From the sequence record PZ445498.1: DNA of 64,000 bases. One strand, given 5' to 3'. Below are positions 1 through 64,000 of the stretch, in pieces. The notes below the pieces were generated by a model. It did no database searches and was not told the DNA's origin. It worked only from the letters and a program-made list of their open reading frames with translations. This DNA comes from a phage. Both the position numbers and the translations under genes were made by a program. Each line of letters opens with the position of its first letter. Positions within the stretch are counted from its first letter, which is position 1.

Positions 1-1317
1 ATGAAGGTCTCTAGAGATTATATTAACACCACAGATGTTATTGACTTTGGTATTGACAAACGATTTTTCCGTCTGCCAGTCTCTAGCATTCTAGCTCAAG
101 AGGGGATTACGCCTAACGCCCCTCAGGTTGCAATTATTAACGCGCTGGAAGATCCTAGACACCGTTTCGTAACTGCATGTGTATCACGTCGTGTAGGTAA
201 GTCGTTCATCGCATATACACTTGGGTTCTTAAAACTTCTGGAACCCAATGTGAAGGTGCTAGTAGTTGCACCTAACTACTCACTGGCTAACATTGGTTGG
301 TCACAGATTCGTGGTCTTATTAAAAAGTATGGATTACAGACTGAACGTGAGAACGCCAAAGATAAAGAGATTGAATTAGCGAATGGTTCACTCTTTAAAC
401 TGGCTTCCGCGGCGCAGGCTGACTCCGCGGTTGGTCGTTCATATGACTTCATCATTTTTGACGAAGCAGCGATTTCCGACGTTGGTGGTGCAGCTTTCGA
501 TATTCAGTTACGTCCTACCCTAGATAAGCCAAACTCTAAAGCTCTATTTATCTCTACTCCTCGTGGGGGTAACTGGTTCAAAGAGTTCTATGAGAAAGGA
601 TTTAACGAAACGCTACCTAATTGGGTATCTATTCATGGTACATATCGTGATAACCCACGTGCTGACCTGAACGATATCGAAGAAGCGCGTCGTACTGTTA
701 GTAAAAACTATTTCCGTCAAGAATATGAGGCTGACTTCTCCGTATTCGAAGGTCAGATCTTTGATACCTTCAATGCTATCGAGCACGTTAAAGACCTCAA
801 AGGTATGCGTCACTTCTTTAAAGATGATGAGGCTTTCGAAACATTACTTGGTATCGACGTTGGTTATCGTGACCCTACAGCAGTTCTTACTATCAAGTAT
901 CACTATGATACTGATGTTTATTACATACTAGAAGAGTATCAGCAGGCTGAAAAGACTACAGCCCAACACGCTGCTTATATCCAGCACTGCATAGATCGTT
1001 ATAATGTTGATCGTATATTTGTAGACTCCGCCGCTGCTCAGTTCCGTCAGGACTTAGCTTATGAACATGAAATCGCTTCTGCTCCTGCTAAGAAATCCGT
1101 CCTAGATGGTTTGGCATGCCTGCAAGCACTGTTCCAGCAAGGTAAGATCATCGTAGATGCTTCATGTACCTCATTGATCCACGCCTTAGCGAACTACAAG
1201 TGGGATTTCCAGGAAGGTGAAGAGAAATTATCACGTGAAAAACCACGTCATGATGCGAACTCTCACCTTTGTGACGCACTGCGTTATGGAATTTACTCAA
1301 TTTCCCGTGGGAAATAA
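1..1317 (+). CDS. terminase large subunit
   Basis: 438-aa ORF starting at the window edge; Walker A-like motif (VSRRVGKS) near N-terminus; sits directly upstream of the portal gene as in T5-like phages. Confidence 0.85.
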   Translation: MKVSRDYINTTDVIDFGIDKRFFRLPVSSILAQEGITPNAPQVAIINALEDPRHRFVTACVSRRVGKSFIAYTLGFLKLLEPNVKVLVVAPNYSLANIGWSQIRGLIKKYGLQTERENAKDKEIELANGSLFKLASAAQADSAVGRSYDFIIFDEAAISDVGGAAFDIQLRPTLDKPNSKALFISTPRGGNWFKEFYEKGFNETLPNWVSIHGTYRDNPRADLNDIEEARRTVSKNYFRQEYEADFSVFEGQIFDTFNAIEHVKDLKGMRHFFKDDEAFETLLGIDVGYRDPTAVLTIKYHYDTDVYYILEEYQQAEKTTAQHAAYIQHCIDRYNVDRIFVDSAAAQFRQDLAYEHEIASAPAKKSVLDGLACLQALFQQGKIIVDASCTSLIHALANYKWDFQEGEEKLSREKPRHDANSHLCDALRYGIYSISRGK

Positions 1318-1344
1318 ATAAGTATAGGATAGGATACTACTCAG

Positions 1345-1869
1345 TTGGTATCCCATTCCTGCATTTTAAAATCCCCTTTACAAATTCGACATGATTATGT
1401 ATACTATATTCATACAGTTGAGGAGAATACTGTGGCAGGAAATGTAAAATATAAACGTGATGCTATATCACTCATGCGAGACGGTATAAAAAGTCAATAT
1501 AAAAAAGCCGATCGCTGCGAAATCTGTGGTTGTGGTGAAGAATTAGAACTTCATCATTACCATACAGTGTCTCTACTAGTTAAAAAATTTGCTAAAGAAC
1601 TCCAATTGGATTTCACTGACGAAGAAATAGTCCTCTCAAATAGGACGGCATTCTATGAAAGATATAGGCATGAGCTAGTAGATGACACTGTTACCCTTTG
1701 TGTCCACCATCACCAACTATTACATAAGGTGTACACTAAAGAACCACCCCTTTTCTCTGCTAATAAGCAGAAGGTATGGGTTCTTAAACAAAAGGAAAAG
1801 CTACAGAATCCTCAAGAAAAGACACAAGTCAAGACTGAAACTAAATCAGGATTCGCAAGGTTCTTATAA
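1345..1869 (+). CDS. HNH endonuclease (free-standing, homing-type)
   Basis: Cys/His motifs CEICGCGEELELHHYH and CVHHHQLLH typical of HNH nucleases; alternative GTG start at 1432 has a better Shine-Dalgarno (GAGGAG). Confidence 0.7.
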   Translation: MVSHSCILKSPLQIRHDYVYYIHTVEENTVAGNVKYKRDAISLMRDGIKSQYKKADRCEICGCGEELELHHYHTVSLLVKKFAKELQLDFTDEEIVLSNRTAFYERYRHELVDDTVTLCVHHHQLLHKVYTKEPPLFSANKQKVWVLKQKEKLQNPQEKTQVKTETKSGFARFL

Positions 1870-3086
1870 TGGGTTTAAAAAGCTGGATTACTGAAAAGCT
1901 AAATCCGGGTCAACGTATTATAAGAGACATGGAACCAGTTAGTCATCGCACTAACCGTAAGCCATTTACCACTGGACAAGCCTACAGTAAGATTGAGATT
2001 CTCAACCGAACTGCTAACATGGTTATCGATAGTGCGGCGGAGTGTTCTTATACTGTCGGAGATAAATATAATATTGTCACGTACGCTAACGGCGTCAAGG
2101 CAAAGACTCTAGACACTCTCTTAAATGTACGACCTAATCCATTCATGGATATAAGCACATTCCGTAGACTTGTAGTCACTGATCTACTTTTTGAGGGTTG
2201 TGCATACATCTATTGGGATGGCACAGCACTTTACCATGTCCCTGCTGCACTAATGCAAGTAGAGGCAGATGCCAATAAGTTTATCAAAAAATTCATATTT
2301 AATAACCAGATAGACTATCGCGTAGATGAGATTATCTTTATAAAGGATAACAGTTACGTGTGTGGCACAAACTCCCAAATTTCTGGACAATCTCGTGTTG
2401 CTACAGTTATTGACTCTCTTGAGAAGCGTTCTAAAATGCTTAACTTTAAAGAGAAGTTCCTCGATAACGGCACTGTGATTGGTCTTATTCTTGAGACGGA
2501 TGAAATCCTGAACAAGAAATTGCGTGAGCGTAAACAAGAAGAATTACAACTCGATTATAATCCTAGTACGGGTCAGTCTACTGTCCTGATTCTAGATGGT
2601 GGTATGAAAGCAAAACCGTACTCCCAAATATCCTCTTTTAAAGATCTAGACTTCAAGGAAGATATCGAAGGATTTAATAAATCCATCTGTCTTGCCTTTG
2701 GTGTTCCGCAAGTGTTACTTGATGGTGGTAATAATGCTAACATTCGACCAAACATCGAATTGTTCTATTACATGACTATCATTCCTATGCTGAACAAGCT
2801 GACTAGTTCTCTTACTTTCTTCTTTGGCTACAAGGTTACTCCTAATACTAAGGAAGTGGCTGCACTGACGCCAGATAAAGAAGCTGAGGCTAAACATTTA
2901 ACCTCTTTGGTTAATAACGGTATCATGACTGGTAACGAAGCTCGTGAAGAGCTTAACCTTGAACCTTTAGATGATGAGCAGATGAATAAGATTCGTATTC
3001 CTGCTAACATTGCTGGTTCTGCAACAGGTGTATCTGGTCAAGAAGGTGGTAGACCGCAAGGCACTGCCGATGGGGATAAAGAATGA
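1869..3086 (+). CDS. portal protein (pb7-like)
   Basis: 405-aa ORF immediately after terminase and HNH genes; size and position match T5 portal; stop overlaps next start (ATGA). Confidence 0.8.
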   Translation: MGLKSWITEKLNPGQRIIRDMEPVSHRTNRKPFTTGQAYSKIEILNRTANMVIDSAAECSYTVGDKYNIVTYANGVKAKTLDTLLNVRPNPFMDISTFRRLVVTDLLFEGCAYIYWDGTALYHVPAALMQVEADANKFIKKFIFNNQIDYRVDEIIFIKDNSYVCGTNSQISGQSRVATVIDSLEKRSKMLNFKEKFLDNGTVIGLILETDEILNKKLRERKQEELQLDYNPSTGQSTVLILDGGMKAKPYSQISSFKDLDFKEDIEGFNKSICLAFGVPQVLLDGGNNANIRPNIELFYYMTIIPMLNKLTSSLTFFFGYKVTPNTKEVAALTPDKEAEAKHLTSLVNNGIMTGNEAREELNLEPLDDEQMNKIRIPANIAGSATGVSGQEGGRPQGTADGDKE

Positions 3087-3565
3087 TTGATTATGATGGT
3101 CTAAAGGCCATTTTTGGTGAAAAGCTGCCAGAATCTCATATCTTCTTTGCTACGGTTGCAGCACACAAGTTCGTTCCAAACTACGCTACTCTACGTAAAG
3201 AGTTTGGAATGACCACTGCACATACCAACCGCAAGGTTTGGAACAAGTTCAAAGAAGCATACGAAATTACTGCTCCGGTTGTTCCGGCACTAGCTTTCAC
3301 AAAGAATCTGGCTAAAACTCTAGCTGTTGATACTGGTGCAGCAATTAATCTGGGTGTAACAGTTACTGGTGGTACTGCACCATATACTTATGCTTGGACT
3401 AAAGACGGTTCTCCACTAAGTGGTGTTACTGGCCCTAATTTCAACAAAGCTACAGCTGCTGCAGAAGATGCTGGTACTTACAAAGTTGTTGTAACGGATA
3501 GTAAATCTACTTCCATTACTTCTAATGAGTGTGTAACAACTATCAACCCTGCGCCGGAGGCTTAA
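3083..3565 (+). CDS. capsid decoration protein with C-terminal Ig-like domain (pb10-like)
   Basis: 160 aa; C-terminal segment GVTVTGGTAPYTYAWTKDGSPLSGVTGPNF...AGTYKVVVTD has Ig-like signature; located between portal and protease. Confidence 0.65.
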   Translation: MIDYDGLKAIFGEKLPESHIFFATVAAHKFVPNYATLRKEFGMTTAHTNRKVWNKFKEAYEITAPVVPALAFTKNLAKTLAVDTGAAINLGVTVTGGTAPYTYAWTKDGSPLSGVTGPNFNKATAAAEDAGTYKVVVTDSKSTSITSNECVTTINPAPEA

Positions 3566-3568
3566 TAA

Positions 3569-4201
3569 ATGACAAATGCTGCTATTGACTATAACAAGTT
3601 AAAATCAGCACCGGTTCATTTAGACGCTTACATTAAGTCTATTGATAGCGAATCCAAAGAGGGTGTTATAAAAATCCGTGGATTCGCTAATACAATTAGT
3701 AAAGATCGCGCTGGTGACGTAATTCCTGCTTCGGCATGGAAAACGTCTAATGCACTTGCTAACTACATGAAAAACCCGATTATTCTTTTCGGCCACGACC
3801 ATCGTCGTCCAATCGGCAAGTGTATTGATCTTAACCCTACTGAAATGGGTCTCGAAATTGAATGCGAGATTTATGAAAGTTCTGATCCAGCTATCTTCTC
3901 ACTAATTAAAAACGGTGTACTGAAAACCTTCAGTATCGGATTCCGCTGCCTAGACGCAGAATGGGATGAAGCTACTGACATATTTATTATTAAAGATTTA
4001 GAACTATACGAAGTTTCGGTAGTCTCTGTACCTTGTAATCAGGACTCAACGTTCAACCTCGCTAAGAGTATGAATGGTCACGATTACACTGAATGGCGCA
4101 AATCTTTTACTGCAACAAGTTCTAAGGCTGTCCCAGCTCAAGAACGTAATCTTTCTGAACTAGAAAAACTTGCGATAGCTTTAGGCTACGTTAAAGAATA
4201 A
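3569..4201 (+). CDS. prohead protease (HK97-family, pb11-like)
   Basis: 210 aa; motif ILFGHDHRRPIGK resembles the HK97-type prohead protease catalytic region; directly upstream of major capsid gene. Confidence 0.7.
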   Translation: MTNAAIDYNKLKSAPVHLDAYIKSIDSESKEGVIKIRGFANTISKDRAGDVIPASAWKTSNALANYMKNPIILFGHDHRRPIGKCIDLNPTEMGLEIECEIYESSDPAIFSLIKNGVLKTFSIGFRCLDAEWDEATDIFIIKDLELYEVSVVSVPCNQDSTFNLAKSMNGHDYTEWRKSFTATSSKAVPAQERNLSELEKLAIALGYVKE

Positions 4202-4218
4202 CGGAGAATTATTTAAAA

Positions 4219-5595
4219 ATGACTATTGATATTAATAAGCTGAAGGAAGAACTTGGTCTGGGTGATCTGGCTAAATCTCTGGAAGGTCTGACTGCTGCTC
4301 AGAAAGCTGCGGAAGCTAAGCGTCTGCGTGAAGAGCAGGAAGAAAAAGAACTGGCTCGTATGAACGATCTAGTATCTAAAGCTGTTGGTGAAGACCGTAA
4401 GCGTCTGGAAGAAGCTCTGGATCTGGTTAAGAACCTGGATGAGAAGTCTAAGAAGAGCGCAGAACTGTTTGCACAGACTGTAGAAAAGCAACAGGAAACC
4501 ATCGTTGGTCTTCAGGACGAAATTAAGTCTCTGTTGGCAGCTCGTGAAGGTCGTTCCTTCGTTGGTGATAGCGTAGCTAAAGCTCTTTATGGCACTCAGG
4601 ATGCTTTCGAAGATGAAGTTGAGAAACTGGTTCTTCTGTCTTATATGATGGAGAAGGACGTATTCGAAACTGAACATGGTAAGGCTCACGTTAAAGCTGT
4701 TAACGGTTCTTCTTCCGTTTCCATGTCTAGCGAAGCATACGAAACTATCTTCTCTACCCGTATTATCCGTGACCTGCAGAAGGAACTGGTAGTTGGTGCA
4801 CTGTTCGATGAACTGCCAATGTCCAGCAAAATCCTTACTATGCTCGTTGAACCAGAAGCTGGTCGTGCTACTTGGGTAGATGCTTCCAAATTCGGTACTG
4901 ACGAAACTGTTGGTGACGAAGTTAAAGGTCAACTGACTGAAATCAGCTTCAAAACTTACAAGCTGGCTGCTAAGTCCTTCATCACTGATGAAACTGAAGA
5001 AGATGCAATCTTCTCCCTGCTGCCTCTGCTGCGTAAGCGTCTGATCGAAGCACACGCTGTTTCTATCGAAGAAGCTTTCATGTCTGGTAATGGTACTGGT
5101 CAGCCTAAGGGTCTGCTGAAACTGGCTGCTGATGATGGTGCTAAGGTTGTTACCGAAGCTAAAGCTGACGGTTCTGTTCTGGTAACTGCTAAGACTATCT
5201 CCAAGCTGCGTCGTAAACTGGGCCGTCATGGTCTGAAACTGAGCAAACTGGTACTGATCGTATCTATGGATGCTTACTACGATCTGCTGGAAGATGAAGA
5301 ATGGCAGGATGTTGCCCAGGTTGGTAACGATGCTGTTAAACTGCAGGGTCAGGTTGGTCGTATTTACGGTCTGCCGGTTGTAGTTTCTGAGTACTTCCCA
5401 GCTAAAGCTGCTTCTGCAGAATTCGCAGTTATTGTTTATAAAGATAACTTCGTAATGCCGCGTCAGCGTGCTGTTACTGTTGAACGTGAGCGCCAAGCTG
5501 GCAAACAGCGTGACGCATACTACGTTACTCAGCGTGTTAACCTGCAACGTTACTTCGAAAACGGCGTTGTATCTGGTGCTTACGCTGCATCTTAA
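4219..5595 (+). CDS. major capsid protein precursor (pb8-like, N-terminal scaffolding/delta domain)
   Basis: 458 aa; coiled-coil-rich N-terminal roughly 150 aa followed by HK97-fold-like body; strongly biased optimal codons; followed by an intrinsic terminator. Confidence 0.85.
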   Translation: MTIDINKLKEELGLGDLAKSLEGLTAAQKAAEAKRLREEQEEKELARMNDLVSKAVGEDRKRLEEALDLVKNLDEKSKKSAELFAQTVEKQQETIVGLQDEIKSLLAAREGRSFVGDSVAKALYGTQDAFEDEVEKLVLLSYMMEKDVFETEHGKAHVKAVNGSSSVSMSSEAYETIFSTRIIRDLQKELVVGALFDELPMSSKILTMLVEPEAGRATWVDASKFGTDETVGDEVKGQLTEISFKTYKLAAKSFITDETEEDAIFSLLPLLRKRLIEAHAVSIEEAFMSGNGTGQPKGLLKLAADDGAKVVTEAKADGSVLVTAKTISKLRRKLGRHGLKLSKLVLIVSMDAYYDLLEDEEWQDVAQVGNDAVKLQGQVGRIYGLPVVVSEYFPAKAASAEFAVIVYKDNFVMPRQRAVTVERERQAGKQRDAYYVTQRVNLQRYFENGVVSGAYAAS

Positions 5596-5612
5596 TACAG
5601 GCTTTTCAGCCG

Positions 5613-5643
5613 ATAAGGAGAGCTTCGGCTCTCCTTTTTTATT
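5613..5643 (+). terminator. intrinsic terminator after major capsid gene
   Basis: GGAGAGC-TTCG-GCTCTCC hairpin (UUCG tetraloop) followed by a T-run. Confidence 0.8.
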
Positions 5644-5654
5644 GGGAAAAATAA

Positions 5655-6167
5655 ATGCAAATCATCACTGTTGAAGATTATAAACTATATGGGAATTTAA
5701 AACGTCCTGATATGGAAACTCAGGTTGAGATGATGATTAAAGCTGCCAATACGCTGATTACAAGCCTTCTAGGTATGGATGATGCAGATGCGGTAGATCA
5801 ATTAATCACCACAAAACCTAGCCGTAGGAAATATTTCCTGAGTTCTCCTTCAGCCACATCTATTACAAAGATGACTATTAACGAGAATGAAATAGATACG
5901 GAACAGTTTAAACTGTATCCTGATGGTGTTATCCTCCTTAAGTTTAATCCTCCTGAAGGATATATGGATGTAGAGTATACTCAAGGTGGTTTCAATCCAA
6001 TGCCTGAAGATCTTAAACTGGCAGCATGTCTGTTAGTAGATCACTGGCATAAGCAAGATTATCGTCAAGCCAAGACTATTGGTGGTGAGACAGTTACGTT
6101 TAACAATACTAAGTCTGGTATTCCAGAACATATTCGTACAATCATCGAAGTCTATAGGAGAGTGTAA
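5655..6167 (+). CDS. head completion / head-tail connector protein
   Basis: 170-aa ORF directly after capsid gene; position in module; no diagnostic motif seen. Confidence 0.45.
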   Translation: MQIITVEDYKLYGNLKRPDMETQVEMMIKAANTLITSLLGMDDADAVDQLITTKPSRRKYFLSSPSATSITKMTINENEIDTEQFKLYPDGVILLKFNPPEGYMDVEYTQGGFNPMPEDLKLAACLLVDHWHKQDYRQAKTIGGETVTFNNTKSGIPEHIRTIIEVYRRV

Positions 6168-6934
6168 TGGCTCTTTCTGATCTAGCTAGACAAATTATTA
6201 AAGAGCAGCTAGATACTGCAGGACGATCTGAGAATAATAAGAATACTGTTGTATATACAGTTGAGACTGGTTTGAAGGATCCTACAAGAGATGGCACAGT
6301 TGCACAGGTATCTTTCAAATTCTCAAAACCAGTATCACAAGACTTATTAAATGTTAGGACAGCATCTATACTGAAGGCTGTTTCTTCTAACTTAGATCTT
6401 TCTGGTGATTTAGGCGCTCTAGAGAATTTAATTCAAGCAACCGCAGGTAAACGTTCTGCTGTTGGTAAAAAACGTTCTACCGGTAGAGTTCAGGTAAACT
6501 TTGGAGATCCTAGAGATACTGAAGATGGCTATTCAGGTGCAGTAACAGGTGCTTCCGGTCGTTTCGTATCAAATAGTAACATGCGTGCTATTCTTGAGAT
6601 AGTAGCTAAGGAATACTTAATCAAGGATATGAAAAAAGCAGGGGCACCATTGAAGTTCAGAACTGGTCGCTTTGCTAACTCCTTAAAGATTAAAGATGTT
6701 ATGTTACGTGATGCAGAAACTAGTAAAGGTGCTCCAGAGCTGAATGTGACGTATAACTATATGGTTCGTCCTTACTCTGTGTTCAACCCCGCAGTTTCTA
6801 CATATCGAAGACTTTCTCTACGACCTTACCCTGGCGCTCGAAACCCTCAAAAACTTATTGGGGAAGCAATCGCAAAAGCTGCAAGAGACCTGATTCACTC
6901 TAGATATAAAATCAAGGTTAATCAAGGAACCTAA
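6167..6934 (+). CDS. neck / head-tail joining protein (hypothetical)
   Basis: 255-aa ORF, start overlaps the upstream stop; position in structural module. Confidence 0.4.
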   Translation: MALSDLARQIIKEQLDTAGRSENNKNTVVYTVETGLKDPTRDGTVAQVSFKFSKPVSQDLLNVRTASILKAVSSNLDLSGDLGALENLIQATAGKRSAVGKKRSTGRVQVNFGDPRDTEDGYSGAVTGASGRFVSNSNMRAILEIVAKEYLIKDMKKAGAPLKFRTGRFANSLKIKDVMLRDAETSKGAPELNVTYNYMVRPYSVFNPAVSTYRRLSLRPYPGARNPQKLIGEAIAKAARDLIHSRYKIKVNQGT

Positions 6935-6937
6935 TAA

Positions 6938-7423
6938 ATGGATCACAGAACAAGTATTGCACAAGCAGTGGTTGACCGAATCGCCACACAAATGGATGGT
7001 TCACAACCTGACGAGTATTTCAATAACCTTTATGGAAACGTTTCTCGTCAAACTTATAAATTCGAGGAAATCCGAGAATTTCCTTATGTGGCAGTCCATA
7101 TCGGAACTGAAACTGGGCAGTATCTTCCCTCAGGCCAACAGTGGATGTTTTTAGAACTTCCAATCCTCGTGTATGACAAAGAGAAAACAGATATTCAAGA
7201 GCAACTTGAAAAACTCGTAGCTGACATAAAAACCGTCATTGACACAGGTGGAAATTTAGAATATACTGTTAGTAAACCTAATGGATCGACCTTCCCATGT
7301 GAGGCAACTGATATGAGCATTACCTCAGTAGCTACAGATGAGGGTCTACTGGCCCCATATGGTTTAGCGGAAATAAATGTAACAGTGAGGTATCAGCCAC
7401 CTCGTAGGGCACTTCGCAGATAA
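6938..7423 (+). CDS. tail terminator / tail completion protein (p142-like)
   Basis: 161-aa ORF immediately upstream of tail tube gene; size and position. Confidence 0.45.
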   Translation: MDHRTSIAQAVVDRIATQMDGSQPDEYFNNLYGNVSRQTYKFEEIREFPYVAVHIGTETGQYLPSGQQWMFLELPILVYDKEKTDIQEQLEKLVADIKTVIDTGGNLEYTVSKPNGSTFPCEATDMSITSVATDEGLLAPYGLAEINVTVRYQPPRRALRR

Positions 7424-7449
7424 GTTACAGATTAGGAGAATATAAATAA

Positions 7450-8859
7450 ATGTCTTTACAACTATTACGTAATACTCGAATCTTCGTGTCTACGGTTAAG
7501 ACTGGTCACGATAAGACCAACACGCAAGAGATTCTAGTTCAAGATGATATTTCTTGGGGTCAGGACAGTAACTCAACCGATATTACTGTTAACGAAGCTG
7601 GTCCGCGTCCAACTCGTGGTTCAAAACGTTTCAACGACTCCCTGAACGCAGCTGAGTGGAGTTTCTCTACTTACATCCTGCCTTACTTAGACAAGACTAC
7701 GAGTAAGCAGATCGTTCCGGACTACATGCTGTGGCATGCTCTTTCTAGTGGTAAGCCTATCAACCTAGATGGTGATACAGGTGCACACACTAACGAAACT
7801 AACTTCATGGTTAACTTTAAGGATAACGCATACCACGAACTGGCAATGCTACATATTTACATCCTTACTGATAAAGCATGGAGCTACATCGATTCCTGCC
7901 AGATCAACCAGGCTGAAGTAAACGTTGATATCGAAGATATCGGTCGTGTAACTTGGTCAGGTAATGGTAACCAGCTGATCCCTCTGGATGCTGCTCCATT
8001 TGATCCTGATACTGTAGGTATTGATGATGAAACTTACATGACTATCCAGGGTTCTTATATCAAAAACAAACTGACTATCCTCAAAATTAAGGATATGGAT
8101 ACTGGTAAGGCATATGACATTCCGATCACTGGTGGTAGCTTTACAATCAATAACAACATCACTTACCTGACTCCGAACGTTATGTCCCGTGTTAACATCC
8201 CAATCGGTTCATTTACTGGTGCATTCGAACTAACTGGTTCTCTAACTGCTTATCTTAACGATAAAGCTCTAGGTTCTATGGATCTGTACAAAGATCTAAT
8301 TAAGACCCTGAAAGTAGTTAACCGTTTCGAAATCGCTCTAGTACTTGGTGGTGAATATGATGATGAGCGCCCTGCTGCTGTTCTGGTTGCTAAGCAAGCC
8401 CACGTAAACATCCCAACTATTGAGACTGACGATGTACTTGGTACTTCTGTAGAGTTCAAAGCAATTCCTACTGATCTGGATACTGGTGATGAAGGTTATC
8501 TTGGTTTCTCTAATAAGTACACCAAAGCTACTATTGCAAATCTGATTGCAACTGGTGACGGTGGTAAAGCAGCTCCAGTAAAAGTAACAGGTATTACTGT
8601 TAAATCTGCGGGTGATGCAACTTCCGTCGAGAATAGTGCAACTCTTCAGATGACTGTAGATGTTTTACCTGCTGAAGCTACTAATAAGGAAGTAACTTGG
8701 TCTATTTCCTCTGGTACTGCTGCCACTATTGATGCAACTTCTGGGTTACTAACCGCTGATGCTTCTAAGACCGGTGCAGTTACTGTGAAAGCTGTAGCTA
8801 AAGATGGTTCTGGTGTAGAAGGTACTAAGAGCATTACAGTTACTGCTTCTGGTGGCTAA
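7450..8859 (+). CDS. tail tube protein with C-terminal Big_2 Ig-like domain (pb6-like)
   Basis: 469 aa; C-terminal VKVTGITVKSAGDATSVENSATLQMTVDVLPAEATNKEVTWSISSG...GLLTA is a bacterial Ig-like (Big_2) pattern; optimal codon usage. Confidence 0.75.
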   Translation: MSLQLLRNTRIFVSTVKTGHDKTNTQEILVQDDISWGQDSNSTDITVNEAGPRPTRGSKRFNDSLNAAEWSFSTYILPYLDKTTSKQIVPDYMLWHALSSGKPINLDGDTGAHTNETNFMVNFKDNAYHELAMLHIYILTDKAWSYIDSCQINQAEVNVDIEDIGRVTWSGNGNQLIPLDAAPFDPDTVGIDDETYMTIQGSYIKNKLTILKIKDMDTGKAYDIPITGGSFTINNNITYLTPNVMSRVNIPIGSFTGAFELTGSLTAYLNDKALGSMDLYKDLIKTLKVVNRFEIALVLGGEYDDERPAAVLVAKQAHVNIPTIETDDVLGTSVEFKAIPTDLDTGDEGYLGFSNKYTKATIANLIATGDGGKAAPVKVTGITVKSAGDATSVENSATLQMTVDVLPAEATNKEVTWSISSGTAATIDATSGLLTADASKTGAVTVKAVAKDGSGVEGTKSITVTASGG

Positions 8860-8863
8860 TTAA

Positions 8864-9763
8864 ATGTACTACTCTCTAATGAGGGAGTCAAAAGTTATAG
8901 TTGAGTACGATGGCAGGGCTTATCATTTTGATGCCCTGTCAAATTACGATATCAATACGTCCTATGAGGAATTTAAAACTCTTCGTAGGACTATACATCG
9001 TAGAACTAACTATGCTGACTCTATTATTAATGCTCAAACTCCATCTTCAATATCGCTGGCTATAAATTTTAGTAATACCCTTACTGAAGCTAACTTCTTT
9101 GAATGGATGGGCTTTGACCGAGAGGGTAACACATTCTTACTACCACTTTATAGTACAAATATTGAGCCAACAATGTTTAATATACACATAGTTAATAAAG
9201 ATAATAACTGTGTGTACTTTGAGAATTGCTATGTATCTACTGTAGACTTTTCTCTAGACAAAAGCGTTCCTATCCTAAACGTAGGAATTGAATCTGGTAA
9301 GTTCTCTGAGGTATCCACCTCTACTCCTGCTGGTTCTATTGTTCAGGGTGAAGTTATGTCATACAGTCCCCCTAGAGTATCTACCAACAGTAATGTTTTA
9401 CCAGCTCTTTTATCCGCTTCTATGTCATTCCAGCAACAATGTTCTTGGAGGGAAGATAAAAGCGTATTTGACATAAACAAAATATATAATAATAAGAGAG
9501 CTTATGTTAATGAAATGAATGCTTCGGCAACAATTGCATTTTACTACACTAAGCGATTTGCTGGTGATATGTTTTATAATATTGAACCAGAAACTGACAT
9601 ACCATTAACCATCCGGAATGGACATATTTCGATTGACTTCCCTTCAGCACGTATAACAAAACGCCTACAATTCTCGGATATATACAGAGTTGAATGGGAT
9701 GTAATCCCTACTGCAGACTCTGATCCGGTAAGAATCGACTTCTTTGGAGAAATAAAGAAATGA
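8864..9763 (+). CDS. tail-associated protein (p140-like)
   Basis: 299-aa ORF between tail tube and tape measure genes. Confidence 0.4.
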   Translation: MYYSLMRESKVIVEYDGRAYHFDALSNYDINTSYEEFKTLRRTIHRRTNYADSIINAQTPSSISLAINFSNTLTEANFFEWMGFDREGNTFLLPLYSTNIEPTMFNIHIVNKDNNCVYFENCYVSTVDFSLDKSVPILNVGIESGKFSEVSTSTPAGSIVQGEVMSYSPPRVSTNSNVLPALLSASMSFQQQCSWREDKSVFDINKIYNNKRAYVNEMNASATIAFYYTKRFAGDMFYNIEPETDIPLTIRNGHISIDFPSARITKRLQFSDIYRVEWDVIPTADSDPVRIDFFGEIKK

Positions 9764-10164
9764 TCAATTTAAAAGATATTACCCTTGAAACTCGTACTAT
9801 TGAGCTGGCTTACCCAGGTATGCCTAACTTCAAGCTGCAACTGAACTACATGTCTCGTGCTGCATCTAAGCGTGTTATCTCTTCCGCTAAGCGTGACGAG
9901 TGGGTTAACGGTACTATGATTCAAGTTCAGGACGATGATAAGTTTATTGAAGCTTTCGTTGATACTGCAATTGCTGGCTGGACTGGCTTGACTATTGGAG
10001 ACGTTGAGAAACTGATGCTTATCGAAACTGAAGCTGATCCTACTACTGAAGTTCCATTTAGTCGCGATAACGCTATCATGCTTATGCAGAACTCTGCTGC
10101 GTTTGATTCTTGGATCAACCAGACAGTGTTCCACTTAGACACTTTTCGTAGCTCAAAAGCGTAA
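9760..10164 (+). CDS. putative tail assembly chaperone
   Basis: 134-aa ORF upstream of tape measure gene; GGAG Shine-Dalgarno; position. Confidence 0.4.
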   Translation: MINLKDITLETRTIELAYPGMPNFKLQLNYMSRAASKRVISSAKRDEWVNGTMIQVQDDDKFIEAFVDTAIAGWTGLTIGDVEKLMLIETEADPTTEVPFSRDNAIMLMQNSAAFDSWINQTVFHLDTFRSSKA

Positions 10165-10225
10165 GCAGTTACTAGATGCTGTTGCCGATTTTGCTGATAA
10201 ATGCATTAAATCATCAGCATCTAAA

Positions 10226-10594
10226 ATGACAAAACAACAATATTTAATGCTTTGTGAGTCGCTAGGTATTGAACCTGATCCTAAGGCAATGCCTGTTGAA
10301 CTCGAAGATTTTCCACCTATTGTATCTACTAGTATGAATATTTATAACAGTCTTATTGACTGTTTCATACCAGGTGACTTTCCTATTTTTATAGGAAAAG
10401 ACAAAAGTGCACTAGGTGTTTTATTTGATATCTATGGGATTACTGATCCTATAGAGAAAGAGTTTGTTCTACACATCATCAATATATTTGATTCGAAAGC
10501 TGTAGATGCAGCTCGTAAGAGAGCCGAGAAGCATGGTAAACAAAATGGTCGCACTCCGAACATTAAACCGCATGCTAGATCTCGAGCTCAGTAA
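10226..10594 (+). CDS. hypothetical protein (possible tail assembly chaperone partner)
   Basis: 122-aa ORF with weak Shine-Dalgarno; its frame is open from 10139 and overlaps the end of the upstream ORF. Confidence 0.35.
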   Translation: MTKQQYLMLCESLGIEPDPKAMPVELEDFPPIVSTSMNIYNSLIDCFIPGDFPIFIGKDKSALGVLFDIYGITDPIEKEFVLHIINIFDSKAVDAARKRAEKHGKQNGRTPNIKPHARSRAQ

Positions 10595-10629
10595 AAGTTT
10601 CCTCCAATGGGCGTTCCACGATGAGGCTT

Positions 10630-10662
10630 GGCTCTGGGTGATTTGCCCAGAGCCTTTTTTAT
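10630..10662 (+). terminator. intrinsic terminator
   Basis: GGCTCTGGG / CCCAGAGCC 9-bp stem followed by TTTTTT. Confidence 0.75.
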
Positions 10663-10674
10663 TGGGAAAAATAA

Positions 10675-13600
10675 ATGACTGATAAGCTAATACGAGAACT
10701 ACTTATAGATGTAAAGCAGAAAGGGGCAACCCGTACTGCAAAATCTATTGAGAACGTTTCCGATGCGTTAGAAAATGCTGCTGCCGCTTCCGAACTGACT
10801 AATGAGCAGTTAGGAAAAATGCCCAAAACTCTTTACTCCATTGAGAGGGCAGCGGATAGAGCAGCTAAAAGCCTAACTAAAATGCAGGCTAGCAGAAGTA
10901 TGATGGGTATCACCAAATCTATAGATAGTATTGGTGCTAAGTTAGATGACCTTGCTATTGCTATGATTGAGGTATCCGATAAGCTAGAGTCTGGATTTAC
11001 ACATGTTGGTAAATCTGTTAAGGCGATGGGTAACGATGTAGCTGCTGCAACTGAAAAAGTTCAAGATAGATTATATGATACAAACCGTGTTTTGTCGGGT
11101 ACTACTAGAGGCTTCAATGATACTACCACATCCGCAGGTCGTGCTAGTCGTGCTCTAGGTAATACATCTGGTTCTGCACGTGGTGCTACTCGTGACTTCG
11201 CAGCAATGGCTAAAGTTGGTGGTTCTCTACCTCTTATGTATGCTGCTATTGCATCTAACGTGTTCGTTCTACAATCTGCATTCGAACAACTTAAGATGGG
11301 TGACCAGTTAAACCGTCTGGAGAAGTTCGGTACTATTGTAGGTACTCAAACAGGTACTCCGGTACAAACTCTAGCTAGATCTCTACAAGAGGCTGCTGGT
11401 TATGCAATCTCCTTCGAAGAAGCAATGAGACAGGCATCCTCTGCTTCTGCATATGGATTCGATGCTGAACAACTTAATAAATTTGGTCTAGTAGCTCGTC
11501 GTGCTGCTGCTGTTCTTGGTGTTGATATGACTGATGCACTTAACCGTGTAATCAAAGGTGTATCTAAACAAGAAATCGAACTTCTGGACGAACTTGGTGT
11601 TACTATTCGTCTTAATGATGCTTACGCTGACTACGTTAAACAGTTAAATGCTGCTAACACAGGTATCACATATAACGTCAATAGTCTTTCCACTTTCCAA
11701 AAGCAACAAGCATATGCTAACGCAGTAATTGCTGAATCTACTAAACGTTTCGGTTACTTGGATGACGTACTCCGTGCAACTCCATGGGAACAGTTTGCTG
11801 CTAACGCTGATGCTGCACTAAGAAAGGTTCAACAGGCTGCTGCTAAGTATTTAGGGCCGGTAATTGATTCTATTAACGCAGTATTCTATACTTCTCAAGC
11901 ATCTATCTCGGCTTCTGCTGCTAGAGCACAAGAAGAAACTAACCGTCAGATTGACCCAACTAACGTTGGTGCTGTAGCTTTAAGTCTTTTCGCTTCCGAG
12001 GAAGGATATAATAAAGCTCTTGATATGTATAAAGAGTCTCTGGATAAGCGTAATAAACTAAAGACTGAGTTTGATAAACGTATGTCCCAAGCAGATGCTA
12101 GTACTGCTGCCGCTATTAGATTAGTGGGTGAGGGAATGCCTGTTGGATTAGCTGCTGGGGGATTTGAAGTAGGGGGAGTGCGCATAGGTTCTTCCGAAGC
12201 TAACAAAAAGTTTGTAGAAGAAACCGCAGCTATGGGACTACAGGTAGCAAGGTTAGGTAAAGAAGTTGATGACTCTACTGAAAACCTTAATGCTTGGAAA
12301 TCTGCGTATCAAGCTGCTGGTGCTGCGGCTGCTAAGACTAATCCAGAATTTCAGAAGCAGATTAATCTGCAGAAGGATATGAATGACCCTGATGCGGTTT
12401 ATGACTTTAACTCCGCAACTCTGAAAGGACTGACGGAACAGCAGAAAGCATATGATCAGGCTAAGAAAACTGCTAGTGATTTAGCTAACGATATCCAGAA
12501 CATTGCCGAAAATACTAATACTGCGGCTAAAACTAGTGCATCCCTATCGGATACGATTAAGACTATTGAGTCTCTATCTGCCGGCACTGGTAAAAATGCT
12601 GATGAGTATGTTAAGAGTCTGAACTTAGGGTATAATACTCTTAGTGAGATGAAGACTGCCTCACAAGCTCTTGCTGGTTATGTAAAATTAATTAGTAATG
12701 AGACTAAAAATCAGTTAGAAGTTCAGCAAAAGATTGCCGAAGTGTACAACCAGACCAAGGATAAAGAGAAAGCACAGGAAGCGGGTAGACGTCTAGAAAT
12801 CCAACAGTTAGAAGAACAGGAAGCAGCTCTTAAGCGTGTCCTAGAAACTAACAAGGGTAACAAGGCAATTGAGAATGAAATAGCTAAGGTTCAGTTAGAA
12901 CGTATCAAAATTACTAACCAGGACATGGAAGCTCAGAAGAAAGTTAAGGACTATACGGATAAGATTCTTGGTGTTGATCGTGAAATAGCTCTCCTGAATA
13001 ACCGTACTATGACAGATACTCAATATCGTTTAGCTCAGTTGAACCTTGAACTGACTATCGAGAAAGAGAAGTATGTGTGGTACTCCAAGCAGATTGATAA
13101 GCAGAAGGAAGCTGAACAATCAAGACGTGCTCAGGCACAGATTGAGCGTGAAATCTGGAAAGCTAGGTTAGATAATATATCCAGAGTTGCAGCAAAAAGA
13201 CAGGAAGCATTTGAGAATACATTAACTGGCATGTACCCTCTAGCAGGGGAAATGCAAAAGATGGAAATGCAGTTAGAATTCTATAAACAAATGAAAGAGT
13301 TTACTAAAGGTAATGCGGATGAACAGATGCGATGGAATTCTGAGATATCAAAAACTCAAGCACAAATGTCCGCATTAGCAGCCCAAAGAAATGCTCAAAT
13401 GCAACAACAAGTAGGTTCATCTGTAGGAGCTACATATACACCTACAACTGGACTATCTGGAGATGACAAAGCTTTCGCGGATATGCAGAATAGAATGGCA
13501 TCCTATGACCAGGCTATCTCTAAACTATCCGAGCTGAACTCTGAAGCAACTGCAGTGGCACAAAGTATGGGTAACCTAACTAATGCTATGATTCAGTTCT

Positions 13601-14385
13601 CTCAGGGATCTCTGGATACTACATCTTTAGTTGCTGCTGGTATGCAAACTGTGTCTTCAATGATTCAGTATAGTGTTGGTCAACAGGTAAGTGCTATTGA
13701 TGCAGCTATTGCAGCAGAACAGAAACGTGATGGTAAATCTGAGCAATCCAAAGCTAAGATCAAGAAGTTAGAGGCTGAAAAGCTCAAGATCCAGCAAGAT
13801 GCAGCTAAGAAGCAAATCATTATCCAGACGGCAGTAGCGGTGATGCAAGCAGCAACAGCTGTTCCATACCCATTTTCTATTCCTCTGATGGTTGCGGCTG
13901 GTTTAGCAGGTGCTATGGCTCTTGCTCAAGCATCCTCTGCATCTGGTATGTCTTCTATTGGGGACTCTGGTGCTGAGACAGCTGGTTACTTAACTCTTGG
14001 AGAGCGCCAGAAGAACGTAGACGTTTCTATGTCGGCTAACGCAGGAGAACTTTCTTATATTCGAGGGGATCAAGGGATTGGTAATGCTAACTCTTTCGTA
14101 CCTCGTGCAGAAGGTGGTAATATGTATCCTGGAGTTAGTTACCAGATGGGTGAGCATGGTACCGAAGTAATCACTCCTATGGTTCCGATGAAGGCTACTC
14201 CTACTGATGAACTCAAAGGATCTTCAAAGGGTACATCGGGTAGACCTATTGTGCTGAATATCAGTACGATGGATGCGGCTAGCTTCCGAGACTTTGCTTC
14301 GAGCAACAGTGCTGCTTTCAGGGATGCCGTGGAACAGGCTCTTAATGAGAATGGAACCACCCTGAAATCACTTGGTAATTCTTAA
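10675..14385 (+). CDS. tail tape measure protein (pb2-like)
   Basis: 1236 aa; long coiled-coil/alpha-helical Ala/Gln/Lys-rich protein with C-terminal hydrophobic segment; position before distal tail and hub genes. Confidence 0.85.
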   Translation: MTDKLIRELLIDVKQKGATRTAKSIENVSDALENAAAASELTNEQLGKMPKTLYSIERAADRAAKSLTKMQASRSMMGITKSIDSIGAKLDDLAIAMIEVSDKLESGFTHVGKSVKAMGNDVAAATEKVQDRLYDTNRVLSGTTRGFNDTTTSAGRASRALGNTSGSARGATRDFAAMAKVGGSLPLMYAAIASNVFVLQSAFEQLKMGDQLNRLEKFGTIVGTQTGTPVQTLARSLQEAAGYAISFEEAMRQASSASAYGFDAEQLNKFGLVARRAAAVLGVDMTDALNRVIKGVSKQEIELLDELGVTIRLNDAYADYVKQLNAANTGITYNVNSLSTFQKQQAYANAVIAESTKRFGYLDDVLRATPWEQFAANADAALRKVQQAAAKYLGPVIDSINAVFYTSQASISASAARAQEETNRQIDPTNVGAVALSLFASEEGYNKALDMYKESLDKRNKLKTEFDKRMSQADASTAAAIRLVGEGMPVGLAAGGFEVGGVRIGSSEANKKFVEETAAMGLQVARLGKEVDDSTENLNAWKSAYQAAGAAAAKTNPEFQKQINLQKDMNDPDAVYDFNSATLKGLTEQQKAYDQAKKTASDLANDIQNIAENTNTAAKTSASLSDTIKTIESLSAGTGKNADEYVKSLNLGYNTLSEMKTASQALAGYVKLISNETKNQLEVQQKIAEVYNQTKDKEKAQEAGRRLEIQQLEEQEAALKRVLETNKGNKAIENEIAKVQLERIKITNQDMEAQKKVKDYTDKILGVDREIALLNNRTMTDTQYRLAQLNLELTIEKEKYVWYSKQIDKQKEAEQSRRAQAQIEREIWKARLDNISRVAAKRQEAFENTLTGMYPLAGEMQKMEMQLEFYKQMKEFTKGNADEQMRWNSEISKTQAQMSALAAQRNAQMQQQVGSSVGATYTPTTGLSGDDKAFADMQNRMASYDQAISKLSELNSEATAVAQSMGNLTNAMIQFSQGSLDTTSLVAAGMQTVSSMIQYSVGQQVSAIDAAIAAEQKRDGKSEQSKAKIKKLEAEKLKIQQDAAKKQIIIQTAVAVMQAATAVPYPFSIPLMVAAGLAGAMALAQASSASGMSSIGDSGAETAGYLTLGERQKNVDVSMSANAGELSYIRGDQGIGNANSFVPRAEGGNMYPGVSYQMGEHGTEVITPMVPMKATPTDELKGSSKGTSGRPIVLNISTMDAASFRDFASSNSAAFRDAVEQALNENGTTLKSLGNS

Positions 14386-14392
14386 TACTGGA

Positions 14393-14420
14393 GGAGGACA
14401 TAAAGTCCTCCTTTTCTTTA
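14393..14420 (+). terminator. intrinsic terminator after tape measure gene
   Basis: GGAGGAC-ATAAA-GTCCTCC hairpin followed by TTTTCTTT. Confidence 0.75.
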
Positions 14421-14438
14421 TGGAAAAATAAAAATTTC

Positions 14439-14467
14439 TTGATAAAATTTTCCAATCCTATTATAAT
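14439..14467 (+). promoter_or_regulatory. sigma70-like promoter (TTGATA-N17-TATAAT) upstream of distal tail protein gene
   Basis: -35 TTGATA at 14439-14444, 17-nt spacer, -10 TATAAT at 14462-14467; GGAG Shine-Dalgarno before ATG at 14494. Confidence 0.55.
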
Positions 14468-14493
14468 ATTGTTATTAAGAGGAGAAATTAACT

Positions 14494-15108
14494 ATGAGAC
14501 TACCAGACCCATACACGAACCCAGAGCTATCAGGGTTAGGTTTTGAAAGCGTTAACTTAGTAGACAATGACCCTATGATTCGTGATGAATTACCTAATGG
14601 TAAAGTTAGGGAGGTTAAGGTGTCTGCTCAATATTGGGGTATTAATATCTCTTATCCAGAATTATTCCCAGATGAATTTGCTAAATTAGACTCATTCATT
14701 CTAGATTATAAAAGAACAGGTAGCTATATTGATGTGTTATTACCACAATATGAAGCCTTCCGAGTTCGTGGTGATACTAGTGCTGTAAATATTCCTGCTG
14801 GACAAAAAGGTTCAACAGTTATTATGGACACTAAAGGTACACTTCGTGGACTGCCTAAACCAGGCGATTTATTTAAGTTGTCCAATCATCCAAAAGTGTA
14901 TAAAATCACTTCTATCAACATAGCAGGAAATACTTGGAATATAAGTGTTTACCCTGATCTATTCATTACTACTACGGGTAGTGAGAAACCAGTATTTAAT
15001 GGTATTCTATTTAGAACTAAATTAATGAATGGAGACAGCTTCGGCTCTACGTTAAATAGCAATGGTACATATACTGGTATTTCACTTTCCTTGAGGGAAA
15101 GTCTATGA
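14494..15108 (+). CDS. distal tail protein (pb9-like)
   Basis: 204 aa; first gene after tape measure; size matches T5 distal tail protein. Confidence 0.6.
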   Translation: MRLPDPYTNPELSGLGFESVNLVDNDPMIRDELPNGKVREVKVSAQYWGINISYPELFPDEFAKLDSFILDYKRTGSYIDVLLPQYEAFRVRGDTSAVNIPAGQKGSTVIMDTKGTLRGLPKPGDLFKLSNHPKVYKITSINIAGNTWNISVYPDLFITTTGSEKPVFNGILFRTKLMNGDSFGSTLNSNGTYTGISLSLRESL

Positions 15109-17954
15109 AGAAAATTCTTGACAGTGCAAGAGAGTATTTAAGAACCAATAATAAAATAAAAACTGCATGCCTTATTACTCTTGAATTGCCAAGCTCTACT
15201 GGATCAAGTTCTGCCTACATATATCTTACAGATTATTTTAGAGATGTAAGATATAATGGGATTCTTTATACATCCGGTAAGGTTAAGTCTATAACAACAC
15301 ATAAACAAAATAGAGATCTTTCCATTGGTAGTCTTTCTTTTACTATCACAGGTACTGCTGAGGATGAAGTATTAAAACTAGTCCAAAATGGTGTATCATT
15401 CCTAGATAGATCCATCTCAATCCATCAAGCGGTTATTGATGAAGAAGGTAACATTCTTCCTGTAGATCCAGACACTAATGGTCCTTTACTTTACTTCCGT
15501 GGTAAAATCACTGGTGGTGGTATTAAGGATAACATTGGTACTTCTGGAATTAGCACATCCACTATCACATGGAACTGTTCGAACCAGTTTTACGACTTTG
15601 ATAGAGTAAACGGACGTTTCACAGACGATGCTGACCATAGGGGACTTGAGATTGTTGCTGGCCAATTAGTTCCATCTAATGGTGCTAAGCGACCTGAATA
15701 TCAAGAGGACTATGGATTCTTCCACGCTAACAAGAGTATTTCTATTCTTGCTAAATATCAGGTTCAGGAAGAGCGTTACAAGTTACAGTCTAAGAAAAAG
15801 TTATTTGGTCTTTCTAGAAGCTATAGCCTAAAGAAATACTATGAGACTGTGACTAAGGAAGTTGACATCGATTTTAACTTAGCGGCTAAGTTCCTTCCAG
15901 TAGTGTATGGAACTCAGAAAATCCCTGGAATCCCCGTATTTGCGGATACTGAGCTGCATAACCCTAATATCGTATATATAGTATACGCCTTCTGTGAGGG
16001 TGAGATTGATGGATTTCTAGATTTCTACTTTGGTGATGTACCAATGATCTGTATTGATCCTAACGATAGTAAGTCTCGTACTTGCTTTGGTACTAAGAAA
16101 GTAGCTGGAGATACCATGCAACGTATTGCTTCTGGCCAATCAAGCTCTGAACCCTCTGTTCATGGACAGGAATATAGGTATAACGATGGTAATGGCGATA
16201 TACGTATCTGGACTTATCATGGTAAAACAGACCAATCTGCTGCGGATGTTCTAGTTAACATTGCAAAAGAGAAAGGTTTCTACCTACAGAACATGAATGA
16301 GAATGGACCAGAATACTGGGACTCTCGTTATAAACTGTTAGATACTGCTTACGCTATTGTTCGATTTACTATTAATGAAAACAGAACAGAAATTCCAGAA
16401 GTTAGCGCTGAAGTTCAGGGTAAGAAGATTAAGATCTATCATTCAGATGGTAGAGTAACTGCTGATAAGACTAGCTTAAATGGTATCTGGCAAACTCTGG
16501 ACTACCTAACCTCTGATCGCTATGGTGCTAATATCACTATTGATCAGTTCCCTCTCCAGCAACTTATTCAAGAAGCAGCTATTCTGGATATAATTGATGA
16601 ATCCTATCAGGTTTCTTGGCAACCCTACTGGAGATACGTTGGATGGACTGATGCTGTAGGAGAGAATAGACAAATAGTTCAAATGAATACTATTCTCGAT
16701 ACCTCTGAGTCAGTATTTAAAAACGTGCAGGGATTAATAGAGTCTTATGGAGGTGCTATCAACAACTTATCTGGTCAGTATAGAATAACTGTTGAGAAGT
16801 TCTCGAATACTCCACTGGAGATTGACTTCTTAGATACCTATGGTGATCTGGAATTGTCAGATACTACTGGCAGAAATAAATTCAACTCAGTACAAGCCTC
16901 TATATTAGATCCTGCATTAAGCTGGAAAACTAACTCCATTACATTCTTTAACTCTATATTTAAAGAACAAGATAAAGGATTAGATAAAAAACTTCAGCTT
17001 TCTTTTGCAAACATCACTAACTATTATACTGCACGTAGCTTTGCAGATAGAGAACTGAAAAAATCTCGTTACTCACGAACTCTCACATTCTCATTACCAT
17101 ATCATTTCATAGGTATTGAGCCTAACGATCCGGTTGCTTTTACATATGGTCGTTATGGTTGGGATAAGAAATACTTCCTAGTTGATGAAGTTGAAAACTC
17201 TAGAGAAGGTAAGATTAATATTACACTGCAAGAGTATGGTGAGGATGTATTCATTAACTCCGAGCAGGTTGATAATAGTGGTAACGATATCCCTGATGTT
17301 AGTAATAACGTACTGCCTCCTAGAGACTTTATGTACACACCAACACCGGGTGGACAAGTAGGATCTATTGGTAAGAATGGTGAGCTATCTTGGCTTCCTA
17401 GCTTAACTAATAACGTTGTTTATTACTCCATCGTTCATTCTGGACATGCTGATCCTTATATCGTACAGCAACTAGAAACTAATCCAAATCTACGAATGAT
17501 CCAAGAAATTATTGGAGAACCTGCTGGTTTAGCAGTCTTTGAGATTAGAGCTGTAGATATTAATGGTAGACGAAGTTCTCCTGTAACACTATCGGTAGAA
17601 CTTAACTCTGCTAAAAACTTAAGCGTCGTTAGTAATTTCAGGGTTACTAACACAGCTTCAGGAGATGCATCGGAGTTTGTAGGACCAGACGTTAAGTTGG
17701 CCTGGGATAGAATTCTAGAAGAAGATATCATTGATGGAATCTTCTACACTCTCGAAATCTACGATAACCTAGATAGTTTATTAAGAAGTGTACGAATTGA
17801 AGATCAGTATGTCTACGATTATCTACTGATATACAATAAGGCAGACTATGCTCTTCATAACGAGGATGCTCTAGGTATTAATAGGAAGTTACGCTTCCGT
17901 ATAAGAGCAGAAGGTGATAATGGCGAGCAATCTGTGGATTGGGCATCTATTTAA
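15105..17954 (+). CDS. baseplate hub protein (pb3-like)
   Basis: 949 aa; follows distal tail protein gene with overlapping start; size matches T5 pb3. Confidence 0.7.
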   Translation: MKKILDSAREYLRTNNKIKTACLITLELPSSTGSSSAYIYLTDYFRDVRYNGILYTSGKVKSITTHKQNRDLSIGSLSFTITGTAEDEVLKLVQNGVSFLDRSISIHQAVIDEEGNILPVDPDTNGPLLYFRGKITGGGIKDNIGTSGISTSTITWNCSNQFYDFDRVNGRFTDDADHRGLEIVAGQLVPSNGAKRPEYQEDYGFFHANKSISILAKYQVQEERYKLQSKKKLFGLSRSYSLKKYYETVTKEVDIDFNLAAKFLPVVYGTQKIPGIPVFADTELHNPNIVYIVYAFCEGEIDGFLDFYFGDVPMICIDPNDSKSRTCFGTKKVAGDTMQRIASGQSSSEPSVHGQEYRYNDGNGDIRIWTYHGKTDQSAADVLVNIAKEKGFYLQNMNENGPEYWDSRYKLLDTAYAIVRFTINENRTEIPEVSAEVQGKKIKIYHSDGRVTADKTSLNGIWQTLDYLTSDRYGANITIDQFPLQQLIQEAAILDIIDESYQVSWQPYWRYVGWTDAVGENRQIVQMNTILDTSESVFKNVQGLIESYGGAINNLSGQYRITVEKFSNTPLEIDFLDTYGDLELSDTTGRNKFNSVQASILDPALSWKTNSITFFNSIFKEQDKGLDKKLQLSFANITNYYTARSFADRELKKSRYSRTLTFSLPYHFIGIEPNDPVAFTYGRYGWDKKYFLVDEVENSREGKINITLQEYGEDVFINSEQVDNSGNDIPDVSNNVLPPRDFMYTPTPGGQVGSIGKNGELSWLPSLTNNVVYYSIVHSGHADPYIVQQLETNPNLRMIQEIIGEPAGLAVFEIRAVDINGRRSSPVTLSVELNSAKNLSVVSNFRVTNTASGDASEFVGPDVKLAWDRILEEDIIDGIFYTLEIYDNLDSLLRSVRIEDQYVYDYLLIYNKADYALHNEDALGINRKLRFRIRAEGDNGEQSVDWASI

Positions 17955-20012
17955 ATGATTTCGAATAATGCACCAGCCAAGATGGTCTTAAATAGTATTA
18001 TGACTGGATATACTATGGCGTATATCCAGCATTCTATCTATACCGACTACGATGTTATCGGTAGATCATTCTGGCTTAAACTTGGCGAAGAAGTGGATAG
18101 AAGAGATTTCACTGGAATCGACACTTTCTTTGTTATGATCAATAACTTAACTCCTTCAACTACCTATCAGGTTCAGGGAGCGTTTTATGACTCAATTATT
18201 GACTCAGAACTTTTAAATGCAAAAATTGGTATTAACCTCTCTAATGAAACTAACTTTAAAACAAAAGAGAAGCCAATAATTGTTGCAGCAAGATCTGAGT
18301 CAGAACCTGTGGATGTTGGGGTGGGCGCACCAATAGTTGTTGTGGAAACAACTGGTGAAGCAAGCTACTGTACTATTGAGTTAAAAAGTACAGCCACTGA
18401 AGACAGTCCATGGACTAAATATTACATTGGGGCTTTAGGTTCTACTATTAAATTTGGTGGAGTTCCTATCGGAGATTATAAGATCAGAATATCTGGTCAA
18501 GTAACTATGCCTGATGGTGTTACAGTTGATTCTTCTGGGTACTATGAGTTTCCTAATATTCTAACTGTAGCCTATAACTTTGTTCCTCCTACTGCACCTA
18601 TCGATATTGTTTTTAAAGCTGCACGAATTGCTGATGGTAAAGAACGATATGATGTTAGAATTGAGTGGGACTGGGAACGTGGTGCTGGTGCTAATGTTCG
18701 TGAGTTCTTGGTTACTTATATAAACTCCGAAGAATACGCTAAAACCGGATGGGCTAAAGCTCAAAAGATAAACGTGGGTGCTGCCAGAGCTGCAACAATT
18801 ATATCATTCCCATGGAAAGTTGAACATACTTTTAAGGTATCATCAATTGCCTGGGGACCAAATAAACAAGATATAACAGAGTCATCTCCTGTAACATTTA
18901 TTCTGAATGAAGATACTCCTCTAGATAATAGTTTTGTCAATGAGACGGGTATTGATGTTAACTATGCCTTTATTAAGGGTAGTATGAAAGATGGGGAAAT
19001 CTGGAGACAAACATTCCTAATTGATGCAGCTACTGGTGCTATTAACATTGGTCTGCTAGATGAAGAAGGTAAAGCACCTATTTCTTTTGACCCTATAAAC
19101 CGTGTTGTTAACGTTGATGGCAAAGTAATTACTAGAGATATTAATGCTGCGAACTTTATCATGACTAACTTGTCTGGTAAAGATAACCCAGCAATTTACA
19201 CTCAAGGTAAATCCTGGGGGGATAATAACTCTGGTATTTGGATGGGTATGGATAATACCTCTGCCAAAGCTAAGTTAGACATTGGTAATGCTACACAATG
19301 GATACGTTATGATGGTACTACTCTGCGTATTTCTAGTGGTGTAGTAATTGGAACACCAAATGGTGACGTAGATATTGGAACTGGTTTACAAGGTAAGCAA
19401 ACAGTATTTGTTTATAAGTTAGCAACATCTTTACCGGCCAAACCGTTAGAACAAGATTATCCACCTCCTGGTTGGTCAAAAACTCCACCTAACCGTACAG
19501 ATATGACACAAAATATCTATGCGACTACAGGTACACTTGATCCAGTTACTAACAAACTTCTTGAAGGTACTAGCTGGTCTGATGTAGTTCAATGGAGTGG
19601 TACTGAAGGTACTATAGGACATGATGGACAGCGTGGTCCTGGGATGTACTCCATGGGTATTCCTGGATTAGGCGGTTGGGATGATGGACAAGCTAACGCA
19701 TTCTTTCAAAATAACTTTGGAAAACCTCCGGTTAAATACGATGTTCTAACACAATTTAACAGTAATGCTCCACAAACAGCATTTACCCGCCAATGGAACG
19801 GGGGTGGATGGATTAACCCTGCAATGGTTCTTCATGGAAACATGATTGTTAATGGAACTGTAACTGCGGATAAGATTGTGGCAGGAAATGCCTTCTTATC
19901 ACAAATAGGTGTTAATATAATCTACGATAGAAATGCTGCGTTATCAGGGAACCCTGAAGCATACTACAAGATGAAGATAGACCTAAATAGTGGGTATATC
20001 CATATAAGGTAA
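17955..20012 (+). CDS. central straight fibre protein (pb4-like)
   Basis: 685 aa; follows hub gene; position and size. Confidence 0.6.
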
Positions 20013-20017
20013 TTATA

Positions 20018-20440
20018 ATGAGTACAGAAAACCGAGTTATTGATATTGTTGTTGATGAGAAAGTGCCTTATAGTCTTATCATGCAATTTATAGATGTTGA
20101 TGACAGTGTATATCCACCAACAGAAGTTCCTGTTAACTTAACCGGATATTCACTCCGAGGAACTATTAAATCTAGTCTAGATGAGAACGCCGAGGTTCTA
20201 GCTAACTTTAAAACTCAAGTTATTAATGCTGCTCAAGGTGCTGCTGCAATTAGTCTTTCCATTGCAGATACTACTAATATTGGTGAAAAAGCATCTAAAG
20301 AACGTGATAAGTATAACCCGAGACAACGTTTTGCTGGTTATTATGATATCCTAATGACTCGTGATGTGATTGGCTCTGAAGTCAATTCTTTCCGTATTAT
20401 GGAAGGTAAAGTATACATCAGTTATGGAGTAACTCAATAA
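20018..20440 (+). CDS. collar protein (p132-like)
   Basis: 140 aa; immediately upstream of the tail fibre gene. Confidence 0.5.
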
Positions 20441-22933
20441 TGGCACTTAAAACAAAAAATTATTGTACAGCAGATTCTTAACATAGATGATACTACAACT
20501 ACTGCTAGTAAATATCCTAAGTATACAGTAGTTTTAGGTACTTCTATTAGTTCTATTACTGCTGGTCAACTAACAGCGGCTGTTGAGGCCTCTGCTGCTT
20601 CTGCTGCGGCAGCAAAAACTTCTGAAATCAATGCAAAAACTTCTGAGACTAACGCTGAAGTTTCAGAGACTAACGCTAAAGCTTCCGAAGTAGCGGCCGC
20701 TACTTCGGCTACGAATGCTGCTACTAGCGAAACTAATGCATTAGCAAGTAAAAATGCTGCTGCTACATCACAAACAGCAGCAAAAACTAGTGAGACTAAT
20801 GCAAAAACTAGTGAGACTAATGCAAAAACTAGTGAGACTAAGGCAAAAACTAGTGAGACTAATGCAAAAACTAGTGAGACTAATGCAAAAACTAGTGAGA
20901 CTAAGGCAGCAGCATATGCAGCAGCAGCAAAAAATAGCGAGACTAATGCTGCCCTATCCGCTGCCTCTGCCTCTGAATCCAAAGGATTCAGAGATGAAGC
21001 AGAAACATTCGCTACACAAGCCTCTACATCAGCATTAGCAGCAAAAAATTCAGAAACTAATGCAAAGACTAGCGAAATTAACTCAAAAGCTAGTGAAGAC
21101 GCTGCTAAGTTAGCTCAACAAGCTGCATCAGGTAGCGCGAGTACTGCTATGCAAGCTGTGACCACAGTACAGAATCTTAAGTCCGACGTTGAGCAGTTAA
21201 AGAGCGACACGCAAACTATTAAAGACGGTGCTGTTGGAGAAATTAATACCGCTAAAACGGATGCAACAACCAGCATTACCCAGTCAAAAGACGCAGCGTT
21301 AACGGCAATAGGAAGTGCTAAATCTAGCGCGATTGGTGGTGTTAACACAGCCAAGGTTGCTGGTGTTAACGCTATTAATACTGCTAAAACTGAATCACTG
21401 AACGCAATGACACCGCTGAAAGAAGCAGCAGAAGATGCTGCGGCTTTAGCTACGCAAAAGGCTACCACAGCTACGGAACAGGCTACGTCGGCTGCTGGTA
21501 GCGCTACAACGGCAAGCGAGAAAGCTACTAACGCTACCAGTGCAGCAGATAGAGCAGAGACAGCGGCTGCATCCGCAGAACAGGTTATGCAAGCGTCTTT
21601 GAAAAAGGACCAGAACCTTAAAGACCTTACTGATAAAAGCGCGGCGCGGGCTACCTTAAACGTGCAAGGCGCAAAATGTATTACTAGCACCGCGCCGGGA
21701 GATTTCAATGCGCTATCTTCACCTGATGACAAACTAAACTTGCTGATTGCTAATAACGGCACCTGGGGTGTACAAAGCGTAGGGGGAGTTGTTAAGCCGT
21801 TAGTTATTGAACGCGGTGGCACAGGTGCAACAAACGTAAGCCAAGCAAGGAATAATCTTGGAATTGGTGAAACTGCTATACCTGTTTTTGGTGGTATTGC
21901 CCTTGATGCTAAAAATAGCACTACATCCGGTATTCTTTATTTAAGAAATAAGAATCCAGAAAGTGTTCAGATTTCATACTCAAGAATCTATAATGAAATT
22001 CAGGGTGGAGTTGCAAAGGCAACTATTCAAGTAACTAGAGAAGGTGAGGACACAAACTATTATCAGTTTGATGAAGCAGGTAACGCATTAAACTACAATA
22101 CAATAACAATAGGTAGGGGTATTGGTAATGCTCTTGGTAGTAATTCTCTTGTTATTGGTGATACTGACACTGGCTTTAAATGGGGTGGTGATGGTATTAT
22201 TCAAATTCATTGCAATAGTAGTAATATTGCTTCTTTTGATGCGAGAAATATGCACCTTAACGGACTTTTAAATATACGGCCTGTTGATAATAACGCTAAC
22301 GGCATTAGAGTTTCAGGAGCTAGAACTGGCGTCGGTAATGCGTTAATTGGTGGTTCAGTTTCTGGGGGTGCTTATATTGCATGGCGCGATAGAGCAACCG
22401 GAATACTCATAGAGGTTCCAAATCCAGATGTTGCTGTAAGCATATTCAAGGCAGTTCAATGGGGTGCTGAGTGGCTTACTGGATTTGATGTAGCAAGATA
22501 TTCATCAGGTACGACTGAATCTAGATTATTTGTTCGTGGTGCCGAATTTACATTCCACGACAATGGAATTGCATCCGCCGCTAACTGGATTAGTACTTCC
22601 GATATTAGGCTGAAGACCCAATTGAAAGAGATTAAAACGGCTAGAGAGAAGGTTAAAGCAATAAAAGGTTACACTTATTTTAAGCGTAATAATATTGATG
22701 AAGATGAACATTCTTTTTATTCTGAAGAAGCTGGTGTAATAGCTCAAGATGTGCAAACCGTTTTGCCCGAGGCTGTCTATAAGATATCTAATAGTGAATA
22801 TTTAGGTGTAAGCTATAGTGGCGTTACTGCTCTCCTAGTTAATGCTTTTAATGAACTCAATGAAGTTGTTGAAAAGCAACAGCAAGAAATTGATGAGCTC
22901 AAAGAATTGGTAAAACAGTTACTTGATAAATAA
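20441..22933 (+). CDS. L-shaped tail fibre protein (pb1-like) with C-terminal intramolecular chaperone domain; apparent frameshift near N-terminus
   Basis: Frame open from 20441 to 22933 (about 830 codons) with no start codon until 21149; ATG at 20440 is in the +1 frame and stops after 13 codons; heptad KTSETNA repeats; C-terminal SDIRLKTQ...autoproteolytic chaperone-like region. Confidence 0.75.
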   Translation, partial: WHLKQKIIVQQILNIDDTTTTASKYPKYTVVLGTSISSITAGQLTAAVEASAASAAAAKTSEINAKTSETNAEVSETNAKASEVAAATSATNAATSETNALASKNAAATSQTAAKTSETNAKTSETNAKTSETKAKTSETNAKTSETNAKTSETKAAAYAAAAKNSETNAALSAASASESKGFRDEAETFATQASTSALAAKNSETNAKTSEINSKASEDAAKLAQQAASGSASTAMQAVTTVQNLKSDVEQLKSDTQTIKDGAVGEINTAKTDATTSITQSKDAALTAIGSAKSSAIGGVNTAKVAGVNAINTAKTESLNAMTPLKEAAEDAAALATQKATTATEQATSAAGSATTASEKATNATSAADRAETAAASAEQVMQASLKKDQNLKDLTDKSAARATLNVQGAKCITSTAPGDFNALSSPDDKLNLLIANNGTWGVQSVGGVVKPLVIERGGTGATNVSQARNNLGIGETAIPVFGGIALDAKNSTTSGILYLRNKNPESVQISYSRIYNEIQGGVAKATIQVTREGEDTNYYQFDEAGNALNYNTITIGRGIGNALGSNSLVIGDTDTGFKWGGDGIIQIHCNSSNIASFDARNMHLNGLLNIRPVDNNANGIRVSGARTGVGNALIGGSVSGGAYIAWRDRATGILIEVPNPDVAVSIFKAVQWGAEWLTGFDVARYSSGTTESRLFVRGAEFTFHDNGIASAANWISTSDIRLKTQLKEIKTAREKVKAIKGYTYFKRNNIDEDEHSFYSEEAGVIAQDVQTVLPEAVYKISNSEYLGVSYSGVTALLVNAFNELNEVVEKQQQEIDELKELVKQLLDK
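20779..20904 (+). repeat. six tandem 21-bp repeats (GCAAAAACTAGTGAGACTAAT/G) encoding KTSETNA heptads
   Basis: Six near-perfect tandem copies read directly from sequence; degenerate copies extend upstream from about 20610. Confidence 0.9.
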
Positions 22934-22973
22934 AAGAAAACCCCAGTGGACAATCCACTGGGGTTTATTATTA
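22932..22973. terminator. bidirectional intrinsic terminator between convergent late and early blocks
   Basis: CCCCAGTGGA-CAAT-TCCACTGGGG 10-bp stem flanked by an A-run upstream and a T-run downstream. Confidence 0.85.
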
Positions 22974-23234
22974 TCTATTTCCGGCAATAACACCTAGATT
23001 AAATACTGCTAACATAGCACGTAAGGTAGGATCTTCCGACTTACTACACAGCTCTACGAAAGCATCTTCATTCCACTCAATTACATTACCATTTCGATCA
23101 ACTTTGAGAACCACATTATTCATGTTAGGTTCTGCAACTGCAACATGATAAGTAGTCGGTTGTTCAAAGCTACCTACCATATTAGGGTCAACAAAATTAC
23201 TTACTTCCTGAGCTTCCAAAGCCACCTTCTCCAC
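22971..23234 (-). CDS. hypothetical protein
   Basis: 87-aa ORF with GTG start preceded by GAGGAGA Shine-Dalgarno. Confidence 0.4.
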   Translation of the reverse strand: MEKVALEAQEVSNFVDPNMVGSFEQPTTYHVAVAEPNMNNVVLKVDRNGNVIEWNEDAFVELCSKSEDPTLRAMLAVFNLGVIAGNR

Positions 23235-23643
23235 GATCAGTCTCCTCTAGTTCGTCAACGATTTCAAAATGATGGGTTGAGTAGTGTGGTAGTACCACTA
23301 GCTGACAAAGTCTCTCGAAATTCTCCAGAGTTTGCATTTCAGAACCGTAGTTAAACAGGTTCATCTTAATAGTACCACGGTAGTCTGAGTCGATCACTCC
23401 TGCGGTATTTGCGATCATTAGTTTACGCTTACCTAAAGAGCTGCGAGGAACTACCAAACCAAACCAACCTCGCGGAATTTCCACCGCGACACCGGTGTCG
23501 ATCATAAGGGATTTGCCTGGTGCAATAGCACGTAAATCTGCCGCAAGGTTAGTACCAAAGAATGCACGCAGATCCATACCTGCGGCATCATCAGAACCAA
23601 TCTTCGGCATGCAATCTGGATGAGTTAGTTTAATTTTAATCAT
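23197..23643 (-). CDS. dut: dUTP diphosphatase
   Basis: 148 aa with trimeric dUTPase motifs AAGMDLRA, RSSLGKR, GVIDSDYRG and C-terminal GGFGSSG. Confidence 0.85.
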   Translation of the reverse strand: MIKIKLTHPDCMPKIGSDDAAGMDLRAFFGTNLAADLRAIAPGKSLMIDTGVAVEIPRGWFGLVVPRSSLGKRKLMIANTAGVIDSDYRGTIKMNLFNYGSEMQTLENFERLCQLVVLPHYSTHHFEIVDELEETDRGEGGFGSSGSK

Positions 23644-24515
23644 TGTCCTGCGATCTCCAAAATATCTTTCGTAAACTTATCTAATACGTCTTGACCCACA
23701 GCAGCAATAGCATCTACACAATAGGTCGGTAAATCAACCAGAATCAGATTTCGGAAAAGCAACTCCTCCGATGCGTTCAGATTCTGTATATATTTCTGTT
23801 TCCCAGGCAGAGGGAGTTGATCAATAATATCCAGAACATTACCAAATTCACGGATAATATTATAACCACGTTTTGCACCGATGCCTTCAACACCACGGAT
23901 GTTATCACCGAGATCTCCCATGATTGCTTTCAGAGAGATAAACTGATCAACATCATCAACGTTGTGGTGTTCATACATATCACGAAGATGGTATTCACGA
24001 CGTGTAGTAAAAGAGAAGCGAGAAACTCGATCTGTCAAGAGAGTATCCCAGTCACCATCGGTAGAGATCAACCAAACGTGATCATAATAATGACCAATGA
24101 GCTTAACAATATAAGCTGCCATATCATCTGCTTCTACACCACGAATAGTGAAGGTTGGAAATGTGGTTTCACACAACTCGAAAGCATCACGAAGATACTC
24201 AAAGAACTGCTCATCTAGTGCTTTCTCTTCTTCTGTACGTTGTGCATACTTTTCGTCACGGTTCCCTTTGTAATCGGGAAGATGTTCTAAACGGAATACA
24301 GACTTTCCTTTATCGCCGAGAACGATTGTAGTTCTAGCTGAATAGGATTTTGCTAAAGATTGAATTGTAGAAACATAACTTGAAGCGAATGGTTTCTTAC
24401 TATTATTATGTTTGAAGCGGAAGCCTAAGTTAGTTCCATCAACAATCATTAGGTTGCGACTAGAAGCCAGCTCAGCTTCTTCCTCTTCAATAAATTTTCC
24501 CCAGGATTTACTCAT
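23640..24515 (-). CDS. flap endonuclease / 5'-3' exonuclease (D15-like)
   Basis: 291 aa; N-terminal MIVDGTNLGFRF, YKGNRDE and GDLGDNIRGVEGIG motifs of the 5'-nuclease family. Confidence 0.85.
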   Translation of the reverse strand: MSKSWGKFIEEEEAELASSRNLMIVDGTNLGFRFKHNNSKKPFASSYVSTIQSLAKSYSARTTIVLGDKGKSVFRLEHLPDYKGNRDEKYAQRTEEEKALDEQFFEYLRDAFELCETTFPTFTIRGVEADDMAAYIVKLIGHYYDHVWLISTDGDWDTLLTDRVSRFSFTTRREYHLRDMYEHHNVDDVDQFISLKAIMGDLGDNIRGVEGIGAKRGYNIIREFGNVLDIIDQLPLPGKQKYIQNLNASEELLFRNLILVDLPTYCVDAIAAVGQDVLDKFTKDILEIAGQ

Positions 24516-24997
24516 TATTTAATTAAGTCCTCAACAGATGCGTGATGTAACCACGGTTCGAATAACCCGATTACGATTTCCATGTCTTTCTTATTTAACA
24601 CCATATGGGTACGACTCATTAAGTTGTCGACCATCGGGTCTGAGCTATCCAAAGCAATTAACCACTGTCCTCTGTCTTTCTTGAATATTAAGGCTGGTTT
24701 GGAGTTCATCTGTTCACCTTCACGGGAACACTGCTGCCACCACTTCTCTAGAGTGGATTCACCAACGTTAAATAAATTACTTGATATGTTATCATCTTTA
24801 TACCACTTAACTTCGAAGCAGTATTTACTAATGTGTCCGCTTTGTGGTGGAAGGTAGATGTCACCCTTCAGTCCATGGCTCTGGCCAAAAGCACCAGAGC
24901 CTGGAACACGTTCCCACTCAAGACCTGTACGTTCACGCAGTATATCTCTTACCTGATATTCACCACGTTTACCTTTCTCTCTACTATCTACGGCCAT
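24515..24997 (-). CDS. hypothetical nuclease-like protein (possible PD-(D/E)xK fold, D14-like)
   Basis: 160 aa; GDIY...FEVKW resembles a D-x(n)-E-x-K nuclease motif; between SbcC-like and flap endonuclease genes. Confidence 0.35.
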   Translation of the reverse strand: MAVDSREKGKRGEYQVRDILRERTGLEWERVPGSGAFGQSHGLKGDIYLPPQSGHISKYCFEVKWYKDDNISSNLFNVGESTLEKWWQQCSREGEQMNSKPALIFKKDRGQWLIALDSSDPMVDNLMSRTHMVLNKKDMEIVIGLFEPWLHHASVEDLIK

Positions 24998-25000
24998 GTT

Positions 25001-26839
25001 TTATTCTAAGTAGGAAAATCCTTCTGCATCTTTTTTGACAGTAATCTTATGGGCTAATGGATGCGTATGCCCATGAGAAACTATGATGGAATTCAGACTA
25101 TCTTCCTCATTTAATAATTCAACGAGGGTATCAAGTCCTTTCGTATCAATAAAGCTAATAACTTCGTCAAGGAACAGAAGATTAATATTAACTTTACTAA
25201 TAGATGTTAACAGCATTCGAATAGCTAACAGAGTTGCTAGGTTAATTCTACTTTGCTGACCAGTAGAGCAGTTCTCCATACTGGTACGGTTCCCCTCATT
25301 GAAGATTACTACTTGTAATTTCGTTTCATCAAGCTCAAATCCAAGTGCGAACTTACCACCCGTCATAATAGAAAGATATTTATTAATCAATTCCTCAAAT
25401 ACTTTCACACTATGCTCTAATTTATATCCTACCAGATTTTTCAATGCAGTGATCAGAATATCAAGATCAGCAACAGCTTCTGATACTCCATCCAGTTTGG
25501 ACGTTATCTCAGACATTTCTGCCTCAGCTTTCTCAATCTGTTCTAGTTTCGCTTTATATTTTGCATTGGCTAATTCGACATTTGCATTATGCTCTTTGGC
25601 AATTGCAACTTTAGAACGGCCATCAGCGATTTCCTGTTCTAATTGTCGGATTTGCACCTGTAGGATCTGCACATTGAGTTCTTCAAAAGAAGCATCACTC
25701 ATTGAATTTTTGAACTCGTCTCTAGCTGCTACTGCCTTATCCAAAGCATCCTTAGTTCTAGTATATGCAGTGTACTCGACTTGTTCTTTCTTCAACTGCT
25801 CTAGTGTAGCTTCAAGAGATTGTTTCTCTTTAAACAGAGGATCATATTCTATTCTAGCCATATCCATTGCTTTTTGAGCAGCAGTTGTATCAAGGTGAGT
25901 ACCACAAGTAGGACATTCAGTATTTGAAGCCTCTTGCTTGAACTTCTGATAACGTTTCTTGACTTCTCCCGCACGTGAGGTAACAATCGTTAGATCACGC
26001 GTAACACTTGAGATCTCTTCAGATTGGTCAGTGGGCGCAAGGAAATTTTTGAAAGGCTCGAAAGATTGTTCGGCAACTTGTACAGCTTTGTCCAAATTAC
26101 GGAGTTTAGTAATATTAGCCTCTTGTGATTTGGCTAATGCCGCCTTAATTTTCGACTCAGTAAGTTCTTGTGCTAACGGTTCTTCATCAAACTCTGGAAC
26201 TTCAACTGGCTCTTGTAAACTTCCGAGATTACCTTTTCCATTGAGGATCTTCGTAATTACAGCCATCTGGCCTTGCAAGTTACTTAACGTACTTGCCACT
26301 TCTTTACGATCAGCCTTAATAGTTTCTGACATCTCTTTATACTGTTCCTGATTAAACAGATTAACAAGAAAAGCTTTACGTGTCGCGTCGGTTGCTTTGA
26401 GGAAGTCTAGATTGGAACCTACAGATTGATAGATCAGTTTAGTGAATGTTTGGAAGTCACCACCCATAATCTCTTCAATCATCTTATATGTTTGGGTTGC
26501 TGTGTGTCCACTGATATCTTCTCCATTCTTAATCAGTGTAACCTTAGCAGTTGATTTAACTACTTTATGCAATTCATACTCATCTTCATCTTTCGAGAAG
26601 TAAGCATGCATATCATACTCTTTCTTCGGAGAACCCCAAGAGAATAAGGCGTCCTTCTTGATACCACGTGAGTTCTTGTTATAAAACAATTCCTCAATAA
26701 CAGTAGCAATAGTGGACTTCCCTAGACCGTTTCCTCCGATTAACTGAGTAACTGGATTCTTATCGAAATGAATTACGATATCCTTACCGTAAGACATAAC
26801 GTTGCTGAATTTTAGTGTCTTAATTATAATCTTTGACAT
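25001..26839 (-). CDS. SbcC/Rad50-like recombination ATPase (D13-like)
   Basis: Walker A GGNGLGKST near N-terminus, long central coiled coil, C-terminal signature/Walker B region LLFLDEVISFID; probable start at the internal ATG 26839 (MSKIIIK). Confidence 0.75.
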   Translation of the reverse strand: MSKIIIKTLKFSNVMSYGKDIVIHFDKNPVTQLIGGNGLGKSTIATVIEELFYNKNSRGIKKDALFSWGSPKKEYDMHAYFSKDEDEYELHKVVKSTAKVTLIKNGEDISGHTATQTYKMIEEIMGGDFQTFTKLIYQSVGSNLDFLKATDATRKAFLVNLFNQEQYKEMSETIKADRKEVASTLSNLQGQMAVITKILNGKGNLGSLQEPVEVPEFDEEPLAQELTESKIKAALAKSQEANITKLRNLDKAVQVAEQSFEPFKNFLAPTDQSEEISSVTRDLTIVTSRAGEVKKRYQKFKQEASNTECPTCGTHLDTTAAQKAMDMARIEYDPLFKEKQSLEATLEQLKKEQVEYTAYTRTKDALDKAVAARDEFKNSMSDASFEELNVQILQVQIRQLEQEIADGRSKVAIAKEHNANVELANAKYKAKLEQIEKAEAEMSEITSKLDGVSEAVADLDILITALKNLVGYKLEHSVKVFEELINKYLSIMTGGKFALGFELDETKLQVVIFNEGNRTSMENCSTGQQSRINLATLLAIRMLLTSISKVNINLLFLDEVISFIDTKGLDTLVELLNEEDSLNSIIVSHGHTHPLAHKITVKKDAEGFSYLE

Positions 26840-27797
26840 ATTTAGCAGCTCTAGCCAAGATTCTATCAATGTCGTCTTGAGACAGCTTTTCAACTTCACG
26901 GAAGTAAAGTTCCAGCTCGCCTAACATATCAAGATCAACAAGATTTAACTTAGCATCTTTAGTAACTCGATGGTTAATCTTTTTATCTAAGAGATCGGAA
27001 TCTTTAATAGACTTTAACTGAACGACGTCACCAGTGACTTCATAAATTACACGGTCATAGTCACTAGGCTCCATTTCCTCACCAACTCCGATTGTTTTAC
27101 GAATCAGTTGAGGTAAGTCACCAAGTTCAATCCATTCTACTTTTAATGTGTCGGTATCAACGATAAAACAACCATTTGTACCTTTTGTGCGTTCTCTGTG
27201 GAACGATGTAGTTAATGGAGATCCTGGATAAAGAAGTCTAGTAGAACCAACAGTTTGACTATTAGTATAAGAATGTAAATCGCCAGCAATTACAGTGTCA
27301 TAACAGTTATACCTCGTTAGATCAATCTCTGGTTTTACATGCGGAGGGATTTCACCACGAACATGCGTGAAACATAGTTTTGATTCAGATGGTTTCCACT
27401 TTGGTTTGTGGATTTCATCATAAGGGATAATATCAAATTCAGGAGAACGATATGGTTTAGTAATGACTTCCCAATTTCCGTTTGTTACTTTATTAATAAC
27501 TCCTGCATAATGATACAGACATGAAATAGTTTTAGTTAACATTTCATGGTTCCCTGTGAAGATCTTGCCTGGATGGTCAAGTCTTGACATGAACTGTTCA
27601 AGAAGTTCTATTTCTTCCGACGATGGGTCGGCAACATCAAGAATATCACCACCAGCAATATGCAGATCACAGTTATGATTATGGAATATGTCATTTAACC
27701 GTTCTCCTAGCATCAGGAAGCGACGCTTCTGCCATTCCTTTGGAACTTTATCTTGTCCTAATTTGATATGATGATCAGCACTAAATAGTATTCTCAT
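26820..27797 (-). CDS. SbcD/Mre11-like nuclease (D12-like)
   Basis: 325 aa; calcineurin-like phosphoesterase motifs MRILFSADHH and TGNHEM. Confidence 0.75.
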   Translation of the reverse strand: MRILFSADHHIKLGQDKVPKEWQKRRFLMLGERLNDIFHNHNCDLHIAGGDILDVADPSSEEIELLEQFMSRLDHPGKIFTGNHEMLTKTISCLYHYAGVINKVTNGNWEVITKPYRSPEFDIIPYDEIHKPKWKPSESKLCFTHVRGEIPPHVKPEIDLTRYNCYDTVIAGDLHSYTNSQTVGSTRLLYPGSPLTTSFHRERTKGTNGCFIVDTDTLKVEWIELGDLPQLIRKTIGVGEEMEPSDYDRVIYEVTGDVVQLKSIKDSDLLDKKINHRVTKDAKLNLVDLDMLGELELYFREVEKLSQDDIDRILARAAKYVKDYN

Positions 27798-27802
27798 AAG
27801 TT

Positions 27803-27830
27803 AAAAAGAAAGGGAGCCGTAGCTCCCCTT
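27803..27830 (-). terminator. intrinsic terminator/attenuator inside the replication gene cluster
   Basis: On the minus strand a GGGAGC-TACG-GCTCCC hairpin followed by a T-run, between the 27837-28610 gene and the SbcD-like gene. Confidence 0.5.
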
Positions 27831-27836
27831 GGTTTA

Positions 27837-28610
27837 TTAGTCGTCCAGATCGCTAGCAGCTTCAGCGTCGATGCCTTTCTGAGAACCAGCATCACCACCA
27901 GACTTAGCGTCACCGCCGTCTTGCTTCTCACGACCTTCCATGAAGGCAAGAATAGCTTCTTTCTGCTCTTCGTAGGACGGAACCGGGTAGGTTTCTTCCA
28001 GAGAAGGAACTTTTTCGAACTTGATGAACTCACCAGTATCATCACACATAGCTTCACCGAGGATATCAACATCAGCGGCGTGCAGTTTAGACTCAGCACT
28101 GGTAGGATCTTTCAGTTTCATCTGGAACTGCATTGCTGCGATCTGCTGTACATCGTACTCAGTATCGAAGCCTTTACCTTTCTTCTCGATAGAAATATCG
28201 ATATCGAATGGATCTGCCAGTTCAAGCTGCTTCATGATAGACTGGATGCCTTTCAGGATAGTAGCTTTAACTTCCATAACTTTCAGTTTGTTATCGGAAC
28301 GGTCGATAACGAAGGCGATGTAGTTTTTCTTCGGTTTCAGCGGAACACGATTACCATCTTTGTCCAGCTCTTTTTCGAAGAAGCCCATTTCGTGAATCGG
28401 GTCAGCTTTACCGCGAACGAAGCTCTCTTTAGTACGGTTGAAACGCAGGCACTCAAACGGAGCTGCATTACCATCTTTGTTAGTCAGCCAGTAGACATAA
28501 CGTGGAAGAACACCAGAAACGATACGAACACGAGTTACACCGTTGTTGAATTTCAGGAAGTCGATTTTATCGTTAGAACCGCCAGTAGTTTCGCCCCAAG
28601 ACTTAGCCAT
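27837..28610 (-). CDS. abundant early protein with acidic C-terminal tail (possible ssDNA-binding protein, D11-like)
   Basis: 257 aa; strongly optimal codon usage; C-terminus GGDAKSGGDAGSQKGIDAEAASDLDD resembles SSB acidic tails; function not proven. Confidence 0.35.
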   Translation of the reverse strand: MAKSWGETTGGSNDKIDFLKFNNGVTRVRIVSGVLPRYVYWLTNKDGNAAPFECLRFNRTKESFVRGKADPIHEMGFFEKELDKDGNRVPLKPKKNYIAFVIDRSDNKLKVMEVKATILKGIQSIMKQLELADPFDIDISIEKKGKGFDTEYDVQQIAAMQFQMKLKDPTSAESKLHAADVDILGEAMCDDTGEFIKFEKVPSLEETYPVPSYEEQKEAILAFMEGREKQDGGDAKSGGDAGSQKGIDAEAASDLDD

Positions 28611-28965
28611 ATTTTATTTCCTCTTTAAAGATTATCTTCGATTTATTGATTGCAATTAGTGGGTTAGTATCGATTACAGAACGTGGTATCCATACGGGAA
28701 CATATTGCATGTCCAAACTCGGATCGTTTGTAAACTTATATTCGGCATAATTTCGTAGACTTAGAATTCCTAGATATTCTGCCAGTTGTCTATTAGACAA
28801 TTTGTAAGGGTTATCAACAATAGTTGATTCATTCAAGATGAATGAAGAACCGACCAGTAGTTGGTGAGCATCAGGCTCTGCAAGCATTCTATTAAATAGC
28901 TTGACAATCAGGTCGGAGTTTCCTCTAGCTAAGAGGTAAATTCTCTCGTAATCAAAGAATTTCAT
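28603..28965 (-). CDS. hypothetical protein
   Basis: 120-aa ORF downstream of tandem early promoters. Confidence 0.4.
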   Translation of the reverse strand: MKFFDYERIYLLARGNSDLIVKLFNRMLAEPDAHQLLVGSSFILNESTIVDNPYKLSNRQLAEYLGILSLRNYAEYKFTNDPSLDMQYVPVWIPRSVIDTNPLIAINKSKIIFKEEIKYG

Positions 28966-28992
28966 TTTTGTCTCTCATCAATTTATGTATAT

Positions 28993-29022
28993 ATTATACA
29001 TTAAATCGGGAGGATTTGACAA
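28993..29022 (-). promoter_or_regulatory. early sigma70-type promoter (minus strand)
   Basis: Reverse complement gives TTGTCA-N18-TATAAT followed by ATAAATTGATGAGAG leader. Confidence 0.6.
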
Positions 29023-29093
29023 GTACAATTTTTATTTTTCTGCTTCGGACTTTCTTATCAATCCGAAACTTTCTCTCTCAAATTTATGTGTAT

Positions 29094-29122
29094 ATTATAC
29101 AATAATTATGAGCAGTTGCCAA
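29094..29122 (-). promoter_or_regulatory. early sigma70-type promoter (minus strand)
   Basis: Reverse complement gives TTGGCA-N17-TATAAT followed by ACACATAAATTTGAGAGAG leader. Confidence 0.55.
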
Positions 29123-30458
29123 ATGCAATTTTAGCTAATTGTACTGCTTTCTCCGGAGTCATAGTAATAGTTTTCCATGCATTATTGCGATACACGGCCA
29201 TACGTCCAGAAGCCTGTCTTAAACCAGTACCTCCTTTCATAATTAAATCTACAACAATCGGATCTAGTTTTCCGTCAACAATACGTTGAACGCGACCTGC
29301 TAGCTGTTCTATGAGAGATTCATTATTAATGAGACTTCCCATTATTAAACAAGATAGCTCGTTAAGAGAAATACCTTCTGAGAAGATACTCTGAGCTGCT
29401 GCAAGTACACAAGGTCCGCCCTCCGCTACATCTTTCTGGATTCTCAATCGATCATCCAAAGGAGTTGCACCTATAATCTCATAGGTTGTAACACCACGTT
29501 GTGCGAGAGCTTCTAGTATTGTTTGAATTAGTTCTGTTCTATCACTTACAAAGAGAACCTTATGCCCCATAGACACATATAAATGAGCTAGATTTATAAT
29601 AGTCTCTCGATATTCAGGATGGTTATACACATCGTTAGCACGTAATGCCCACGGTACGTTCTGGTTTCCTGATAACTCAACAGGCACGGAGTACCTATGG
29701 ATTGTGGGTGGAACAGTGTTATTGACAGGCGGACTAAAGATCTTATATCCAAAGAAATCTTTGAACATAACTTGTAGGCCATCTTTACGTTTTAACGTAC
29801 CCGATAAACCAATCTTGTAGCGAGCACACGAGATCTCTAAGAAATTAGTGAAAGTTGTAGCCACACAGTGGTGAACTTCATCAACTATAACAGTACCGAA
29901 CACCTTAGAAAGATTATTCGCATGTTTATTCACGGTTTGTATATTACTGACCACGATTGGTGGATCAATATTATACTTTCCAGAACCTATAATACCAGGC
30001 TCGAATCCAAACCATTTACGAACTTCTGCAGCCCACATTTCCCGTATGGATGTGTTGGTGCAGATTACCAGAGTTTTCTGGCCAAACTTATATGCAAGAG
30101 CTAAAGCTAGGATAGTTTTACCAAATCCGGGCTTACCATTGATAATACAAGTATCATCACACTCTTCATATATAGGGAGTTGATCTTCTTCACGCAGCTT
30201 GAACTGAGGTTCTGGTATTTTTACCGGAGCTAACGTGCGTTTATCAACTAATTCGTATTTTACTCCCTTAGCATCTAGCAAATCCAGACGCGTAATGGGA
30301 ATCCACTTAATCTCTTTAGCAACAACACCACTATTCTTATACATAATAGGGTATTTACTAGTCATTGTCTCGATGTGGTAAGTGGTTTGTTTACTACAAT
30401 AATCCCAGAGTTCATCATCGGGCTTGAAATAGGCTTTATTAGATATAACAACCTTCAT
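29106..30458 (-). CDS. SF2 DNA helicase (D10-like)
   Basis: 450 aa; Walker A GKPGFGKT, DExH box VIVDEVHH, helicase C-terminal motifs. Confidence 0.8.
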   Translation of the reverse strand: MKVVISNKAYFKPDDELWDYCSKQTTYHIETMTSKYPIMYKNSGVVAKEIKWIPITRLDLLDAKGVKYELVDKRTLAPVKIPEPQFKLREEDQLPIYEECDDTCIINGKPGFGKTILALALAYKFGQKTLVICTNTSIREMWAAEVRKWFGFEPGIIGSGKYNIDPPIVVSNIQTVNKHANNLSKVFGTVIVDEVHHCVATTFTNFLEISCARYKIGLSGTLKRKDGLQVMFKDFFGYKIFSPPVNNTVPPTIHRYSVPVELSGNQNVPWALRANDVYNHPEYRETIINLAHLYVSMGHKVLFVSDRTELIQTILEALAQRGVTTYEIIGATPLDDRLRIQKDVAEGGPCVLAAAQSIFSEGISLNELSCLIMGSLINNESLIEQLAGRVQRIVDGKLDPIVVDLIMKGGTGLRQASGRMAVYRNNAWKTITMTPEKAVQLAKIAFGNCS

Positions 30459-30952
30459 AATTTTATTCTAAGTCTAGGAATTTCAGGCTCCTCTTGATGG
30501 ACTTGGTAAATAACAGGGCTATTATTTACCAGAATATAGCTTATATAAGCTGGAACATAGGATAGTACGAATGGATATGGAACTTTGGCCACATAACATT
30601 GATAATTTCCATTATAAATTCTTGCAGAATGCAGAACTTTAGACGTGATAACATCATAGAACGTAGTTTTCTTCCAATTAATAAGATTTCCATCAGAATC
30701 TATGAACTGGCTACGCTTTGACCCAACTAATTGGGACAACATTGATATTCTACCACGAATAGGATAGAGCTTATAAGGTAATTCTTTCCGCTTCTCGAAT
30801 AGGTCTAACCTACGTTGAGAGAATGTGCCAGGCAACTTCCTGTTATCTAGCACATATTTATTATATCTTGTTGTAATTACGGAATAATCACCTTCCTGCT
30901 CAATTGATACAAACGCCCGTAAAGCATATACGGGCAATTTGAAATCAAGCAC
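30455..30952 (-). CDS. hypothetical protein
   Basis: 165-aa ORF between polymerase and helicase genes. Confidence 0.4.
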   Translation of the reverse strand: MLDFKLPVYALRAFVSIEQEGDYSVITTRYNKYVLDNRKLPGTFSQRRLDLFEKRKELPYKLYPIRGRISMLSQLVGSKRSQFIDSDGNLINWKKTTFYDVITSKVLHSARIYNGNYQCYVAKVPYPFVLSYVPAYISYILVNNSPVIYQVHQEEPEIPRLRIKL

Positions 30953-33512
30953 CGAGAATCCTTTTCACGTTATCCAGATCTTTACATACAGCAATAAACT
31001 TATCATCCTTGTACTTGCTGTGGTCTGGATGCTCTTTATCCATTGCAGCTAACTTCTTATACTCGAAATCTGCATCGAGTAATACACCCTTAACATAACG
31101 AGTATATTCATCATCATCAATACAAGCGATTGATGGGTGCTGTTTCTTCATCTTACCACAAGAGTAGTCGCGAGAACCACCTTTCTCAGAATCAGAATCA
31201 ATACCGATTGGGCAGCCAGGGATACTAATACCACGATCCTTCTGGATGTTACGAATCAGAATCTCGTTATACTGATCGATCAGATCTTCACGTACAATGG
31301 CAACCACGGAGTCGTGAACCAACATGACGATCTTCATCTCTTTTCCTAGACCCAGTGACAGGATTTCTTCATCAGCATCAATAGCACCTAACAACAGGCT
31401 ATCAGAAGATGCAGACTGAATGATTGCGTTAAATCCAGAACGGATTTCTTCACCCTGAACACCACGATCTTCGGAATGGATGTTGTGCAGACGACGCTTA
31501 CGACCAAAGTGACTATAGATGAATCCAAAGTTCTTGATCTGATCGTGGCACTTATCAATCCAACGCTTAAGCTGAGGGAACTGACCGAAGTAAGTTTCGA
31601 TATAGTCCTTAGCATCTGCAACGGTACATTCAACAAACGGTTCGCCTGTCTTAGCAGCCTGTTCCAGAAGAGCTTCGTTAACAGAATGAGCTACTTTAGC
31701 TGGGCCAGAACCATACAGAATACCGAAGGTAATTGCCTTAGCAGCCTGACGCAGAGCTGGGAACAACTTCTTAACATCACGCGGTTCACAGGTCAGTTTA
31801 AATACCATGTGTGCAATGTTTGAGTGGAAGTCAGGGTATTTATCTGGCTCATTCTTCATGTTGATAAATACTTGTTGCATATTTCTGTCACCAGACAGAA
31901 CAGCAGCGTAATAAACTTCCGCAGTTGTCAAGTCCCATGCGATTACACGATATCCCGGGGGAGCTACTACACAACCCTTGATAATAGATTCATCACGTGG
32001 TAGCTGTTGCAGGTTCAGCTTACCAGAAGAACTCAGACGACCAGAAGTAGTCATATGTTCATGGAAACCAGTACGAATGCAACCATCTGCATCAATGCTC
32101 AGAAGAATCTTCTCAACATAAGTAGAGATCAGCTTAGTCAGCTTACGAATCTCTAGCAGAGTCTTAGCAATTGGATGCTGAGTAGCCAGTTCGTTCAGAG
32201 CTTCTGCGTTTGTAGAATCTGCACCTGTATCCGTCAGTTTACCAGTTGGAGTCAAACCAACATAATCAAACAGAAGAACACGGAGTTGCTTAACAGAGTT
32301 AGGGTTAAATGCTTCGTTCTGGTCTTTTTCTAGCTGAACGACTTCTGGATAAGTATACAGTTTCTCACGAGCCTTGTTCAGATTGTGAGTTAGCTGATAC
32401 TGAGCTTCTTTCAAGCGATCAACAGAAATCGGTACACCACGATCTTCCACACGTTGCAAGAATACACAACCAGGCATCAGAACGTCATAGTATAGACTGC
32501 AAAGCTTTTCATTCTTCTCAATTTTCGGTAAGAAGAAGTTATGCAGACGCAGAGTAGCATCGGTATCTTTTGCAGCATAAGGCCACATAATATCAAATGG
32601 AATCAGATCATAGCTGAAATCCTCTTTTTTGATCTTATGTGCCTTGCAATAATCATCCTTGAACTTATCCAGTTCAAAGTCATAATCGCCCATGTCAGTA
32701 TACTTCATAGCCAGAGATTTCAAGCCGTGAGTACCACGACGTTCATCAAGAACATAGTGTTGCAACATGGTATCATGAAGTCTACGCTCTTTATGTGCTT
32801 TCTCGAAGGAAAGTCCTAGATGATAGGAGTAAAAGTGCATATCGAACTTCAAGTTATGAAAAACGATCTGATGATTCTTGCTATCCAGAATTTTCTGGAG
32901 ATAATGTACAGCTACTTCGGTGATGCTATCAGAGTCAATATAAACACCCTGATACTCTTGGTGAGACATAGAAACACCAAGAAGATAACCATCACGAGCA
33001 TACAGAGCTGAGGTTTCGGAGTCGAATGCGATAGGTCCGATAACCATATTATACACCATCTTGATGTATTCTTCAGCTTCATCTGGATCAGTAATAGGGC
33101 GATAATCACCAGCTTTTGCAATCTTCTCACGACCATTAATAATGTCATGAATACTTTCTACAGTTGCATCGAAAACTGGTTTCATTTCAGGTTTAAAGTG
33201 TAACTGAGCTGGACTAATACTTGCAATCCAATTGGCATAGCCACCATGCTCTACACGTTTACCAGTATAATCACCGATACCTTTCTTACCTGCGAAATAC
33301 AGGAAAGGTTCAGCACCGACTAGCACAACAAAATCGTAATCATTCGGATCAAACGGGTTATCTGGAGTTCCGATTGTAATATGCTTTTTCAGCAAACGAC
33401 CAGATAACTTCTCGTTACACATATGGAATACATCAACTTCCTCCCCATAAAGCTGGAAGTGTTTATCATAACGAGTGTTATTTAGAGCTTTATCAACTAC
33501 TGCAATTTTCAA
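30945..33512 (-). CDS. DNA polymerase, family A, with 3'-5' exonuclease domain
   Basis: 855 aa; Pol A motif B (KAITFGILYGSG) and exonuclease-domain acidic motifs; apparent TTG start codon preceded by AGGAG Shine-Dalgarno. Confidence 0.9.
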   Translation of the reverse strand: MKIAVVDKALNNTRYDKHFQLYGEEVDVFHMCNEKLSGRLLKKHITIGTPDNPFDPNDYDFVVLVGAEPFLYFAGKKGIGDYTGKRVEHGGYANWIASISPAQLHFKPEMKPVFDATVESIHDIINGREKIAKAGDYRPITDPDEAEEYIKMVYNMVIGPIAFDSETSALYARDGYLLGVSMSHQEYQGVYIDSDSITEVAVHYLQKILDSKNHQIVFHNLKFDMHFYSYHLGLSFEKAHKERRLHDTMLQHYVLDERRGTHGLKSLAMKYTDMGDYDFELDKFKDDYCKAHKIKKEDFSYDLIPFDIMWPYAAKDTDATLRLHNFFLPKIEKNEKLCSLYYDVLMPGCVFLQRVEDRGVPISVDRLKEAQYQLTHNLNKAREKLYTYPEVVQLEKDQNEAFNPNSVKQLRVLLFDYVGLTPTGKLTDTGADSTNAEALNELATQHPIAKTLLEIRKLTKLISTYVEKILLSIDADGCIRTGFHEHMTTSGRLSSSGKLNLQQLPRDESIIKGCVVAPPGYRVIAWDLTTAEVYYAAVLSGDRNMQQVFINMKNEPDKYPDFHSNIAHMVFKLTCEPRDVKKLFPALRQAAKAITFGILYGSGPAKVAHSVNEALLEQAAKTGEPFVECTVADAKDYIETYFGQFPQLKRWIDKCHDQIKNFGFIYSHFGRKRRLHNIHSEDRGVQGEEIRSGFNAIIQSASSDSLLLGAIDADEEILSLGLGKEMKIVMLVHDSVVAIVREDLIDQYNEILIRNIQKDRGISIPGCPIGIDSDSEKGGSRDYSCGKMKKQHPSIACIDDDEYTRYVKGVLLDADFEYKKLAAMDKEHPDHSKYKDDKFIAVCKDLDNVKRILGA

Positions 33513-33573
33513 ATTTAGTCTCCTTTTGGTAAGTAAGTATAACTTCAGTGTTTCTTCTCTAACTTACCAATAT

Positions 33574-33603
33574 ATTATACCAAATCTTTGAGCGATTCGG
33601 CAA
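33574..33603 (-). promoter_or_regulatory. candidate promoter for DNA polymerase gene
   Basis: Reverse complement TTGCCG-N18-TATAAT; followed by a 9-bp inverted repeat TTGGTAAGT / ACTTACCAA in the leader. Confidence 0.4.
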
Positions 33604-34465
33604 CTAAAATTTCAATACGTTGAGCCAACATATCGATCTCTTCTTTATTTAAGTCACCTGGGTCTTTGCCTTCTGGAAGAAGGAAGTTACCAACTACAGG
33701 TGTTAAACGCGTTTTTGTACGAATTAGCTTCGCTAGTGCTTGTGCGGCTTTATTACCAGAGGCATCATTATCTAATAGGATAACTACTACTCTTACTCCA
33801 GCAATAATGTAAGGACTGAACTTATCGGCAATGTTATCAGATGTAAACTGATGTGTACCAAAGCAGCAAGAAGCATAATCCACACCGTTATCTTCTAGAT
33901 TTAACATATCAAAGATACCTTCAACTAGAACAAGAACTGGTGTATTATATCGTACAGGAAAAATCGGTGGTGAAACTTGTTTTGGTTTTACTAAGTATTT
34001 AGGAGGGGCAGAACTGTTTATAGAACGTCCCAGGAATAGGATATTGCGTCCAACAGCATCTGTTATTGGGAATACAATTCTGCCTTCCCAGTCTGCTTGA
34101 TGTTGGAAAGCAAAATATTTCTTCAAGGTCTTAGAACTGATACCTCGGAAATCACCTTCGAAAAGGTAAGCAGATTCAGGAATTGCAAGATTCGTAGATC
34201 CATTCCTAATCTCTGAAATCTTTTTACGTACTTGTGACAATCTTGGGGACTGTCTGTACTGAGTCTCATTAAAATAATGGTAAATGCTCGGTATTCCTCT
34301 ACCGAAGCCACAGCTCAAGCAATGCATAATACCTGATTCAGGATCAATACGCAAGCTTGGGTGTTTATCATCATGATCTGGATTGAGACAACAGATGAGG
34401 ATGTCCCCACCTGTGTCTTTGTATTCAATGCCTTTCAGATCAAGTAGTTCTGTTATTCTACTCAT
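33575..34465 (-). CDS. DNA primase (zinc-binding + TOPRIM)
   Basis: 296 aa; N-terminal zinc-finger C-x(n)-H...C-x2-C (CCLNPDHDDKHPSLRIDPESGIMHCLSC) and TOPRIM-like acidic motifs. Confidence 0.8.
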   Translation of the reverse strand: MSRITELLDLKGIEYKDTGGDILICCLNPDHDDKHPSLRIDPESGIMHCLSCGFGRGIPSIYHYFNETQYRQSPRLSQVRKKISEIRNGSTNLAIPESAYLFEGDFRGISSKTLKKYFAFQHQADWEGRIVFPITDAVGRNILFLGRSINSSAPPKYLVKPKQVSPPIFPVRYNTPVLVLVEGIFDMLNLEDNGVDYASCCFGTHQFTSDNIADKFSPYIIAGVRVVVILLDNDASGNKAAQALAKLIRTKTRLTPVVGNFLLPEGKDPGDLNKEEIDMLAQRIEILVAESLKDLV

Positions 34466-35934
34466 ATATCGCTGGCCTGTTCACCTGTTGAATTTTCAGC
34501 TTTGTCTTTCTTAGCACGTTTAGGTTGAGCTGGTTTATCCTTTTCAATAGGAATAACGAACTCAGCTTCCATTTGCGCAATATCTTCCATTGCTAGGTTG
34601 GTAGTGTTATCCATTCGCAGAGTTTCCCAGTTCATCTTAGGCATAAACTTCACACTATCAGAGGAACGAGTCTTAACGAAGTCAAACATAATAGCACCTT
34701 GACCATTATCAGCTTTTGCAGCATTAAGATTAGCAGCCATATCTGCGGAATCAAGAATCCCTTTAGACATACGCGTTCTACCATCTTGGTCAATCTGATA
34801 AGGAGCAACACCAGCCACGTTATGTTTCTGGCAGATAGATTTGAAAGACGAACTAACAACCATCTGTTCTTTCCAGTCATACATGTCAATGGTCTTTGAA
34901 TCTGGAAGTCTTGTTTGGTTAATATAGTCTAGAAGAGCTACAGTAACCTTATCACCATACTTAGCAACTAGTTTATTTAATTCTACGTCAACCGTCGTAA
35001 TAGACAGTTCAGGATCGTAAACGATGATCATAGGAGTGTGAAGCTCATAGCCTTCAAGGAGTTTACTTTCCATATCATAGAAGTCACTCATTTTAGCCAT
35101 AGTGTATTGCTTAACGAAGTTATCGAAAAGCTCTTCACCACCATTAAACATCCTAGCCCTAGTTCTGGCTAATCTCAACAGAGCAGCACCTTCAAGAGTG
35201 TTGTTACGCATTGCTAATGCAGATACTCCAGCTAACATAGCCAGATTACGTCTAAACACTTCGTGCTCTTTCATCTCAATTGAGAAATATGGAGCAATGT
35301 CTCCATTCAAATATTGCTGAACCTGTATGTTTGAGCAGATAATGGATTTACCAGTACCACGCCAACCACCAAGCAGTAACGTTTCTGTGCGAGCTAAACC
35401 AATTTGAGCGTCGAACTCATTACAAATACCAAGAGCGATCAAGTTCAGTTTGGTATCTTCTTCTCTCTGGAAAATACGCATTGTGTCTGCGTTGAATACC
35501 TTTCCAGTATTCGTTACTTTCTCTTCTAATTTTAAGTGAAGGGAGGCAACTCGGTTGAGAATTTCTCCCTGATCCAGCATTGTTAAATCTTGAAGCACGT
35601 CTGTTTCTAGAAGTTTCAGGAATAGATCCTGTGTATATTCGGCTTCTAGGACTTCAAGCGCCTGTTCCATGCTCACTTCTGGAATTTGAGTGTTAGCTAA
35701 GACGACAAGAGCTTGAGAAAGGCGGGCGTTCCTATTGGCCTCAAGCATCAGTGCGTCAATGGACGGCATTGCGTTATATTTCTTATAATAATTCTGGACG
35801 GCTTGGTAAATTGAGGAGAAAGCGTCATTAAAATGATCTTTATGCAGTTTTGAGAATGTTTCCAATGCTATTTGCTTCTGTTCAGAAGCGAGAAGCATCT
35901 TCAACACTACAGCTTGCACGTTAAACAAGGTCAT
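34462..35934 (-). CDS. replicative DNA helicase (DnaB-like)
   Basis: Walker A GGWRGTGKS in C-terminal RecA-like domain; start uncertain (35934 preferred; upstream in-frame ATG at 35985 lies inside a terminator hairpin). Confidence 0.7.
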   Translation of the reverse strand: MTLFNVQAVVLKMLLASEQKQIALETFSKLHKDHFNDAFSSIYQAVQNYYKKYNAMPSIDALMLEANRNARLSQALVVLANTQIPEVSMEQALEVLEAEYTQDLFLKLLETDVLQDLTMLDQGEILNRVASLHLKLEEKVTNTGKVFNADTMRIFQREEDTKLNLIALGICNEFDAQIGLARTETLLLGGWRGTGKSIICSNIQVQQYLNGDIAPYFSIEMKEHEVFRRNLAMLAGVSALAMRNNTLEGAALLRLARTRARMFNGGEELFDNFVKQYTMAKMSDFYDMESKLLEGYELHTPMIIVYDPELSITTVDVELNKLVAKYGDKVTVALLDYINQTRLPDSKTIDMYDWKEQMVVSSSFKSICQKHNVAGVAPYQIDQDGRTRMSKGILDSADMAANLNAAKADNGQGAIMFDFVKTRSSDSVKFMPKMNWETLRMDNTTNLAMEDIAQMEAEFVIPIEKDKPAQPKRAKKDKAENSTGEQASDI

Positions 35935-35957
35935 TCTCCTTTGCACGCTTTCGTGCC

Positions 35958-35990
35958 TTCTAAATGCAAAAAGGGGAAGGAGCATAGCCC
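35958..35990 (-). terminator. intrinsic terminator after D5-like gene
   Basis: On the minus strand AAGGGGAGGG...CCTTCCCCTT hairpin followed by TTTTT. Confidence 0.55.
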
Positions 35991-36016
35991 CCTCCCCTTA
36001 GGTTTAATTTACCAGA

Positions 36017-36784
36017 TTATTCAGCAGCCGCAGCTTTTGCATCCAGTTTAGCACGCTTAGCGGCACCATCATAGTCCTTAGCAACCAGACCACGACGAGA
36101 CAGCATAGATTTAACACCGCGCTCAGACTTACCAGTTTTCTCAGCGATCTCAGCAACAGTCATGTTAGCCAGATCCAGACCTTCTAACAGATCTTCACGA
36201 GTTTTAGCACTTGAAGTTTCCTGTACCGGCATAGCAGCGATACGACCTTCACGAAGCAGGCTCAGAGCTTTACCACGGATCTGCTTAATATTGCGACCGA
36301 AGTGAGCAGCGATAGCTTCAATAGTAGCACCAGCAACAACCTGATTAACGAAATCAGTTTCTTCGTCAGGAGTGAAGGAACGAACAGCAGCAGCTTTTTC
36401 AGTTGGCTTAACAGAAGCGGTCATTTCCAGACTCAGGATCTTACCCTGTACCTGCTTAGCACCGAACTGACCACCAGCTACAGCAGCAGCGATTTCAGCG
36501 TAAGTATACTGACCAGCATGAGCGTTCAGGAAATCAACCAGTTCAGCTTCTTGTTCAGGAGTCCACGGGGATTTCTGTACTTCGTTAGCTTTCTGTACTT
36601 CGAAACCTTCTTTACGCAGCTTAGAGCCAACAGAGCGAGCGGTAACGTCTTTACCAGTCTCGGTAGCCAGTTCAGCAGCGATAGCAGCTACTTGTTCTTG
36701 AGAGATTACAGCAACACCCAGAGCAGTGGCTTTTGCTTTCAGAGACTCGGTTACACCTTCTACGTTCCAGTTCAGTTTAGACAT
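36017..36784 (-). CDS. abundant early DNA-binding protein (D5-like)
   Basis: 255 aa; strongly optimal codon usage; repeated helix-turn-helix-like modules (TVAEIAEKTGKSERGVKSMLSRRGL). Confidence 0.5.
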   Translation of the reverse strand: MSKLNWNVEGVTESLKAKATALGVAVISQEQVAAIAAELATETGKDVTARSVGSKLRKEGFEVQKANEVQKSPWTPEQEAELVDFLNAHAGQYTYAEIAAAVAGGQFGAKQVQGKILSLEMTASVKPTEKAAAVRSFTPDEETDFVNQVVAGATIEAIAAHFGRNIKQIRGKALSLLREGRIAAMPVQETSSAKTREDLLEGLDLANMTVAEIAEKTGKSERGVKSMLSRRGLVAKDYDGAAKRAKLDAKAAAAE

Positions 36785-37559
36785 TATTATTTTTCTCCAA
36801 TAGTTCTTTAATCGACAGGATTTCTATCCCATTCGTTTCGGCTTTCTTATAAGATGAGGAAGAACGTTTTGATTCATCCTCACAGATTAGGTATTTGACG
36901 TCTTTGGTAACGGACTTCTTAACCGTATATCCTAGACTTTCTAAATAGTTTGTTGCATCCGTTCGATTTGCAAAATCTTGCAAAGATCCGGTAATACAGA
37001 CCGTGATTCCATTTGGCTGGGCAACTAAATCATCAGTAATGATGATATCAGCTTTAGCACCTCGAATACCAGTTGAGAATTTCCACGGTAATTCAATAAC
37101 ATCCTTGCCTTGTGGGGAATTTAGCCAGGTTTTGTAATTTTCTCCAGCCTTGCCGTCAGCCTTCACATCGTGGAAGCTAGTGCAATTTTGGGACAGTTTC
37201 TTTGCTGCAACCTCTCCAATAAGAGGAATTCCTAAAGAACCGAGAACTGAACCAAAGTCAATGTCTCCGCGAACCTTAGTATTTAACTCGCTAATCAACT
37301 TAGTGGCAACCTTGCTACCCACAGCTCCGACCAAATCTTCTTCGGTCAGGTAAAACAGTTCTGAGATCTTAGTCAGTTCCAGCTTCTCAATAGTTTTTGG
37401 GCCAAAGCCCTTTAACTTCATTTTTGTGCAGAAGTTCTCGATTAACTTACTTGATTGCGCTGGACAGTTGGACTTATTCCTACAGAATAATTGCCCGTTG
37501 ACAAGATCTAGCTTAGAACCACAAGAGGGACATTGTGTTGGAATTTCGATTTTCATCAA
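36777..37559 (-). CDS. NAD-dependent DNA ligase, C-terminal subunit (Zn-finger, HhH, BRCT)
   Basis: 260 aa; starts with Cys4 zinc finger CPSCGSKLDLVNGQLFCRNKSNCPAQ; C-terminal BRCT-like region. Confidence 0.8.
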   Translation of the reverse strand: MMKIEIPTQCPSCGSKLDLVNGQLFCRNKSNCPAQSSKLIENFCTKMKLKGFGPKTIEKLELTKISELFYLTEEDLVGAVGSKVATKLISELNTKVRGDIDFGSVLGSLGIPLIGEVAAKKLSQNCTSFHDVKADGKAGENYKTWLNSPQGKDVIELPWKFSTGIRGAKADIIITDDLVAQPNGITVCITGSLQDFANRTDATNYLESLGYTVKKSVTKDVKYLICEDESKRSSSSYKKAETNGIEILSIKELLEKNNNV

Positions 37560-37586
37560 ATTTCTTCCTTATCAATTTATATAAAT

Positions 37587-37615
37587 ATTATAGCAAGTAT
37601 TTAAGCATTTAGCAA
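37587..37615 (-). promoter_or_regulatory. early promoter inside the ligase inter-subunit spacer
   Basis: Reverse complement TTGCTA-N17-TATAAT followed by ATTTATATAAATTGATAAGGAAG leader. Confidence 0.6.
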
Positions 37616-37679
37616 CTACAATTTTAACTAACTTTGCTTACCCTCGCCATAACTTTCTATCCCTCAACTGAATGATAAT

Positions 37680-37708
37680 AGTATATACCTAAGCGGCGAA
37701 AATGTCAA
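37680..37708 (-). promoter_or_regulatory. second candidate promoter in ligase spacer
   Basis: Reverse complement TTGACA-N17-TATACT. Confidence 0.45.
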
Positions 37709-37758
37709 TAACCACTTTATAATTCCGACATGGTAAACGGGTAGCAAAGGGTTACGAA

Positions 37759-38733
37759 TTAGTCGTATACTCGCTCTACTATACAAGGGATTACACCACC
37801 AGCACGAATCACTCGAATCTGGCAACCGATCTCTAAATCGAGAGCGTTAATATAATCAACGTTATTAAGAGTTGCTTTAACGATTGTGGCATCATCAATA
37901 ATCACCGGCTCGAAATAACCAACTGGAGTTACTTTACCAGAAGCCCCTACTTGCCATTCAACTTTAACAAGTGTGGTAATTTCGCCTTCTTCATCCTCTT
38001 TAATAGCAAATGCACCACGAGGAAATTTATTAGTCCAACCTTCACGGAAGAATTTATTGTTGTCGTTAATACGAACAACTTTACCGTCCGTCGGAATCCA
38101 TTTAAAAAAGGAACGAACATTAACAACTGTCAAGAAGTTCTCATTCTCTAGCCAAAGCATATCTTTTAAATAGGCTTCTGTAATACCGACTGTTTCCGCT
38201 GAACACTGTATACCATATGCAACGAAGATTAAACCACCTTCACCAATACGTTGCATGAAATCATCGCTGTCTTTCAGGTTAATAGCACCCGAAGCGTAGT
38301 TACGTTTGTTCTCTACTTCTTTAGTAATGAGAACTTCACCAGTGATTTGAGTTGGTACTTTTTGGGAAATAGTTTTGGGGATGTTCAGCATTTTAACATT
38401 ATGCGTTACATCATTCCCTAGAATACCGTTACCACGAGTTAACGCTTGAACAAACTCACCATTAATATATAATAGAGAAATCGCACAACCATCTAACTTA
38501 TCAGTTTCAACCTGACCAAGTGGGTTGAATGGAGCTTTATCACCACGATCGTAATAGACTTTCTGCAAAGAATACATACGATACAAATGAGGGATATCAC
38601 CTTTCGGTCCGATTTCTTCCTCTAGTGGGAATCTTTTAATCAGACGATCATATTCTTCATCGGAAATAAGACTCATTCCCTGGTAGTACGCTTCTTGACA
38701 ACGTTTAATAAAGTCTTTTACATTATTCATCAT
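37759..38733 (-). CDS. NAD-dependent DNA ligase, N-terminal subunit (adenylation + OB domains)
   Basis: 324 aa; adenylation motif KLDGCAISL (KxDG) and OB-fold region. Confidence 0.8.
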   Translation of the reverse strand: MMNNVKDFIKRCQEAYYQGMSLISDEEYDRLIKRFPLEEEIGPKGDIPHLYRMYSLQKVYYDRGDKAPFNPLGQVETDKLDGCAISLLYINGEFVQALTRGNGILGNDVTHNVKMLNIPKTISQKVPTQITGEVLITKEVENKRNYASGAINLKDSDDFMQRIGEGGLIFVAYGIQCSAETVGITEAYLKDMLWLENENFLTVVNVRSFFKWIPTDGKVVRINDNNKFFREGWTNKFPRGAFAIKEDEEGEITTLVKVEWQVGASGKVTPVGYFEPVIIDDATIVKATLNNVDYINALDLEIGCQIRVIRAGGVIPCIVERVYD

Positions 38734-38941
38734 CTGCGATTTCCATTTTGAGTTCTTTACTATACTGCGCAGCCATACCAGCTAAATCAGCAGCTTCTTT
38801 CAACCACGCATCTTTGTACGCTTTCTGGTTTGGAGTGCCGATACTATCCTGGTAATTGATTCTTGCTATGGAGAGCAAATTAAGTTTTGCTTGAATCTTT
38901 GGAAGTGTTATTATCATTGCCATAATTGATCCTCTCATCAA
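38723..38941 (-). CDS. hypothetical protein
   Basis: 72-aa ORF directly downstream of an early promoter. Confidence 0.35.
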   Translation of the reverse strand: MMRGSIMAMIITLPKIQAKLNLLSIARINYQDSIGTPNQKAYKDAWLKEAADLAGMAAQYSKELKMEIADDE

Positions 38942-38952
38942 TTTATATAAAT

Positions 38953-38981
38953 ATTATATATGAAAACTGAGTCGAAAGCAA
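38953..38981 (-). promoter_or_regulatory. early sigma70-type promoter (minus strand)
   Basis: Reverse complement TTGCTT-N17-TATAAT followed by ATTTATATAAATTGATGAGAG. Confidence 0.65.
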
Positions 38982-38992
38982 GTACATTTATA

Positions 38993-39025
38993 AAGAAAAA
39001 GCCAAGAACTAGGCATTCTTGGCTT
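38993..39025 (-). terminator. intrinsic terminator
   Basis: GCCAAGAA / TTCTTGGC 8-bp stem; T-run on the minus strand. Confidence 0.6.
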
Positions 39026-39317
39026 TGAGTTCTTCAGCTCGTTTCTGTACTTCATGCAAGACCTCTGATTCACTGAGGATTTGCGTAAAAGCGTAGAATA
39101 GCTGTGATGTAGTTTCTAGGGTATAAGGAAAAGAGAAGCCGGATTTCGTTGGAAACCACTCTCCAGTAATATCTTGGAGCCAGTAACGAATTCCCATGTA
39201 TAGATTCCCACGAAATTCAGATACGGTTAGTCTTACTTGTTCCCCCTCCTTCTCCCAAAGCATGATGGACTGGTCGTCAACGTGTCCTTCATAGTTTTGA
39301 TTTACTTGATCGCTCAT
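39009..39317 (-). CDS. hypothetical protein
   Basis: 102-aa ORF. Confidence 0.4.
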   Translation of the reverse strand: MSDQVNQNYEGHVDDQSIMLWEKEGEQVRLTVSEFRGNLYMGIRYWLQDITGEWFPTKSGFSFPYTLETTSQLFYAFTQILSESEVLHEVQKRAEELKAKNA

Positions 39318-39332
39318 TTACATATCCCAAAT

Positions 39333-39358
39333 ACACAAAAAGCCCCATATAGGGGCTA
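39333..39358 (-). terminator. intrinsic terminator
   Basis: AGCCCC-ATATA-GGGGCT hairpin with T-run on the minus strand. Confidence 0.6.
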
Positions 39359-39367
39359 ATTGGTTTC

Positions 39368-39664
39368 TTATCGGCCTACTGGAGAAGCACGATCTAACTC
39401 TGACTGGAGGCTCGTCACACGGCGAACTTTCGCAACAGGAATGAAACGGAAGCTATCATTAGTACGAGAGAAAACGAGGATTTCATCCTCTTTCGGCTTA
39501 CGGATGCGCTCACGTTTAATACGCTCAGCCAGGTATTTATCCTGAGCTGGATCAAATTCCATCGTACCCTGAAGGTACGTGGTTCCTTTCTGACGAAGTT
39601 TTTCGTAATGAAGATAAAACTCACCAAATTTTTCGCATTGAGCAATAATTTCAGCTTTATTCAT
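39368..39664 (-). CDS. hypothetical protein
   Basis: 98-aa ORF. Confidence 0.4.
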   Translation of the reverse strand: MNKAEIIAQCEKFGEFYLHYEKLRQKGTTYLQGTMEFDPAQDKYLAERIKRERIRKPKEDEILVFSRTNDSFRFIPVAKVRRVTSLQSELDRASPVGR

Positions 39665-39700
39665 AACTGTATTCCTTGTGTTGGTGGATTTATCTAAGAA

Positions 39701-40111
39701 TTACTTAGTAATAGCTCTGATAGCTTCTGCCAGATGAGCAGCTGCTTTACCGGTCAGCTTGTCGACGATCGTGTCGTCCAGGAAGTCCGGTGCTAAGCCA
39801 GCATCAGAGAATGCAGAGCGAAGATCGGAGTGAGCCTGAGCTTTGGAAGTACGAGAACCACCAGAAGCTTTTTCTCCAGTAGATGCGCTTGATTTAGAAG
39901 TAGAGCCAGCAGCTTTCTTGATATACAGACCTGCTTTGGTCAGCTTCATACGAAAACCGTTCGGAGTTACACCATTTTCCTGAGCAATTTCGCTAACAAT
40001 TTCCATGCTAACGCCCGGACGCTCATCTTCTGGGAATTGCTCCATACGAGCAACGTAGTCGGAAGACATTTTTTCGAACAGTTCATCAGTCCACTGAGTT
40101 GGAGTAGTCAT
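39701..40111 (-). CDS. hypothetical protein
   Basis: 136-aa ORF downstream of early promoter at 40170-40198. Confidence 0.4.
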   Translation of the reverse strand: MTTPTQWTDELFEKMSSDYVARMEQFPEDERPGVSMEIVSEIAQENGVTPNGFRMKLTKAGLYIKKAAGSTSKSSASTGEKASGGSRTSKAQAHSDLRSAFSDAGLAPDFLDDTIVDKLTGKAAAHLAEAIRAITK

Positions 40112-40169
40112 ATTTTTCGATTTCCTTAATTAAGAATTAAACAGAATAGTTCTTTCAAACTATGAGAAT

Positions 40170-40198
40170 ATTATATCAAGAATTACAGGATTAAGCAA
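40170..40198 (-). promoter_or_regulatory. early sigma70-type promoter (minus strand)
   Basis: Reverse complement TTGCTT-N17-TATAAT. Confidence 0.6.
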
Positions 40199-40215
40199 CT
40201 GAAATTTTTCAGTAG

Positions 40216-40491
40216 TTACTCCACCAGGCCAACAGCAAGCATATCATCAATGCTGGCAATCTCCCAATCGTCGGCAATAGCTTCGCACACTGTTAACGTA
40301 ACAACCTCACTATAGGGATAATTACCAGCTACCCAGATATGTTGGGTAACTACATCTGAGTCAGCGTCTAAAGTTATTAACACTAAGCCATTATTGTCAT
40401 TATCCCAGCTTCTACGATATAGAGTTTTTACTTCCCCATCTTTAAGCAAATCTGTTAATTTACTCACTGCGTCTTCCTTTTTCTTTATCAA
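40216..40491 (-). CDS. hypothetical protein
   Basis: 91-aa ORF. Confidence 0.35.
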   Translation of the reverse strand: MIKKKEDAVSKLTDLLKDGEVKTLYRRSWDNDNNGLVLITLDADSDVVTQHIWVAGNYPYSEVVTLTVCEAIADDWEIASIDDMLAVGLVE

Positions 40492-41164
40492 GTTTCAGGG
40501 CAGCTTTAACAGCTTCATTGACTAATGTGATTACTTCTTCACGGCTATACTTGAATCCTAAAGCCTTAACATCGACTCCCAGCTCTTGAAGGTGTTTTAC
40601 AGAAGCTAACTCGTAATTCATATAGTGAACGTTCTGTTGTTTACCTTCTGATAACAACCAAACACGGTAGCAGCCAACTGGGTTAGTCATTGCTTTCTTG
40701 ATTTCACCAATACACTGATAGCCAGGAACCCAAACAAGTTCACCAACTTCAAATTCTTCCGCCATTGCATCATCTGGAATCAACGGAGGATTCAATGGAT
40801 CAACGATATCGTTAATTCGAAGCAGGGCACCATAACGTTCAAGAACAGATTTAACCATAGCTACGGAACGATAGTTACGATCGGCAATTTCTTCAAAAGA
40901 ATCGCCAGATAAATACTGTTCAATTACGTTTGCAAGCTCAACACCTTCAATCAGTGTTCCGCGCTTCTTCTTTTTCATTTCCGCAACCTGAACCTGACGA
41001 TCTCTCCATTCTTCGATCATTCGTTCCATAGTTGGGTTAGAAGAAACACCGAGCATTTCACATGCTGCTTTCTTAGTACCACCATTCTCCAGATGTTCAA
41101 TGACCTTTTTAAAGGTTTCATCAGGGATTTCATGGATAAGTTTCTTTCTACGAGAACCAGCCAT
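40460..41164 (-). CDS. hypothetical protein with N-terminal helix-turn-helix-like region
   Basis: 234-aa ORF; segment KKAACEMLGVSSNPTMERMIEEW resembles an HTH. Confidence 0.4.
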   Translation of the reverse strand: MAGSRRKKLIHEIPDETFKKVIEHLENGGTKKAACEMLGVSSNPTMERMIEEWRDRQVQVAEMKKKKRGTLIEGVELANVIEQYLSGDSFEEIADRNYRSVAMVKSVLERYGALLRINDIVDPLNPPLIPDDAMAEEFEVGELVWVPGYQCIGEIKKAMTNPVGCYRVWLLSEGKQQNVHYMNYELASVKHLQELGVDVKALGFKYSREEVITLVNEAVKAALKLDKEKGRRSE

Positions 41165-41196
41165 ATTTAAAACTCCTCTCTCAAATTTATGAATCT

Positions 41197-41225
41197 ATTA
41201 TACAGAAAATTTTTGCAAGATGCAA
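41197..41225 (-). promoter_or_regulatory. early sigma70-type promoter (minus strand)
   Basis: Reverse complement TTGCAT-N17-TATAAT followed by AGATTCATAAATTTGAGAGAGGAG. Confidence 0.55.
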
Positions 41226-41233
41226 GTAAATTT

Positions 41234-41467
41234 TTAGGATTCTTTGAGCAAAGAAGCAAGCTCAGCATAGACTTTATCTAACTCAAAGCCAATGCGAAGA
41301 GACACACGAGTCTTCCGTTGTTTAAGTAACCATATGGAGACGTTAGGGATGCCAGCGAGACGAGGTGGTACAACCCTACATAGTTTCTCCGCGGTATCGT
41401 AAACAGAAGTTTTACGTTCTTTTACTGGAAACTTCCTTGTTTCCCACTTTTTATTCTTCACTGTCAT
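41234..41467 (-). CDS. hypothetical protein
   Basis: Start placed at internal ATG (MTVKNKK) preceded by GGGAG. Confidence 0.35.
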   Translation of the reverse strand: MTVKNKKWETRKFPVKERKTSVYDTAEKLCRVVPPRLAGIPNVSIWLLKQRKTRVSLRIGFELDKVYAELASLLKES

Positions 41468-44240
41468 TTCTAGCTCCCAATTCAGCAAGAGCTTCCTCAT
41501 GCATCTGACGTTCTTCATCTGTCATAAACTTAACTGGAATCGGCATACATTCGATCTTACAGTAAGTTCTGTACCAGTCCACAATCTTTTCCGTATCCAG
41601 ATCTTTACCGATACCCATCATGCCAAGATACATACGGGCATATTTTGGGTTAGCGCTCTGACCTGTCTTAAGGAAGAAATCCTTCTTCTTATTCTTAAGA
41701 GCTTCGATAAACGGTTTGATTGTTACATTTGAACACTTCTTGATATCTTCCCAAAACATGTCGTGCATCTTATGGAAGAATGCAGCTCTATCGTTTGGTT
41801 TATCCTTGATATACTGTTCAACGTGTTCCACTGTTACATCTTTAATAGAATCCAGATGATAATAGCGAACCAGAAGTAACTTGGCTTCATAGGCATCTGC
41901 ATGACGTGGTGCGCAATATTCAGGAGTTGAGTACAAAATAGCTTTGATTCGCTCTTCTGTATACTCTTTGCCTGCACCTTCGATAGTTCCCCAGCTTTCA
42001 CTGAAAATATCAATAGTTGCACCCTGATCAAGTAGATAATAACGCAAAGTACTAGTATAGTTTCTAGATTCCAGCTCACGACGACGTGCGTACAGTTGTT
42101 GGGCTAACTCAATCCAACCTTCGTCAATATTATACTGCTCGGAACCGGCAGAAAATCCACTCGTAGATTTATCAATAAAATAATAAATGTTCTGAGCACC
42201 ACGGTCGCGCCTGATTGCTTGAAAACGCATGTTTGGCGCTTGGTTTGAGGTTCTAGTGATTACGAATACGTTATCAAAATAGTTAAAGTCAACACCACTC
42301 GTTACAGATGGACTACATAATAAACAATCAATCTGTTGATCAATTAGCTCATTAGTTGTATAATCCAGAATACGTCGGATATCTACATCAGACGTAGAGT
42401 TTGAGTGAATTTCTTTAACTAACGCACCAGTATTACGACGTAATGCCATTCCCTTCTCATTCAGTTCATCCGGGCCACAGTCAGATACTAGGATTGATTT
42501 CTCCCCCATCTCTAAAGATGTTTGAAGTGCAACCCAAATACTGGATTCATCAGGGAATTCATAAGCATGAGCTTTCGCCAGCATTTTACGGTGGTGATTA
42601 TAAAATGCGACTGGTTTATCAAAATCAATCAAAGAACCATAGGCTTCAATCGTTTCTGCACTGATATCACCATCGGATAAGATAACAGTTTTAGCAGTAA
42701 TAAGGATATCACGAAGAACCTGAATACATTCACGACGGTTTTTAACAACCGGAGCGAATAACAGATCATTCATTACTGCGTCACATTCATCAATAAAGAT
42801 CGTATCAATCTGACCCACAAAGCTCTTGAACTTATGGATAGAGTGAATAGTTGAAGACATACGATCAATGGCACCACGTTTGAAGTTCAGCATATCAACT
42901 GACTTATCATACTGACCAGCACCGAATTTCTTCGCGTTAGAAGATACAAGTGCCCTAGTATTTGTGATTGCAATAAAGTTTCCTGGAAGAACACCTGCAT
43001 CTAGCCACTTAGTTACTGCGGTAGTTTTACCCGTACCAAGACTTGCCTTAACAAATGTTAAATGTCCTTTTGGTGGTACAATGTTAATTTTCAGGTATGG
43101 AACTTCTGGTGGAGAATCTGTGTCTAGACGTTTTAATGGTACACCTTTTAAGTTTGGTGGAATCTCACGTTTGGAGTTATTTACAAAGGCTTTGAGAGCC
43201 TGCTTACGACCGTTATTAAAGTAATCTTGAATATTACGACTATTATCTTTAGTCGTAATATACTCAGATAAAGCTGGTTTAATCTCACGTTCTAACCACG
43301 TAAAGTCAACACCATCTTCTAACGCTCTGTGATAAAGTTTTGGGATAATACGCAGGTACACTCCATCCTCAGCTTCTTCTAGTTCGCTGATGGTTTCTTC
43401 CACTTTATCAGATGCAGCCTTCTTGCCTTTAATTTGATCAAGTAAGGAGTAGAACTCTTCTTTAAACTCACCTCTAGTTGTCTCAAAGTCAACTAGGTTA
43501 TTAGGTAGATTCACCTTCGAACCCTTAACATACACAAGGCGTGGTTTATTCTCCGCTTTAAACGGATCGACTATACCATCATCAAATAAGGGATCTGCGA
43601 AATAGTGAAGCTGAACAGAAGAATAATAAGCTAAGTCAGCAATATCAAAGCCATACTTTTGCTTACTACTGTCATTGATAGATGTAAATAAGAACTTTAA
43701 CTGTCCCTGCGTTACCTTGACATTAGATTCTAGCATTAAGTGCATTCGGATACCTGGTTTTAATCCAGCCGAAGACGATGCATGGGCAATAAACCCTGCA
43801 TCAAGAGGAAACATATCCTCACTAATACTATTCAACATCTTAATAATATGACGTGCCATGCCAACAAGATTAAACTTGTCATAGCCACCAGTATCTACAA
43901 TACCATCCACGTCCATAGCAATAATATGACTAGGATTGGATACGTTAAAGTTTCCCCTGGTACGACGCACATTATCTTTTGGAGCTAAACATTTACCACG
44001 AATAGCTACAATATGCGGGTCTTTGGTAAGACGACGCATGATAGGTAACATTTCAGCAAGGTTTTGCGGGTCAAGTTCTTCAAGTACATCAAATTTGAAG
44101 GGCATGGAAGCTGGTTTACCTTCTGGATGCTCTTTAGAGAATCGCTTTGCAAAGGTGTAATCTTCCACTTTGATCTCTTTCCAGATGCCAGTGGCTTTAT
44201 CTCTGGAAAATCCTGCGTGACCTTGTAGGATTGAGAACAC
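41451..44240 (-). CDS. replication origin-binding-like protein / P-loop NTPase
   Basis: Walker A LGTGKTT and Walker B IFIDECD; start placed at GTG 44240 with AGGAG Shine-Dalgarno rather than the upstream ATG at 44363. Confidence 0.55.
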   Translation of the reverse strand: MFSILQGHAGFSRDKATGIWKEIKVEDYTFAKRFSKEHPEGKPASMPFKFDVLEELDPQNLAEMLPIMRRLTKDPHIVAIRGKCLAPKDNVRRTRGNFNVSNPSHIIAMDVDGIVDTGGYDKFNLVGMARHIIKMLNSISEDMFPLDAGFIAHASSSAGLKPGIRMHLMLESNVKVTQGQLKFLFTSINDSSKQKYGFDIADLAYYSSVQLHYFADPLFDDGIVDPFKAENKPRLVYVKGSKVNLPNNLVDFETTRGEFKEEFYSLLDQIKGKKAASDKVEETISELEEAEDGVYLRIIPKLYHRALEDGVDFTWLEREIKPALSEYITTKDNSRNIQDYFNNGRKQALKAFVNNSKREIPPNLKGVPLKRLDTDSPPEVPYLKINIVPPKGHLTFVKASLGTGKTTAVTKWLDAGVLPGNFIAITNTRALVSSNAKKFGAGQYDKSVDMLNFKRGAIDRMSSTIHSIHKFKSFVGQIDTIFIDECDAVMNDLLFAPVVKNRRECIQVLRDILITAKTVILSDGDISAETIEAYGSLIDFDKPVAFYNHHRKMLAKAHAYEFPDESSIWVALQTSLEMGEKSILVSDCGPDELNEKGMALRRNTGALVKEIHSNSTSDVDIRRILDYTTNELIDQQIDCLLCSPSVTSGVDFNYFDNVFVITRTSNQAPNMRFQAIRRDRGAQNIYYFIDKSTSGFSAGSEQYNIDEGWIELAQQLYARRRELESRNYTSTLRYYLLDQGATIDIFSESWGTIEGAGKEYTEERIKAILYSTPEYCAPRHADAYEAKLLLVRYYHLDSIKDVTVEHVEQYIKDKPNDRAAFFHKMHDMFWEDIKKCSNVTIKPFIEALKNKKKDFFLKTGQSANPKYARMYLGMMGIGKDLDTEKIVDWYRTYCKIECMPIPVKFMTDEERQMHEEALAELGARNDSEE

Positions 44241-44736
44241 AACAATACTCCTATGTTGGTTATTCGGATATCTTTCTTTAGGACTATTCAAAAGAATAGA
44301 ACAACTATTACTACCATTTACACAAACATTAATCATCATCAAGCAGTATGAATAAGTTATCATACCTCAGTGCTGCGCTCTCTTAACTCTTATCCAGATC
44401 AGAACCTAGGTCATTGGCCGCTAAGCCGATTCTGATTGCCCTCACTATCCTATTGGTAGGTGGCTACTGGACGTGTCACCATTCGCTGCTCTTTTCGTTC
44501 GCACCCCCATATAAAGCTCTGCCTATATAACGAGCTAAATATGCACGGTTTGGATTTACCTTTCCGAATTCAGGGTACGCAGATCACTTAATTGATAATT
44601 AACTAATGCAGTATAAACACTAGTAATAGTTAAAACAACCCTTAATGGGGCAGCCTAACTGTTCCGTATTGCGGATTGTAAACAAGAAAAATTAGCAAAA
44701 TCAATTTTTACTAATGTCTCTCAATTCAATATAAAT

Positions 44737-44765
44737 ATTATATCAAGATTTTGAGCATCCTGCAA
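44737..44765 (-). promoter_or_regulatory. early promoter about 490 nt upstream of the origin-binding-like gene
   Basis: Reverse complement TTGCAG-N17-TATAAT followed by ATTTATATTGAATTGAGAGA leader. Confidence 0.55.
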
Positions 44766-44856
44766 GTAAAATTTTTCCGAAGGTGCTATCAGTGTCTTTG
44801 AGCACAGAGAAAACCGAGCCAAAATGACTCGGTAATCAGGATTGGGCTAACGAAAA

Positions 44857-45252
44857 TCAATCATCATTTAGACCTGGGACATAGATCCCAATGCGATTTA
44901 ATTGACCTTTAGCTTCTTCGAGAATATCTTCGGTGTACTCCCAAATATCATCTTCTACTTGCAAAAGATAAGGGGATTCACCAGTTTCGGGGTCACGTGT
45001 AATGGCTAAGCCACGTGAATGGAATATAGAGAAGTTGAGGGCAACAATCAAGCCCATGCTGGACAATTCATTCCAGTCAGCTTCCCAACCATCATCTTCA
45101 TCTTCGTCCACAAATACACCTACACTAGGGTCTGTTACAGAAGTAAACGGAAATGTTACACTAACCTTGTCAACCCCCAACCAACGTGCAAGGAGCCCCT
45201 CAGCACGCTCTACCAAACTAGGATCTATCTGACGCCAAAATACTTGTTCCAT
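44857..45252 (-). CDS. hypothetical protein (tandem paralog A)
   Basis: 131 aa; shares W.EL..MGL..ALN...F....TGE.P......D.W.Y..E.....L.R.G...PGL pattern with the adjacent gene. Confidence 0.45.
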   Translation of the reverse strand: MEQVFWRQIDPSLVERAEGLLARWLGVDKVSVTFPFTSVTDPSVGVFVDEDEDDGWEADWNELSSMGLIVALNFSIFHSRGLAITRDPETGESPYLLQVEDDIWEYTEDILEEAKGQLNRIGIYVPGLNDD

Positions 45253-45261
45253 TCTGCCTCC

Positions 45262-45690
45262 TTAAGCAGTTAAACCTGGGATCATATACCCGAAACGACG
45301 AAGTTTCTGAATCCCCTCATTTACTTCCTCGGGCGAATATGACCAGCCATCACGTTCATTTACCTGGAAAGCAGGAGCTTCACCAGTGCGATAATTTACA
45401 ATAAGACGGTGATTTGCAGGCATAAACAGCTTATGATTCAAGGCAAAAACCAGACCCATTTCATCGAGTTCTTTCCAGTCTACAATCTCTTCTACTCCCT
45501 CCCCTAAATCCACGCTAACTCCAATACACGGAGCTTCCTCTAGCGGGCCTTTAAAGGATAAGAAGATATCGTTATTCTCACACCAAATCTTGAGCAGATT
45601 GATGGTTTCATTATACATACCATTAGGGAGAGAGCGCCAGAAGTTGAGAAGCATAGGATTTACCTCTTTCATGAAAATATTATTGAACAT
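45262..45690 (-). CDS. hypothetical protein (tandem paralog B)
   Basis: 142 aa; paralogous to 44857-45252. Confidence 0.45.
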   Translation of the reverse strand: MFNNIFMKEVNPMLLNFWRSLPNGMYNETINLLKIWCENNDIFLSFKGPLEEAPCIGVSVDLGEGVEEIVDWKELDEMGLVFALNHKLFMPANHRLIVNYRTGEAPAFQVNERDGWSYSPEEVNEGIQKLRRFGYMIPGLTA

Positions 45691-45692
45691 GC

Positions 45693-46232
45693 TTATACCT
45701 TAAGTTTCTGAAGAGCCTTACACATTTCAAGATTTGGACTAAACTCCAGCATATAGCTGATAGCGTTTAAATCTTGAAGGTTTATTCCAGTCCTGCCGTT
45801 TACAATAACAGAAGGAAATTGATACATCATAGCACCAGCATCATCTAGGACACACCAATGCTTGAGCTTATATTTTTCTACAAAACGTAAAACAGAATTA
45901 CCCCGAGATAAACCACCTCCAGTAAAGTCTGTTGTACCAAGAAAACGATCGATCAAACCGAGTCCGGTCATAATCTGAACGTTCTCCATTTCATTTCGTA
46001 CAGAAAACCATGAAGATACCCCAACAATCATTATTGGGGGTGGCTTAAGAAAGTTCTGAAAAGCCTGGAGTAATGGCTTGTAAACCCAATCACCACCAAA
46101 GAATAGCTTCTCACTATCTGGAGCATGATGGTGAGAGATGCTCGAATTGAGCACCCCATCAATATCCAGGAAAATCACAGGAGTATTACTTATTTCCACC
46201 AGTAGCATCCCACGTCCAGACTTTAACTTCAT
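45693..46232 (-). CDS. HAD-superfamily phosphatase-like protein
   Basis: Motif I FLDIDGVLN (DxDG[TV]); start probably at an internal Met. Confidence 0.5.
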   Translation of the reverse strand: MKLKSGRGMLLVEISNTPVIFLDIDGVLNSSISHHHAPDSEKLFFGGDWVYKPLLQAFQNFLKPPPIMIVGVSSWFSVRNEMENVQIMTGLGLIDRFLGTTDFTGGGLSRGNSVLRFVEKYKLKHWCVLDDAGAMMYQFPSVIVNGRTGINLQDLNAISYMLEFSPNLEMCKALQKLKV

Positions 46233-46371
46233 CAGTAAAAGGAACTGGAACCTTCAATTCACCTTTACCCCACATAACAGATAGGAACAGAGAATAAATG
46301 GTAATCATACCGATTAGGTTGACAAACCATACTAGACCTTTCCAGATACCCTTAAAAATCTTCTTCACCAT
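46186..46371 (-). CDS. small membrane protein
   Basis: 61 aa from ATG 46371 with GGAGGGAG Shine-Dalgarno; one hydrophobic helix (LVWFVNLIGMITIYSLFLSVMW). Confidence 0.4.
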   Translation of the reverse strand: MVKKIFKGIWKGLVWFVNLIGMITIYSLFLSVMWGKGELKVPVPFTDEVKVWTWDATGGNK

Positions 46372-46534
46372 ATTCTCCCTCCTTAATAAGGAACTCTTTC
46401 CATTCTGCTGTATCCTCATAGATAACGCAGAAATCATCACTCTTCCATGAGAAGTCATCAGTAGCAAATTCGAAACGGTAGCACCAACTACCATCTGGCC
46501 ATATTAAAAGATCACACATGCTTTTCTGGGACAT
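46352..46534 (-). CDS. small hypothetical protein
   Basis: 60 aa from ATG 46534 with GGAGGGA Shine-Dalgarno. Confidence 0.35.
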   Translation of the reverse strand: MSQKSMCDLLIWPDGSWCYRFEFATDDFSWKSDDFCVIYEDTAEWKEFLIKEGEYGEEDF

Positions 46535-47363
46535 AAATATTTCCCTCCATAAAAGCTTCAACTTGATCAATAAAGTGTTTATTACCAAAAACTTCGGCAG
46601 CTCCAGCACGCCATACAGTAACACCACGTTTCTCATACTCAAGCTGTTCGTCATAACGAACTTGTGGGTTAACAACCATCATCTTAGTTCCACGACATAC
46701 AGCAGGAAATAATTCCCAGTTGAAGTTGATAACTTGGTTACTACAACCCACCACAATAACCATGTCATTGCTAGTAAGAGTATCAAACAGGTTGATTTGA
46801 CCCATGTACCACGGAGCTGTCTCACCAAAGAACACCACGTTTGGTTTTACCCATTCGTAATCTTCAGGGGCAATCGCAGTATACCCAACATCTTCGATGA
46901 TTTGATTGCGACCCTGACGATAGATCACCTCTTTCAAGTACCCGTGAGCGTGAATTATTTCATCACGAGGGATACCAGCACGTTCCAGAAGGTCATCAAC
47001 GTTAGTAGTGAAGTTCTTCACGCTATCCGCACCATAACGCTGGAACCATTCTGCAATTCGCAGATGGGCAATGTTAGGCTCAACAGTCTGTAGTTCCTGA
47101 CGACGCATGTTGTAGAACTCATGAGTCTTGAGATACAGATCGTTACCATCTTCATCAATGCCAGGGAAACGAGCACTGAAGTAGTTAGGATCATCTTCAC
47201 CACAGAAGCGACGGAAGCCAGCTTCAAAGTTAGGCAAGCTACATACTTCCTCTAGATCGTACTCATCCCACAAGGATTTCCCACTAGCAGTATCAGTACG
47301 GAAAGCACGAACACCACTATCTACACTCAAACCTGCACCACTAACAACGATTAGTCTACGCAT
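46512..47363 (-). CDS. Sir2-family (sirtuin-like) NAD-dependent protein, lacking zinc-ribbon cysteines
   Basis: 283 aa; sirtuin motifs GAGLSVDSGVRAFR, TTNVDDLLERAG, HAHG, VVFFGE and VVGCS align with bacterial CobB; no Cys-x2-Cys pairs between HG and VVFFGE. Confidence 0.75.
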   Translation of the reverse strand: MRRLIVVSGAGLSVDSGVRAFRTDTASGKSLWDEYDLEEVCSLPNFEAGFRRFCGEDDPNYFSARFPGIDEDGNDLYLKTHEFYNMRRQELQTVEPNIAHLRIAEWFQRYGADSVKNFTTNVDDLLERAGIPRDEIIHAHGYLKEVIYRQGRNQIIEDVGYTAIAPEDYEWVKPNVVFFGETAPWYMGQINLFDTLTSNDMVIVVGCSNQVINFNWELFPAVCRGTKMMVVNPQVRYDEQLEYEKRGVTVWRAGAAEVFGNKHFIDQVEAFMEGNIYVPEKHV

Positions 47364-47557
47364 TATACGATTCCTTGCTTGAATCCTTCGATGATATTTT
47401 GGAGCAGAATTGCTTCTTCTGGGCGAACCTTCTCTTGCTTAATAAGCATATCCAAACCAGCAATACAGGTAGCTACTCCAGCATTATACCCAGCATTCCA
47501 CTGCTCCATAAGCATATTTTCTAAATTACTTTTTAGATTCTGATTCAAGAAGTCCAT
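47363..47557 (-). CDS. hypothetical protein
   Basis: 64 aa from internal ATG with GGAGGA Shine-Dalgarno. Confidence 0.3.
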   Translation of the reverse strand: MDFLNQNLKSNLENMLMEQWNAGYNAGVATCIAGLDMLIKQEKVRPEEAILLQNIIEGFKQGIV

Positions 47558-47729
47558 AAAGTTTTTCCTCCAATTCCATAATACGATTTTCGTAAGAAGC
47601 ACGCAGCTTCTCGATGGACAAAGCACGAACTGTAACTTCATCTGAATTGATCGCTAGCTGAGCTAGATCTTCTGTTTCCATACGTCCGTTGTAAATTAAG
47701 CGATATTTAAGATGTTTTACGTTTTTCAT
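47526..47729 (-). CDS. hypothetical protein
   Basis: 67-aa ORF. Confidence 0.3.
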   Translation of the reverse strand: MKNVKHLKYRLIYNGRMETEDLAQLAINSDEVTVRALSIEKLRASYENRIMELEEKLYGLLESESKK

Positions 47730-47738
47730 TCTTGTTCC

Positions 47739-48020
47739 TTAGTTCTGTACTGTAAATTCATTCTTATCACAGTGAGCATAATAATACCCATACATACGAT
47801 AAATTTTCACAGCCTTAGTAGACCCCTTCGATTCTTCATAATCAATCCAGAGCCACTTGTCTTTACCTACATAATGTACCCGAAACTTCTTAACTTTCTT
47901 ATCATTCCATGTTGCAACAACACGACGATAATCAAATCCGCCCAACCAATCTAGAGCCTTACGTTCTTCACTAGGCTCTCCAAGATAGGAAACATCTACT
48001 TTCGGAAGCAATTCGCTCAT
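47739..48020 (-). CDS. hypothetical protein
   Basis: 93-aa ORF downstream of promoter 48049-48077. Confidence 0.4.
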   Translation of the reverse strand: MSELLPKVDVSYLGEPSEERKALDWLGGFDYRRVVATWNDKKVKKFRVHYVGKDKWLWIDYEESKGSTKAVKIYRMYGYYYAHCDKNEFTVQN

Positions 48021-48048
48021 AGCTTTCTCCTCTCAAATTTATAAATCA

Positions 48049-48077
48049 ATTATACATAAGTTTTAGCTCGAAAGCAA
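48049..48077 (-). promoter_or_regulatory. early sigma70-type promoter (minus strand)
   Basis: Reverse complement TTGCTT-N17-TATAAT followed by TGATTTATAAATTTGAGAGGAG. Confidence 0.65.
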
Positions 48078-48085
48078 ATAAAATA

Positions 48086-48118
48086 AAAGCCAGATCGACT
48101 AGCGACCTGGCTGATTCA
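48086..48118 (-). terminator. intrinsic terminator after nrdD
   Basis: AGCCAG...CTGGCT hairpin followed by TTTTATTTTATTT on the minus strand. Confidence 0.6.
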
Positions 48119-49993
48119 TTATTTAGCTCTTACATCTGCATGCTTGATTCGTCCCATAACCTCATGCTGTTTACCTGGGTTAAATGGGCGTGCACCTGGA
48201 TTACCAAGGTACCCACAAACACGACGTGTTACCTCAAGAGTCTCAGGATCATGGTTGCCACAAATTGGGCATTTAAATCCATCTTCAGAAGCAATTGTTT
48301 CGCCTAAGAATCCACACTCACCACAAGAATCAACTGGAGTATTAATACCAAAGTAGTGAACTTTACTTGCAGCATAGTTAATTACCCATTCTAGGGCATC
48401 TGGGAATTTCTTCATGTCAGGTAATTCCACGTAGGAAATGCACCCACCAGAAGCAATAGGAGTAAAGTTAGACTCATAATCAAATTTCACATTTGGAGCA
48501 ACCTTACGTTCTACATCAAGGTGATGGGAGTTAGTGTAATATCCTTTAGCCAGAATATCCTCATGCTCTGGGAAGTACTCACGGTCTAGACGACAGAAGC
48601 GATCACACAGAGATTCAGATGGTGTAGCATACAGACTATAACCTAACTGAGTCTCTTCCTTCTTCTGATCAGCACGATCACGCATATATTGTAGCACACG
48701 TTGAACGAACTTGATACAAGACTCAGACATTGTATCTACATCTTTACCAAACATGAGCTGCAACATTTCGTGGCAACCAATATATCCTAGAGATACGGAA
48801 GCACGCTTGTAGAAATGATCAAATACATATTCATCTGGCCCCAGACGTAATCCAAAGGCTCCTGACATATAGAGGATGGGCGCAGCTTTAGCTTGAATGT
48901 ATTTTAAGCGATCAACCCTCCACTCCAATGCTTTTAACGCGGTATCCACACGCAGCTCAAGCAGATCGAAGAATAGATCAATATTTCCTTCCGCTTCGAT
49001 AGCGATTCGAGGAAGGTTTACGGAAACAACGCCTAAGTTGTTACGACCAGAAGTTTCACCATCTTCCGCAGCAGCCAGGAATGAACGACAGCCCATAGAG
49101 ACTTTGTAGTCTCCCGTAACTTCTACAACCTTATCATAACTGATGTAGTCAGGATACATACGTTCAGCAGTACATTTCATAGCTAACTTCTTGATATCAT
49201 AGTTAACATCACCAGGTTTCATGTTTACGCCATCACGCAAAACAAATACCAGTTTAGGGAAGATAGCTGTACGTTTATTGATACCCAAACCATCCATACG
49301 CACTTCTAGGATTGCTTTCTGTACAAGACGTGCTTCCCAAGAAGTTCCTAGACCAAACCCAAAGGTAATAAACGGACTTTGACCATTAGAGTTGAACATC
49401 GTATTGATTTCATACTCCAGGCCCTGACAGGCATCGTAAACTTCTTTCTCAGTCATTTCCGTAGCCATTACAGATGCTTTGGCTTCATCCTTAGTCCAAC
49501 GTTTTGCAAACGCATGATTCTTATCATAAGACTTACGAACATAAGGAGCCAGTACTTCATCTAATCGGTCTACAGAAGTACCACCATATTGATGGGAGCT
49601 AACCTGAGTAATAATCTGAGCTGTAATAGCAGCCGCAGTAGTAATGGAGTTTGGCGTACTGATTTCAGCATTACCAACCTTCATACCGTTTTTCAACATA
49701 TCTTCCAAAGCAACCAGGCAACAGTTAGTCATACCTAATGCAGCGTAATCAGCATCATGGAAGTGAATATCACCAATCATGTGAGCATTTCGAATCTGGA
49801 TTGGCATTTCTTCCAGAATCAGATATTTACTCAATTCCCCTGCAAGCATATCCCTTTGTGTAGGGAAACGTTCTGAGGGCTTATTGGCATTATTAAACAG
49901 CAGCTCTTCATCTGCTGAACCTTCGATAATTTCTTTGCAGTTTCGAATTAAGGACTGCATTCCTTTATATTTTAGTTCTTCATTGCGATTCAT
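48119..49993 (-). CDS. nrdD: anaerobic ribonucleoside-triphosphate reductase (class III)
   Basis: 624 aa; C-terminal glycyl-radical motif RVCGYLG preceded by a Cys cluster (CGECG...CPICG). Confidence 0.85.
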   Translation of the reverse strand: MNRNEELKYKGMQSLIRNCKEIIEGSADEELLFNNANKPSERFPTQRDMLAGELSKYLILEEMPIQIRNAHMIGDIHFHDADYAALGMTNCCLVALEDMLKNGMKVGNAEISTPNSITTAAAITAQIITQVSSHQYGGTSVDRLDEVLAPYVRKSYDKNHAFAKRWTKDEAKASVMATEMTEKEVYDACQGLEYEINTMFNSNGQSPFITFGFGLGTSWEARLVQKAILEVRMDGLGINKRTAIFPKLVFVLRDGVNMKPGDVNYDIKKLAMKCTAERMYPDYISYDKVVEVTGDYKVSMGCRSFLAAAEDGETSGRNNLGVVSVNLPRIAIEAEGNIDLFFDLLELRVDTALKALEWRVDRLKYIQAKAAPILYMSGAFGLRLGPDEYVFDHFYKRASVSLGYIGCHEMLQLMFGKDVDTMSESCIKFVQRVLQYMRDRADQKKEETQLGYSLYATPSESLCDRFCRLDREYFPEHEDILAKGYYTNSHHLDVERKVAPNVKFDYESNFTPIASGGCISYVELPDMKKFPDALEWVINYAASKVHYFGINTPVDSCGECGFLGETIASEDGFKCPICGNHDPETLEVTRRVCGYLGNPGARPFNPGKQHEVMGRIKHADVRAK

Positions 49994-50020
49994 TATACCC
50001 TCCTTCTCTAACTAAGACTA

Positions 50021-50049
50021 CTATTATAACTCATTAGAAGGCGGATGTC
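50021..50049 (-). promoter_or_regulatory. consensus sigma70 promoter for nrdD
   Basis: Reverse complement TTGACA-N17-TATAAT; AGGAGG Shine-Dalgarno before the ATG. Confidence 0.7.
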
Positions 50050-50102
50050 AACAATATTTTACTATAAAGTTCTGTAACATGATCTGAGTCAAAAAATTTT
50101 AT

Positions 50103-50131
50103 TTGCCAACCTCTATTAAAAATAGTATAAT
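50103..50131 (+). promoter_or_regulatory. sigma70-type promoter (distal, divergent from nrdD)
   Basis: TTGCCA-N17-TATAAT. Confidence 0.5.
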
Positions 50132-50242
50132 CACGCGCCCGTGTACGCGATATAAAATGATTATCTAGTACCATACATCTCCCAATAAAAGCAAGCAAAT
50201 TTTTTATTTAAATGCAATATCATAGGCTTATTTAAAATTGTA

Positions 50243-50271
50243 GTTGCTTTCTCCCGTATATATTGGTATAA
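50243..50271 (+). promoter_or_regulatory. early promoter upstream of phoH
   Basis: TTGCTT-N17-TATAAT. Confidence 0.6.
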
Positions 50272-50345
50272 TATATTTGTAAGTTGATAAACAAGATCTT
50301 TTTGTTGATCCTCTGTTAGCGAAGTACACTATAGGAGTGTTATTT

Positions 50346-51098
50346 ATGGGAAAAGCACGTCAAAAAAGAGAGAACCGCAATGGTTCAAGAAAGCGTGGCA
50401 ACAAGTATGAGAGTAACGTAATTCAAGCAGATTTCTCTGGTGATTACGCCAATCCAGTTGCTAAATCCCTAGTTGGTAAAAACCGTGAGCAAAAATCATA
50501 TATCAATATGATCAAGAACAACACAGTGACTGTGGGTATTGGTGAACCAGGTACTGGTAAAACCTTTATTCCGTCCGTTCTTGCAGCTCAGGAACTCGTA
50601 GACATTCACTCAGATATTGAGCAAGTGATCCTCGTGCGTCCGAACGAACCTCTAGGTAAATCTCTTGGTATGCTCCCAGGTGATCTGGCAGAAAAGCTAG
50701 AGCCTTGGTTGGAACCAATAGCCGATGGCATGAAATGGTCAATCGGTGATCACGCCTACAAAGGATATGTCGAACGTCAGAAAATTAAATTCCTGGCTAT
50801 CGAACATGCCCGTGGCCGAACTTTCAACAACTCCTATGTAATTGTCGATGAAGCTCAGAATATCTCCGTTGAAGCAATGATCTGTCTCTTGACTCGTGTA
50901 GGACAAGATTGTCGTTTAATTATCTGTGGGGATATAGCTCAGAAAGACATCAAGGGTGATTCAGGTCTAGCACTTCTTATGGAAGTCTATGAGAAGTACG
51001 AAAACTCTCCTTTCTCTATGATCGAACTGATCGACAACGTTCGCTCACCAGAGTCTAAAGCATTCTACGATATCTTTAAGGATATGGGGAAGGTGTAA
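50346..51098 (+). CDS. phoH: PhoH-like ATPase
   Basis: Walker A GEPGTGKT and Walker B VIVDEAQN; start at ATG 50346 with AGGAG Shine-Dalgarno. Confidence 0.8.
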   Translation: MGKARQKRENRNGSRKRGNKYESNVIQADFSGDYANPVAKSLVGKNREQKSYINMIKNNTVTVGIGEPGTGKTFIPSVLAAQELVDIHSDIEQVILVRPNEPLGKSLGMLPGDLAEKLEPWLEPIADGMKWSIGDHAYKGYVERQKIKFLAIEHARGRTFNNSYVIVDEAQNISVEAMICLLTRVGQDCRLIICGDIAQKDIKGDSGLALLMEVYEKYENSPFSMIELIDNVRSPESKAFYDIFKDMGKV

Positions 51099-51099
51099 T

Positions 51100-51342
51100 A
51101 TGGGAAACGTCGTACATCTGCACCGCAAAACTAAGATCCACCGTACTTCATTGAGTGCTGCTAATATGATTACACGTAAGGAAGGGGAAGAAAGTCCTAA
51201 GACTACCCTAGCGTGGAAAATTGTAGCCTCTAATCCAAATCGGCCTTTCAACTATAATGAACTGAGTACTTCTATAGACATTCTTATGGCTAAGGAAATA
51301 CGACAGAAACTAACTGATATGACCGATAAACTTAAATGGTAA
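51100..51342 (+). CDS. hypothetical protein
   Basis: 80-aa ORF translationally coupled to phoH; followed by a terminator. Confidence 0.4.
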   Translation: MGNVVHLHRKTKIHRTSLSAANMITRKEGEESPKTTLAWKIVASNPNRPFNYNELSTSIDILMAKEIRQKLTDMTDKLKW

Positions 51343-51349
51343 GACAGAC

Positions 51350-51383
51350 GAGCCTGGGTATGAAAATATCCGGGCTCTTTTTA
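51350..51383 (+). terminator. intrinsic terminator
   Basis: GAGCCTGG...CCGGGCTC stem followed by TTTTT. Confidence 0.6.
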
Positions 51384-51398
51384 TCTGTAAAATTGTAC

Positions 51399-51427
51399 TT
51401 GCAAAATGACTCAAAACAAAGTAGAAT
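51399..51427 (+). promoter_or_regulatory. early promoter upstream of nrdA
   Basis: TTGCAA-N17-TAGAAT; the ORF-track start at 51406 falls inside this promoter. Confidence 0.55.
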
Positions 51428-51465
51428 ATCTCCTAAATCCTGATAACTACAAAAAGGAAAGCCAA

Positions 51466-53799
51466 ATGAGCCATCGTATAGAAAAAGTAATTAAACGTGA
51501 CGGTACTGTTCAGGACTTTGCTCCTGAAAAACTCAATGATTGGGCTGCATGGGCATGTAAAGATACTGACGTAAGTTGGTCTGCCGTAGTTATGGCTGCC
51601 CTGAAAAATCTACCCAAAGGTGTTGTAGACTCCGATACACTCCAAGATGTGTTAATTAAAGCCGCTGAAGGTCTTATAAAAGACAATCCAGCATATGATA
51701 CTGTAGCAAAGGAATTACGTCTTGCGCAGATGCGTAAACGCCTATATGATTCCTTCGAACCACCTTCTCTGCGTTTCTTCCACGATCATATGGTTCGTGT
51801 TGGCGCTTGGGAAGACATGAGTGCATGGATTAGCGATGATCAGTTTGATGCTCTGAATCAAGTTATTGATCATGATCGCGATCGTTTATTCACTAGTGGT
51901 GGACTGAAACAGTTCTTCGACAAGTATTCCCGTCGTAATATTGCAACTGGTGAAATTTATGAAACTCCGCAGTTTGCCTACATGGGTATGGCAATGGCGA
52001 TGTTATCTCAACCTAACTGGACAATTCTAGATGCAATCGACCTCTACAATGCAATGTCGCTCCACAAAATCAACGTTCCTACGCCGCCACTGGTTGGTCT
52101 GCGCTCTAGTGACCGTGGATTTGCTAGTTGCTGCCTCGTGGATTCCACTGACACGCTGGATTCAATCGACACAGCCGAGCACATCGTCTTCAAAATGGTC
52201 GCAGCCAGAGCGGGAATCGGGTATCATCTTGAAAGCCGATCAATTGCTGATCCGGTGCGAAATGGGGCATTCCCGCATTCCGGAAAACTGCCATATTATC
52301 GACACATTGACCGATCAGTAAAAGCTAACACTCAGCAAACCCGTGGCGGTTCTGCTACTGTGTCTTATCCATACTTCGATCCTGAAATCATTCAGTTGAT
52401 GCAGGTTAAGCAGCAACGTGCTACAGACGAGAATAAAATCGATAAGATGGATTACTCTCTGAGCTTTAACAACCTTCTATTAAAACGTTACCTGAAAAAC
52501 GAAGATATTACGCTAATGTCCTACTTCTACGCACCAGAAGTTCATGAAGCGTTTTATGGCGAAGATGAGGCTAAGTTTGAAGAAATCTACGTGGCAGCGG
52601 AGAAACGTGTGGCTTCTCTTACAAAGATCGACCACGAAGGAAAAACAATTCCAGCAGCTCCTAGAATCTCTGCAAAAGAAATCCTAGATACTTGGTTACG
52701 TATCCGTATGGAAACAGGGCGTATGTATGCTCATCACATTGGTGAATCTAACCGTCATGGTAACTTCCTTGACCCGATTCGTATGACCAACCTATGTGTT
52801 GAAATTACTCAGCCAACCAGGCCATTCCATCACATTACGGAGCTGTATAAGACCCAAGATCAGTTAGATGATATGCGTCCAGAAGATATTGGCGAAGTAT
52901 CTCTGTGTAACTTAGGTGGAGTTGTACTAGGACGCATGGAATCTCTGGCTGAATGGGAAAAAACTTGCTACATTCTTCTGAAATTCGTTGATACCATCAT
53001 TGAAATTCAGGACTATCCGTTCCCTACTATGGAATACACGGCTAAGAAGCGTCGTAACGTAGGTATTGGTCTGATGAACGCAGCAGGTGCAATGGCAGCA
53101 GAAGGTCTGGCTTACGAAGGTGAAGAAGCCCGTAACTGGATTCACCGTGAAGCTGAGAAACTTTCTTACTTCCTGCATAAAGCCTCTGTACGTCTGGCTA
53201 AAGAACAAGGTGCATGTGACTGGTTTAATCGTACTAAACCATCCAAGGGGACTCTGGTAATCGACACGTATAAGAAAACTGTTGATGAACTGGTAACTGT
53301 AGATCTAGAAATGGATTGGGAATCTCTGCGTGCAGATATTCTGAAATATGGTATGCGTAACTCTGTTCTGACTGCTCAGATGCCCGGTGAAAGTTCCTCT
53401 GTACTGCTAGGTGTTACTAACTCTATCGAACCGCCTCGTAAGATTGTATCTATCAAGGGTAGTGCAGTGAATAAAGTAATTGCAATTGCTCCAGGTGCAA
53501 CTGATTGGGATACATTAATGAGTTATAAACTGGCTTATGATGTAGATCGTATCGAGTGGGTCAAATGGGTAGCAACCATGCAGAAATTCTTCAGTCAGTC
53601 TATAAGTACGAATATGTACTATGACTACACCAAGTTTGAGAATGAAATTATTCCTGGCCCAGTAGTAGTTCGTGATTTCATGACTGCTGTTAAGTACGGT
53701 TGGAAAACTTTCTACTATGCAAACTTTAACACCGAGAATGGTGGTGGTGCAGGGGAAGAAACTGCTGCTGGATGCGCATCTGGTGGTTGTCAATTATAA
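51466..53799 (+). CDS. nrdA: ribonucleoside-diphosphate reductase, large subunit (class Ia)
   Basis: ATP-cone-like N-terminus, catalytic Cys-containing core, C-terminal Cys pair (CASGGCQL); start at ATG 51466 (MSHRIEKV) after AAGGAAA. Confidence 0.9.
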   Translation: MSHRIEKVIKRDGTVQDFAPEKLNDWAAWACKDTDVSWSAVVMAALKNLPKGVVDSDTLQDVLIKAAEGLIKDNPAYDTVAKELRLAQMRKRLYDSFEPPSLRFFHDHMVRVGAWEDMSAWISDDQFDALNQVIDHDRDRLFTSGGLKQFFDKYSRRNIATGEIYETPQFAYMGMAMAMLSQPNWTILDAIDLYNAMSLHKINVPTPPLVGLRSSDRGFASCCLVDSTDTLDSIDTAEHIVFKMVAARAGIGYHLESRSIADPVRNGAFPHSGKLPYYRHIDRSVKANTQQTRGGSATVSYPYFDPEIIQLMQVKQQRATDENKIDKMDYSLSFNNLLLKRYLKNEDITLMSYFYAPEVHEAFYGEDEAKFEEIYVAAEKRVASLTKIDHEGKTIPAAPRISAKEILDTWLRIRMETGRMYAHHIGESNRHGNFLDPIRMTNLCVEITQPTRPFHHITELYKTQDQLDDMRPEDIGEVSLCNLGGVVLGRMESLAEWEKTCYILLKFVDTIIEIQDYPFPTMEYTAKKRRNVGIGLMNAAGAMAAEGLAYEGEEARNWIHREAEKLSYFLHKASVRLAKEQGACDWFNRTKPSKGTLVIDTYKKTVDELVTVDLEMDWESLRADILKYGMRNSVLTAQMPGESSSVLLGVTNSIEPPRKIVSIKGSAVNKVIAIAPGATDWDTLMSYKLAYDVDRIEWVKWVATMQKFFSQSISTNMYYDYTKFENEIIPGPVVVRDFMTAVKYGWKTFYYANFNTENGGGAGEETAAGCASGGCQL

Positions 53800-53808
53800 T
53801 AAAAACAA

Positions 53809-53836
53809 GGAGATCTTCGGGTCTCCTTTTTCTTTG
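53809..53836 (+). terminator. intrinsic terminator after nrdA
   Basis: GGAGATC-TTCG-GGTCTCC hairpin followed by TTTTTCTTT. Confidence 0.8.
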
Positions 53837-53845
53837 AAATTTTAC

Positions 53846-53874
53846 TTGCTAATCGCTACCAGATTTGCTATAAT
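53846..53874 (+). promoter_or_regulatory. early promoter driving the HNH endonuclease gene
   Basis: TTGCTA-N17-TATAAT. Confidence 0.65.
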
Positions 53875-53898
53875 ATCTCTATATTAAGGAGATATACT

Positions 53899-54417
53899 GT
53901 GAAACCTCAACTAACAAAAGAATTTCTAGAGAAATATCTAGAACTCAGAGAAGATACTCTCTATTGGAAGCCAAGAGAGACTAATAAAGGTGGATTTAAT
54001 ACTAGATTTGCTGGAAAACCTGTAGGAGCCGTCAATGGAAATGGCTACCTATGCTTCCGACTTAACGTGGAAGGTTATAGATGGGAATTAAGAAATCATG
54101 TAGTAATCTTCTGTCTCTATTATGGATATTACCCAACTAAGACAGTAGACCATAAAGATACAAATAAACTTAATAACCATCCTTTAAATCTACGAGAATC
54201 AACCGATGCTGGTAATGCCCAAAATAGGGGAGCCGGTAAAAACAATACCCATGGACATAAAAACCTAGAGCCTCTTAGTTCAGGAAACTGGAGGGTTAGG
54301 ATAACACACAACGGTACTGTTTACAGATCTTCCGCAATGCCTCTAGAAAAAGCTCTAGAACATAGAGATATTAAACTTAAAGAATTTCATGGCGAATACG
54401 CTAATAATGGAGAATAA
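53899..54417 (+). CDS. HNH homing endonuclease inserted between nrdA and nrdB
   Basis: 172 aa, GTG start after AGGAG; motif GYRWELRNHVVIFCLYYGYYPTKTVDHKDTNKLNNHPLNLR typical of HNH_3-type homing endonucleases. Confidence 0.7.
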   Translation: MKPQLTKEFLEKYLELREDTLYWKPRETNKGGFNTRFAGKPVGAVNGNGYLCFRLNVEGYRWELRNHVVIFCLYYGYYPTKTVDHKDTNKLNNHPLNLRESTDAGNAQNRGAGKNNTHGHKNLEPLSSGNWRVRITHNGTVYRSSAMPLEKALEHRDIKLKEFHGEYANNGE

Positions 54418-54420
54418 TTA

Positions 54421-55566
54421 ATGACAACCTTACTAAATCTGAACTGGAATCCTGATTCTGAAGAGCTATTTCTCGGAGATGCCCTGGGAGTAGCAGACTA
54501 TGTTCGTGTTGCTCATCCAGAGCTAGAACGACTCGCACTATTACAGAGGAGCCAGTTTTGGACTGAAACTGAAATCAGTCTAGAAAGTGACAAAAAGCAA
54601 TGGCCTAATCTTCCAAGAGAAATACAAGAAATCACTCTGCTGAACTTAGCTTGGCAGGTTCAAACAGATTCTTTCATTAGTCGTGCTCCTGAGGCAGCTA
54701 TTATGCCACTTGTAAGCCGTCCTGAATTGGAAGGTATGCTCAAGCAGTGGAGCTACTTCGAAGATCTGCATAGCCGTGCATATAGTAACATTATTCGTAA
54801 CGTTCTGACTGATCCAGCAGAATTTATTGATTCTGTAACTAAAAACCAAGAAGCATTTGCACGTATCGCAGATTCTGTTGAACTGTTTGATGAATTGTAT
54901 CTGTTAGGCCAGTATTTCCTTGCAGTACGTGATCATCGTGGTGATAATACTTATCCAGAAACTGAGTTCCCTGAAGTTAAACGTGAAACTCAGGCTAAAC
55001 TGTTAGACGCTTACTTTGCAATCTACGGTCTGGAAGCAATGCAGTTCTACGCATCCTTTGCATGTACCTTTGCTCTAGCAGAGAACGATATTCTGCAAGG
55101 TATTGCTAAGAACCTGCAATTAATCGCTAAAGATGAAGCTCTACATACTCAAATGTCTAAAGCTATCATCCAGATTATGTTCCAGCAGTTTGATAAAGAT
55201 CTGGTAGATGAAGCATTAGCTAAAGCACCAACACAACTCCTAAAAACTCTGAAAACTGAGATTGAATGGGGTCACTTTATCTTTAAAGGCCGTAGTCTGA
55301 TTGGTTTGAACGCAGAACTGCTTGAAGAATACCTTTACTTTGTAGGACGTAACGCATTTATGCACATTGGTGTAGAATGGCCAAGCCACTTACCTGTAAT
55401 TACTAAGAACCCTATTCCGTGGATTATGAACTGGCTGGATACTACTTCCTTACAGCCTGCCCCACAAGAAATCCAGATTGGTGCAGCATATCGTGTGGGT
55501 CAGGTAACTGAAACTTCTGCTGATACCCTGAAAGATCTGGGTAACGAATTTGAGGGCATGTTCTAA
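54421..55566 (+). CDS. nrdB: ribonucleoside-diphosphate reductase, small subunit
   Basis: 381 aa; di-iron ligand motifs (E..H) and FYASF radical-site region. Confidence 0.85.
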   Translation: MTTLLNLNWNPDSEELFLGDALGVADYVRVAHPELERLALLQRSQFWTETEISLESDKKQWPNLPREIQEITLLNLAWQVQTDSFISRAPEAAIMPLVSRPELEGMLKQWSYFEDLHSRAYSNIIRNVLTDPAEFIDSVTKNQEAFARIADSVELFDELYLLGQYFLAVRDHRGDNTYPETEFPEVKRETQAKLLDAYFAIYGLEAMQFYASFACTFALAENDILQGIAKNLQLIAKDEALHTQMSKAIIQIMFQQFDKDLVDEALAKAPTQLLKTLKTEIEWGHFIFKGRSLIGLNAELLEEYLYFVGRNAFMHIGVEWPSHLPVITKNPIPWIMNWLDTTSLQPAPQEIQIGAAYRVGQVTETSADTLKDLGNEFEGMF

Positions 55567-56096
55567 TGATAGCAGCAATCTATGCAACTGGGCCGAATGG
55601 GGAGTTCGGCCTCAATGGTAAACTCCCTTGGGGTTCTTTCAAAGAAGAACTAAATACTTTCTATGCTACTTTGGATTCTCTAGCACCTGATAATATTATT
55701 GTAGGAGCAGGAACTTGGTTAGCCTTCCCTGAGACTCTGCAAAAAAGAATACTAGGAGATTCTGACCTATTTATTTATGCAAATAGACCACTACCTAACT
55801 CTGTAGGATCAGCTACACGCATAAGCAACATTGGATACCGTCTGCCTGATTTTCTCAAGGAAGAGGTAACTGTAGTATTAGGGGGAGCAACTCTGCTTCT
55901 TGAAATGTATGTCAAAAATCATCTAGATATGGCGTATATCTCTACTATTACTTCAGCCACACCATTATCTGCTGATGTACATCTGCATCATCATATTACT
56001 TTAACTAATTCAATGGCAACTAGAATGGACTATGTGGCAGGACAGAATGCAGATAAAACGCTTTCATTCTTACAAGAATTGGTGATATTTAAATGA
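55566..56096 (+). CDS. frd: dihydrofolate reductase
   Basis: 176 aa; N-terminal [22 protein letters not shown] matches the DHFR signature. Confidence 0.8.
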
Positions 56097-56947
56097 AGCA
56101 ATATATTGAAACTGGAAAACGTATTCTTGAAGAGGGTGTATGGGTAACGAATCCTAGAACAGGGGTTCGTTGCCTAACCATTATTGATGCAGACTTTACC
56201 TTTAACGTAGGAGCAGGAGAACTGCCGCTAGTAACTACTCGTAAAGCATTTGCTAAACAAGCAATAATGGAAATGATCGGATATCTCCGTGGGTACGACT
56301 CAGCAGCACAATTCCGCGCTATTGGTGTTAATACATGGAATGCTAATGCAAATGAAAATATTGCCTGGCTAGGTAATCCATTCCGTAAAGGCGAGGATGA
56401 TATGGGACGAGTTTATGGTGTTCAAGGACGTCATTGGACTAATTCTGATGGTATGGTATTTGATCAGTTAGCCAAAGTCTATCATAATTTGAAAAGAGGG
56501 ATTGACGATCGTGGAGAAATTTTAACTTTTTGGAACCCTGGGGAATTTCGTAAAGGATGCCTACGTCCATGTATGCATACCCATCAATTCTCTATTTTAG
56601 GTGATACACTATACCTAAACTCTTTCCAGAGGTCTAATGATTTCTTGCTGGGCCAAGTATTTAATATGGTGCAATGCTATGCACTTCTAGCTATTATGGC
56701 ACAGATTACAGGTCTTAAGCCAGGTATTGCTCGTCAAAAGATTATTAATCTTCATATCTATGAAGATCAGTATAATGTTCTGATGGAGCACAAGCAATTC
56801 GATCGTGAACCTTTTGCACCTCCTACTTTAGAAATCAATCCAAATATTAGAACTTTGGATGATGTATTAACGTGGGTAAGTAAGGATGATTTTACTGTTC
56901 GTGGCTATGAACACCATCCTGCTATTGCATATCCATTTACGGTGTAA
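56093..56947 (+). CDS. td: thymidylate synthase
   Basis: 284 aa; catalytic-Cys region [11 protein letters not shown] and downstream [14 protein letters not shown] pattern resembling ThyA. Confidence 0.8.
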
Positions 56948-56950
56948 CAT

Positions 56951-57304
56951 ATGTTAATTATACTATTATTTGTCATATTCTTTCTAAAACATTTTATGGC
57001 CGATTATCCACTCCAAACACCATATATGCTAAGAAAGACGCATAAAATAGGGTGGAAACTTCCATTATTAACCCATTCGCTAGTACATGCTGGATTAACA
57101 TTTGCAATTCTAATCCTATTCACATCACCAGGAATGTCTATAGCTTTAGCTATTATGGAATTAATTCTACACTTTATTATAGATTATTGGAAAGCACAAC
57201 GCTGTAAATACGCTATAAGCGATGCTAAGTTTTGGATAGCTTTAGGATTTGATCAGTTACTACATTATCTGACATACGCCCTAATAATCTTGATTATAAT
57301 CTAA
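56951..57304 (+). CDS. integral membrane protein (hypothetical)
   Basis: 117 aa with 3-4 hydrophobic helices. Confidence 0.45.
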   Translation: MLIILLFVIFFLKHFMADYPLQTPYMLRKTHKIGWKLPLLTHSLVHAGLTFAILILFTSPGMSIALAIMELILHFIIDYWKAQRCKYAISDAKFWIALGFDQLLHYLTYALIILIII

Positions 57305-57310
57305 TTCAAA

Positions 57311-57335
57311 TAGCCCTTCGGGGCTATTATATTTA
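57311..57335 (+). terminator. intrinsic terminator
   Basis: AGCCC-TTCG-GGGCT hairpin followed by ATTATATTT. Confidence 0.6.
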
Positions 57336-57343
57336 AATTTCAT

Positions 57344-57372
57344 TTGCTTACTGAGTGAAATTCAAATATAAT
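57344..57372 (+). promoter_or_regulatory. early promoter
   Basis: TTGCTT-N17-TATAAT. Confidence 0.65.
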
Positions 57373-57402
57373 ATACTTCTAATTTGACAGAAGGATTTAA
57401 TA

Positions 57403-57981
57403 ATGACAGCCATAGTAGCATTTAAATATAAAGATAAAGTATACTTAGCTGGTGATCGTATGGGTTCTAATGGCTATACGAAACTGCTGGTTAAAAATCC
57501 GAAAGTATTCAAAATCTCTGATGATTTGTACTTCGGATACACTAGTTCCTTCTACATGGGACAATTACTAGAGCATAGCTTTACTGTACCACCACGTTTA
57601 GCAGATATTTCTGATGATAAATATTTATACACGGAAATAGTACCTAAATTACGTGATATGTTTAACCAGAAAGATTTTGGCGAAAAGAAAAATGAAAAAT
57701 ATGCTGAACCTAATCTGGGACAATTTATTATGCTCTACAAAGGAAGAATCTTTATTTTCCAATCTAATGCTTCTATTCTAGAAGTTGAATATGCCGGTGT
57801 AGGCTGTGGAGGAGAAGATGTACTTTCCAGTATTCGTACAGGTTTAGCTATTGCGGATTGTCGAGCCACAGATTTAGATGTAGATGATATATTTGAAATC
57901 ATTGATCTGGCTTTTACGCATTGTGCAGATTATATGTGTGGTGTATCTTCTCAACATGATGTTTTAGTAATTGGAGAATAA
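57403..57981 (+). CDS. HslV/proteasome-beta-like (Ntn-hydrolase) peptidase homolog
   Basis: 192 aa; N-terminal MTAIVAFKYKDKVYLAGDRMGSNG parallels HslV [20 protein letters not shown] (Thr right after Met); later GVGCGG parallels HslV GSGG. Confidence 0.5.
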   Translation: MTAIVAFKYKDKVYLAGDRMGSNGYTKLLVKNPKVFKISDDLYFGYTSSFYMGQLLEHSFTVPPRLADISDDKYLYTEIVPKLRDMFNQKDFGEKKNEKYAEPNLGQFIMLYKGRIFIFQSNASILEVEYAGVGCGGEDVLSSIRTGLAIADCRATDLDVDDIFEIIDLAFTHCADYMCGVSSQHDVLVIGE

Positions 57982-57983
57982 AT

Positions 57984-58253
57984 ATGTCTATTCTTTTATC
58001 TGCTCTAGAAGCAAAACAAAATACTATTGCTAGCATTAAAAAGGAAGTAATTGACCTAGAATCACTTATTGCCGTAGAGATTGACAAAGCTATTAAAGAT
58101 AAAGAATTTAATTGTCACATCCAGGGATTAACTGAATACTCAGAAAACGCTAGAAATAGCGTCATGCAAAAACTTAGCAAACTAGGTTATGTTGTGGAAG
58201 CTAAGTATGAGCAACGTGAAGGTTTTTGGCTTGAAATTGATTGGAGCAAATAA
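57984..58253 (+). CDS. hypothetical protein
   Basis: 89-aa ORF. Confidence 0.4.
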   Translation: MSILLSALEAKQNTIASIKKEVIDLESLIAVEIDKAIKDKEFNCHIQGLTEYSENARNSVMQKLSKLGYVVEAKYEQREGFWLEIDWSK

Positions 58254-58729
58254 TGTCGGTTTTCCACATATATACAGATGGTGCATGTAAAGGCAATCCT
58301 GGTTTAGGTGCGTGGGGATTCGTTGTCTATAATGATAATGATGATCGTATTGGCTCTAAATCTGGCTTCAGCCCTAAAACTACTAATAACGAAATGGAAC
58401 TTACTGCAATTGTAGAAGTTCTTCGTTGGTCTACTAAGAAAGATAATCGTCCAGTAATTATCTACACTGATTCTGCTTACTGCAAAAATGGTATGGAAAG
58501 CTGGATGTGGTCTTGGCAGAAGAAAGGCTGGAAGAAGGGAGATGGTGAAACTCCTCTTAATCTAGAACTCTGGCAAGAAGCATTTAAACTAACTCAACAG
58601 TATATTAACTTCCATGATACCAATCCAACCTTTGTTAAGGTTAAAGGTCACTCAGGTATTCGTGGTAATGAAGAAGTTGATGCTCTATGCAATACTGTAA
58701 TTACTGAGCAAGAACTTGCTGAGATGTAA
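58241..58729 (+). CDS. rnh: ribonuclease H (RNase HI-like)
   Basis: 162 aa; YTDGACKGNPGLGAWGFV and downstream acidic catalytic residues. Confidence 0.8.
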   Translation: MEQIMSVFHIYTDGACKGNPGLGAWGFVVYNDNDDRIGSKSGFSPKTTNNEMELTAIVEVLRWSTKKDNRPVIIYTDSAYCKNGMESWMWSWQKKGWKKGDGETPLNLELWQEAFKLTQQYINFHDTNPTFVKVKGHSGIRGNEEVDALCNTVITEQELAEM

Positions 58730-58749
58730 TAAATAATTTAAAAATTCAC

Positions 58750-58778
58750 TTGCTTAAAGCCCTCGAATTTAGTATAAT
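58750..58778 (+). promoter_or_regulatory. early promoter
   Basis: TTGCTT-N17-TATAAT. Confidence 0.65.
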
Positions 58779-58805
58779 ATTCGTATTGAAAGTGAGGAGG
58801 GCTTT

Positions 58806-59084
58806 ATGCGAATTTACAACTCAAATTCATTAGGATTTAAACCTTTGAGAAAACGCGCACAATCTCCGCGTCAGATCAGAAAGGCAAATATTGGTGAGCC
58901 AGAAACTAGGCTTCCACCACCTCCGGAGCAGCGTCTAGTTTATCTAGATGAAGAATTAGCCGAAAGGGAACGCAAAGCTCAAGAAGAAATTGAGCGCAAG
59001 AAACTGTGTACTGCTCCTGCATATAACAAGGGTGGTTATCAGTACGTTTCCAGTGAGGAACAAGCTAAGATGATCGGCAGATAA
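58806..59084 (+). CDS. hypothetical protein
   Basis: 92-aa ORF with GAGGAGG Shine-Dalgarno. Confidence 0.4.
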   Translation: MRIYNSNSLGFKPLRKRAQSPRQIRKANIGEPETRLPPPPEQRLVYLDEELAERERKAQEEIERKKLCTAPAYNKGGYQYVSSEEQAKMIGR

Positions 59085-59100
59085 TTTTTAAAAAATTCAT

Positions 59101-59129
59101 TTGCTAAACGCTTCAAAATTTCGTATAAT
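59101..59129 (+). promoter_or_regulatory. early promoter
   Basis: TTGCTA-N17-TATAAT followed by ATATCTCATAAATTGATCAACAAAAAGGAAA. Confidence 0.65.
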
Positions 59130-59167
59130 ATATCTCATAAATTGATCAACAAAAAGGAAAACAAATA

Positions 59168-59683
59168 ATGGCTAAGCAGAAAAACGCAAAAACTCAGGCA
59201 GCTCCGGCAGTTAAAACTTTCGCTCAGACCGAAGCCAATCGTAAGGCTCGTCTGGAACGTCATCTGCGTAAGCATCCTACTGATGCTCAGGCTCAGACTG
59301 CCCTGAAGTCTGCGGCTCCGGTTCGCCAGAAGCCGAAGGCCAAGAACTCTACTCGCGCAACTGCTAAGCAGGTTGTGTTCATCAAGGGTGAAGGTCATAA
59401 GTCTGTACCTGTAACTCTGAGCTTTAACGGCGGTGCTGAGATGTTCGCCCGCAACGGTATGGCTCTGAAAGACTACGAAAAAGCAGTCAATCAGAAGCGT
59501 AAGCCAATGGCTGACGTAATGCGTGAATCCCGTGGACAGTTTGGCTCCGTTAAACCGAATATTTTCGGTGTAGAGTATAGCCGTGACAACGTTCGCGCTC
59601 TGTGCTACGGTATCGGTATTAAGTTTACTGGTGCTTCTGATCGTAAATCCGCTAAACCTACTCGTAAGCGTAAAGCGAAGTAA
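59168..59683 (+). CDS. highly basic, highly expressed hypothetical protein
   Basis: 171 aa; Lys/Arg-rich; strongly optimal codon usage. Confidence 0.45.
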   Translation: MAKQKNAKTQAAPAVKTFAQTEANRKARLERHLRKHPTDAQAQTALKSAAPVRQKPKAKNSTRATAKQVVFIKGEGHKSVPVTLSFNGGAEMFARNGMALKDYEKAVNQKRKPMADVMRESRGQFGSVKPNIFGVEYSRDNVRALCYGIGIKFTGASDRKSAKPTRKRKAK

Positions 59684-59744
59684 TGATTGAGGGGGCGAAA
59701 GCCCCATATACTAACTCTTTCTCTGACTAATCAAGGATATTTTT

Positions 59745-59960
59745 ATGTTCTCTAAGAAACCACGTTCCGTTACTGAAATCGTTGCTTCCTTTACCACTAT
59801 TACTGATGAACTTCAAGCTCGTATTGAAGCTGACCAGAAAACTGCTGCTGATATTCAGAAACAGCAGGAAGAACTCGCTCTGAAACTGGCTGAAACCAAT
59901 AAGAGTGAAAAATCTGCTCAAACTATTAAGGAAAATATCCTTAAACTGCTGGGCAAGTAA
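59745..59960 (+). CDS. hypothetical protein
   Basis: 71-aa ORF. Confidence 0.4.
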   Translation: MFSKKPRSVTEIVASFTTITDELQARIEADQKTAADIQKQQEELALKLAETNKSEKSAQTIKENILKLLGK

Positions 59961-60001
59961 TTTAAATCAGGGGGCGAAAGCCCCTCTTATTTGGAGAAAC
60001 T

Positions 60002-60214
60002 ATGCGTAACTTCGTTGCAAAGAATGATTTTAACCGTGCTAGCACTCACAAGTCTGCTAGAGACTACACTCGTCTTTCTAAACATGAGCTTCTAGAAGAG
60101 ATCATGGAAGAAAACTGGGATGTTAACGAAAATGGAACAGACCTGTTTGAAGAAGAGGAACTTCCTCTGAAAGACCCCAAACAGTGGGAGTCTATTAAAG
60201 AGACAGCTCTTTAA
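60002..60214 (+). CDS. hypothetical protein
   Basis: 70-aa ORF with GGAG Shine-Dalgarno. Confidence 0.4.
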   Translation: MRNFVAKNDFNRASTHKSARDYTRLSKHELLEEIMEENWDVNENGTDLFEEEELPLKDPKQWESIKETAL

Positions 60215-60244
60215 TAGTTTTCTACAACAATAAAGGACATAATT

Positions 60245-60946
60245 ATGAAATTCAAGCCCTTTGGTATGCTGGACATTGAATCTCTAGGTACTCCAGGAAA
60301 TTGCGGTACTACTCATATTGCAATGCCTTCTTTCGCTTTTGTAGCTATGCACGGAATTGATAAAGATCCTGATCTGGTATTCGTTACTCTAGACGTTCAA
60401 GATCAGCTTAATGCGGGTGCTAAGGTAACTGCCTCTACTATTGCATTCTGGATGGATCAAGCTAAAAACAGTCCATCTGCGCTCCATATTATGGAGGCTC
60501 TGAACGGTCGCAATCCAAAACTGATTGCCTTCCGTGATGGTAAGCATCACTGCACTAATGATGTAGGCTCCAATTACGCTGCCTTCTCTATGGCTCAGAA
60601 CATTATGGAATTGTCTCTAGGAGATAATGCTCTGTATTACGGCAATGGCCCAGAGTTTGATATGACTATCTACTCTGCAAATACGTTCCATGCCGGAACC
60701 CATGAAGAAATAGTTCCGTGGAAATTCTGGAACTTAGGTAACGTTCGATCTTTCCGTAATCAGTGGATGCAAGCTGGTTATACTTATAAAGATCTAGAAG
60801 CCGAAGGTGCTAGCTGGGCAAAAGCTAAAATGGAAAAGATGGACACCATTCGTTATGGAATCTATCCTGTGAAGCATGATCCAGCATTTGATGCTTTAGT
60901 TGAAAGTTATTGTGTAGCCGTCATGATCGAAAAAATCAAAATTTGA
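60245..60946 (+). CDS. DEDDh-type 3'-5' exonuclease-like protein
   Basis: 233 aa; Exo I motif LDIESLG and Exo III-like H-x4-D (KHDPAFDALV). Confidence 0.45.
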   Translation: MKFKPFGMLDIESLGTPGNCGTTHIAMPSFAFVAMHGIDKDPDLVFVTLDVQDQLNAGAKVTASTIAFWMDQAKNSPSALHIMEALNGRNPKLIAFRDGKHHCTNDVGSNYAAFSMAQNIMELSLGDNALYYGNGPEFDMTIYSANTFHAGTHEEIVPWKFWNLGNVRSFRNQWMQAGYTYKDLEAEGASWAKAKMEKMDTIRYGIYPVKHDPAFDALVESYCVAVMIEKIKI

Positions 60947-60947
60947 T

Positions 60948-60976
60948 TTGCTTTCAGCTCCAAAATTCTGTATAAT
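60948..60976 (+). promoter_or_regulatory. early promoter
   Basis: TTGCTTTCAG...TTCTGTATAAT then ATATTCATAAATTTGAGAGAACAA; matches the architecture I recall for T5 early promoters. Confidence 0.7.
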
Positions 60977-61016
60977 ATATTCATAAATTTGAGAGAACAA
61001 CAAAAGGAAAATAATT

Positions 61017-61199
61017 ATGCCAGTATCTAAAAACGTCCGTAAAAATGGTAAAGTAGCAAAACGTAACCTGGGTCTGCGTCGTATGGCTGAGCGTCAGTCC
61101 GGCATCCAGAAAATCTTTAATGTGCTGAATCGCGCCAACCCGAATATTGATAACAGTTCTGATACTGTTCTGCGCACTCTGCTGGCAATCGGTCTGTAA
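61017..61199 (+). CDS. hypothetical protein
   Basis: 60-aa ORF. Confidence 0.4.
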   Translation: MPVSKNVRKNGKVAKRNLGLRRMAERQSGIQKIFNVLNRANPNIDNSSDTVLRTLLAIGL

Positions 61200-61251
61200 T
61201 AGACTGTTTTTTAAAACAAATTCAAATCTCAAACTTCATATAAGGAAGCAA

Positions 61252-61893
61252 ATGATGACTACTCGTATCTCTAAAACTCGTGCTCTGGCAACTATCAAGT
61301 CTCTGGAATCTAAAATCCGTAAAGCTACTGAACAACAGCTTTTGATTGCTGTTGGTGAAGGTAAAGACAAGAATCAAGTTGTCGTTGGTGCTGCAATCGA
61401 AGTAGATGCTCTGTCTACTCGTATTAAAACTGATTTCCAGTCTCTGCTGGATATGATGACCCAGCGTGATCAGCTGAAAGCAGCGCTGATCAAGAGCAAT
61501 GCTGAAACTGTTGTAGAGATCGGTTCCCGCTCTATGACTGTTGCGGAAGCAATCGAAGCTAAGCGTTCTATGGAACTCAAAGCTCAGTTGCTGGCTAACA
61601 TGCGTAAGCAGTTCCATGCTGCTACTGTTAAGTTTAACACTCAGAAGGCTCAGTTTGATGCCAAGTATGAGCGTTTGCAGGATACCATGGCTACCCGCGA
61701 CAAGAAGACTTCCGAGGATGAAGTTAAGATGCAGCTTAACCTGCTGGAACTCAAGAACACTCCATTCCTGATCGATCCGCTGGAGCTGGAAAAGCTGATC
61801 AAGCAACACGACGAAGAATACCAGGACTTTGCAACCAACGTTGACTTTGTTCTGTCTGAGTCCAACGCCTCTACTTTTATCGAAGTAGAGTAA
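61252..61893 (+). CDS. hypothetical protein (highly expressed)
   Basis: Start at ATG 61252 after AAGGAAG; optimal codon usage. Confidence 0.45.
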   Translation: MMTTRISKTRALATIKSLESKIRKATEQQLLIAVGEGKDKNQVVVGAAIEVDALSTRIKTDFQSLLDMMTQRDQLKAALIKSNAETVVEIGSRSMTVAEAIEAKRSMELKAQLLANMRKQFHAATVKFNTQKAQFDAKYERLQDTMATRDKKTSEDEVKMQLNLLELKNTPFLIDPLELEKLIKQHDEEYQDFATNVDFVLSESNASTFIEVE

Positions 61894-62273
61894 TAATTTA
61901 AAAGACTAGTAAATCGGTAGACGAAAGCCCAAGCATCTTACCTCGCAGCAGCGGTTGAAATACGAGGTTAAATAAGACCGCTGACCATACTATAAAGTAT
62001 AATCTATTGGAGATTATGTTTATTACACCAGCCTCTTAAGCTGAACTGTAAAAACGGTCGTTGGTAGTACCAACACAACTTCAAAGATCAACGCTCAAGT
62101 ATGAAAGCTGAAAAGTTAAAAGCACTCAAACTTCTAACCTTCTAAAGCTAAAAGATGCAAAGTATTCGTTGATGATTCAAACCCTAGATCAAAGGTACAT
62201 GGCTCATAAGATATGGCCTGTGGCGCCTCTAGGCTGTTTATCGGTTTACTAGTCTCTCAATTTAAAAATGTAT

Positions 62274-62302
62274 TTGCTAATTAGTTTAGTTTTCTATATA
62301 AT
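62274..62302 (+). promoter_or_regulatory. early promoter
   Basis: TTGCTA-N17-TATAAT followed by AAATTGATGAGA. Confidence 0.65.
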
Positions 62303-62332
62303 ATATTTTTAAATTGATGAGACGAGGCTATT

Positions 62333-62650
62333 ATGATTTTTCATATTCTAATTGATGATGTTCGTGACCTACATGGGATGGATATTATCATTCGAACCCC
62401 CGAAGCCGCTATTGAGTTTCTGAATACAACCGATACCACCGGACATTTCGTTTATATGGATAACGATCTGGCTGTAGATGGTATGGAAGGTTATCAAATT
62501 CTTCGTTTACTCCTAAAATTTGGTCAGAGACCCAAGAAAGTGGTACTAGTAACCTCGAACCCAGTAGCTAAAGAGACCATGCGTAATGATCTCTTAGACG
62601 AAGGGTATCAAGAAAGCCCTAATCGTATTGAGTACGATTGGCCGGAGTAA
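62333..62650 (+). CDS. CheY-like receiver-domain-like protein (stand-alone)
   Basis: 105 aa; ILIDDV (acidic pocket), VYMDNDLAVDGMEGYQIL (phospho-acceptor-like D followed by GM.G), VVLVTS (conserved Thr/Ser position). Confidence 0.4.
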   Translation: MIFHILIDDVRDLHGMDIIIRTPEAAIEFLNTTDTTGHFVYMDNDLAVDGMEGYQILRLLLKFGQRPKKVVLVTSNPVAKETMRNDLLDEGYQESPNRIEYDWPE

Positions 62651-62655
62651 ATAAA

Positions 62656-63105
62656 ATGAAGGCAGCTTTGCTTTTAATAGCTGCCCTAACCTATAGCTTC
62701 AATAGTCATGCGACCTACGACTCAAAGCAGATTGATTGCATTGCAAAAAATATCTACTTCGAAGCACGAGGTGAGGGCACTAAAGGAATGATCGCAGTTG
62801 CACAGGTTACTAAAAACCGTGTTAACTCTGGTACTTTTCCTGATTCTTACTGTAAAGTAGTATATCAGTCTAACCAGTTCTCTTGGGTGGCCAAGAGACC
62901 AAAAGTTGATAAAACCGATGAGGCTTGGCAAGTTGCTAAGAATTTAGCTAGAGTGATATACTACGTTGATTTACCACAAGATCCAACACATGGAGCGTTA
63001 TACTTCCATAGTGGTAAAGATAAACCGTACTGGACAAAGAAGTTTAAGAAAACAACGAAGATTCAAGGCCATACGTTTTACAAGCCTGTGGTTAAGAAAA
63101 CTTAA
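62656..63105 (+). CDS. SleB-like cell wall hydrolase with N-terminal signal peptide
   Basis: Start at ATG 62656 (MKAALLLIAALTYSFNSHA signal-like); Hydrolase_2 pattern NIYFEARGE...AVAQVTKNR...GALYFHS. Confidence 0.6.
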   Translation: MKAALLLIAALTYSFNSHATYDSKQIDCIAKNIYFEARGEGTKGMIAVAQVTKNRVNSGTFPDSYCKVVYQSNQFSWVAKRPKVDKTDEAWQVAKNLARVIYYVDLPQDPTHGALYFHSGKDKPYWTKKFKKTTKIQGHTFYKPVVKKT

Positions 63106-63113
63106 AAAATTCG

Positions 63114-63142
63114 ATTGCTTAAAGCCTTAAATTTCTGTATAA
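63114..63142 (+). promoter_or_regulatory. early promoter
   Basis: TTGCTT-N17-TATAAT followed by AACTGTATAAATTGATGAGAGG. Confidence 0.65.
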
Positions 63143-63154
63143 TAACTGTATAAA

Positions 63155-63346
63155 TTGATGAGAGGAAAGCGAACAATGAAAACCTTAGTAATTATTGGTG
63201 TTAACACTCACGGTATTCGTACTACGAAAACAGTTAAAACTACTAACGTTGCTGAAATTACTACAAATCCTAAGAAGTTTGATTTCGCCAAAGTCTCAGC
63301 AGTTATGACAGAACAATCTTTTAACCAAGCACTGGGAATTAAATAA
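63155..63346 (+). CDS. hypothetical protein
   Basis: 63-aa ORF. Confidence 0.4.
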   Translation: MMRGKRTMKTLVIIGVNTHGIRTTKTVKTTNVAEITTNPKKFDFAKVSAVMTEQSFNQALGIK

Positions 63347-63789
63347 TGGAAGAGAATATTCTAGATGTTTTGCGTAGGGCTTTGCAGGAATCCAAGTTTA
63401 ATGGTTCTGATAAAGAAGTAGCTAAAAGCTACCAGACCATAATCGGAGATCTTCAGCGTGTTGATAAAGACTTCATTACTTCTGAACAGTTTGTATCTTA
63501 TCTAAAAGCTCAACTGAAAAGCATTAATCAGACGAAAGCTAAACTTCACGGTCAAGACCTTGATAATTATAGCTTGCAGTCTGCTCAGTATGAATATATA
63601 CTGAACAAATGGTTACAGCAGTATCTGCCGCCTCAGTTATCTGATTCTGAGATTCGCAAATACTTTGCAGAATTAGTTAAGTTGAATCCTGGGATTACAA
63701 AAGGTATGCTGATGAAAGCGATTAAGGAAGAGTTTCCTGGTCGTTACGACGGTGGCATTGCTGCTCAGGTTGCTGGCGAATTTAATTAA
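63346..63789 (+). CDS. GatB/YqeY-domain-like protein
   Basis: 147 aa; C-terminal GITKGMLMKAIKEEFPGRYDGGIAAQVAGEF resembles the YqeY-family C-terminal motif. Confidence 0.45.
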   Translation: MEENILDVLRRALQESKFNGSDKEVAKSYQTIIGDLQRVDKDFITSEQFVSYLKAQLKSINQTKAKLHGQDLDNYSLQSAQYEYILNKWLQQYLPPQLSDSEIRKYFAELVKLNPGITKGMLMKAIKEEFPGRYDGGIAAQVAGEFN

Positions 63790-63797
63790 AAATTGAT

Positions 63798-63826
63798 TTG
63801 CTAAACGCCTCAAAATTCTGTATAAT
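63798..63826 (+). promoter_or_regulatory. early promoter followed by at least 170 nt with no ORF
   Basis: TTGCTA-N17-TATAAT followed by AGATTCATAAATTAGAGAACAG; no start codon with Shine-Dalgarno before the window end. Confidence 0.6.
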
Positions 63827-64000
63827 AGATTCATAAATTAGAGAACAGCGAGCCGATTACGCTGAGTGAGTTTAGTGATTCCTACTAGGATAGCTATTCC
63901 ACTGAATAGAGTCGGTGAGTTTAGAATGATCACCTGTTAGAGTTCCGAGTCCAGTCCGGTATATCCGGCCAAGTGACTAGAGTAACGAATATAGGTTCGA

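What the first reader, a model, noticed from the sequence alone, without database searches (positions are those of the whole stretch)
36777..38733. NAD-dependent DNA ligase split into two genes with promoters in the spacer
The adenylation and OB domains (37759-38733, KLDGC motif) and the Zn-finger/HhH/BRCT portion (36777-37559, beginning exactly at the Cys4 finger) are separate ORFs. The 199-bp spacer between them contains two promoter-like elements (37587-37615 and 37680-37708). The break falls at a domain boundary, so the ligase may assemble from two polypeptides. The spacer could be the scar of a mobile-element insertion.
Basis: partly seen in the sequence, partly recalled or inferred. Interest (0 to 1): 0.45.

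Follow-up and report, generated by a model that had tools for sequence, protein, structure and literature searches.

The report
T5-type two-subunit NAD-dependent DNA ligase
This is the long-annotated two-gene (subunit A / subunit B) NAD-dependent DNA ligase of T5-like phages, separated by two named T5 early promoters; a related phage's version has been solved as a heterodimer on nicked DNA, so the finding is real but ordinary.

Summary
On the minus strand, 37759-38733 encodes the adenylation and OB domains (324 aa, KLDG lysine K79). 36777-37556/37559 encodes the Zn-finger, HhH and BRCT domains (259/260 aa). The 199-202 bp spacer holds two sigma70-type promoters at the stated coordinates.

It is already known. 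The window is a T5-like phage (Epseptimavirus, 99% identical to mar003J3). The T5 record AY543070 annotates ligA "subunit A", ligB "subunit B" and two promoters, "P-K 28b" and "P-K 28a", in this spacer. The window's spacer is identical to T5's from the first -35 hexamer to the ligB ATG. [quoted passage not shown] PDB 9hu3 (released 2026-01-14) is the [quoted passage not shown]; its chains match both halves (E 1e-106 and 6e-80).

What I added:
- All 87 related loci are split at the same boundary, down to about 40% identity. Outgroup phage ligases are fused.
- A promoter in the gap is ancestral.
- The gap is a cargo insertion hotspot, including one GIY-YIG endonuclease.
- The promoters probably drive a ligB-D5 transcript.

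The "mobile-element scar" idea remains unproven.

The parts
38953..38981 (-). T5 early-type promoter upstream of the small ORF and ligA (TTGCTT-17-TATAAT, followed by the box atttatataaattga). It is a near twin of the promoter at 37615-37587.
   Evidence: T5 annotates an unnamed promoter at the orthologous place (L006 2421-2495). A terminator-like hairpin lies just upstream at 39026-38998.
38723..38941 (-). Small ORF (72 aa as listed; 66 aa as annotated in relatives) whose end overlaps the ligA start. Function unknown.
   Evidence: Annotated 'hypothetical protein' in mar003J3.
37759..38733 (-). [quoted passage not shown] It ends ...IVERVYD.
   Evidence: Pfam PF01653 1.3e-23 and PF03120 9.4e-22. 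PHROG 3359 2.9e-176. 96% identical to T5 ligA. PDB 9hu3_A E 1.2e-106.
37557..37758 (-). Intergenic spacer: 202 bp to the ATG, 199 bp to the TTG. It has stop codons in all frames, no Rfam match and no significant RNA structure.
   Evidence: Conservation analysis.
37680..37708 (-). Promoter orthologous to T5 'P-K 28b' (TTGACA-17-TATACT).
   Evidence: T5 annotation at L006 3503-3577. Identical to T5 and conserved in Klebsiella phage Shiner.
37624..37650 (-). Mini-ORF MARVSKVS* with a GAGGGA Shine-Dalgarno-like box, lying in the leader transcribed from the first promoter. Probably not a conserved peptide.
   Evidence: Sequence, frame 0 translation. The peptide is not preserved in Klebsiella phage Shiner (alignment A1).
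37587..37615 (-). Promoter orthologous to T5 'P-K 28a' (TTGCTA-17-TATAAT, TG-extended -10, ATATT discriminator, downstream ATAAATTGA box). The ligB ribosome-binding site AAGGAAG follows at 37570-37564.
   Evidence: T5 annotation at L006 3596-3670. ATATT is described as the early-promoter signature in PMC7472727.
36777..37556 (-). ligB, NAD-dependent DNA ligase subunit B (259 aa from the ATG): Cys4 zinc finger (C9, C12, C25, C31), HhH domain, BRCT domain.
   Evidence: Pfam BRCT 1.1e-8. PHROG 3498 5.3e-137. Invariant cysteines. PDB 9hu3_B E 6.4e-80. Alignment-based AlphaFold model with pLDDT 82.6 matches 9hu3_B (7.6e-26) and the C-terminal part of 2owo_A (4.4e-7).
36017..36784 (-). D5 DNA-binding protein gene. 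Its ATG overlaps the ligB stop (ATGTCTAA), so it is probably co-transcribed and translationally coupled with ligB.
35971..35999 (-). Terminator-like hairpin (13-bp stem, 8 G-C pairs, T run) just after D5. Likely the end of the ligB-D5 transcription unit.
   Evidence: Terminators are annotated at the same place in PR1 and Shiner.

Best explanation
[quoted passage not shown] Subunit B (zinc finger, HhH, BRCT) should supply the DNA-clamping and nick-binding surface that the catalytic half lacks. The two separate polypeptides should come together on nicked DNA to seal it. The likely substrates are Okazaki-fragment junctions during phage replication and the strand-specific nicks typical of T5-type genomes.

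The spacer between the genes is not junk or a scar. It is a pair of tandem host-RNA-polymerase early promoters (T5 P-K 28b and P-K 28a) plus the ligB ribosome-binding site. These promoters start a transcript that covers ligB and the translationally coupled D5 DNA-binding protein gene and ends at the hairpin after D5. ligA is served by its own upstream promoter at 38981-38953.

Shown here: domain content, orthology, conservation, and the position of the promoters.
Shown elsewhere: heterodimer formation on nicked DNA for the PR1 orthologue, and the promoter naming in T5.
Inferred: activity of this phage's own proteins, the ligB-D5 operon, and any excess of subunit B over subunit A.
For: - Domains and tiling of full-length LigA profiles.
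- The split ligase of T5 is cited as a discovery in PMC1684257 and listed as ligA/ligB in PMC3632103.
- PDB 9hu3 / 9i5i hold both chains. Chain A is 100% Providencia phage PR1. The entry title is 'PR1 phage heterodimeric DNA ligase in complex with 21-mer nicked DNA containing phage nick sequence'.
- Both ORFs vary mainly at third codon positions (53% and 32% of columns, against 5-12% at positions 1 and 2), which indicates purifying selection on both proteins.
- The split is kept in 87 of 87 loci, down to 38-45% identity.
- The promoters are identical to those annotated in T5, are as conserved as second codon positions, and belong to a class enriched 16-fold in the window.
- A promoter sits in the gap in 20 of 25 independent distant relatives, against 1.0 expected.
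- ligB and D5 overlap, and a terminator-like hairpin follows D5.
- A truncated LigN consisting of domain Ia, adenylation and OB domains adenylates itself but cannot ligate, which shows that the C-terminal domains are needed.
Against: - No experiment on this phage's own proteins or promoters was available.
- I could not read the paper behind 9hu3, nor Gentz & Bujard 1985. The heterodimer evidence therefore rests on the PDB entry title and chain content, and the promoter evidence rests on the GenBank feature names.
- Domain Ia, which confers NAD+ specificity, is matched only weakly (4.8 bits).
- The HhH Pfam hit is below its cut-off (21.7 against 27 bits).
- No terminator was found between ligA and the promoters in this window. 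Read-through from the ligA promoter therefore also reaches ligB, and the two genes are not fully uncoupled.
Confidence: 0.93

Rival explanations
1. Historical-origin hypothesis. A once-continuous ligA was cut in two when a free-standing homing endonuclease or other mobile cassette landed in the OB-to-zinc-finger linker. The cassette was later lost, leaving the split and an intergenic region that was taken over by promoters. This concerns origin and is compatible with the best explanation.
For: - The ligA|ligB gap is a recurrent insertion site in relatives. L032 carries a GIY-YIG endonuclease gene (Pfam 26.1 bits against a 22.6 cut-off) inserted right after ligA, and the adjacent end of ligA there is more diverged than usual (A 92% identity where B is 97%).
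- Other relatives hold DprA-like genes, a radical-SAM gene and a dioxygenase-like gene at the same site.
- Outgroup phage ligases are fused.
- From my own knowledge, there is precedent for 'genes in pieces' created by endonuclease insertion in T4-like phages: nrdA split by mobE in phage Aeh1, and split DNA polymerase gp43.
Against: - The window's spacer holds no ORF or recognisable remnant of a mobile element.
- The only endonuclease seen (1 of 87 loci) sits in an already split gene and upstream of intact promoters, so it is a later arrival.
- The split predates all sampled diversity, so no intermediate is available.
- A promoter in the gap is ancestral. That fits equally well with selection for an internal promoter as the cause of the split.
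Confidence: 0.3
2. The two halves do not work as one enzyme. Subunit B, made from its own strong promoters, acts mainly as an independent nick-binding or BRCT scaffold protein, and subunit A acts alone or with a host partner.
For: - ligB has two dedicated strong promoters and is coupled to the D5 gene rather than to ligA.
- In Vibrio phages, 450-1360 bp and one to three genes separate A from B.
Against: - PDB 9hu3 shows the PR1 orthologues of both halves in one 'heterodimeric DNA ligase' complex on nicked DNA.
- A and B are always adjacent or near-adjacent and co-occur in 87 of 87 loci.
- An adenylation-plus-OB fragment alone cannot ligate.
Confidence: 0.05
3. Artefact or decay. The split is a sequencing or assembly error or a recent pseudogenisation, or the halves are rejoined by an intron, an intein or a programmed frameshift.
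For: None beyond the bare fact of two ORFs.
Against: - The spacer has 5-7 stop codons in every frame, and the two genes are in different frames.
- The identical architecture occurs in 431 phage records and 87 of 87 loci.
- Both ORFs are under purifying selection.
- There is no Rfam intron match and no RNA structure.
- The halves tile LigA with no surplus residues that could be an intein.
- The stand-alone subunit B length of 247-263 aa holds in all full-length proteins among the best 120 database hits; the only two shorter ones (190 and 214 aa) are shorter, not fused.
Confidence: 0.01

Closest known systems
Bacteriophage T5 LigA / LigB (T5.116 and T5.117 in AY543070; AAU05253 and AAU05254), with promoters P-K 28b and P-K 28a between them
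   Same: Orthologous. Subunits A and B are each 96% identical. The break point is the same, the spacer is the same 202 bp and is identical from the first -35 hexamer to the ligB ATG, and the neighbours are the same (D3 ... ligA, ligB, D5, D6 helicase).
   Different: Only strain-level substitutions. The window belongs to the Epseptimavirus branch (99% identical to mar003J3, oselot and EscoHU1) rather than to Tequintavirus.
Providencia phage vB_PreS_PR1 heterodimeric DNA ligase (PDB 9hu3, 9i5i)
   Same: The same two-chain architecture, split at the same boundary. Identities are 55% (A) and 54% (B). The spacer is 192 bp and carries an annotated promoter. D5-like and helicase genes lie downstream.
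   Different: PR1 is annotated with a terminator directly after ligA and with one promoter, whereas this window has two promoters and no detectable terminator. The structure and DNA complex exist for PR1 only.
Single-chain bacterial LigA (E. coli LigA, PDB 2owo; Thermus filiformis 1dgs / 1v9p)
   Same: The same domain order and motifs: KxDG, OB fold, Cys4 finger, HhH, BRCT. The subunit B model superposes on the C-terminal part of 2owo_A. I expect the same chemistry (NAD+ to lysyl-AMP to DNA-adenylate to sealed nick), based on established knowledge of the family.
   Different: Two polypeptides instead of one. The adenylation domain is about 40 residues shorter (276 residues cover 316 profile positions). 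Neither half reaches the NCBIfam LigA equivalog cut-off on its own (174.6 and 106.9 against 444 bits).
'Genes in pieces' of T4-like phages created by homing-endonuclease insertion (for example Aeh1 nrdA split by mobE) - from my own knowledge, not tested here
   Same: An essential DNA-metabolism enzyme is divided at a domain boundary into two adjacent genes whose products reassemble. A GIY-YIG endonuclease occupies the gap in one relative (L032).
   Different: In this window and in 86 of 87 relatives no endonuclease lies between the halves. The split is fixed across a whole family, and the gap has a regulatory role (promoters).

Membership tests
NAD+-dependent DNA ligase (LigA) | Nucleotidyltransferase (adenylation) domain with the motif I lysine, KxDG | tested here: met
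   PF01653 1.3e-23. KLDG at residues 79-82 of subunit A. Aligned with the KxDG region of solved LigA adenylation domains.
NAD+-dependent DNA ligase (LigA) | LigA-type OB-fold domain following the adenylation domain | tested here: met
   PF03120 9.4e-22, residues 253-322. 68.9-bit alignment to 1v9p residues 284-389.
NAD+-dependent DNA ligase (LigA) | N-terminal domain Ia, which binds the NMN moiety and confers NAD+ specificity | tested here: inconclusive
   Only a weak collinear match of residues 2-43 to 1v9p residues 10-52 (4.8 bits). The YY...SDEEYDRL pattern is visible by eye. The PR1 orthologue was deposited as 'DNA ligase (NAD(+))'.
NAD+-dependent DNA ligase (LigA) | Cys4 zinc finger, HhH domain and BRCT domain C-terminal to the OB fold | tested here: met
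   - C9, C12, C25 and C31 are invariant in 30 sequences.
- BRCT PF00533 1.1e-8.
- HhH is below the Pfam cut-off (21.7 against 27 bits) but is covered by TIGR00575 positions 388-651 and by the Foldseek match to 2owo_A.
NAD+-dependent DNA ligase (LigA) | All domains on one polypeptide of about 650-700 aa (what the equivalog models expect) | tested here: not met
   Two ORFs of 324 and 259 aa. TIGR00575 scores of 174.6 and 106.9 bits are both below the 444.45 cut-off. This is the known T5-type variant.
NAD+-dependent DNA ligase (LigA) | NAD+-dependent nick sealing | not testable with these tools
   Needs purified proteins.
T5-type heterodimeric LigA (subunit A + subunit B) | Break in the OB-to-zinc-finger linker: A ends after the OB fold and B starts a few residues before the first cysteine | tested here: met
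   A ends ...IVERVYD and B starts MKIEIPTQCPSCG. The halves tile PHROG 3869 at 9-381 and 388-654.
T5-type heterodimeric LigA (subunit A + subunit B) | Orthology to T5 ligA/ligB and to the two chains of the solved PR1 enzyme | tested here: met
   96% identity to T5 for each subunit. PHROG 3359 2.9e-176 and PHROG 3498 5.3e-137. 9hu3_A 1.2e-106 and 9hu3_B 6.4e-80.
T5-type heterodimeric LigA (subunit A + subunit B) | Conserved neighbourhood: ligA - gap - ligB - D5 - replicative helicase | tested here: met
   for the window and close relatives. Among 41 distant loci, all 41 have D5 downstream and 40 have the helicase.
T5-type heterodimeric LigA (subunit A + subunit B) | Physical A-B complex on nicked DNA | not testable with these tools
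   Shown for the PR1 orthologue by the title and chain content of PDB 9hu3. Not shown for this phage.
T5 early promoters P-K 28b / P-K 28a | Sigma70-type -35 and -10 hexamers with 17-bp spacing at the position orthologous to the T5 features | tested here: met
   (identical sequence to T5).
T5 early promoters P-K 28b / P-K 28a | Early-class signature: ATATT in the discriminator region (PMC7472727), A/T-rich upstream element, downstream AAATTGA box | tested here: met
   The site at 37615-37587 reads TATAATATTT and has the ATAAATTGA box, which is shared with about 12 other sites in the window. The site at 37708-37680 has CTATT and AGTTGAGG, so it is only a partial match.
T5 early promoters P-K 28b / P-K 28a | Transcription initiation by E. 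coli RNA polymerase | not testable with these tools
   Rests on the GenBank feature names. The primary paper (Gentz & Bujard 1985) is not held in the library.
Gene split by a resident homing endonuclease ('genes in pieces') | An endonuclease gene lying between the two halves | tested here: not met
   There is no plausible coding ORF in the window's spacer. The only ORF of 30 aa or more there is the 53-aa TTG ORF at 37664-37825, which overlaps the ligA 3' end and runs across the first promoter. An endonuclease is present in only 1 of 87 relatives (L032, GIY-YIG).
Intron- or intein-interrupted gene | A structured self-splicing RNA, or surplus intein residues at the junction | tested here: not met
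   No Rfam match at E <= 1. Fold z-score -1.06. The halves tile LigA with no surplus residues.

The most novel reading that the evidence does not exclude
The split is adaptive rather than a neutral scar. It may have been kept for the whole history of the T5-like clade because it creates an intergenic slot for a strong early promoter. That promoter uncouples the nick-binding subunit B, together with the D5 DNA-binding protein, from the catalytic subunit A. Subunit B would then be made in excess and could also act on its own, for example by marking or protecting the sequence-specific nicks of T5-type genomes or by recruiting replication proteins through its BRCT domain. The same slot doubles as a landing pad for accessory genes and homing endonucleases.
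Probability: 0.2. Interest if true: 0.4.

Novelty: already known. Interest (0 to 1): 0.12.

Why it matters
It matters little as a discovery. The split ligase of T5 has been in GenBank and the literature since 2004-2005, its spacer promoters carry names in the T5 record, and a heterodimeric orthologue bound to nicked DNA is in the PDB (released 2026).

The system is a clean natural example of a multi-domain enzyme working as two chains, and it is relevant to how T5-type phages handle their nicked genomes. The comparative points found here could help explain why the split persists:
- The split is universal and at one fixed boundary across the clade.
- A promoter in the gap is ancestral.
- ligB is coupled to D5.
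- The gap is a cargo and endonuclease hotspot.

These are incremental points, and the paper behind the structure, which I could not read, may already cover them.

Tried and rejected
- Single-sequence AlphaFold model of subunit B: pLDDT 34, discarded. It was replaced by an alignment-based model.
- Rfam at E <= 1 on the spacer and its flanks: nothing. RNA folding of the spacer: not different from shuffles, z = -1.06. So there is no riboswitch, small RNA or intron.
- Terminator between ligA and the promoters: none found by the simple scan, although PR1 has one annotated.
- Homing endonuclease in the Vibrio-phage gaps: rejected. Those ORFs are DprA-like (PHROG 768) or unknown, with no significant Pfam hits.
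- Literature searches for a paper on 9HU3, on 'split / heterodimeric / two-subunit DNA ligase', and on the PR1 ligase found only the 2006 LigN paper.
- Gentz & Bujard 1985 could not be opened by PubMed id or by PMC id.
- The mini-ORF MARVSKVS in the leader was considered as a possible leader peptide and set aside, because the peptide is not preserved in Klebsiella phage Shiner.
- Sequencing error, frameshift or read-through was considered and rejected.
Full report
**1. What is in the sequence**

Two minus-strand ORFs lie at exactly the coordinates given: 37759..38733 (324 aa) and 36777..37559 (260 aa from a TTG). Public records start the second gene one codon later, at the ATG at 37556.

Pfam finds the NAD-dependent ligase adenylation domain (1.3e-23) and the LigA OB fold (9.4e-22) in the first ORF. 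It finds a BRCT domain (1.1e-8) and a sub-threshold HhH match in the second.

- The catalytic KLDG motif is at residues 79-82 of the first protein.
- The second protein begins MKIEIPTQCPSCG, with cysteines at 9, 12, 25 and 31.
- These four cysteines are invariant in 30 homologues down to 51% identity.

Together the halves tile full-length LigA profiles with only 6-9 positions missing at the junction. They cover PHROG 3869 positions 9-381 and 388-654 of 656, and TIGR00575 positions 63-378 and 388-651 of 652.

The spacer (199 bp to the TTG, 202 bp to the ATG) has 5-7 stop codons in each frame, and the two genes are in different frames. No single sequencing error could fuse them.

**2. The promoters**

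- 37708-37680: TTGACA-17-TATACT, 11/12.
- 37615-37587: TTGCTA-17-TATAAT with an upstream TG, 10/12.

The overall number of promoter-like hits in this region is no higher than in shuffles (8 against 7.3), so the scan alone is not evidence. The evidence comes from comparison.

- The T5 GenBank record AY543070 annotates two promoters in the same spacer, named 'P-K 28b' and 'P-K 28a'.
- The window is identical to T5 from the first -35 hexamer to the ligB ATG. Klebsiella phage Shiner, whose subunit A is only 72% identical, keeps both promoters and the boxes just downstream of them almost unchanged.
- Across 28 distinct T5-like sequences, only 6% of columns vary between the first -35 hexamer and the ligB ATG. 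That equals second codon positions (5%) and is far below third positions (53% in ligA, 32% in ligB).
- The second promoter belongs to a class (A/T-rich upstream element, TTGCTw, 17 nt, TATAAT, downstream ATAAATTGA box) found 16 times in the window against 1.0 expected.
- It carries the ATATT discriminator that Klimuk et al. describe as the signature of all known T5 early promoters (PMC7472727).

From memory, the P-K 28 names go back to the Bujard laboratory's work on very strong T5 promoters (Gentz & Bujard 1985). I could not open that paper.

**3. It is already known**

The 2.35-kb region matches 455 phage records, 431 of them over at least 80% of its length. The closest are Epseptimavirus genomes at 99% identity. 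[quoted passage not shown]

- T5 itself carries ligA (T5.116) and ligB (T5.117).
- Wong et al. 2013 list them as ligA AAU05253 and ligB AAU05254 (PMC3632103).
[quoted passage not shown] 2005. They report that a LigN fragment made of domain Ia, adenylation and OB domains adenylates itself but cannot ligate. Their attempt to reconstitute activity from two polypeptides failed because the C-terminal part could not be stably expressed (PMC1684257).

**4. Assembly from two chains is experimentally supported**

A sequence search of the PDB finds entries 9hu3 and 9i5i. They contain a 339-aa chain 'DNA ligase (NAD(+))' (E 1.2e-106 to subunit A) and a 248-aa chain 'DNA ligase subunit B' (E 6.4e-80 to subunit B). 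The chain A sequence is 100% identical to Providencia phage vB_PreS_PR1, a T5-like phage of the Demerecviridae.

An alignment-based AlphaFold model of the window's subunit B (pLDDT 82.6) matches 9hu3_B best (E 7.6e-26). That entry is titled 'PR1 phage heterodimeric DNA ligase in complex with 21-mer nicked DNA containing phage nick sequence' and was released on 2026-01-14. The next informative match is the C-terminal part of E. coli LigA bound to nicked DNA-adenylate (2owo, 4.4e-7).

I found no paper for this structure in the library.

**5. How old and how general the split is**

I examined 87 loci: 7 annotated phage records and 80 viral contigs retrieved with a subunit B alignment. All 87 are split and none is fused, down to 41% (A) and 38% (B) identity.

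In a search of 5.8 billion proteins, the best 120 relatives of subunit B (100% down to about 50% identity) are stand-alone proteins of 247-263 aa, apart from two shorter ones of 190 and 214 aa, at least one of them partial. None is fused.

Outside the group, phage LigAs are ordinary fused proteins: 647 aa in MT835528 and 680 aa in PhiPA3.

Caveat: the contig scan used peptide patterns from the subunit B N-terminus and kept the best 80 of 411 confirmed matches. Very divergent or fused relatives could therefore be under-sampled.

**6. What the gap contains in relatives**

Gap length falls into classes:

| Group | Gap length |
|---|---|
| Markadamsvirinae and Sugarlandvirus | 199-202 bp |
| PR1 | 192 bp |
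| Distant metagenomic relatives | 56-118 bp |
| Vibrio phages | 437-1359 bp |

In the distant relatives, 20 of 25 roughly independent gap sequences carry a sigma70-type match of at least 10/12, several of them a perfect TTGACA-17-TATAAT. Dinucleotide shuffles give 1.0 +/- 1.0 (maximum 4). All 41 such loci have D5 downstream of ligB, and 40 also have the helicase. A promoter between the halves is therefore ancestral to the clade. The tandem pair is a feature of the enterobacterial branch.

The enlarged gaps hold unrelated cargo:

- DprA-like proteins (PHROG 768) and small ORFs in Vibrio phages.
- A radical-SAM protein in L041 and a cysteine-dioxygenase-like protein in L055.
- In one close T5 relative (L032), a GIY-YIG endonuclease gene (Pfam 26.1 bits against a 22.6 cut-off). 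It is inserted directly after ligA and upstream of the intact promoter pair, and the adjacent 3' end of ligA is unusually diverged.

The site is thus an insertion hotspot. The only endonuclease seen is a late arrival in an already split gene, and the window's spacer has no remnant of one.

**7. Likely transcription unit**

- The ligB stop overlaps the D5 start (ATGTCTAA).
- A 13-bp, G+C-rich terminator-like hairpin with a T run follows D5 at 35999-35971. Terminators are annotated at the same place in PR1 and Shiner.
- A near twin of the second promoter lies at 38981-38953, upstream of a small ORF and ligA.
- No terminator was detected between ligA and the spacer promoters.

I infer that ligA is transcribed from its own promoter, with read-through into ligB. 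The two spacer promoters add strong extra transcription of ligB and D5. This is inference, and no transcript data were available.

**8. Verdict**

The feature is the already known T5-type heterodimeric NAD+-dependent DNA ligase with the T5 early promoters P-K 28b and P-K 28a in its spacer. Interest is low.

The only open points are why the split has been kept across the whole clade and whether subunit B, with its own promoters and its coupling to D5, has a role beyond completing the ligase.

Noticed in passing
L032 3184-3840 (IMGVR_UViG_2974606035_000001): A GIY-YIG homing-endonuclease-like gene (213-218 aa) is inserted between the ligA stop and the intact promoter pair in one close T5 relative. 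The adjacent 3' end of ligA is more diverged than usual (A 92% identity where B is 97%), as expected for co-conversion around a homing site.
   Followed up: partly
L003 3713-4285; L004 3804-4364; L035-L037 about 3281-3845: Vibrio T5-like phages carry a DprA-like gene (PHROG 768, E down to 5e-49) plus one or two small unknown ORFs between ligA and ligB. Its function next to the ligase is unknown.
   Followed up: partly
L041 564-1568; L055 1336-1749: Other cargo sits in the same gap in metagenomic relatives: a 334-aa radical-SAM protein (Pfam 2.7e-11) and a 137-aa protein matching a phage 'cysteine dioxygenase' family (PHROG 4786, 1.6e-22).
   Followed up: no
window 37624-37650 (-): An eight-codon mini-ORF (MARVSKVS*), preceded by a GAGGGA Shine-Dalgarno-like box, lies in the leader between the two promoters. 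The DNA is conserved, but the peptide is not kept in Klebsiella phage Shiner.
   Followed up: partly
window 38953-38981 (-) and 38723-38941 (-): A near-identical twin of the second spacer promoter, including the downstream atttatataaattga box, precedes a small unknown ORF whose end overlaps the ligA start. A terminator-like hairpin at 39026-38998 lies just upstream.
   Followed up: partly
window 35971-35999 (-): A strong terminator-like hairpin (13-bp stem, 8 G-C pairs) directly after D5 overlaps the first codons of the helicase ORF as listed (start at 35985). The true helicase start may therefore be further downstream.
   Followed up: no
window 33575-35985 compared with L001 5966-8016: The closest relative, mar003J3, has an H-N-H endonuclease gene (P-TflX-like) between the helicase and primase genes. 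In the window the two genes abut directly (34462-34465 overlap), so this endonuclease is absent here.
   Followed up: no
window, 16 sites (for example 48077, 53846, 59101, 60948, 62274, 63115, 63798): A family of T5 early-type promoters (AAAATTT upstream element, TTGCTw-17-TATAAT, downstream AAATTGA box) occurs 16 times in the window against 1.0 expected by chance.
   Followed up: partly
L003 3453-3674 (Vibrio phage phi 3): [quoted passage not shown] It has no ligase domain in Pfam, so this is probably a propagated misannotation.
   Followed up: partly

What the first reader, a model, noticed from the sequence alone, without database searches (positions are those of the whole stretch)
44241..44736. 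Roughly 490-nt untranslated, promoter-proximal region upstream of the origin-binding-like gene
A canonical early promoter (reverse complement TTGCAG-N17-TATAAT at 44737-44765, with the conserved ATTGAATTGAGAGA leader) is followed on the minus strand by about 490 nt with no credible ORF before the best start of the origin-binding-like gene (GTG 44240, AGGAG Shine-Dalgarno). The region is GC-richer than its flanks and contains several hairpins (for example GGTGACACGTCCAGTAGCCACC and a CCTAGG palindrome). It could be a structured leader or small RNA, or, given the neighbouring gene, a replication origin.
Basis: partly seen in the sequence, partly recalled or inferred. Interest (0 to 1): 0.6.

Follow-up and report, generated by a model that had tools for sequence, protein, structure and literature searches.

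The report
Structured RNA leader of T5 helicase gene
The ~490-base untranslated stretch between an early promoter and the D2 replication-helicase gene of this T5-like phage folds into a large RNA structure that is conserved across related phages and matches no described RNA family; its function is unknown.

Summary
The window is a T5-like phage. An extended -10 early promoter (44737-44765, minus strand) is followed by about 490 nt with no conserved ORF. The D2/T5.108 helicase gene starts at GTG 44240 behind an AGGAG. The ATG at 44363, used in many GenBank records, is not conserved.

About 400 nt of this leader form a conserved multi-helix RNA: an invariant 5' stem-loop, then a core closed by long-range helices P1 and P2 that holds P3, Pb, Pc, P4, P5 (invariant CUUAGCGG loop) and P6.
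- On MAFFT alignments, 95% of cells pair. 27 of 49 pairs (14 of 23 in the interior) show compensatory changes, against 14.7 and 4.5 in shuffles.
- G.U pairs outnumber A.C 227 to 17, so the transcribed strand is the one that folds.
- Within one type the leader is more conserved than synonymous sites of D2; between types its interior is replaced.

Rfam gives no hit, even at E<=10, and no paper or annotation describing it was found.

Function is inferred, not shown. Most likely it is a cis-acting leader controlling D2 expression. Rivals are a ColE1 RNA II-like origin or primer transcript and a processed trans-acting RNA. No DNA-level origin features were found.

The parts
44813..44833 (-). Intrinsic terminator hairpin plus U-tract that ends the upstream DUF7415 gene cluster
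   Evidence: Terminator scan. A terminator is annotated at the same place in T5 AY543070. The upstream ORFs are DUF7415.
44737..44765 (-). T5-type early promoter: -35 TTGCAG (44765-44760), 17-nt spacer, extended -10 TGATATAAT (44745-44737)
   Evidence: Sequence. Annotated as a promoter in T5 and S114. The cassette recurs 7 times in the window.
44717..44730 (-). Predicted transcript start (about 44730) and conserved initial transcribed sequence ATTGAATTGAGAGA
   Evidence: The start site is inferred from its spacing to the -10; it is not mapped.
44680..44715 (-). AU-rich 5' hairpin (AUUAGUAAAA / UUUUGCUAAU, 44715-44691) followed by the pyrimidine tract UUUUCUUGUUU (44690-44680). The tract is the 5' strand of the proposed closing helix P0.
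   Evidence: MFE fold. Alifold pairs UUCUUGU with A(U/C)AGGAG. In the single-sequence MFE the tract pairs instead with AAAGAAAG.
44635..44679 (-). S1 stem-loop: outer stem ACAAUCC/GGGUUGU and inner hairpin GGAACAGUUAGGCUGCC. This is the most conserved sequence block of the leader.
   Evidence: Invariant columns 21-45 of alignment A2. CAGU/GCUG becomes CGGU/GCCG in metagenomic type H.
44303..44631 (-). Core RNA domain closed by the long-range helix P1 (44631-44620 with 44315-44303)
   Evidence: P1: 13 of 18 pairs carry compensatory changes. In L126 all 23 P1 positions pair, 9 of them as G.U.
44370..44587 (-). Helix P2 (GUG-AU-CUGCGU 44587-44577 with GCGCAG-CAC 44378-44370), enclosing the multi-branch interior
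   Evidence: 7 of 9 pairs carry compensatory changes. Six different complementary sequence versions exist.
44487..44576 (-). 5' interior sub-domain: P3 (44576-44573 with 44506-44503), hairpin Pb (44536-44532 with 44519-44515) and hairpin Pc (about 44503-44487)
   Evidence: Curated helix table. In types B/H/C/C2 the equivalent helices give 95% pairing, with 14 of 23 pairs compensatory against 4.5 in shuffles.
44459..44480 (-). Its loop contains the 5' strand of P4 (UCCAG 44471-44467), so Pd and P4 may form a pseudoknot or be alternatives.
   Evidence: Pd itself has only mixed comparative support: the window and T5 differ by one change that breaks a pair and one that repairs a pair.
44393..44471 (-). 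Helix P4 (UCCAG 44471-44467 with CUGGA 44397-44393), enclosing P5
   Evidence: UCCAG/CUGGA in the window, UACAG/CUGUA in T5 and other complementary versions in other types. This helix was placed by hand, so the evidence is weaker.
44398..44436 (-). Hairpin P5: outer stem AUCAGAAUC/GGUUCUGAU, a 3' internal loop that includes CCTAGG, and the terminal hairpin GGCUUAGCGGCC (44427-44416) with invariant CUUAGCGG
   Evidence: Eight types have eight different, all complementary, outer stems. CUUAGCGG is invariant.
44346..44365 (-). Hairpin P6 (GUAUGA/UCAUAC). It contains the non-conserved ATG at 44363.
   Evidence: Seven complementary versions across types. Partly recovered by alifold.
44271..44299 (-). 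3' hairpin CUAUUC-UUUU-GAAUAG (44299-44284) and purine tract UAAAGAAAGA (44280-44271). There is no U-tract, so it is not a terminator.
   Evidence: It is invariant in types A, A2 and B, so there is no covariation for or against it.
44238..44252 (-). Shine-Dalgarno AGGAG (44252-44248), 7-nt spacer and GTG start codon (44240-44238) of D2
   Evidence: Conserved in 31 loci. T5 records start D2 here.
41451..44240 (-). D2 / T5.108 gene (929 aa): SF2 helicase annotated as 'replication origin binding protein'
   Evidence: Pfam Herpes_ori_bp, E = 5e-5. D2 is a bipolar helicase (PMC3632103).

Best explanation
The region is the 5' untranslated leader of the mRNA for the D2 (T5.108) replication helicase. 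It is transcribed by host RNA polymerase from a T5-type early promoter (predicted start about 44730) and read through into D2 without a terminator.

About 400 nt of the leader (44679-44284) fold into a conserved multi-helix RNA:
- an invariant 5' stem-loop, S1;
- a core closed by the long-range helices P1 and P2;
- inside the core, two sub-domains (P3/Pb/Pc and P4/P5) and a side hairpin, P6;
- invariant unpaired motifs: AUACGGAACAGU..GGCUGC and CUUAGCGG in all types, and GAGAAGUG in most (GAAUGGUG in this window).

The structured RNA is a new family confined to T5-like phages. This part is shown.

The mechanism is inferred. The fold most likely acts in cis on D2 expression. A trans factor would bind the invariant loops. 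The likeliest candidate is a phage replication protein, as in T4 gene 32 and gene 43 autoregulation. A small ligand is less likely. Binding would change the pairing of the pyrimidine tract at the base of the domain with the purine tract or Shine-Dalgarno region, or the stability and processing of the mRNA. The effect would be to set how much helicase is made early in infection.
For: Transcription context:
- A promoter lies upstream, the upstream operon ends in a terminator, and no terminator lies before D2.
- This leader is the only long one among the 7 copies of the promoter cassette in the window.

Structure:
- The sense strand folds to -144.3 kcal/mol (z = -4.66); the antisense strand to -110.7 (z = -2.78).
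- RNAalifold predicts 49 pairs. 95% of cells pair and 27 pairs carry changes on both sides, against 14.7 +/- 1.8 in shuffles (0 of 500 reach it). Slid controls give 35-55% paired.
- The interior domain on an independent MAFFT alignment gives 95% paired, with 14 of 23 pairs compensatory against 4.5.
- Helices P1, P2, P3, Pb, P4, P5 and P6 each exist in 6-8 different complementary sequence versions.

Strand:
- 227 G.U cells against 17 A.C cells.
- Alifold gives 53 pairs on the sense strand and 32 on the antisense strand.

Selection:
- Window against T5: D2 third codon positions are 70% identical, the leader interior 92% and the leader's first 60 nt 98%.

Other:
- No conserved ORF.
- The alifold consensus pairs the 5' pyrimidine tract with the SD region, 97.6% of cells paired.
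- Relatives in Vibrio and Aeromonas phages have a terminator-like hairpin about 80 nt before the gene. That is the layout of a regulated leader.
Against: - Thermodynamic models do not show consistent sequestration of the SD across types. The mean unpaired probability of the SD ranges from 0.01 to 0.78, with different partners.
- The P0-SD pairing has almost no covariation and competes with pairing to AAAGAAA.
- In Proteus PM135-like phages a second consensus promoter lies between the non-coding region and D2, so D2 can be expressed there without the leader.
- A fold of about 400 nt is much larger than known protein operators and most riboswitches.
- No binding partner, transcript map or expression data were found.
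Confidence: 0.45

Rival explanations
1. Origin or primer transcript. Transcription from the strong early promoter makes a structured RNA that, like ColE1 RNA II or the T4 oriF/oriG transcripts, forms a persistent RNA-DNA hybrid. The hybrid primes or opens the phage's central replication origin, next to the gene of the initiator-like helicase D2.
For: - The equivalent site in T5 is at 48.5-48.9% of the 121,750-bp genome.
- Old electron microscopy reported internal bidirectional origins in T5 (Bourguignon et al. 1976, cited in PMC3632103). My recollection that the primary one is near the centre is from memory only.
- D2 resembles herpesvirus UL9 origin-binding helicases.
- The transcript is about 490 nt long and structured, with selection on the RNA fold, as for RNA II.
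- A long non-coding region with its own strong promoter sits upstream of the D2 homolog in Proteus, Vibrio and Aeromonas Demerecviridae, even where D2 has a second promoter.
- The interior occurs in discrete, swapped types, as expected of a specificity determinant.
- An invariant purine tract UAAAGAAAGA lies at the 3' end.
Against: - No iterons or repeated protein-binding sites.
- No GC-skew inflection at 44.5 kb; skew follows gene orientation.
- No significant antisense promoter for an RNA I-like regulator: 5 promoter-like sites against 3.5 expected.
- The transcript runs into an ORF with a good SD, which RNA II does not.
- No replication mapping data were available.
Confidence: 0.2
2. Trans-acting stable non-coding RNA. 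The core domain is cut out of the leader, for example by RNase III at the roughly 40-bp P1-P2 stack, and works on its own as a scaffold, decoy or anti-defence RNA. This would resemble the large ornate phage-associated RNAs GOLLD and ROOL.
For: - The size and complexity (about 400 nt, at least 10 helices, invariant junction motifs, GNRA/UUCG-type loops in several types) are more typical of large ncRNAs than of leaders.
- The fold is a discrete module that does not consistently involve the SD.
- PM135-like phages have separate promoters for the non-coding region and for D2.
- Relatives have terminator-like hairpins after the non-coding region.
- The interior is diversified into discrete types.
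Against: - No terminator or obvious 3' end in this phage.
- The position immediately upstream of D2 is strictly conserved in every phage that has the RNA.
- No copy was found in any other context or in bacterial genomes.
- No Rfam relationship to known large RNAs.
Confidence: 0.2
3. DNA-level element: a duplex or cruciform origin, protein-binding array or nick site, with the apparent RNA structure being incidental.
For: It lies next to an 'origin-binding' helicase gene and has an AT-rich 5' part (GC 0.31 at 44600-44799).
Against: - G.U cells outnumber A.C cells 227 to 17, so only one strand keeps its pairing.
- The antisense fold is 34 kcal/mol weaker.
- No direct-repeat families beyond chance.
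- Long-range helices about 300 nt apart covary, which duplex DNA does not require.
Confidence: 0.04
4. A missed small protein gene, or a longer D2 that starts at ATG 44363.
For: - Several GenBank records annotate the 970-aa form or small ORFs inside the region.
- An antisense 43-aa GTG ORF is shared by the window and T5.
Against: - The ATG extension is broken by stops or lacks the ATG in most relatives. The ATG lies inside hairpin P6 and has no usable SD.
- No ORF keeps its position across types.
- The substitution pattern is paired-site covariation, not codon-like.
Confidence: 0.03

Closest known systems
ColE1-type plasmid RNA II (replication primer precursor)
   Same: A promoter-proximal untranslated transcript of about 500 nt whose specific multi-helix fold is under selection. 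It lies next to replication functions and occurs in discrete sequence types.
   Different: No antisense RNA I promoter, no defined origin or RNase H site, and no sequence or Rfam similarity. The transcript continues into a translated gene. The replicon is a phage, not a plasmid.
Translational operators of phage T4 replication genes (gene 32 pseudoknot, gene 43 hairpin, RegA sites)
   Same: A structured element in the 5' leader of a phage replication-protein mRNA, where autoregulation by the encoded protein is the precedent.
   Different: Those operators are 20-40 nt and overlap or abut the ribosome-binding site. This fold is about 400 nt, and its core ends about 50 nt upstream of the SD.
Riboswitches and other large cis-regulatory leaders (cobalamin, T-box, ribosomal-protein leaders)
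   Same: 5' UTR position, covarying helices around invariant junction and loop nucleotides, and possible alternative pairing that involves the SD. Relatives have a terminator-like hairpin downstream.
   Different: No Rfam hit even at E<=10. No recognisable expression platform is shared by all types. It is larger than nearly all known classes. The ligand or factor is unknown.
Large ornate phage- or prophage-associated RNAs (GOLLD, ROOL, HEARO, OLE)
   Same: Large, many-helix, phage-borne RNAs of unknown function discovered by covariation.
   Different: No match to their covariance models. Those are free-standing genes, often next to tRNAs and mostly in Firmicutes and other lineages. This RNA is fixed upstream of one gene in enterobacterial T5-like phages.
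T4 oriF/oriG and T7 primary origin (transcription-activated phage origins)
   Same: A strong promoter followed by an AT-rich stretch near replication genes, where the transcript could prime or open DNA.
   Different: Those origins need no conserved RNA secondary structure, whereas here the fold is the conserved feature. No unwinding element or hybrid has been shown.

Membership tests
Any Rfam 15 family (including riboswitches, RNase P, tmRNA, group I/II introns, 6S, GOLLD/ROOL/OLE/HEARO) | A match to the family covariance model | tested here: not met
   No hit in the region at E<=1 over 43000-46000. None on 12 variant loci. Zero hits at E<=10 on 44230-44740 alone. No tRNA or tmRNA.
Cis-regulatory structured 5' leader | Lies in the transcript between the promoter and the regulated ORF, with no intervening terminator | tested here: met
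   Promoter at 44765-44737, no terminator-like site down to GTG 44240, and the same arrangement in T5. The transcript itself is not mapped.
Cis-regulatory structured 5' leader | Conserved secondary structure supported by compensatory changes on the sense strand | tested here: met
Cis-regulatory structured 5' leader | An expression platform: regulated SD/start sequestration or a terminator/antiterminator | tested here: inconclusive
   Alifold pairs UUCUUGU with the SD. Per-type partition functions give inconsistent SD accessibility and partners. There is no terminator in this phage.
Cis-regulatory structured 5' leader | Binding of a ligand or protein that changes expression | not testable with these tools
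   Needs in-line or SHAPE probing, pull-downs and reporter assays.
ColE1 RNA II-type primer / R-loop origin | A structured untranslated transcript starting a few hundred nt upstream of the initiation site | tested here: inconclusive
   A structured ~490-nt transcript is present, but no initiation site is known and the transcript enters an ORF.
ColE1 RNA II-type primer / R-loop origin | An antisense regulator RNA (RNA I) with its own promoter | tested here: not met
   No promoter-like site on the + strand inside 44241-44736. In total 5 sites were found against 3.5 +/- 1.9 expected.
ColE1 RNA II-type primer / R-loop origin | A persistent RNA-DNA hybrid processed by RNase H, with DNA synthesis starting there | not testable with these tools
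   Needs DRIP, RNase H mapping and replication-initiation mapping.
Iteron or initiator-box duplex origin | Several direct repeats (binding sites) next to an AT-rich unwinding element | tested here: not met
   Only two-copy families of 9-20 nt at 70-100% identity, scattered. No paralogous motif copies in the window. No skew inflection.
Protein-coding gene (small ORF or N-terminal extension of D2) | An open reading frame conserved in position and frame among relatives | tested here: not met

The most novel reading that the evidence does not exclude
The fold is the RNA component of T5's undefined central replication origin. In this reading an RNA II-like structured primer or R-loop-forming transcript is recognised by the adjacent D2 helicase, and the discrete interior types act as origin-initiator specificity determinants. 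The evidence equally allows a new class of large riboswitch or ribozyme-like leader that controls a phage replication gene.
Probability: 0.2. Interest if true: 0.85.

Novelty: new variant of a known kind. Interest (0 to 1): 0.62.

Why it matters
T5 has been a model phage for some sixty years, yet this stretch is blank in its reference annotations and absent from Rfam.
- A covariation-supported RNA of about 400 nt, more conserved than synonymous sites, fixed upstream of an essential replication helicase in T5-like phages would add a new large RNA family in a tractable system.
- It gives a concrete, mutable candidate for two open questions: how T5 sets the level of its replication proteins, and where and how T5 replication starts.
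- It corrects the D2 start codon in many database records.
- It shows that the leader's interior comes in discrete exchangeable types, which hints at a specificity function.

Tried and rejected
- **Rfam.** Scans at relaxed thresholds on the window and on 12 variant loci found nothing. ARAGORN found nothing.
- **nhmmer.** A profile of 10 leaders run against more distant loci (types F and G, Vibrio, Aeromonas, 44%-identity relatives) gave no significant hit.
- **Covariance model R1.** Built from the 5' interior domain of types B/H/C/C2. It placed types A, A2 and E correctly, but only at noise-level scores (7.5-13 bits), and found nothing in F, G or Vibrio. The interior architecture is therefore not shared well enough for one model. 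Because MAFFT does not align the 3' strands of P4 and P5 in register, no further models were built.
- **Motif scans of IMG/VR.** ACGGAACAGTNNGGCTGCCCCAT found only the same T5-like contigs. GAGAAGTG-N50-80-GCTTAGCGGC gave extra hits, but these were one unrelated phage lineage, a tandem repeat and scattered unrelated matches.
- **D2-based scans.** The metagenome scan added one new type, L126. The bacterial-genome scan found no relatives.
- **Vibrio-phage leaders.** The Chloris leader folds with z = -0.62. The alifold covariation term is about 0. Homology is unresolved.
- **SD-sequestration model.** Not consistently supported.
- **Kissing interaction.** The P5 loop is complementary to a 10-mer near the end of the D5 gene, upstream of dnaB. 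The 10-mer lies in conserved coding sequence and changes in Klebsiella and Pantoea phages, so it is probably chance.
- **Resemblance to RNase P motifs.** UAGGCUGC and CGGCUUA.CGG looked similar by eye. This was rejected because the Rfam models give no hit.
- **Literature.** Searches found no description of this leader, no T5 transcriptome and no mapped origin. A 2023 catalogue of more than 10,000 candidate phage RNAs could not be checked, because its main text does not mention T5-like phages and its supplements are not held.

Full report
**What the window is.** The 801 nt around the finding match 523 phage records at 80-100% identity, all of them T5-like (Demerecviridae: Epseptimavirus, Tequintavirus and relatives). 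The downstream gene is D2/T5.108. It is annotated as 'replication origin binding protein', helicase or 'primase C'. It has been characterised as a bipolar SF2 helicase related to herpesvirus UL9 (PMC3632103) and has a weak Pfam Herpes_ori_bp match. The two upstream ORFs are DUF7415 paralogs.

On the minus strand:
- TTGCAG (44765-44760), a 17-nt spacer and TGATATAAT (44745-44737) form an extended -10 promoter. T5 and S114 records annotate a promoter there.
- The cassette TATAAT-N12-TTGAGAGA occurs 7 times in the window against 1.27 expected. The six other copies are followed by a start codon within 8-177 nt; this one is followed by 476 nt.
- The upstream operon ends in an intrinsic terminator at 44833-44813. 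No terminator-like site lies between the promoter and D2.
- GTG 44240 with AGGAG is the conserved start in 31 related loci, down to 55% protein identity. The extension to ATG 44363, used by many GenBank records, is broken or lacks the ATG in most. The N-terminus MFSIL... aligns from residue 1 even with relatives of 26-33% identity.
- No ORF of 25 aa or more keeps its position across sequence types.
- The GC enrichment is modest: 0.46 against 0.31-0.375.

**The region is a structured RNA.**
- The sense strand folds to -144.3 kcal/mol (z = -4.66, 0 of 100 shuffles). The antisense strand folds to -110.7 (z = -2.78).
- A MAFFT alignment of 24 leaders (A2) gives an RNAalifold consensus of 49 pairs. 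On it, 95.0% of cells form standard pairs (84.5% in shuffles). 27 pairs have changes on both sides, against 14.7 +/- 1.8 in shuffles (0 of 500 reach it). Sliding the partners by 1-3 columns drops pairing to 35-55% and compensated pairs to 14 or fewer.
- The long-range helix P1 has 13 of 18 pairs compensated, and P2 has 7 of 9.
- An independent MAFFT alignment of the 5' interior domain of four divergent types (A4) supports P3, Pb and Pc. 95% of cells pair, and 14 of 23 pairs are compensated against 4.5 +/- 1.7 in shuffles.
- Anchored inspection of nine type representatives shows 6-8 different, all complementary, sequence versions for each of P1, P2, P3, Pb, P4, P5 and P6. These helices were placed by hand relative to invariant motifs, so they count as weaker evidence than the two formal tests.
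- In the metagenomic type L126 the 23-bp P1 pairs at every position, 9 of them as G.U.
- Over A2 there are 227 G.U cells and 17 A.C cells. Only the D2-sense strand keeps its pairing: 95% against 77%. Alifold on the mirrored alignment finds 32 pairs instead of 53.
- UUCG and GNRA-type loops occur in several types.

**Anatomy in the window** (minus strand, 5' to 3'):
- predicted start about 44730;
- conserved initial sequence, 44730-44717;
- AU-rich hairpin, 44715-44691, then the pyrimidine tract 44690-44680;
- S1 stem-loop, 44679-44635, with the invariant GGAACAGUUAGGCUGCC;
- P1, 44631-44620 with 44315-44303;
- P2, 44587-44577 with 44378-44370;
- P3, 44576-44573 with 44506-44503, containing Pb (44536-44515);
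- Pc, about 44503-44487;
- P4, 44471-44467 with 44397-44393;
- P5, 44436-44398, ending in GGCUUAGCGGCC (44427-44416);
- P6, 44365-44346;
- a small hairpin, 44299-44284;
- the purine tract, 44280-44271;
- SD, 44252-44248;
- GTG, 44240.

The CCTAGG palindrome lies in the P5 internal loop and is type-specific.

**Evolution.**
- Between the window and T5, D2 third codon positions are 70% identical. The leader interior is 92% identical and its first 60 nt are 98% identical, so the leader is under stronger constraint than synonymous sites.
- Between the window and DT57C-type phages, third positions are 65% identical and the 5' block 96%, but the interior only 46%. The interior therefore exists in discrete, replaced types that keep the same helices.
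- At least eight alignable types exist: A, A2, B, C (a 122,024-bp contig, probably Pectobacterium My1), C2, E (Sugarlandvirus) and H.
- Providencia-type (F) and Proteus PM135-like (G) phages share the P5 motif, a stem plus CUUAGCGG hairpin. This is by-eye evidence only.
- D2 homologs of 44% identity have short AT-rich upstream regions and no such element.
- Vibrio and Aeromonas Demerecviridae keep a 700-1100-nt gene-poor region, with a strong promoter in the Vibrio loci, upstream of the D2 homolog. Homology to this RNA could not be shown.
- The element was found only upstream of D2, never elsewhere and never in bacterial genomes.

**Comparison with what is known.** Rfam 15 gives no hit in the region at E<=1, none on 12 variant loci, and none at E<=10 on the region alone. 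There are no tRNA or tmRNA genes. T5 reference annotations leave the 470 nt between promoter and CDS blank. I found no paper describing the leader, a T5 transcriptome or a mapped T5 origin. One large catalogue of candidate phage RNAs could not be checked.

**How it may work.** What is shown is a promoter-proximal, read-through, conserved RNA fold on the sense strand. Everything beyond that is inference.
- I favour a cis-acting leader that controls D2 expression (0.45). The position is strictly fixed immediately upstream of D2. There is no terminator. A pyrimidine tract at the base of the domain can pair with the purine tract or the SD. Autoregulated replication-gene leaders in T4 provide a precedent. 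Against this, predicted SD accessibility is inconsistent across types, the fold is far larger than known operators, and PM135-like phages have a second consensus promoter right before D2.
- An RNA II-like origin or primer transcript (0.2) fits the neighbourhood of an initiator-like helicase. It also fits the position at 48.5-48.9% of the T5 genome, the strong promoter and the discrete types. There are no iterons, no skew signal, no antisense promoter and no replication data.
- A processed trans-acting RNA (0.2) fits the size and modularity. It has no support from a terminator or from any occurrence in another context.
- Duplex-DNA and coding explanations are effectively excluded.

**Verdict.** It is a new RNA family of a known general kind, in a classic model phage, with function untested.

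Noticed in passing
window 44241-44363 (minus strand) and many GenBank records (e.g. L001, L002, L003): D2 is often annotated as a 970-aa protein starting at the ATG equivalent to 44363. That ATG and the 41-codon extension are not conserved; the conserved start is GTG 44240 (929 aa). Many database entries therefore carry a spurious N-terminal extension that lies inside RNA hairpin P6.
   Followed up: yes
L005 about 1570-1667, L006 about 1583-1680, L019, L021 (equivalent to an insertion near window 44690): A nearly identical insert of about 97 nt lies in the leader just after the 5' hairpin, bracketed by TTTTTCTT/TTTTTTCTT direct repeats. It is present in phages with different interior types (A, A2, B) and in 3 of 31 IMG/VR loci. 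Its fold is no better than shuffles (z = -0.28). It may be an optional module, a repeat-mediated indel or a tiny mobile insert.
   Followed up: partly
window 44303-44631 compared with L006, L030, L033, L101, L068 and L126: The interior of the leader comes in discrete types. It is 92% identical within a type and about 45% identical between types, while the flanking leader sequence stays 96-98% identical and D2 synonymous sites 65-70%. This suggests cassette-like replacement by recombination.
   Followed up: partly
L103/L104 805-833 and 1535-1564: In Proteus PM135-like phages, two perfect 12/12 consensus sigma-70 promoters bracket about 700 nt of non-coding DNA upstream of D2. The second lies about 40 nt before the D2 start codon.
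   Followed up: partly
L069-L072, L113-L118: Vibrio and Aeromonas Demerecviridae have 700-1100-nt gene-poor regions upstream of the D2 homolog. The Vibrio loci start with a strong promoter and share conserved islands (GGTAACTG, CGGAGGTA, TAAGAGTG, ACGTAGAG). L071 and L072 end the region with a hairpin plus U6 terminator about 80 nt before the gene. Whether this is the same RNA family is unresolved.
   Followed up: partly
window 29074-29099, 37660-37685, 41177-41202, 44717-44742, 48029-48054, 52004-52029 (minus strand); 60971-60996 (plus strand): A recurrent T5-type promoter cassette, TATAAT-N12-TTGAGAGA, occurs 7 times against 1.27 expected. It marks the early transcription units of the window.
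   Followed up: yes
window 36055-36064 (mRNA sense on the minus strand), 3' end of the D5-like HTH gene, about 70 nt upstream of the dnaB-like start at 35985: GCCGCUAAGC is perfectly complementary to the invariant P5 loop GCUUAGCGGC of the leader. It lies in highly conserved coding sequence and changes to GCTGCTAAGC and GCTGCAAAGC in Klebsiella and Pantoea phages. It is probably a chance match (about 0.12 expected per window).
   Followed up: partly
window 44857-45252 and 45262-45690 (minus strand): Two tandem paralogous DUF7415 genes (T5.106 and T5.107 equivalents) lie immediately upstream, ending at the terminator. Their function is unknown.
   Followed up: no

What the first reader, a model, noticed from the sequence alone, without database searches (positions are those of the whole stretch)
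44857..48020. Accessory cluster of small early genes around the Sir2 homolog
Between the origin-binding-like gene and nrdD lie nine short minus-strand genes: two tandem paralogs (44857-45252 and 45262-45690), a HAD-type phosphatase (FLDIDGVLN), two roughly 60-aa proteins with strong Shine-Dalgarno sites (one with a transmembrane helix), the Sir2 homolog, and three 64-93-aa ORFs. Such clusters in lytic phages often encode host-takeover or anti-defence functions. Co-occurrence of Sir2 with a phosphatase suggests, as a hypothesis only, coordinated nucleotide or NAD metabolism.
Basis: inference. Interest (0 to 1): 0.5.

Follow-up and report, generated by a model that had tools for sequence, protein, structure and literature searches.

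The report
T5-like phage Sir2–phosphatase accessory operon
This is a real nine-gene early operon of a T5-like Salmonella/E. coli phage. It is present and annotated in hundreds of sequenced relatives, is mostly dispensable in the laboratory, and its sirtuin–phosphatase pair has already been predicted in print to be an NAD-dependent RNA-repair module, so it is largely ordinary and still untested.

Summary
Nine minus-strand genes lie between nrdD and the origin-binding gene, at the stated coordinates. They form one unit with a T5-type promoter and flanking terminators.

The window is an Epseptimavirus, about 98% identical to phages Stitch and Seabear. The cluster is syntenic with T5 genes T5.100–T5.107.

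- **Enzymes:** There are two. One is a CobB-like sirtuin that keeps its catalytic and NAD motifs and the class-III Y-x-x-R motif but has no zinc cysteines. The other is a capless HAD_SAK_2 phosphatase.
- **Tandem paralogs:** Both are DUF7415 proteins with a confident model and no known fold. Elsewhere this domain is fused to, or sits beside, deoxynucleotide enzymes.
- **Variability:** Gene content varies. DT57C lacks Sir2 and HAD, Sugarlandvirus lacks HAD, and T5 swaps three small genes. T5 knockdowns score T5.100–T5.106 as "Not Fit".
- **Prior work:** The Sir2–HAD neighbourhood was described by Iyer et al. 2022 as predicted NAD-dependent RNA-end repair.
- **Complications:** I found no RNA ligase or kinase in this genome. 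In V5-like phages the same HAD sits in NARP1-type NAD-reconstitution operons.

The function is unresolved but centres on NAD/ADP-ribose. Novelty is low.

The parts
48049..48077 (-). Sigma-70 early promoter of the operon: -35 TTGCTT (48077-48072), 17-nt spacer, -10 TATAAT (48054-48049), with an AT-rich upstream stretch.
   Evidence: Read directly from the sequence. The automatic scan missed it because its -35 hexamer matches only 3 of 6 bases. T5 has an annotated promoter at the equivalent place upstream of T5.100. That TTGCTT is a typical T5 -35 hexamer (as in PN25) is my own knowledge.
48088..48112 (-). Intrinsic terminator ending the nrdD transcript, immediately upstream of the operon promoter.
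   Evidence: 10-bp stem with 6 GC pairs followed by a T-run. T5 annotates a terminator after nrdD.
47739..48020 (-). g9: 93 aa, basic (pI 8.9), function unknown. Specific to the Epseptimavirus type; T5 has the unrelated T5.100 here.
   Evidence: phrog_7953, E=1e-64. Found in 250 phage records. No match in T5, DT57C or KpGranit. No Pfam, NCBIfam, PADLOC or PDB hit.
47526..47729 (-). g8: 67 aa, predicted helical or coiled-coil small protein. Ortholog of T5.101.
   Evidence: phrog_5236, E=2e-46. 91% identical to T5.101.
47363..47557 (-). g7: 64 aa, function unknown. Its stop/start overlaps the Sir2 start (ATGA-type coupling at 47363).
   Evidence: phrog_5827. Only weak remnants in T5 and DT57C. 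The 'NMN transporter' label in phage PSa2 is spurious: there is no similarity to the real PnuC.
46512..47363 (-). g6: sirtuin (Sir2), 283 aa. CobB-like class III core with no zinc-binding cysteines and a 27-aa insert.
   Evidence: PF02146, E=7e-22. Best PDB relative is E. coli CobB 1S5P, E=5e-17. The alignment shows GAGLSxDSG, FYNxRR (Y-x-x-R), TTNVDDL, the catalytic HG histidine and NVVFFGE all kept, with all Zn cysteines absent across the phage clade. Below every NCBIfam CobB cut-off. No PADLOC hit.
46352..46534 (-). g5: 60 aa, acidic, Trp-rich small protein with a W-x-D/N-G-S-W-C-Y-R motif. Overlaps the Sir2 3' end by 23 nt.
   Evidence: phrog_5116. Homologs follow Sir2 in T5 (T5.103 and T5.104, both phrog_5116) and in Sugarlandvirus KpGranit, where the ORF is unannotated. 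Also found without Sir2 in Kolesnikvirus phages.
46186..46371 (-). g4: 61 aa, basic, with one predicted transmembrane helix. Specific to the Epseptimavirus type.
   Evidence: phrog_11166. Hydropathy maximum 1.93 over residues 13-31, and a strong Shine-Dalgarno site. Found in 222 records, none of the T5 type.
45693..46208 (-). g3: HAD-superfamily phosphatase of the HAD_SAK_2 family, 171 aa, capless (C0-like).
45262..45690 (-). g2: DUF7415 protein, 142 aa. Ortholog of T5.106.
44857..45252 (-). g1: DUF7415 protein, 131 aa, very acidic (pI 4.05). Tandem paralog of g2 and ortholog of T5.107.
   Evidence: PF24187, E=1e-27. 31% identical to g2. T5.107 is the only gene of the cluster scored 'Fit' in T5 CRISPRi-ART.
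44813..44833 (-). Intrinsic terminator closing the operon, 24 nt after the g1 stop codon.
   Evidence: 9-bp stem with 5 GC pairs followed by a T-run. T5 annotates a terminator after T5.107.

Best explanation
The nine genes are one early, sigma-70-driven transcription unit. It is a mosaic accessory cassette, not housekeeping.

**Enzymatic core.** This is an NAD+/ADP-ribose-linked phosphate-handling pair.
- The first enzyme is a zinc-less, CobB-like sirtuin, always followed by a small acidic g5-type protein.
- The second is a capless HAD_SAK_2 phosphatase.
- Most likely mechanism (inferred, following Iyer et al. 2022): the sirtuin spends NAD+ to remove a negatively charged group from a macromolecule. 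The favoured candidate is a 2'-phosphate on damaged or re-joined RNA, in the manner of KptA/Tpt1.
- The HAD enzyme would then remove either the terminal RNA phosphate or the phosphate on the ADP-ribose by-product.
- The benefit would be a counter to host nucleases that cut tRNA or mRNA.

**DUF7415 pair.** This is a separate, more strongly conserved sub-module. It most likely binds or regulates deoxynucleotide-metabolism or replication enzymes.

**Small ORFs.** g4, g7, g8 and g9 are lineage-specific small proteins with no inferable function.

**Shown:** the gene models, the operon boundaries, the domain identities, the intact catalytic motifs, the variability, and dispensability in T5.

**Inferred:** every substrate and the biological role.
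For: **Operon structure.** Promoter and two terminators, matching the T5 annotation.

**Accessory status.**
- Natural loss in DT57C.
- Reduced set in Sugarlandvirus.
- Allele replacement of Sir2: 52% identity against 89-95% for the flanks.
- T5.100-T5.106 scored 'Not Fit'.

**Sir2.**
- The NAD-binding and catalytic motifs and Y-x-x-R, which binds an anionic group in class III sirtuins, are conserved across six phage lineages.
- The orthologous Sir2 (47% identity) in Vequintavirus lies in the run RNA_lig_T4_1 - cREC - Sir2. An AAA_33 kinase and a Metallophos gene sit alongside.
- This agrees with the published neighbourhood analysis, which names the T5-like phage SP15 as the Sir2+HAD type.

**HAD.**
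- All catalytic residues are intact.
- The model is capless and closest to phosphatases that act on macromolecules.
- The HAD-Sir2 linkage is kept after rearrangement in Pantoea phage AAS21.
- HAD homologs lie within a few genes of RNA ligases in Aeh1, L019, L020, L026 and L027.

**tRNA pressure.** The phage carries about 30 tRNA genes, so tRNA supply is under selection.

**DUF7415.**
- Fusions to thymidylate kinase, dATP/dGTP pyrophosphohydrolase and ASCH.
- Positions between nrdA and nrdB.
- Retained in every T5-like lineage examined.
Against: - **No RNA-repair partners.** tblastn finds no RNA ligase, polynucleotide kinase, cREC or MazG anywhere in this phage genome (window plus Seabear 1-45000), and the annotation lists none. 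A KptA-like step would therefore need a host ligase that leaves a 2'-phosphate, and none is known in enterobacteria (own knowledge).
- **No precedent.** No sirtuin has been shown to act on RNA 2'-phosphate, and I found no experimental follow-up.
- **Deacylase equally consistent.** The Sir2 keeps every signature of a class III protein deacylase.
- **Sir2 without partners.** Sir2 occurs without HAD in Sugarlandvirus. It occurs without any RNA-repair neighbour in Phapecoctavirus and KVP40.
- **HAD in an NAD operon.** In V5-like phages the HAD gene is in the same-strand operon as a NARP1-type pair, while the RNA-repair genes are on the other strand. This points to a small ADP-ribose substrate.
- **Limited independence.** Sir2-HAD adjacency is seen essentially in one phage lineage plus AAS21, so the number of independent events is small.
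- **Insensitive assay.** The T5 knockdown screen also scores the origin-binding gene T5.108 as 'Not Fit'.
Confidence: 0.4

Rival explanations
1. The Sir2 is simply a phage CobB: an NAD-dependent protein lysine deacylase (deacetylase or desuccinylase) that resets the acylation state of host or phage proteins early in infection. The HAD phosphatase and the other genes are unrelated neighbours.
For: - The closest solved relatives are CobB and SIRT5 (E=5e-17 to 1e-8).
- GAGxS, TQNID-like, the HG histidine, VVxFGE and the class-III Y-x-x-R are all conserved.
- Sir2 occurs alone, without HAD or RNA-repair genes, in Sugarlandvirus, Phapecoctavirus and KVP40.
Against: - All four zinc-ribbon cysteines, present in every characterised deacylase sirtuin (own knowledge), are missing across the whole phage clade.
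- Scores are far below the NCBIfam CobB cut-offs (92 against 243 bits).
- The recurrent operonic linkage to RNA ligase/cREC and to HAD_SAK_2, even after rearrangement, is unexplained.
Confidence: 0.25
2. The Sir2-HAD pair works on small NAD+/ADP-ribose molecules, not RNA.

HAD_SAK_2 would dephosphorylate a phosphorylated ADP-ribose or NAD derivative, such as ADPR-1''-phosphate, ADPR cyclic phosphate or a 2'-phospho form. That would make it a HAD-type counterpart of the Macro-domain Adpp enzyme. The sirtuin would make or consume the matching NAD-derived molecule. The result would be to protect the phage's NAD+ economy or to destroy immune signals.
For: - In five V5-like contigs the HAD_SAK_2 gene sits directly upstream, on the same strand and sometimes overlapping by 4 nt, of a Prs-like + Nampt-like pair of the NARP1 type.
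- NARP1 operons are known to recruit an ADPR-1P phosphatase (Osterman et al. 2026 preprint).
- So both operonic partners of this HAD family, Sir2 and the NARP1-type pair, handle NAD+/ADPR.
- The phage also encodes PnuC and NadR, a proposed extra NAD+ supply route.
- Iyer et al. themselves allow that the HAD processes the ADPR by-product.
Against: - This genome has no Adps/Namat-like genes.
- A capless HAD fold more often goes with macromolecular substrates (own knowledge).
- A sirtuin consumes NAD+, which is counter-productive against NAD-depletion defences.
- I did not verify that the Prs/Nampt-like pairs are true Adps/Namat.
- All five contigs may represent one broad lineage.
Confidence: 0.2
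3. The Sir2 is a phage-borne defence or exclusion effector: an NADase of the ThsA/DSR/SIR2-HerA kind, used against competing phages.
For: The lack of a zinc module is also typical of defence-type SIR2 NADases (own knowledge). Phages do carry defence systems.
Against: - No PADLOC defence model matches any of the nine proteins, even at E<=1.
- The sequence is closest to CobB and SIRT5, not to defence SIR2.
- There is no sensor or partner domain.
- The gene is expressed from a constitutive early promoter in a strictly lytic phage, where NAD depletion would harm the phage itself.
Confidence: 0.05
4. The cluster consists of universally conserved housekeeping genes.
For: The DUF7415 pair is present in every T5-like lineage examined, and T5.107 scored 'Fit'. 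HAD and g8 are about 90% conserved between T5 and this phage.
Against: - DT57C grows without Sir2, g5-like genes and HAD.
- Sugarlandvirus lacks HAD, g4 and g7-g9.
- g4 and g9 occur in only 222 and 250 of about 550 T5-like records.
- T5.100-T5.106 are 'Not Fit'.
- No gene has an assigned housekeeping role.
Confidence: 0.03

Closest known systems
Phage T5 early genes T5.100-T5.107 (NC_005859, between nrdD T5.099 and origin-binding T5.108)
   Same: - Same position, strand logic, promoter and terminator.
- Orthologs of Sir2 (T5.102), g5 (T5.104, with its paralog T5.103), HAD (T5.105, 89%), the DUF7415 pair (T5.106 at 73%, T5.107 at 68%) and g8 (T5.101, 91%).
   Different: - The Sir2 allele is only 52% identical and lacks the 27-aa insert.
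- T5 has T5.100 where this phage has g9.
- T5 has a second g5-type gene where this phage has the membrane protein g4.
- g7 is only a remnant in T5.
Sirtuin-centred, predicted NAD+-dependent RNA-repair neighbourhoods of phages, type 3 (Escherichia phage SP15) - Iyer, Burroughs, Anantharaman & Aravind 2022, Viruses 14:1977
   Same: The same sirtuin clade sits next to a 'Swiss-army-knife' HAD phosphatase, with no Macro-domain partner. SP15 homologs of g2 and g3 were recovered directly.
   Different: The published model is purely computational. Here I also find that the genome has no RNA ligase or kinase. I find too that the HAD family is operonic with NARP1-type genes elsewhere, which the paper does not discuss.
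E. coli CobB / human SIRT5 (class III sirtuin deacylases; PDB 1S5P, 6RXJ)
   Same: The Rossmann NAD-binding motifs, the catalytic histidine and the Y-x-x-R pair (CobB Y92/R95) align exactly.
   Different: There is no zinc-binding Cys4 module. There is an extra 27-aa acidic insert. Bit scores are far below the ortholog cut-offs. Activity is untested.
KptA/Tpt1 RNA 2'-phosphotransferase pathway (works-like comparison only)
   Same: Uses NAD+ to remove a phosphate from RNA and releases nicotinamide and an ADP-ribose phosphate that further enzymes clean up. The V5-like relatives carry the matching ligase, kinase and cyclic-phosphate enzymes.
   Different: The fold is unrelated (ART versus sirtuin). 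There is no biochemical evidence. T5-like phages have no ligase partner.
NARP1-AP (Adps - Adpp - Namat) NAD+ reconstitution with an ADPR-1P phosphatase - Osterman et al. 2026 preprint
   Same: A phosphatase is recruited to an NAD+/ADP-ribose operon in phages. HAD_SAK_2 occupies the analogous place next to Prs/Nampt-like pairs in V5-like phages.
   Different: Adpp is a Macro domain, not a HAD. This phage has no Adps or Namat. Its HAD partners a sirtuin instead.

Membership tests
Sirtuin / Sir2 superfamily (PF02146) | Profile match above the curated threshold | tested here: met
   78.7 bits against a gathering score of 24.
Sirtuin / Sir2 superfamily (PF02146) | NAD-binding GAGxS motif, TQNID-like motif and the catalytic His of the HG motif | tested here: met
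   GAGLSVDSG, TTNVDDL and H140-G141 are invariant in the alignment with CobB and five phage homologs.
Class III deacylase sirtuins (CobB/SIRT5) | Y-x-x-R pair that binds the acyl carboxylate | tested here: met
   FYNMRR aligns to CobB F91-Y92-N-A-R95. The residue roles are from my own knowledge.
Class III deacylase sirtuins (CobB/SIRT5) | Zinc-binding small domain with four cysteines | tested here: not met
   No cysteine aligns to the CobB Zn cysteines, and the segment is shortened in all six phage sequences.
Class III deacylase sirtuins (CobB/SIRT5) | Ortholog-level score against the NCBIfam CobB models | tested here: not met
   Best score 91.9 bits against a cut-off of 243; the equivalog model scores 74.8 against 320.
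Class III deacylase sirtuins (CobB/SIRT5) | NAD-dependent lysine deacylase activity | not testable with these tools
   Needs an enzyme assay.
Phage sirtuin + HAD predicted RNA-repair neighbourhood (Iyer et al. 2022, type 3) | A sirtuin of the phage clade in a conserved neighbourhood with a HAD_SAK phosphatase and no adjacent Macro domain | tested here: met
   g6 and g3 are two genes apart in one operon. No Macro hit among the nine proteins. The linkage is kept in T5 and in the rearranged AAS21.
Phage sirtuin + HAD predicted RNA-repair neighbourhood (Iyer et al. 2022, type 3) | A functional RNA-repair set (ligase, end-healing kinase) available in the same genome | tested here: not met
   tblastn with four RNA ligases, two kinases, cREC and MazG finds nothing at E<0.1 in the window plus Seabear 1-45000. 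None is annotated in Seabear 1-45000.
Phage sirtuin + HAD predicted RNA-repair neighbourhood (Iyer et al. 2022, type 3) | Sirtuin removes RNA 2'-phosphate using NAD+ | not testable with these tools
   Never shown experimentally, according to the literature searches.
HAD superfamily phosphatase, HAD_SAK_2 (PF18143) | Profile match and the four HAD catalytic motifs (DxD, S/T, K/R, DD) | tested here: met
   66 bits against 27.5. D15, D17, S65/S66, R102 and D122/D123 are invariant or nearly so in 53 sequences.
HAD superfamily phosphatase, HAD_SAK_2 (PF18143) | Capless (C0) architecture, as in polynucleotide- and protein-directed HADs | tested here: met
NARP1 / NARP1-AP NAD+ reconstitution | Adjacent Adps (Prs-like) and Namat (Nampt-like) genes | tested here: not met
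   No Prs- or Nampt-like sequence in the genome.
Defence-type SIR2 NADases (Thoeris ThsA, DSR, SIR2-HerA, pAgo-SIR2) | Match to a defence-system SIR2 model and an associated sensor or partner | tested here: not met
   No PADLOC hit at E<=1 for any of the nine proteins.
DUF7415 (PF24187) | Profile match above threshold | tested here: met
   g1 scores 96 bits and g2 125.5 bits against a cut-off of 27.

The most novel reading that the evidence does not exclude
Stand-alone phage HAD_SAK_2 proteins may not be RNA-end phosphatases. They may instead be ADP-ribose-phosphate phosphatases: a HAD-fold counterpart of the Macro-domain Adpp enzyme. On this reading they plug into whichever NAD+/ADP-ribose enzyme the phage carries, NARP1-type Adps/Namat in V5-like phages and a zinc-less sirtuin in T5-like phages.

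The T5-like Sir2-g5-HAD trio would then be an undescribed NAD+/ADP-ribose counter-defence route. The DUF7415 pair would be a docking module for the phage dNTP-synthesis machinery.
Probability: 0.15. Interest if true: 0.65.

Novelty: already known. Interest (0 to 1): 0.3.

Why it matters
T5-like phages are widely used models and therapy candidates, yet no gene of this operon has a tested function.

If the sirtuin really acts on RNA, it would be the first sirtuin with a nucleic-acid repair role. [quoted passage not shown]

As it stands, the cluster is a well-conserved, previously noticed piece of phage 'dark matter'. The practical value of this check is threefold:
- It sharpens which substrates to test.
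- It flags several propagated annotation errors.
- It gives DUF7415 its first functional lead, an association with deoxynucleotide enzymes.

Tried and rejected
- **Defence-model scan:** PADLOC found nothing for any of the nine proteins.
- **NCBIfam:** only sub-threshold CobB hits for Sir2 and noise for HAD.
- **Rfam (44200-48200) and tRNA scan of the whole window:** nothing. No hidden RNA gene explains the cluster or the 490-nt gap upstream of obp.
- **PDB sequence searches:** nothing significant for the DUF7415 profile, the HAD profile, g9 or g5.
- **Base composition:** no foreign-DNA signature around Sir2 despite the allele swap.
- **Literature:**
  - A search on T5 locus tags returned only one unrelated paper.
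  - The HIDEN-SEQ essentiality preprint does not cover T5-like phages.
  - The NARP1 papers do not mention HAD enzymes.
- **Spurious annotations:** the 'NMN transporter' label next to Sir2 in phage PSa2 looked like support for NAD metabolism. It sits on the 64-aa g7 homolog, which has no similarity to a real PnuC. The RefSeq 'Sir2' label on the HAD gene comes from a mis-named PHROG of C-terminal HAD fragments (phrog_18062). It is not evidence of a fusion.
- **g5 as a dedicated Sir2 partner:** weakened, because g5-type genes occur without Sir2 in Kolesnikvirus phages.

Full report
**What the window is.** A megablast of 44000-49000 finds 554 phage records. The best are about 98% identical: Salmonella phages ZBSTP12, 3-29, LVR16A, Stitch and Seabear, all Epseptimavirus (Markadamsvirinae, Demerecviridae), which are T5-like siphoviruses. 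The curated annotations of Stitch and Seabear place nine minus-strand genes between the origin-binding gene and nrdD.

**Checking each gene.**
- g1 (44857-45252) and g2 (45262-45690) are 31% identical (E=4e-20). Both match Pfam DUF7415, with two matched stretches each, so each protein looks like an internal duplication.
- g3 (45693-46208) is a HAD_SAK_2 phosphatase.
- g4 (61 aa) is basic with one hydrophobic helix. g5 (60 aa) is very acidic. Both have strong Shine-Dalgarno sites.
- g6 is Sir2.
- g7, g8 and g9 (64, 67 and 93 aa) match only PHROG families of unknown function.
- PADLOC and NCBIfam add nothing.

**Operon structure.**
- A strong terminator (48112-48088) ends nrdD.
- It is followed by TTGCTT-17 nt-TATAAT (48077-48049) and a GAGGAG ribosome site before g9.
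- Most neighbouring genes abut or overlap one another.
- A second terminator (44833-44813) follows g1.
- T5 is annotated with a promoter and a terminator at the same two places.
- The nine genes are therefore one early transcription unit. The timing is inferred from the sigma-70 promoter type and from the position in the T5 early region.

**Comparative picture.** T5 has the syntenic block T5.100-T5.107.

| Gene here | T5 counterpart | Identity or status |
|---|---|---|
| g8 | T5.101 | 91% |
| g3 (HAD) | T5.105 | 89% |
| g2 | T5.106 | 73% |
| g1 | T5.107 | 68% |
| g6 (Sir2) | T5.102 | 52% |
| g5 | T5.104 | 51% |
| g4, g9 | none | T5 has T5.103 (a second g5-type gene) and T5.100 instead |
| nrdD, obp (flanks) | T5.099, T5.108 | 89%, 95% |

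- The Sir2 here carries a 27-aa insert. It is closer to the Sir2 of Sugarlandvirus (63%), Pantoea phage AAS21 (61%) and the myovirus Phapecoctavirus (60%) than to T5's. This shows allele replacement.
- Phage PSa2 carries a hybrid, frameshifted Sir2.
- DT57C has lost most of Sir2, the g5-type genes and most of HAD, but keeps the DUF7415 pair.
- Sugarlandvirus KpGranit has only Sir2, an unannotated g5-type ORF and the DUF7415 pair.
- Record counts in the phage collection: Sir2 981, g2 549, HAD 497, g5 461, g9 250, g4 222.
- A genome-wide dCas13d knockdown screen of T5 (Adler et al. 2025, PMC11879866, supplementary file 16) scores T5.100-T5.106 as 'Not Fit' and T5.107 as 'Fit' (p=0.02). The same screen scores the origin-binding gene as 'Not Fit', so negatives are weak evidence.
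- Together these results refute 'universally conserved housekeeping' for seven genes. They support an accessory, mosaic cassette, with the DUF7415 pair as the stable part.

**The sirtuin.**
- Its best solved relatives are E. coli CobB and SIRT5.
- I aligned it with CobB and with homologs from T5, Sugarlandvirus, Phapecoctavirus, Vequintavirus and KVP40. The GAGxS, TTNVDDL, catalytic HG and VVFFGE motifs are invariant. So is FYNxRR, which aligns with CobB Y92/R95.
- In class III sirtuins this Y-x-x-R pair binds the carboxylate of succinyl- or malonyl-lysine (own knowledge).
- None of the zinc-ribbon cysteines is present in any phage sequence.
- The enzyme is very probably active with NAD+ and built to hold an anionic group. 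It is not an ordinary CobB ortholog, since its NCBIfam scores are a third of the cut-offs.

**The phosphatase.**
- All HAD catalytic residues are invariant over 53 diverse homologs.
- The AlphaFold model is very confident (pLDDT 96.1) and has no cap domain.
- No solved structure belongs to the family by sequence.

**What is already published.** Iyer, Burroughs, Anantharaman and Aravind (2022) describe a distinct phage sirtuin clade in three neighbourhood types:
- with 2H, Nudix-cREC and PIN in jumbo phages;
- with T4-like RNA ligase, cREC, kinase, MazG and calcineurin-like genes in V5-like phages;
- with a 'Swiss-army-knife' HAD phosphatase in phages typified by SP15, a T5-like phage.

They propose that the sirtuin removes RNA 2'-phosphates as KptA does. 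They suggest the partner enzymes either open cyclic phosphates or process the ADP-ribose cyclic phosphate by-product. I found no experimental test of this.

**Independent tests of that model.**
- *In favour:*
  - In Vequintavirus HeinrichReichert the Sir2 ortholog lies in the same-strand run RNA_lig_T4_1 - cREC_REC - Sir2. An AAA_33 kinase and a Metallophos gene lie beside it.
  - The HAD-Sir2 link survives a change of gene order in Pantoea phage AAS21: HAD, then a T5.100-like gene, then Sir2.
  - HAD homologs lie near RNA ligases in Aeh1 and several metagenomic phage contigs.
- *Against:*
  - The complete genome of this phage type shows no RNA ligase, polynucleotide kinase, cREC or MazG. I assessed it as the window plus Seabear 1-45000; together these cover everything except the terminal repeat.
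  - Sir2 occurs with no such partner in Sugarlandvirus, Phapecoctavirus and KVP40.

**A second context for the HAD family.**
- In five V5-like contigs (L010, L017, L020, L026, L027) HAD_SAK_2 lies immediately upstream of a Prs-like plus Nampt-like pair. It is on the same strand and in two cases overlaps by 4 nt. The RNA-ligase genes are on the opposite strand, a few kb away.
- Such pairs define NARP1, which rebuilds NAD+ from ADP-ribose and nicotinamide (Osterman et al. 2024 preprint).
- A 2026 preprint shows that some NARP1 operons add a Macro-domain phosphatase (Adpp) that converts ADPR-1''-phosphate to ADP-ribose.
- HAD enzymes are not mentioned in those papers.
- Both operonic partners of this HAD family, the sirtuin and the NARP1-type pair, handle NAD+/ADP-ribose.
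- The phage also encodes PnuC and a NadR-like enzyme elsewhere, outside the window. Osterman et al. note this pair as a possible further NAD+ supply route.
- I did not verify that the Prs/Nampt-like pairs are true Adps/Namat.

**DUF7415.**
- An exhaustive profile search finds only 263 cluster representatives among 1.84 billion.
- The conserved roughly 60-residue core occurs alone, duplicated, or fused. Fusion partners found:
  - thymidylate kinase (P0231);
  - dATP/dGTP pyrophosphohydrolase (P0294, P0295);
  - an ASCH/DUF3850 domain (P0228).
- Single-domain members lie in three contexts:
  - between nrdA and nrdB in marine phage contigs;
  - after rnlA near td/frd in Aeh1;
  - in a P2/P4-like replication region.
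- The common thread is deoxynucleotide metabolism and replication. I infer a binding or regulatory module for that machinery, with low confidence.

**Verdict.**
- The cluster is an accessory early operon whose only enzymes form an NAD+/ADP-ribose-linked pair.
- I rank the hypotheses as follows:

| Hypothesis | Confidence |
|---|---|
| Published RNA-end-repair model | 0.4 |
| Plain CobB-like deacylase | 0.25 |
| Small-molecule ADP-ribose-phosphate model | 0.2 |
| Phage-borne defence NADase | 0.05 |
| Universally conserved housekeeping | 0.03 |

- None of the small ORFs can be assigned a role.
- The locus is present and annotated in hundreds of genomes, and its key association is published. I therefore rate it as already known, with modest interest (0.3). 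The main open value lies in biochemical tests of the sirtuin and the HAD enzyme.

Noticed in passing
L010:5007-8223, L017:5001-8222, L020:5001-8708, L026:5001-8519, L027:5001-8489: In five V5-like phage contigs a HAD_SAK_2 gene sits directly upstream, on the same strand, of a Prs-like + Nampt-like (NARP1-type) pair. The NARP1 papers I read describe a Macro-domain phosphatase in that role and do not mention HAD enzymes.
   Followed up: partly
P0231, P0294, P0295, P0228; L012:2431-2844: The DUF7415 core domain is fused to thymidylate kinase, dATP/dGTP pyrophosphohydrolase and ASCH/DUF3850 in some metagenomic proteins. It also lies between nrdA and nrdB in marine phage contigs. This is the first functional lead for the domain. 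The family is small, with 263 representatives.
   Followed up: partly
window 45693-46208 and homologs in RefSeq records (e.g. NC_027297.1, NC_005859.1 T5.105): RefSeq labels the HAD phosphatase gene 'Sir2 (NAD-dependent deacetylase)'. The label traces to phrog_18062, a 92-aa family of HAD C-terminal fragments that carries the wrong name.
   Followed up: yes
window 44857-45690 and 47363-47557; records GEC_vB_N5, ESCO40, JLBYU43, ZBSTP12, PSa2: Other propagated mis-annotations: g2 homologs are called 'exonuclease', g1 homologs 'tail tube protein', and the g7 homolog 'nicotinamide mononucleotide transporter'. g7 has no similarity to the phage's real PnuC.
   Followed up: yes
L005:4468-4740 (phage DT57C): A natural deletion leaves a 90-aa remnant ORF made of a Sir2 fragment (residues about 197-250) and the HAD C-terminus (residues 135-171). 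The g5-type genes are removed, but the DUF7415 pair is kept.
   Followed up: yes
L004:4501-5315 (phage PSa2): The Sir2 is a hybrid: the first 50 residues are of the Epseptimavirus type (86%) and the rest of the T5 type (52%). It is split by a frameshift into two ORFs, which suggests a recent recombination junction or a pseudogene.
   Followed up: partly
L011:4817-4957 (Klebsiella phage KpGranit): An unannotated ORF encoding a g5-type protein (LLWPNGSWCYR motif) lies between Sir2 and the first DUF7415 gene. In T5 the two genes T5.103 and T5.104 are tandem paralogs of this family.
   Followed up: yes
window 44364-44856: This is a roughly 490-nt non-coding gap between g1 and the origin-binding gene. 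It holds two promoter-like sites (TTGCAG-17-TATAAT at 44765-44737 and TTGATT-18-TACAAT at 44704-44675, minus strand). It has no Rfam match. The ORF finder's 970-aa origin-binding ORF starts at 44363, but annotations use a start at 44240 (929 aa).
   Followed up: partly
L023:37005-38739 (Seabear, outside the window): The same phage type encodes a PnuC-like nicotinamide riboside transporter and a NadR-like NMN adenylyltransferase/kinase beside its cluster of about 30 tRNA genes. This is a possible NAD+ supply route.
   Followed up: no
L005:2049-3875 versus window 48119-49993: The nrdD of DT57C is only 60% identical to this phage's, while T5's is 89%. The mosaicism of this region therefore extends to the ribonucleotide reductase gene itself.
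   Followed up: no
L018:5512-5868 (Pantoea phage AAS21) and L003:3840-4220 (T5.100): A T5.100-like gene (46% identity over the N-terminal 50 residues) sits between HAD and Sir2 in AAS21. T5.100-type genes are therefore another recurrent, movable member of this cassette, although absent from the window.
   Followed up: partly
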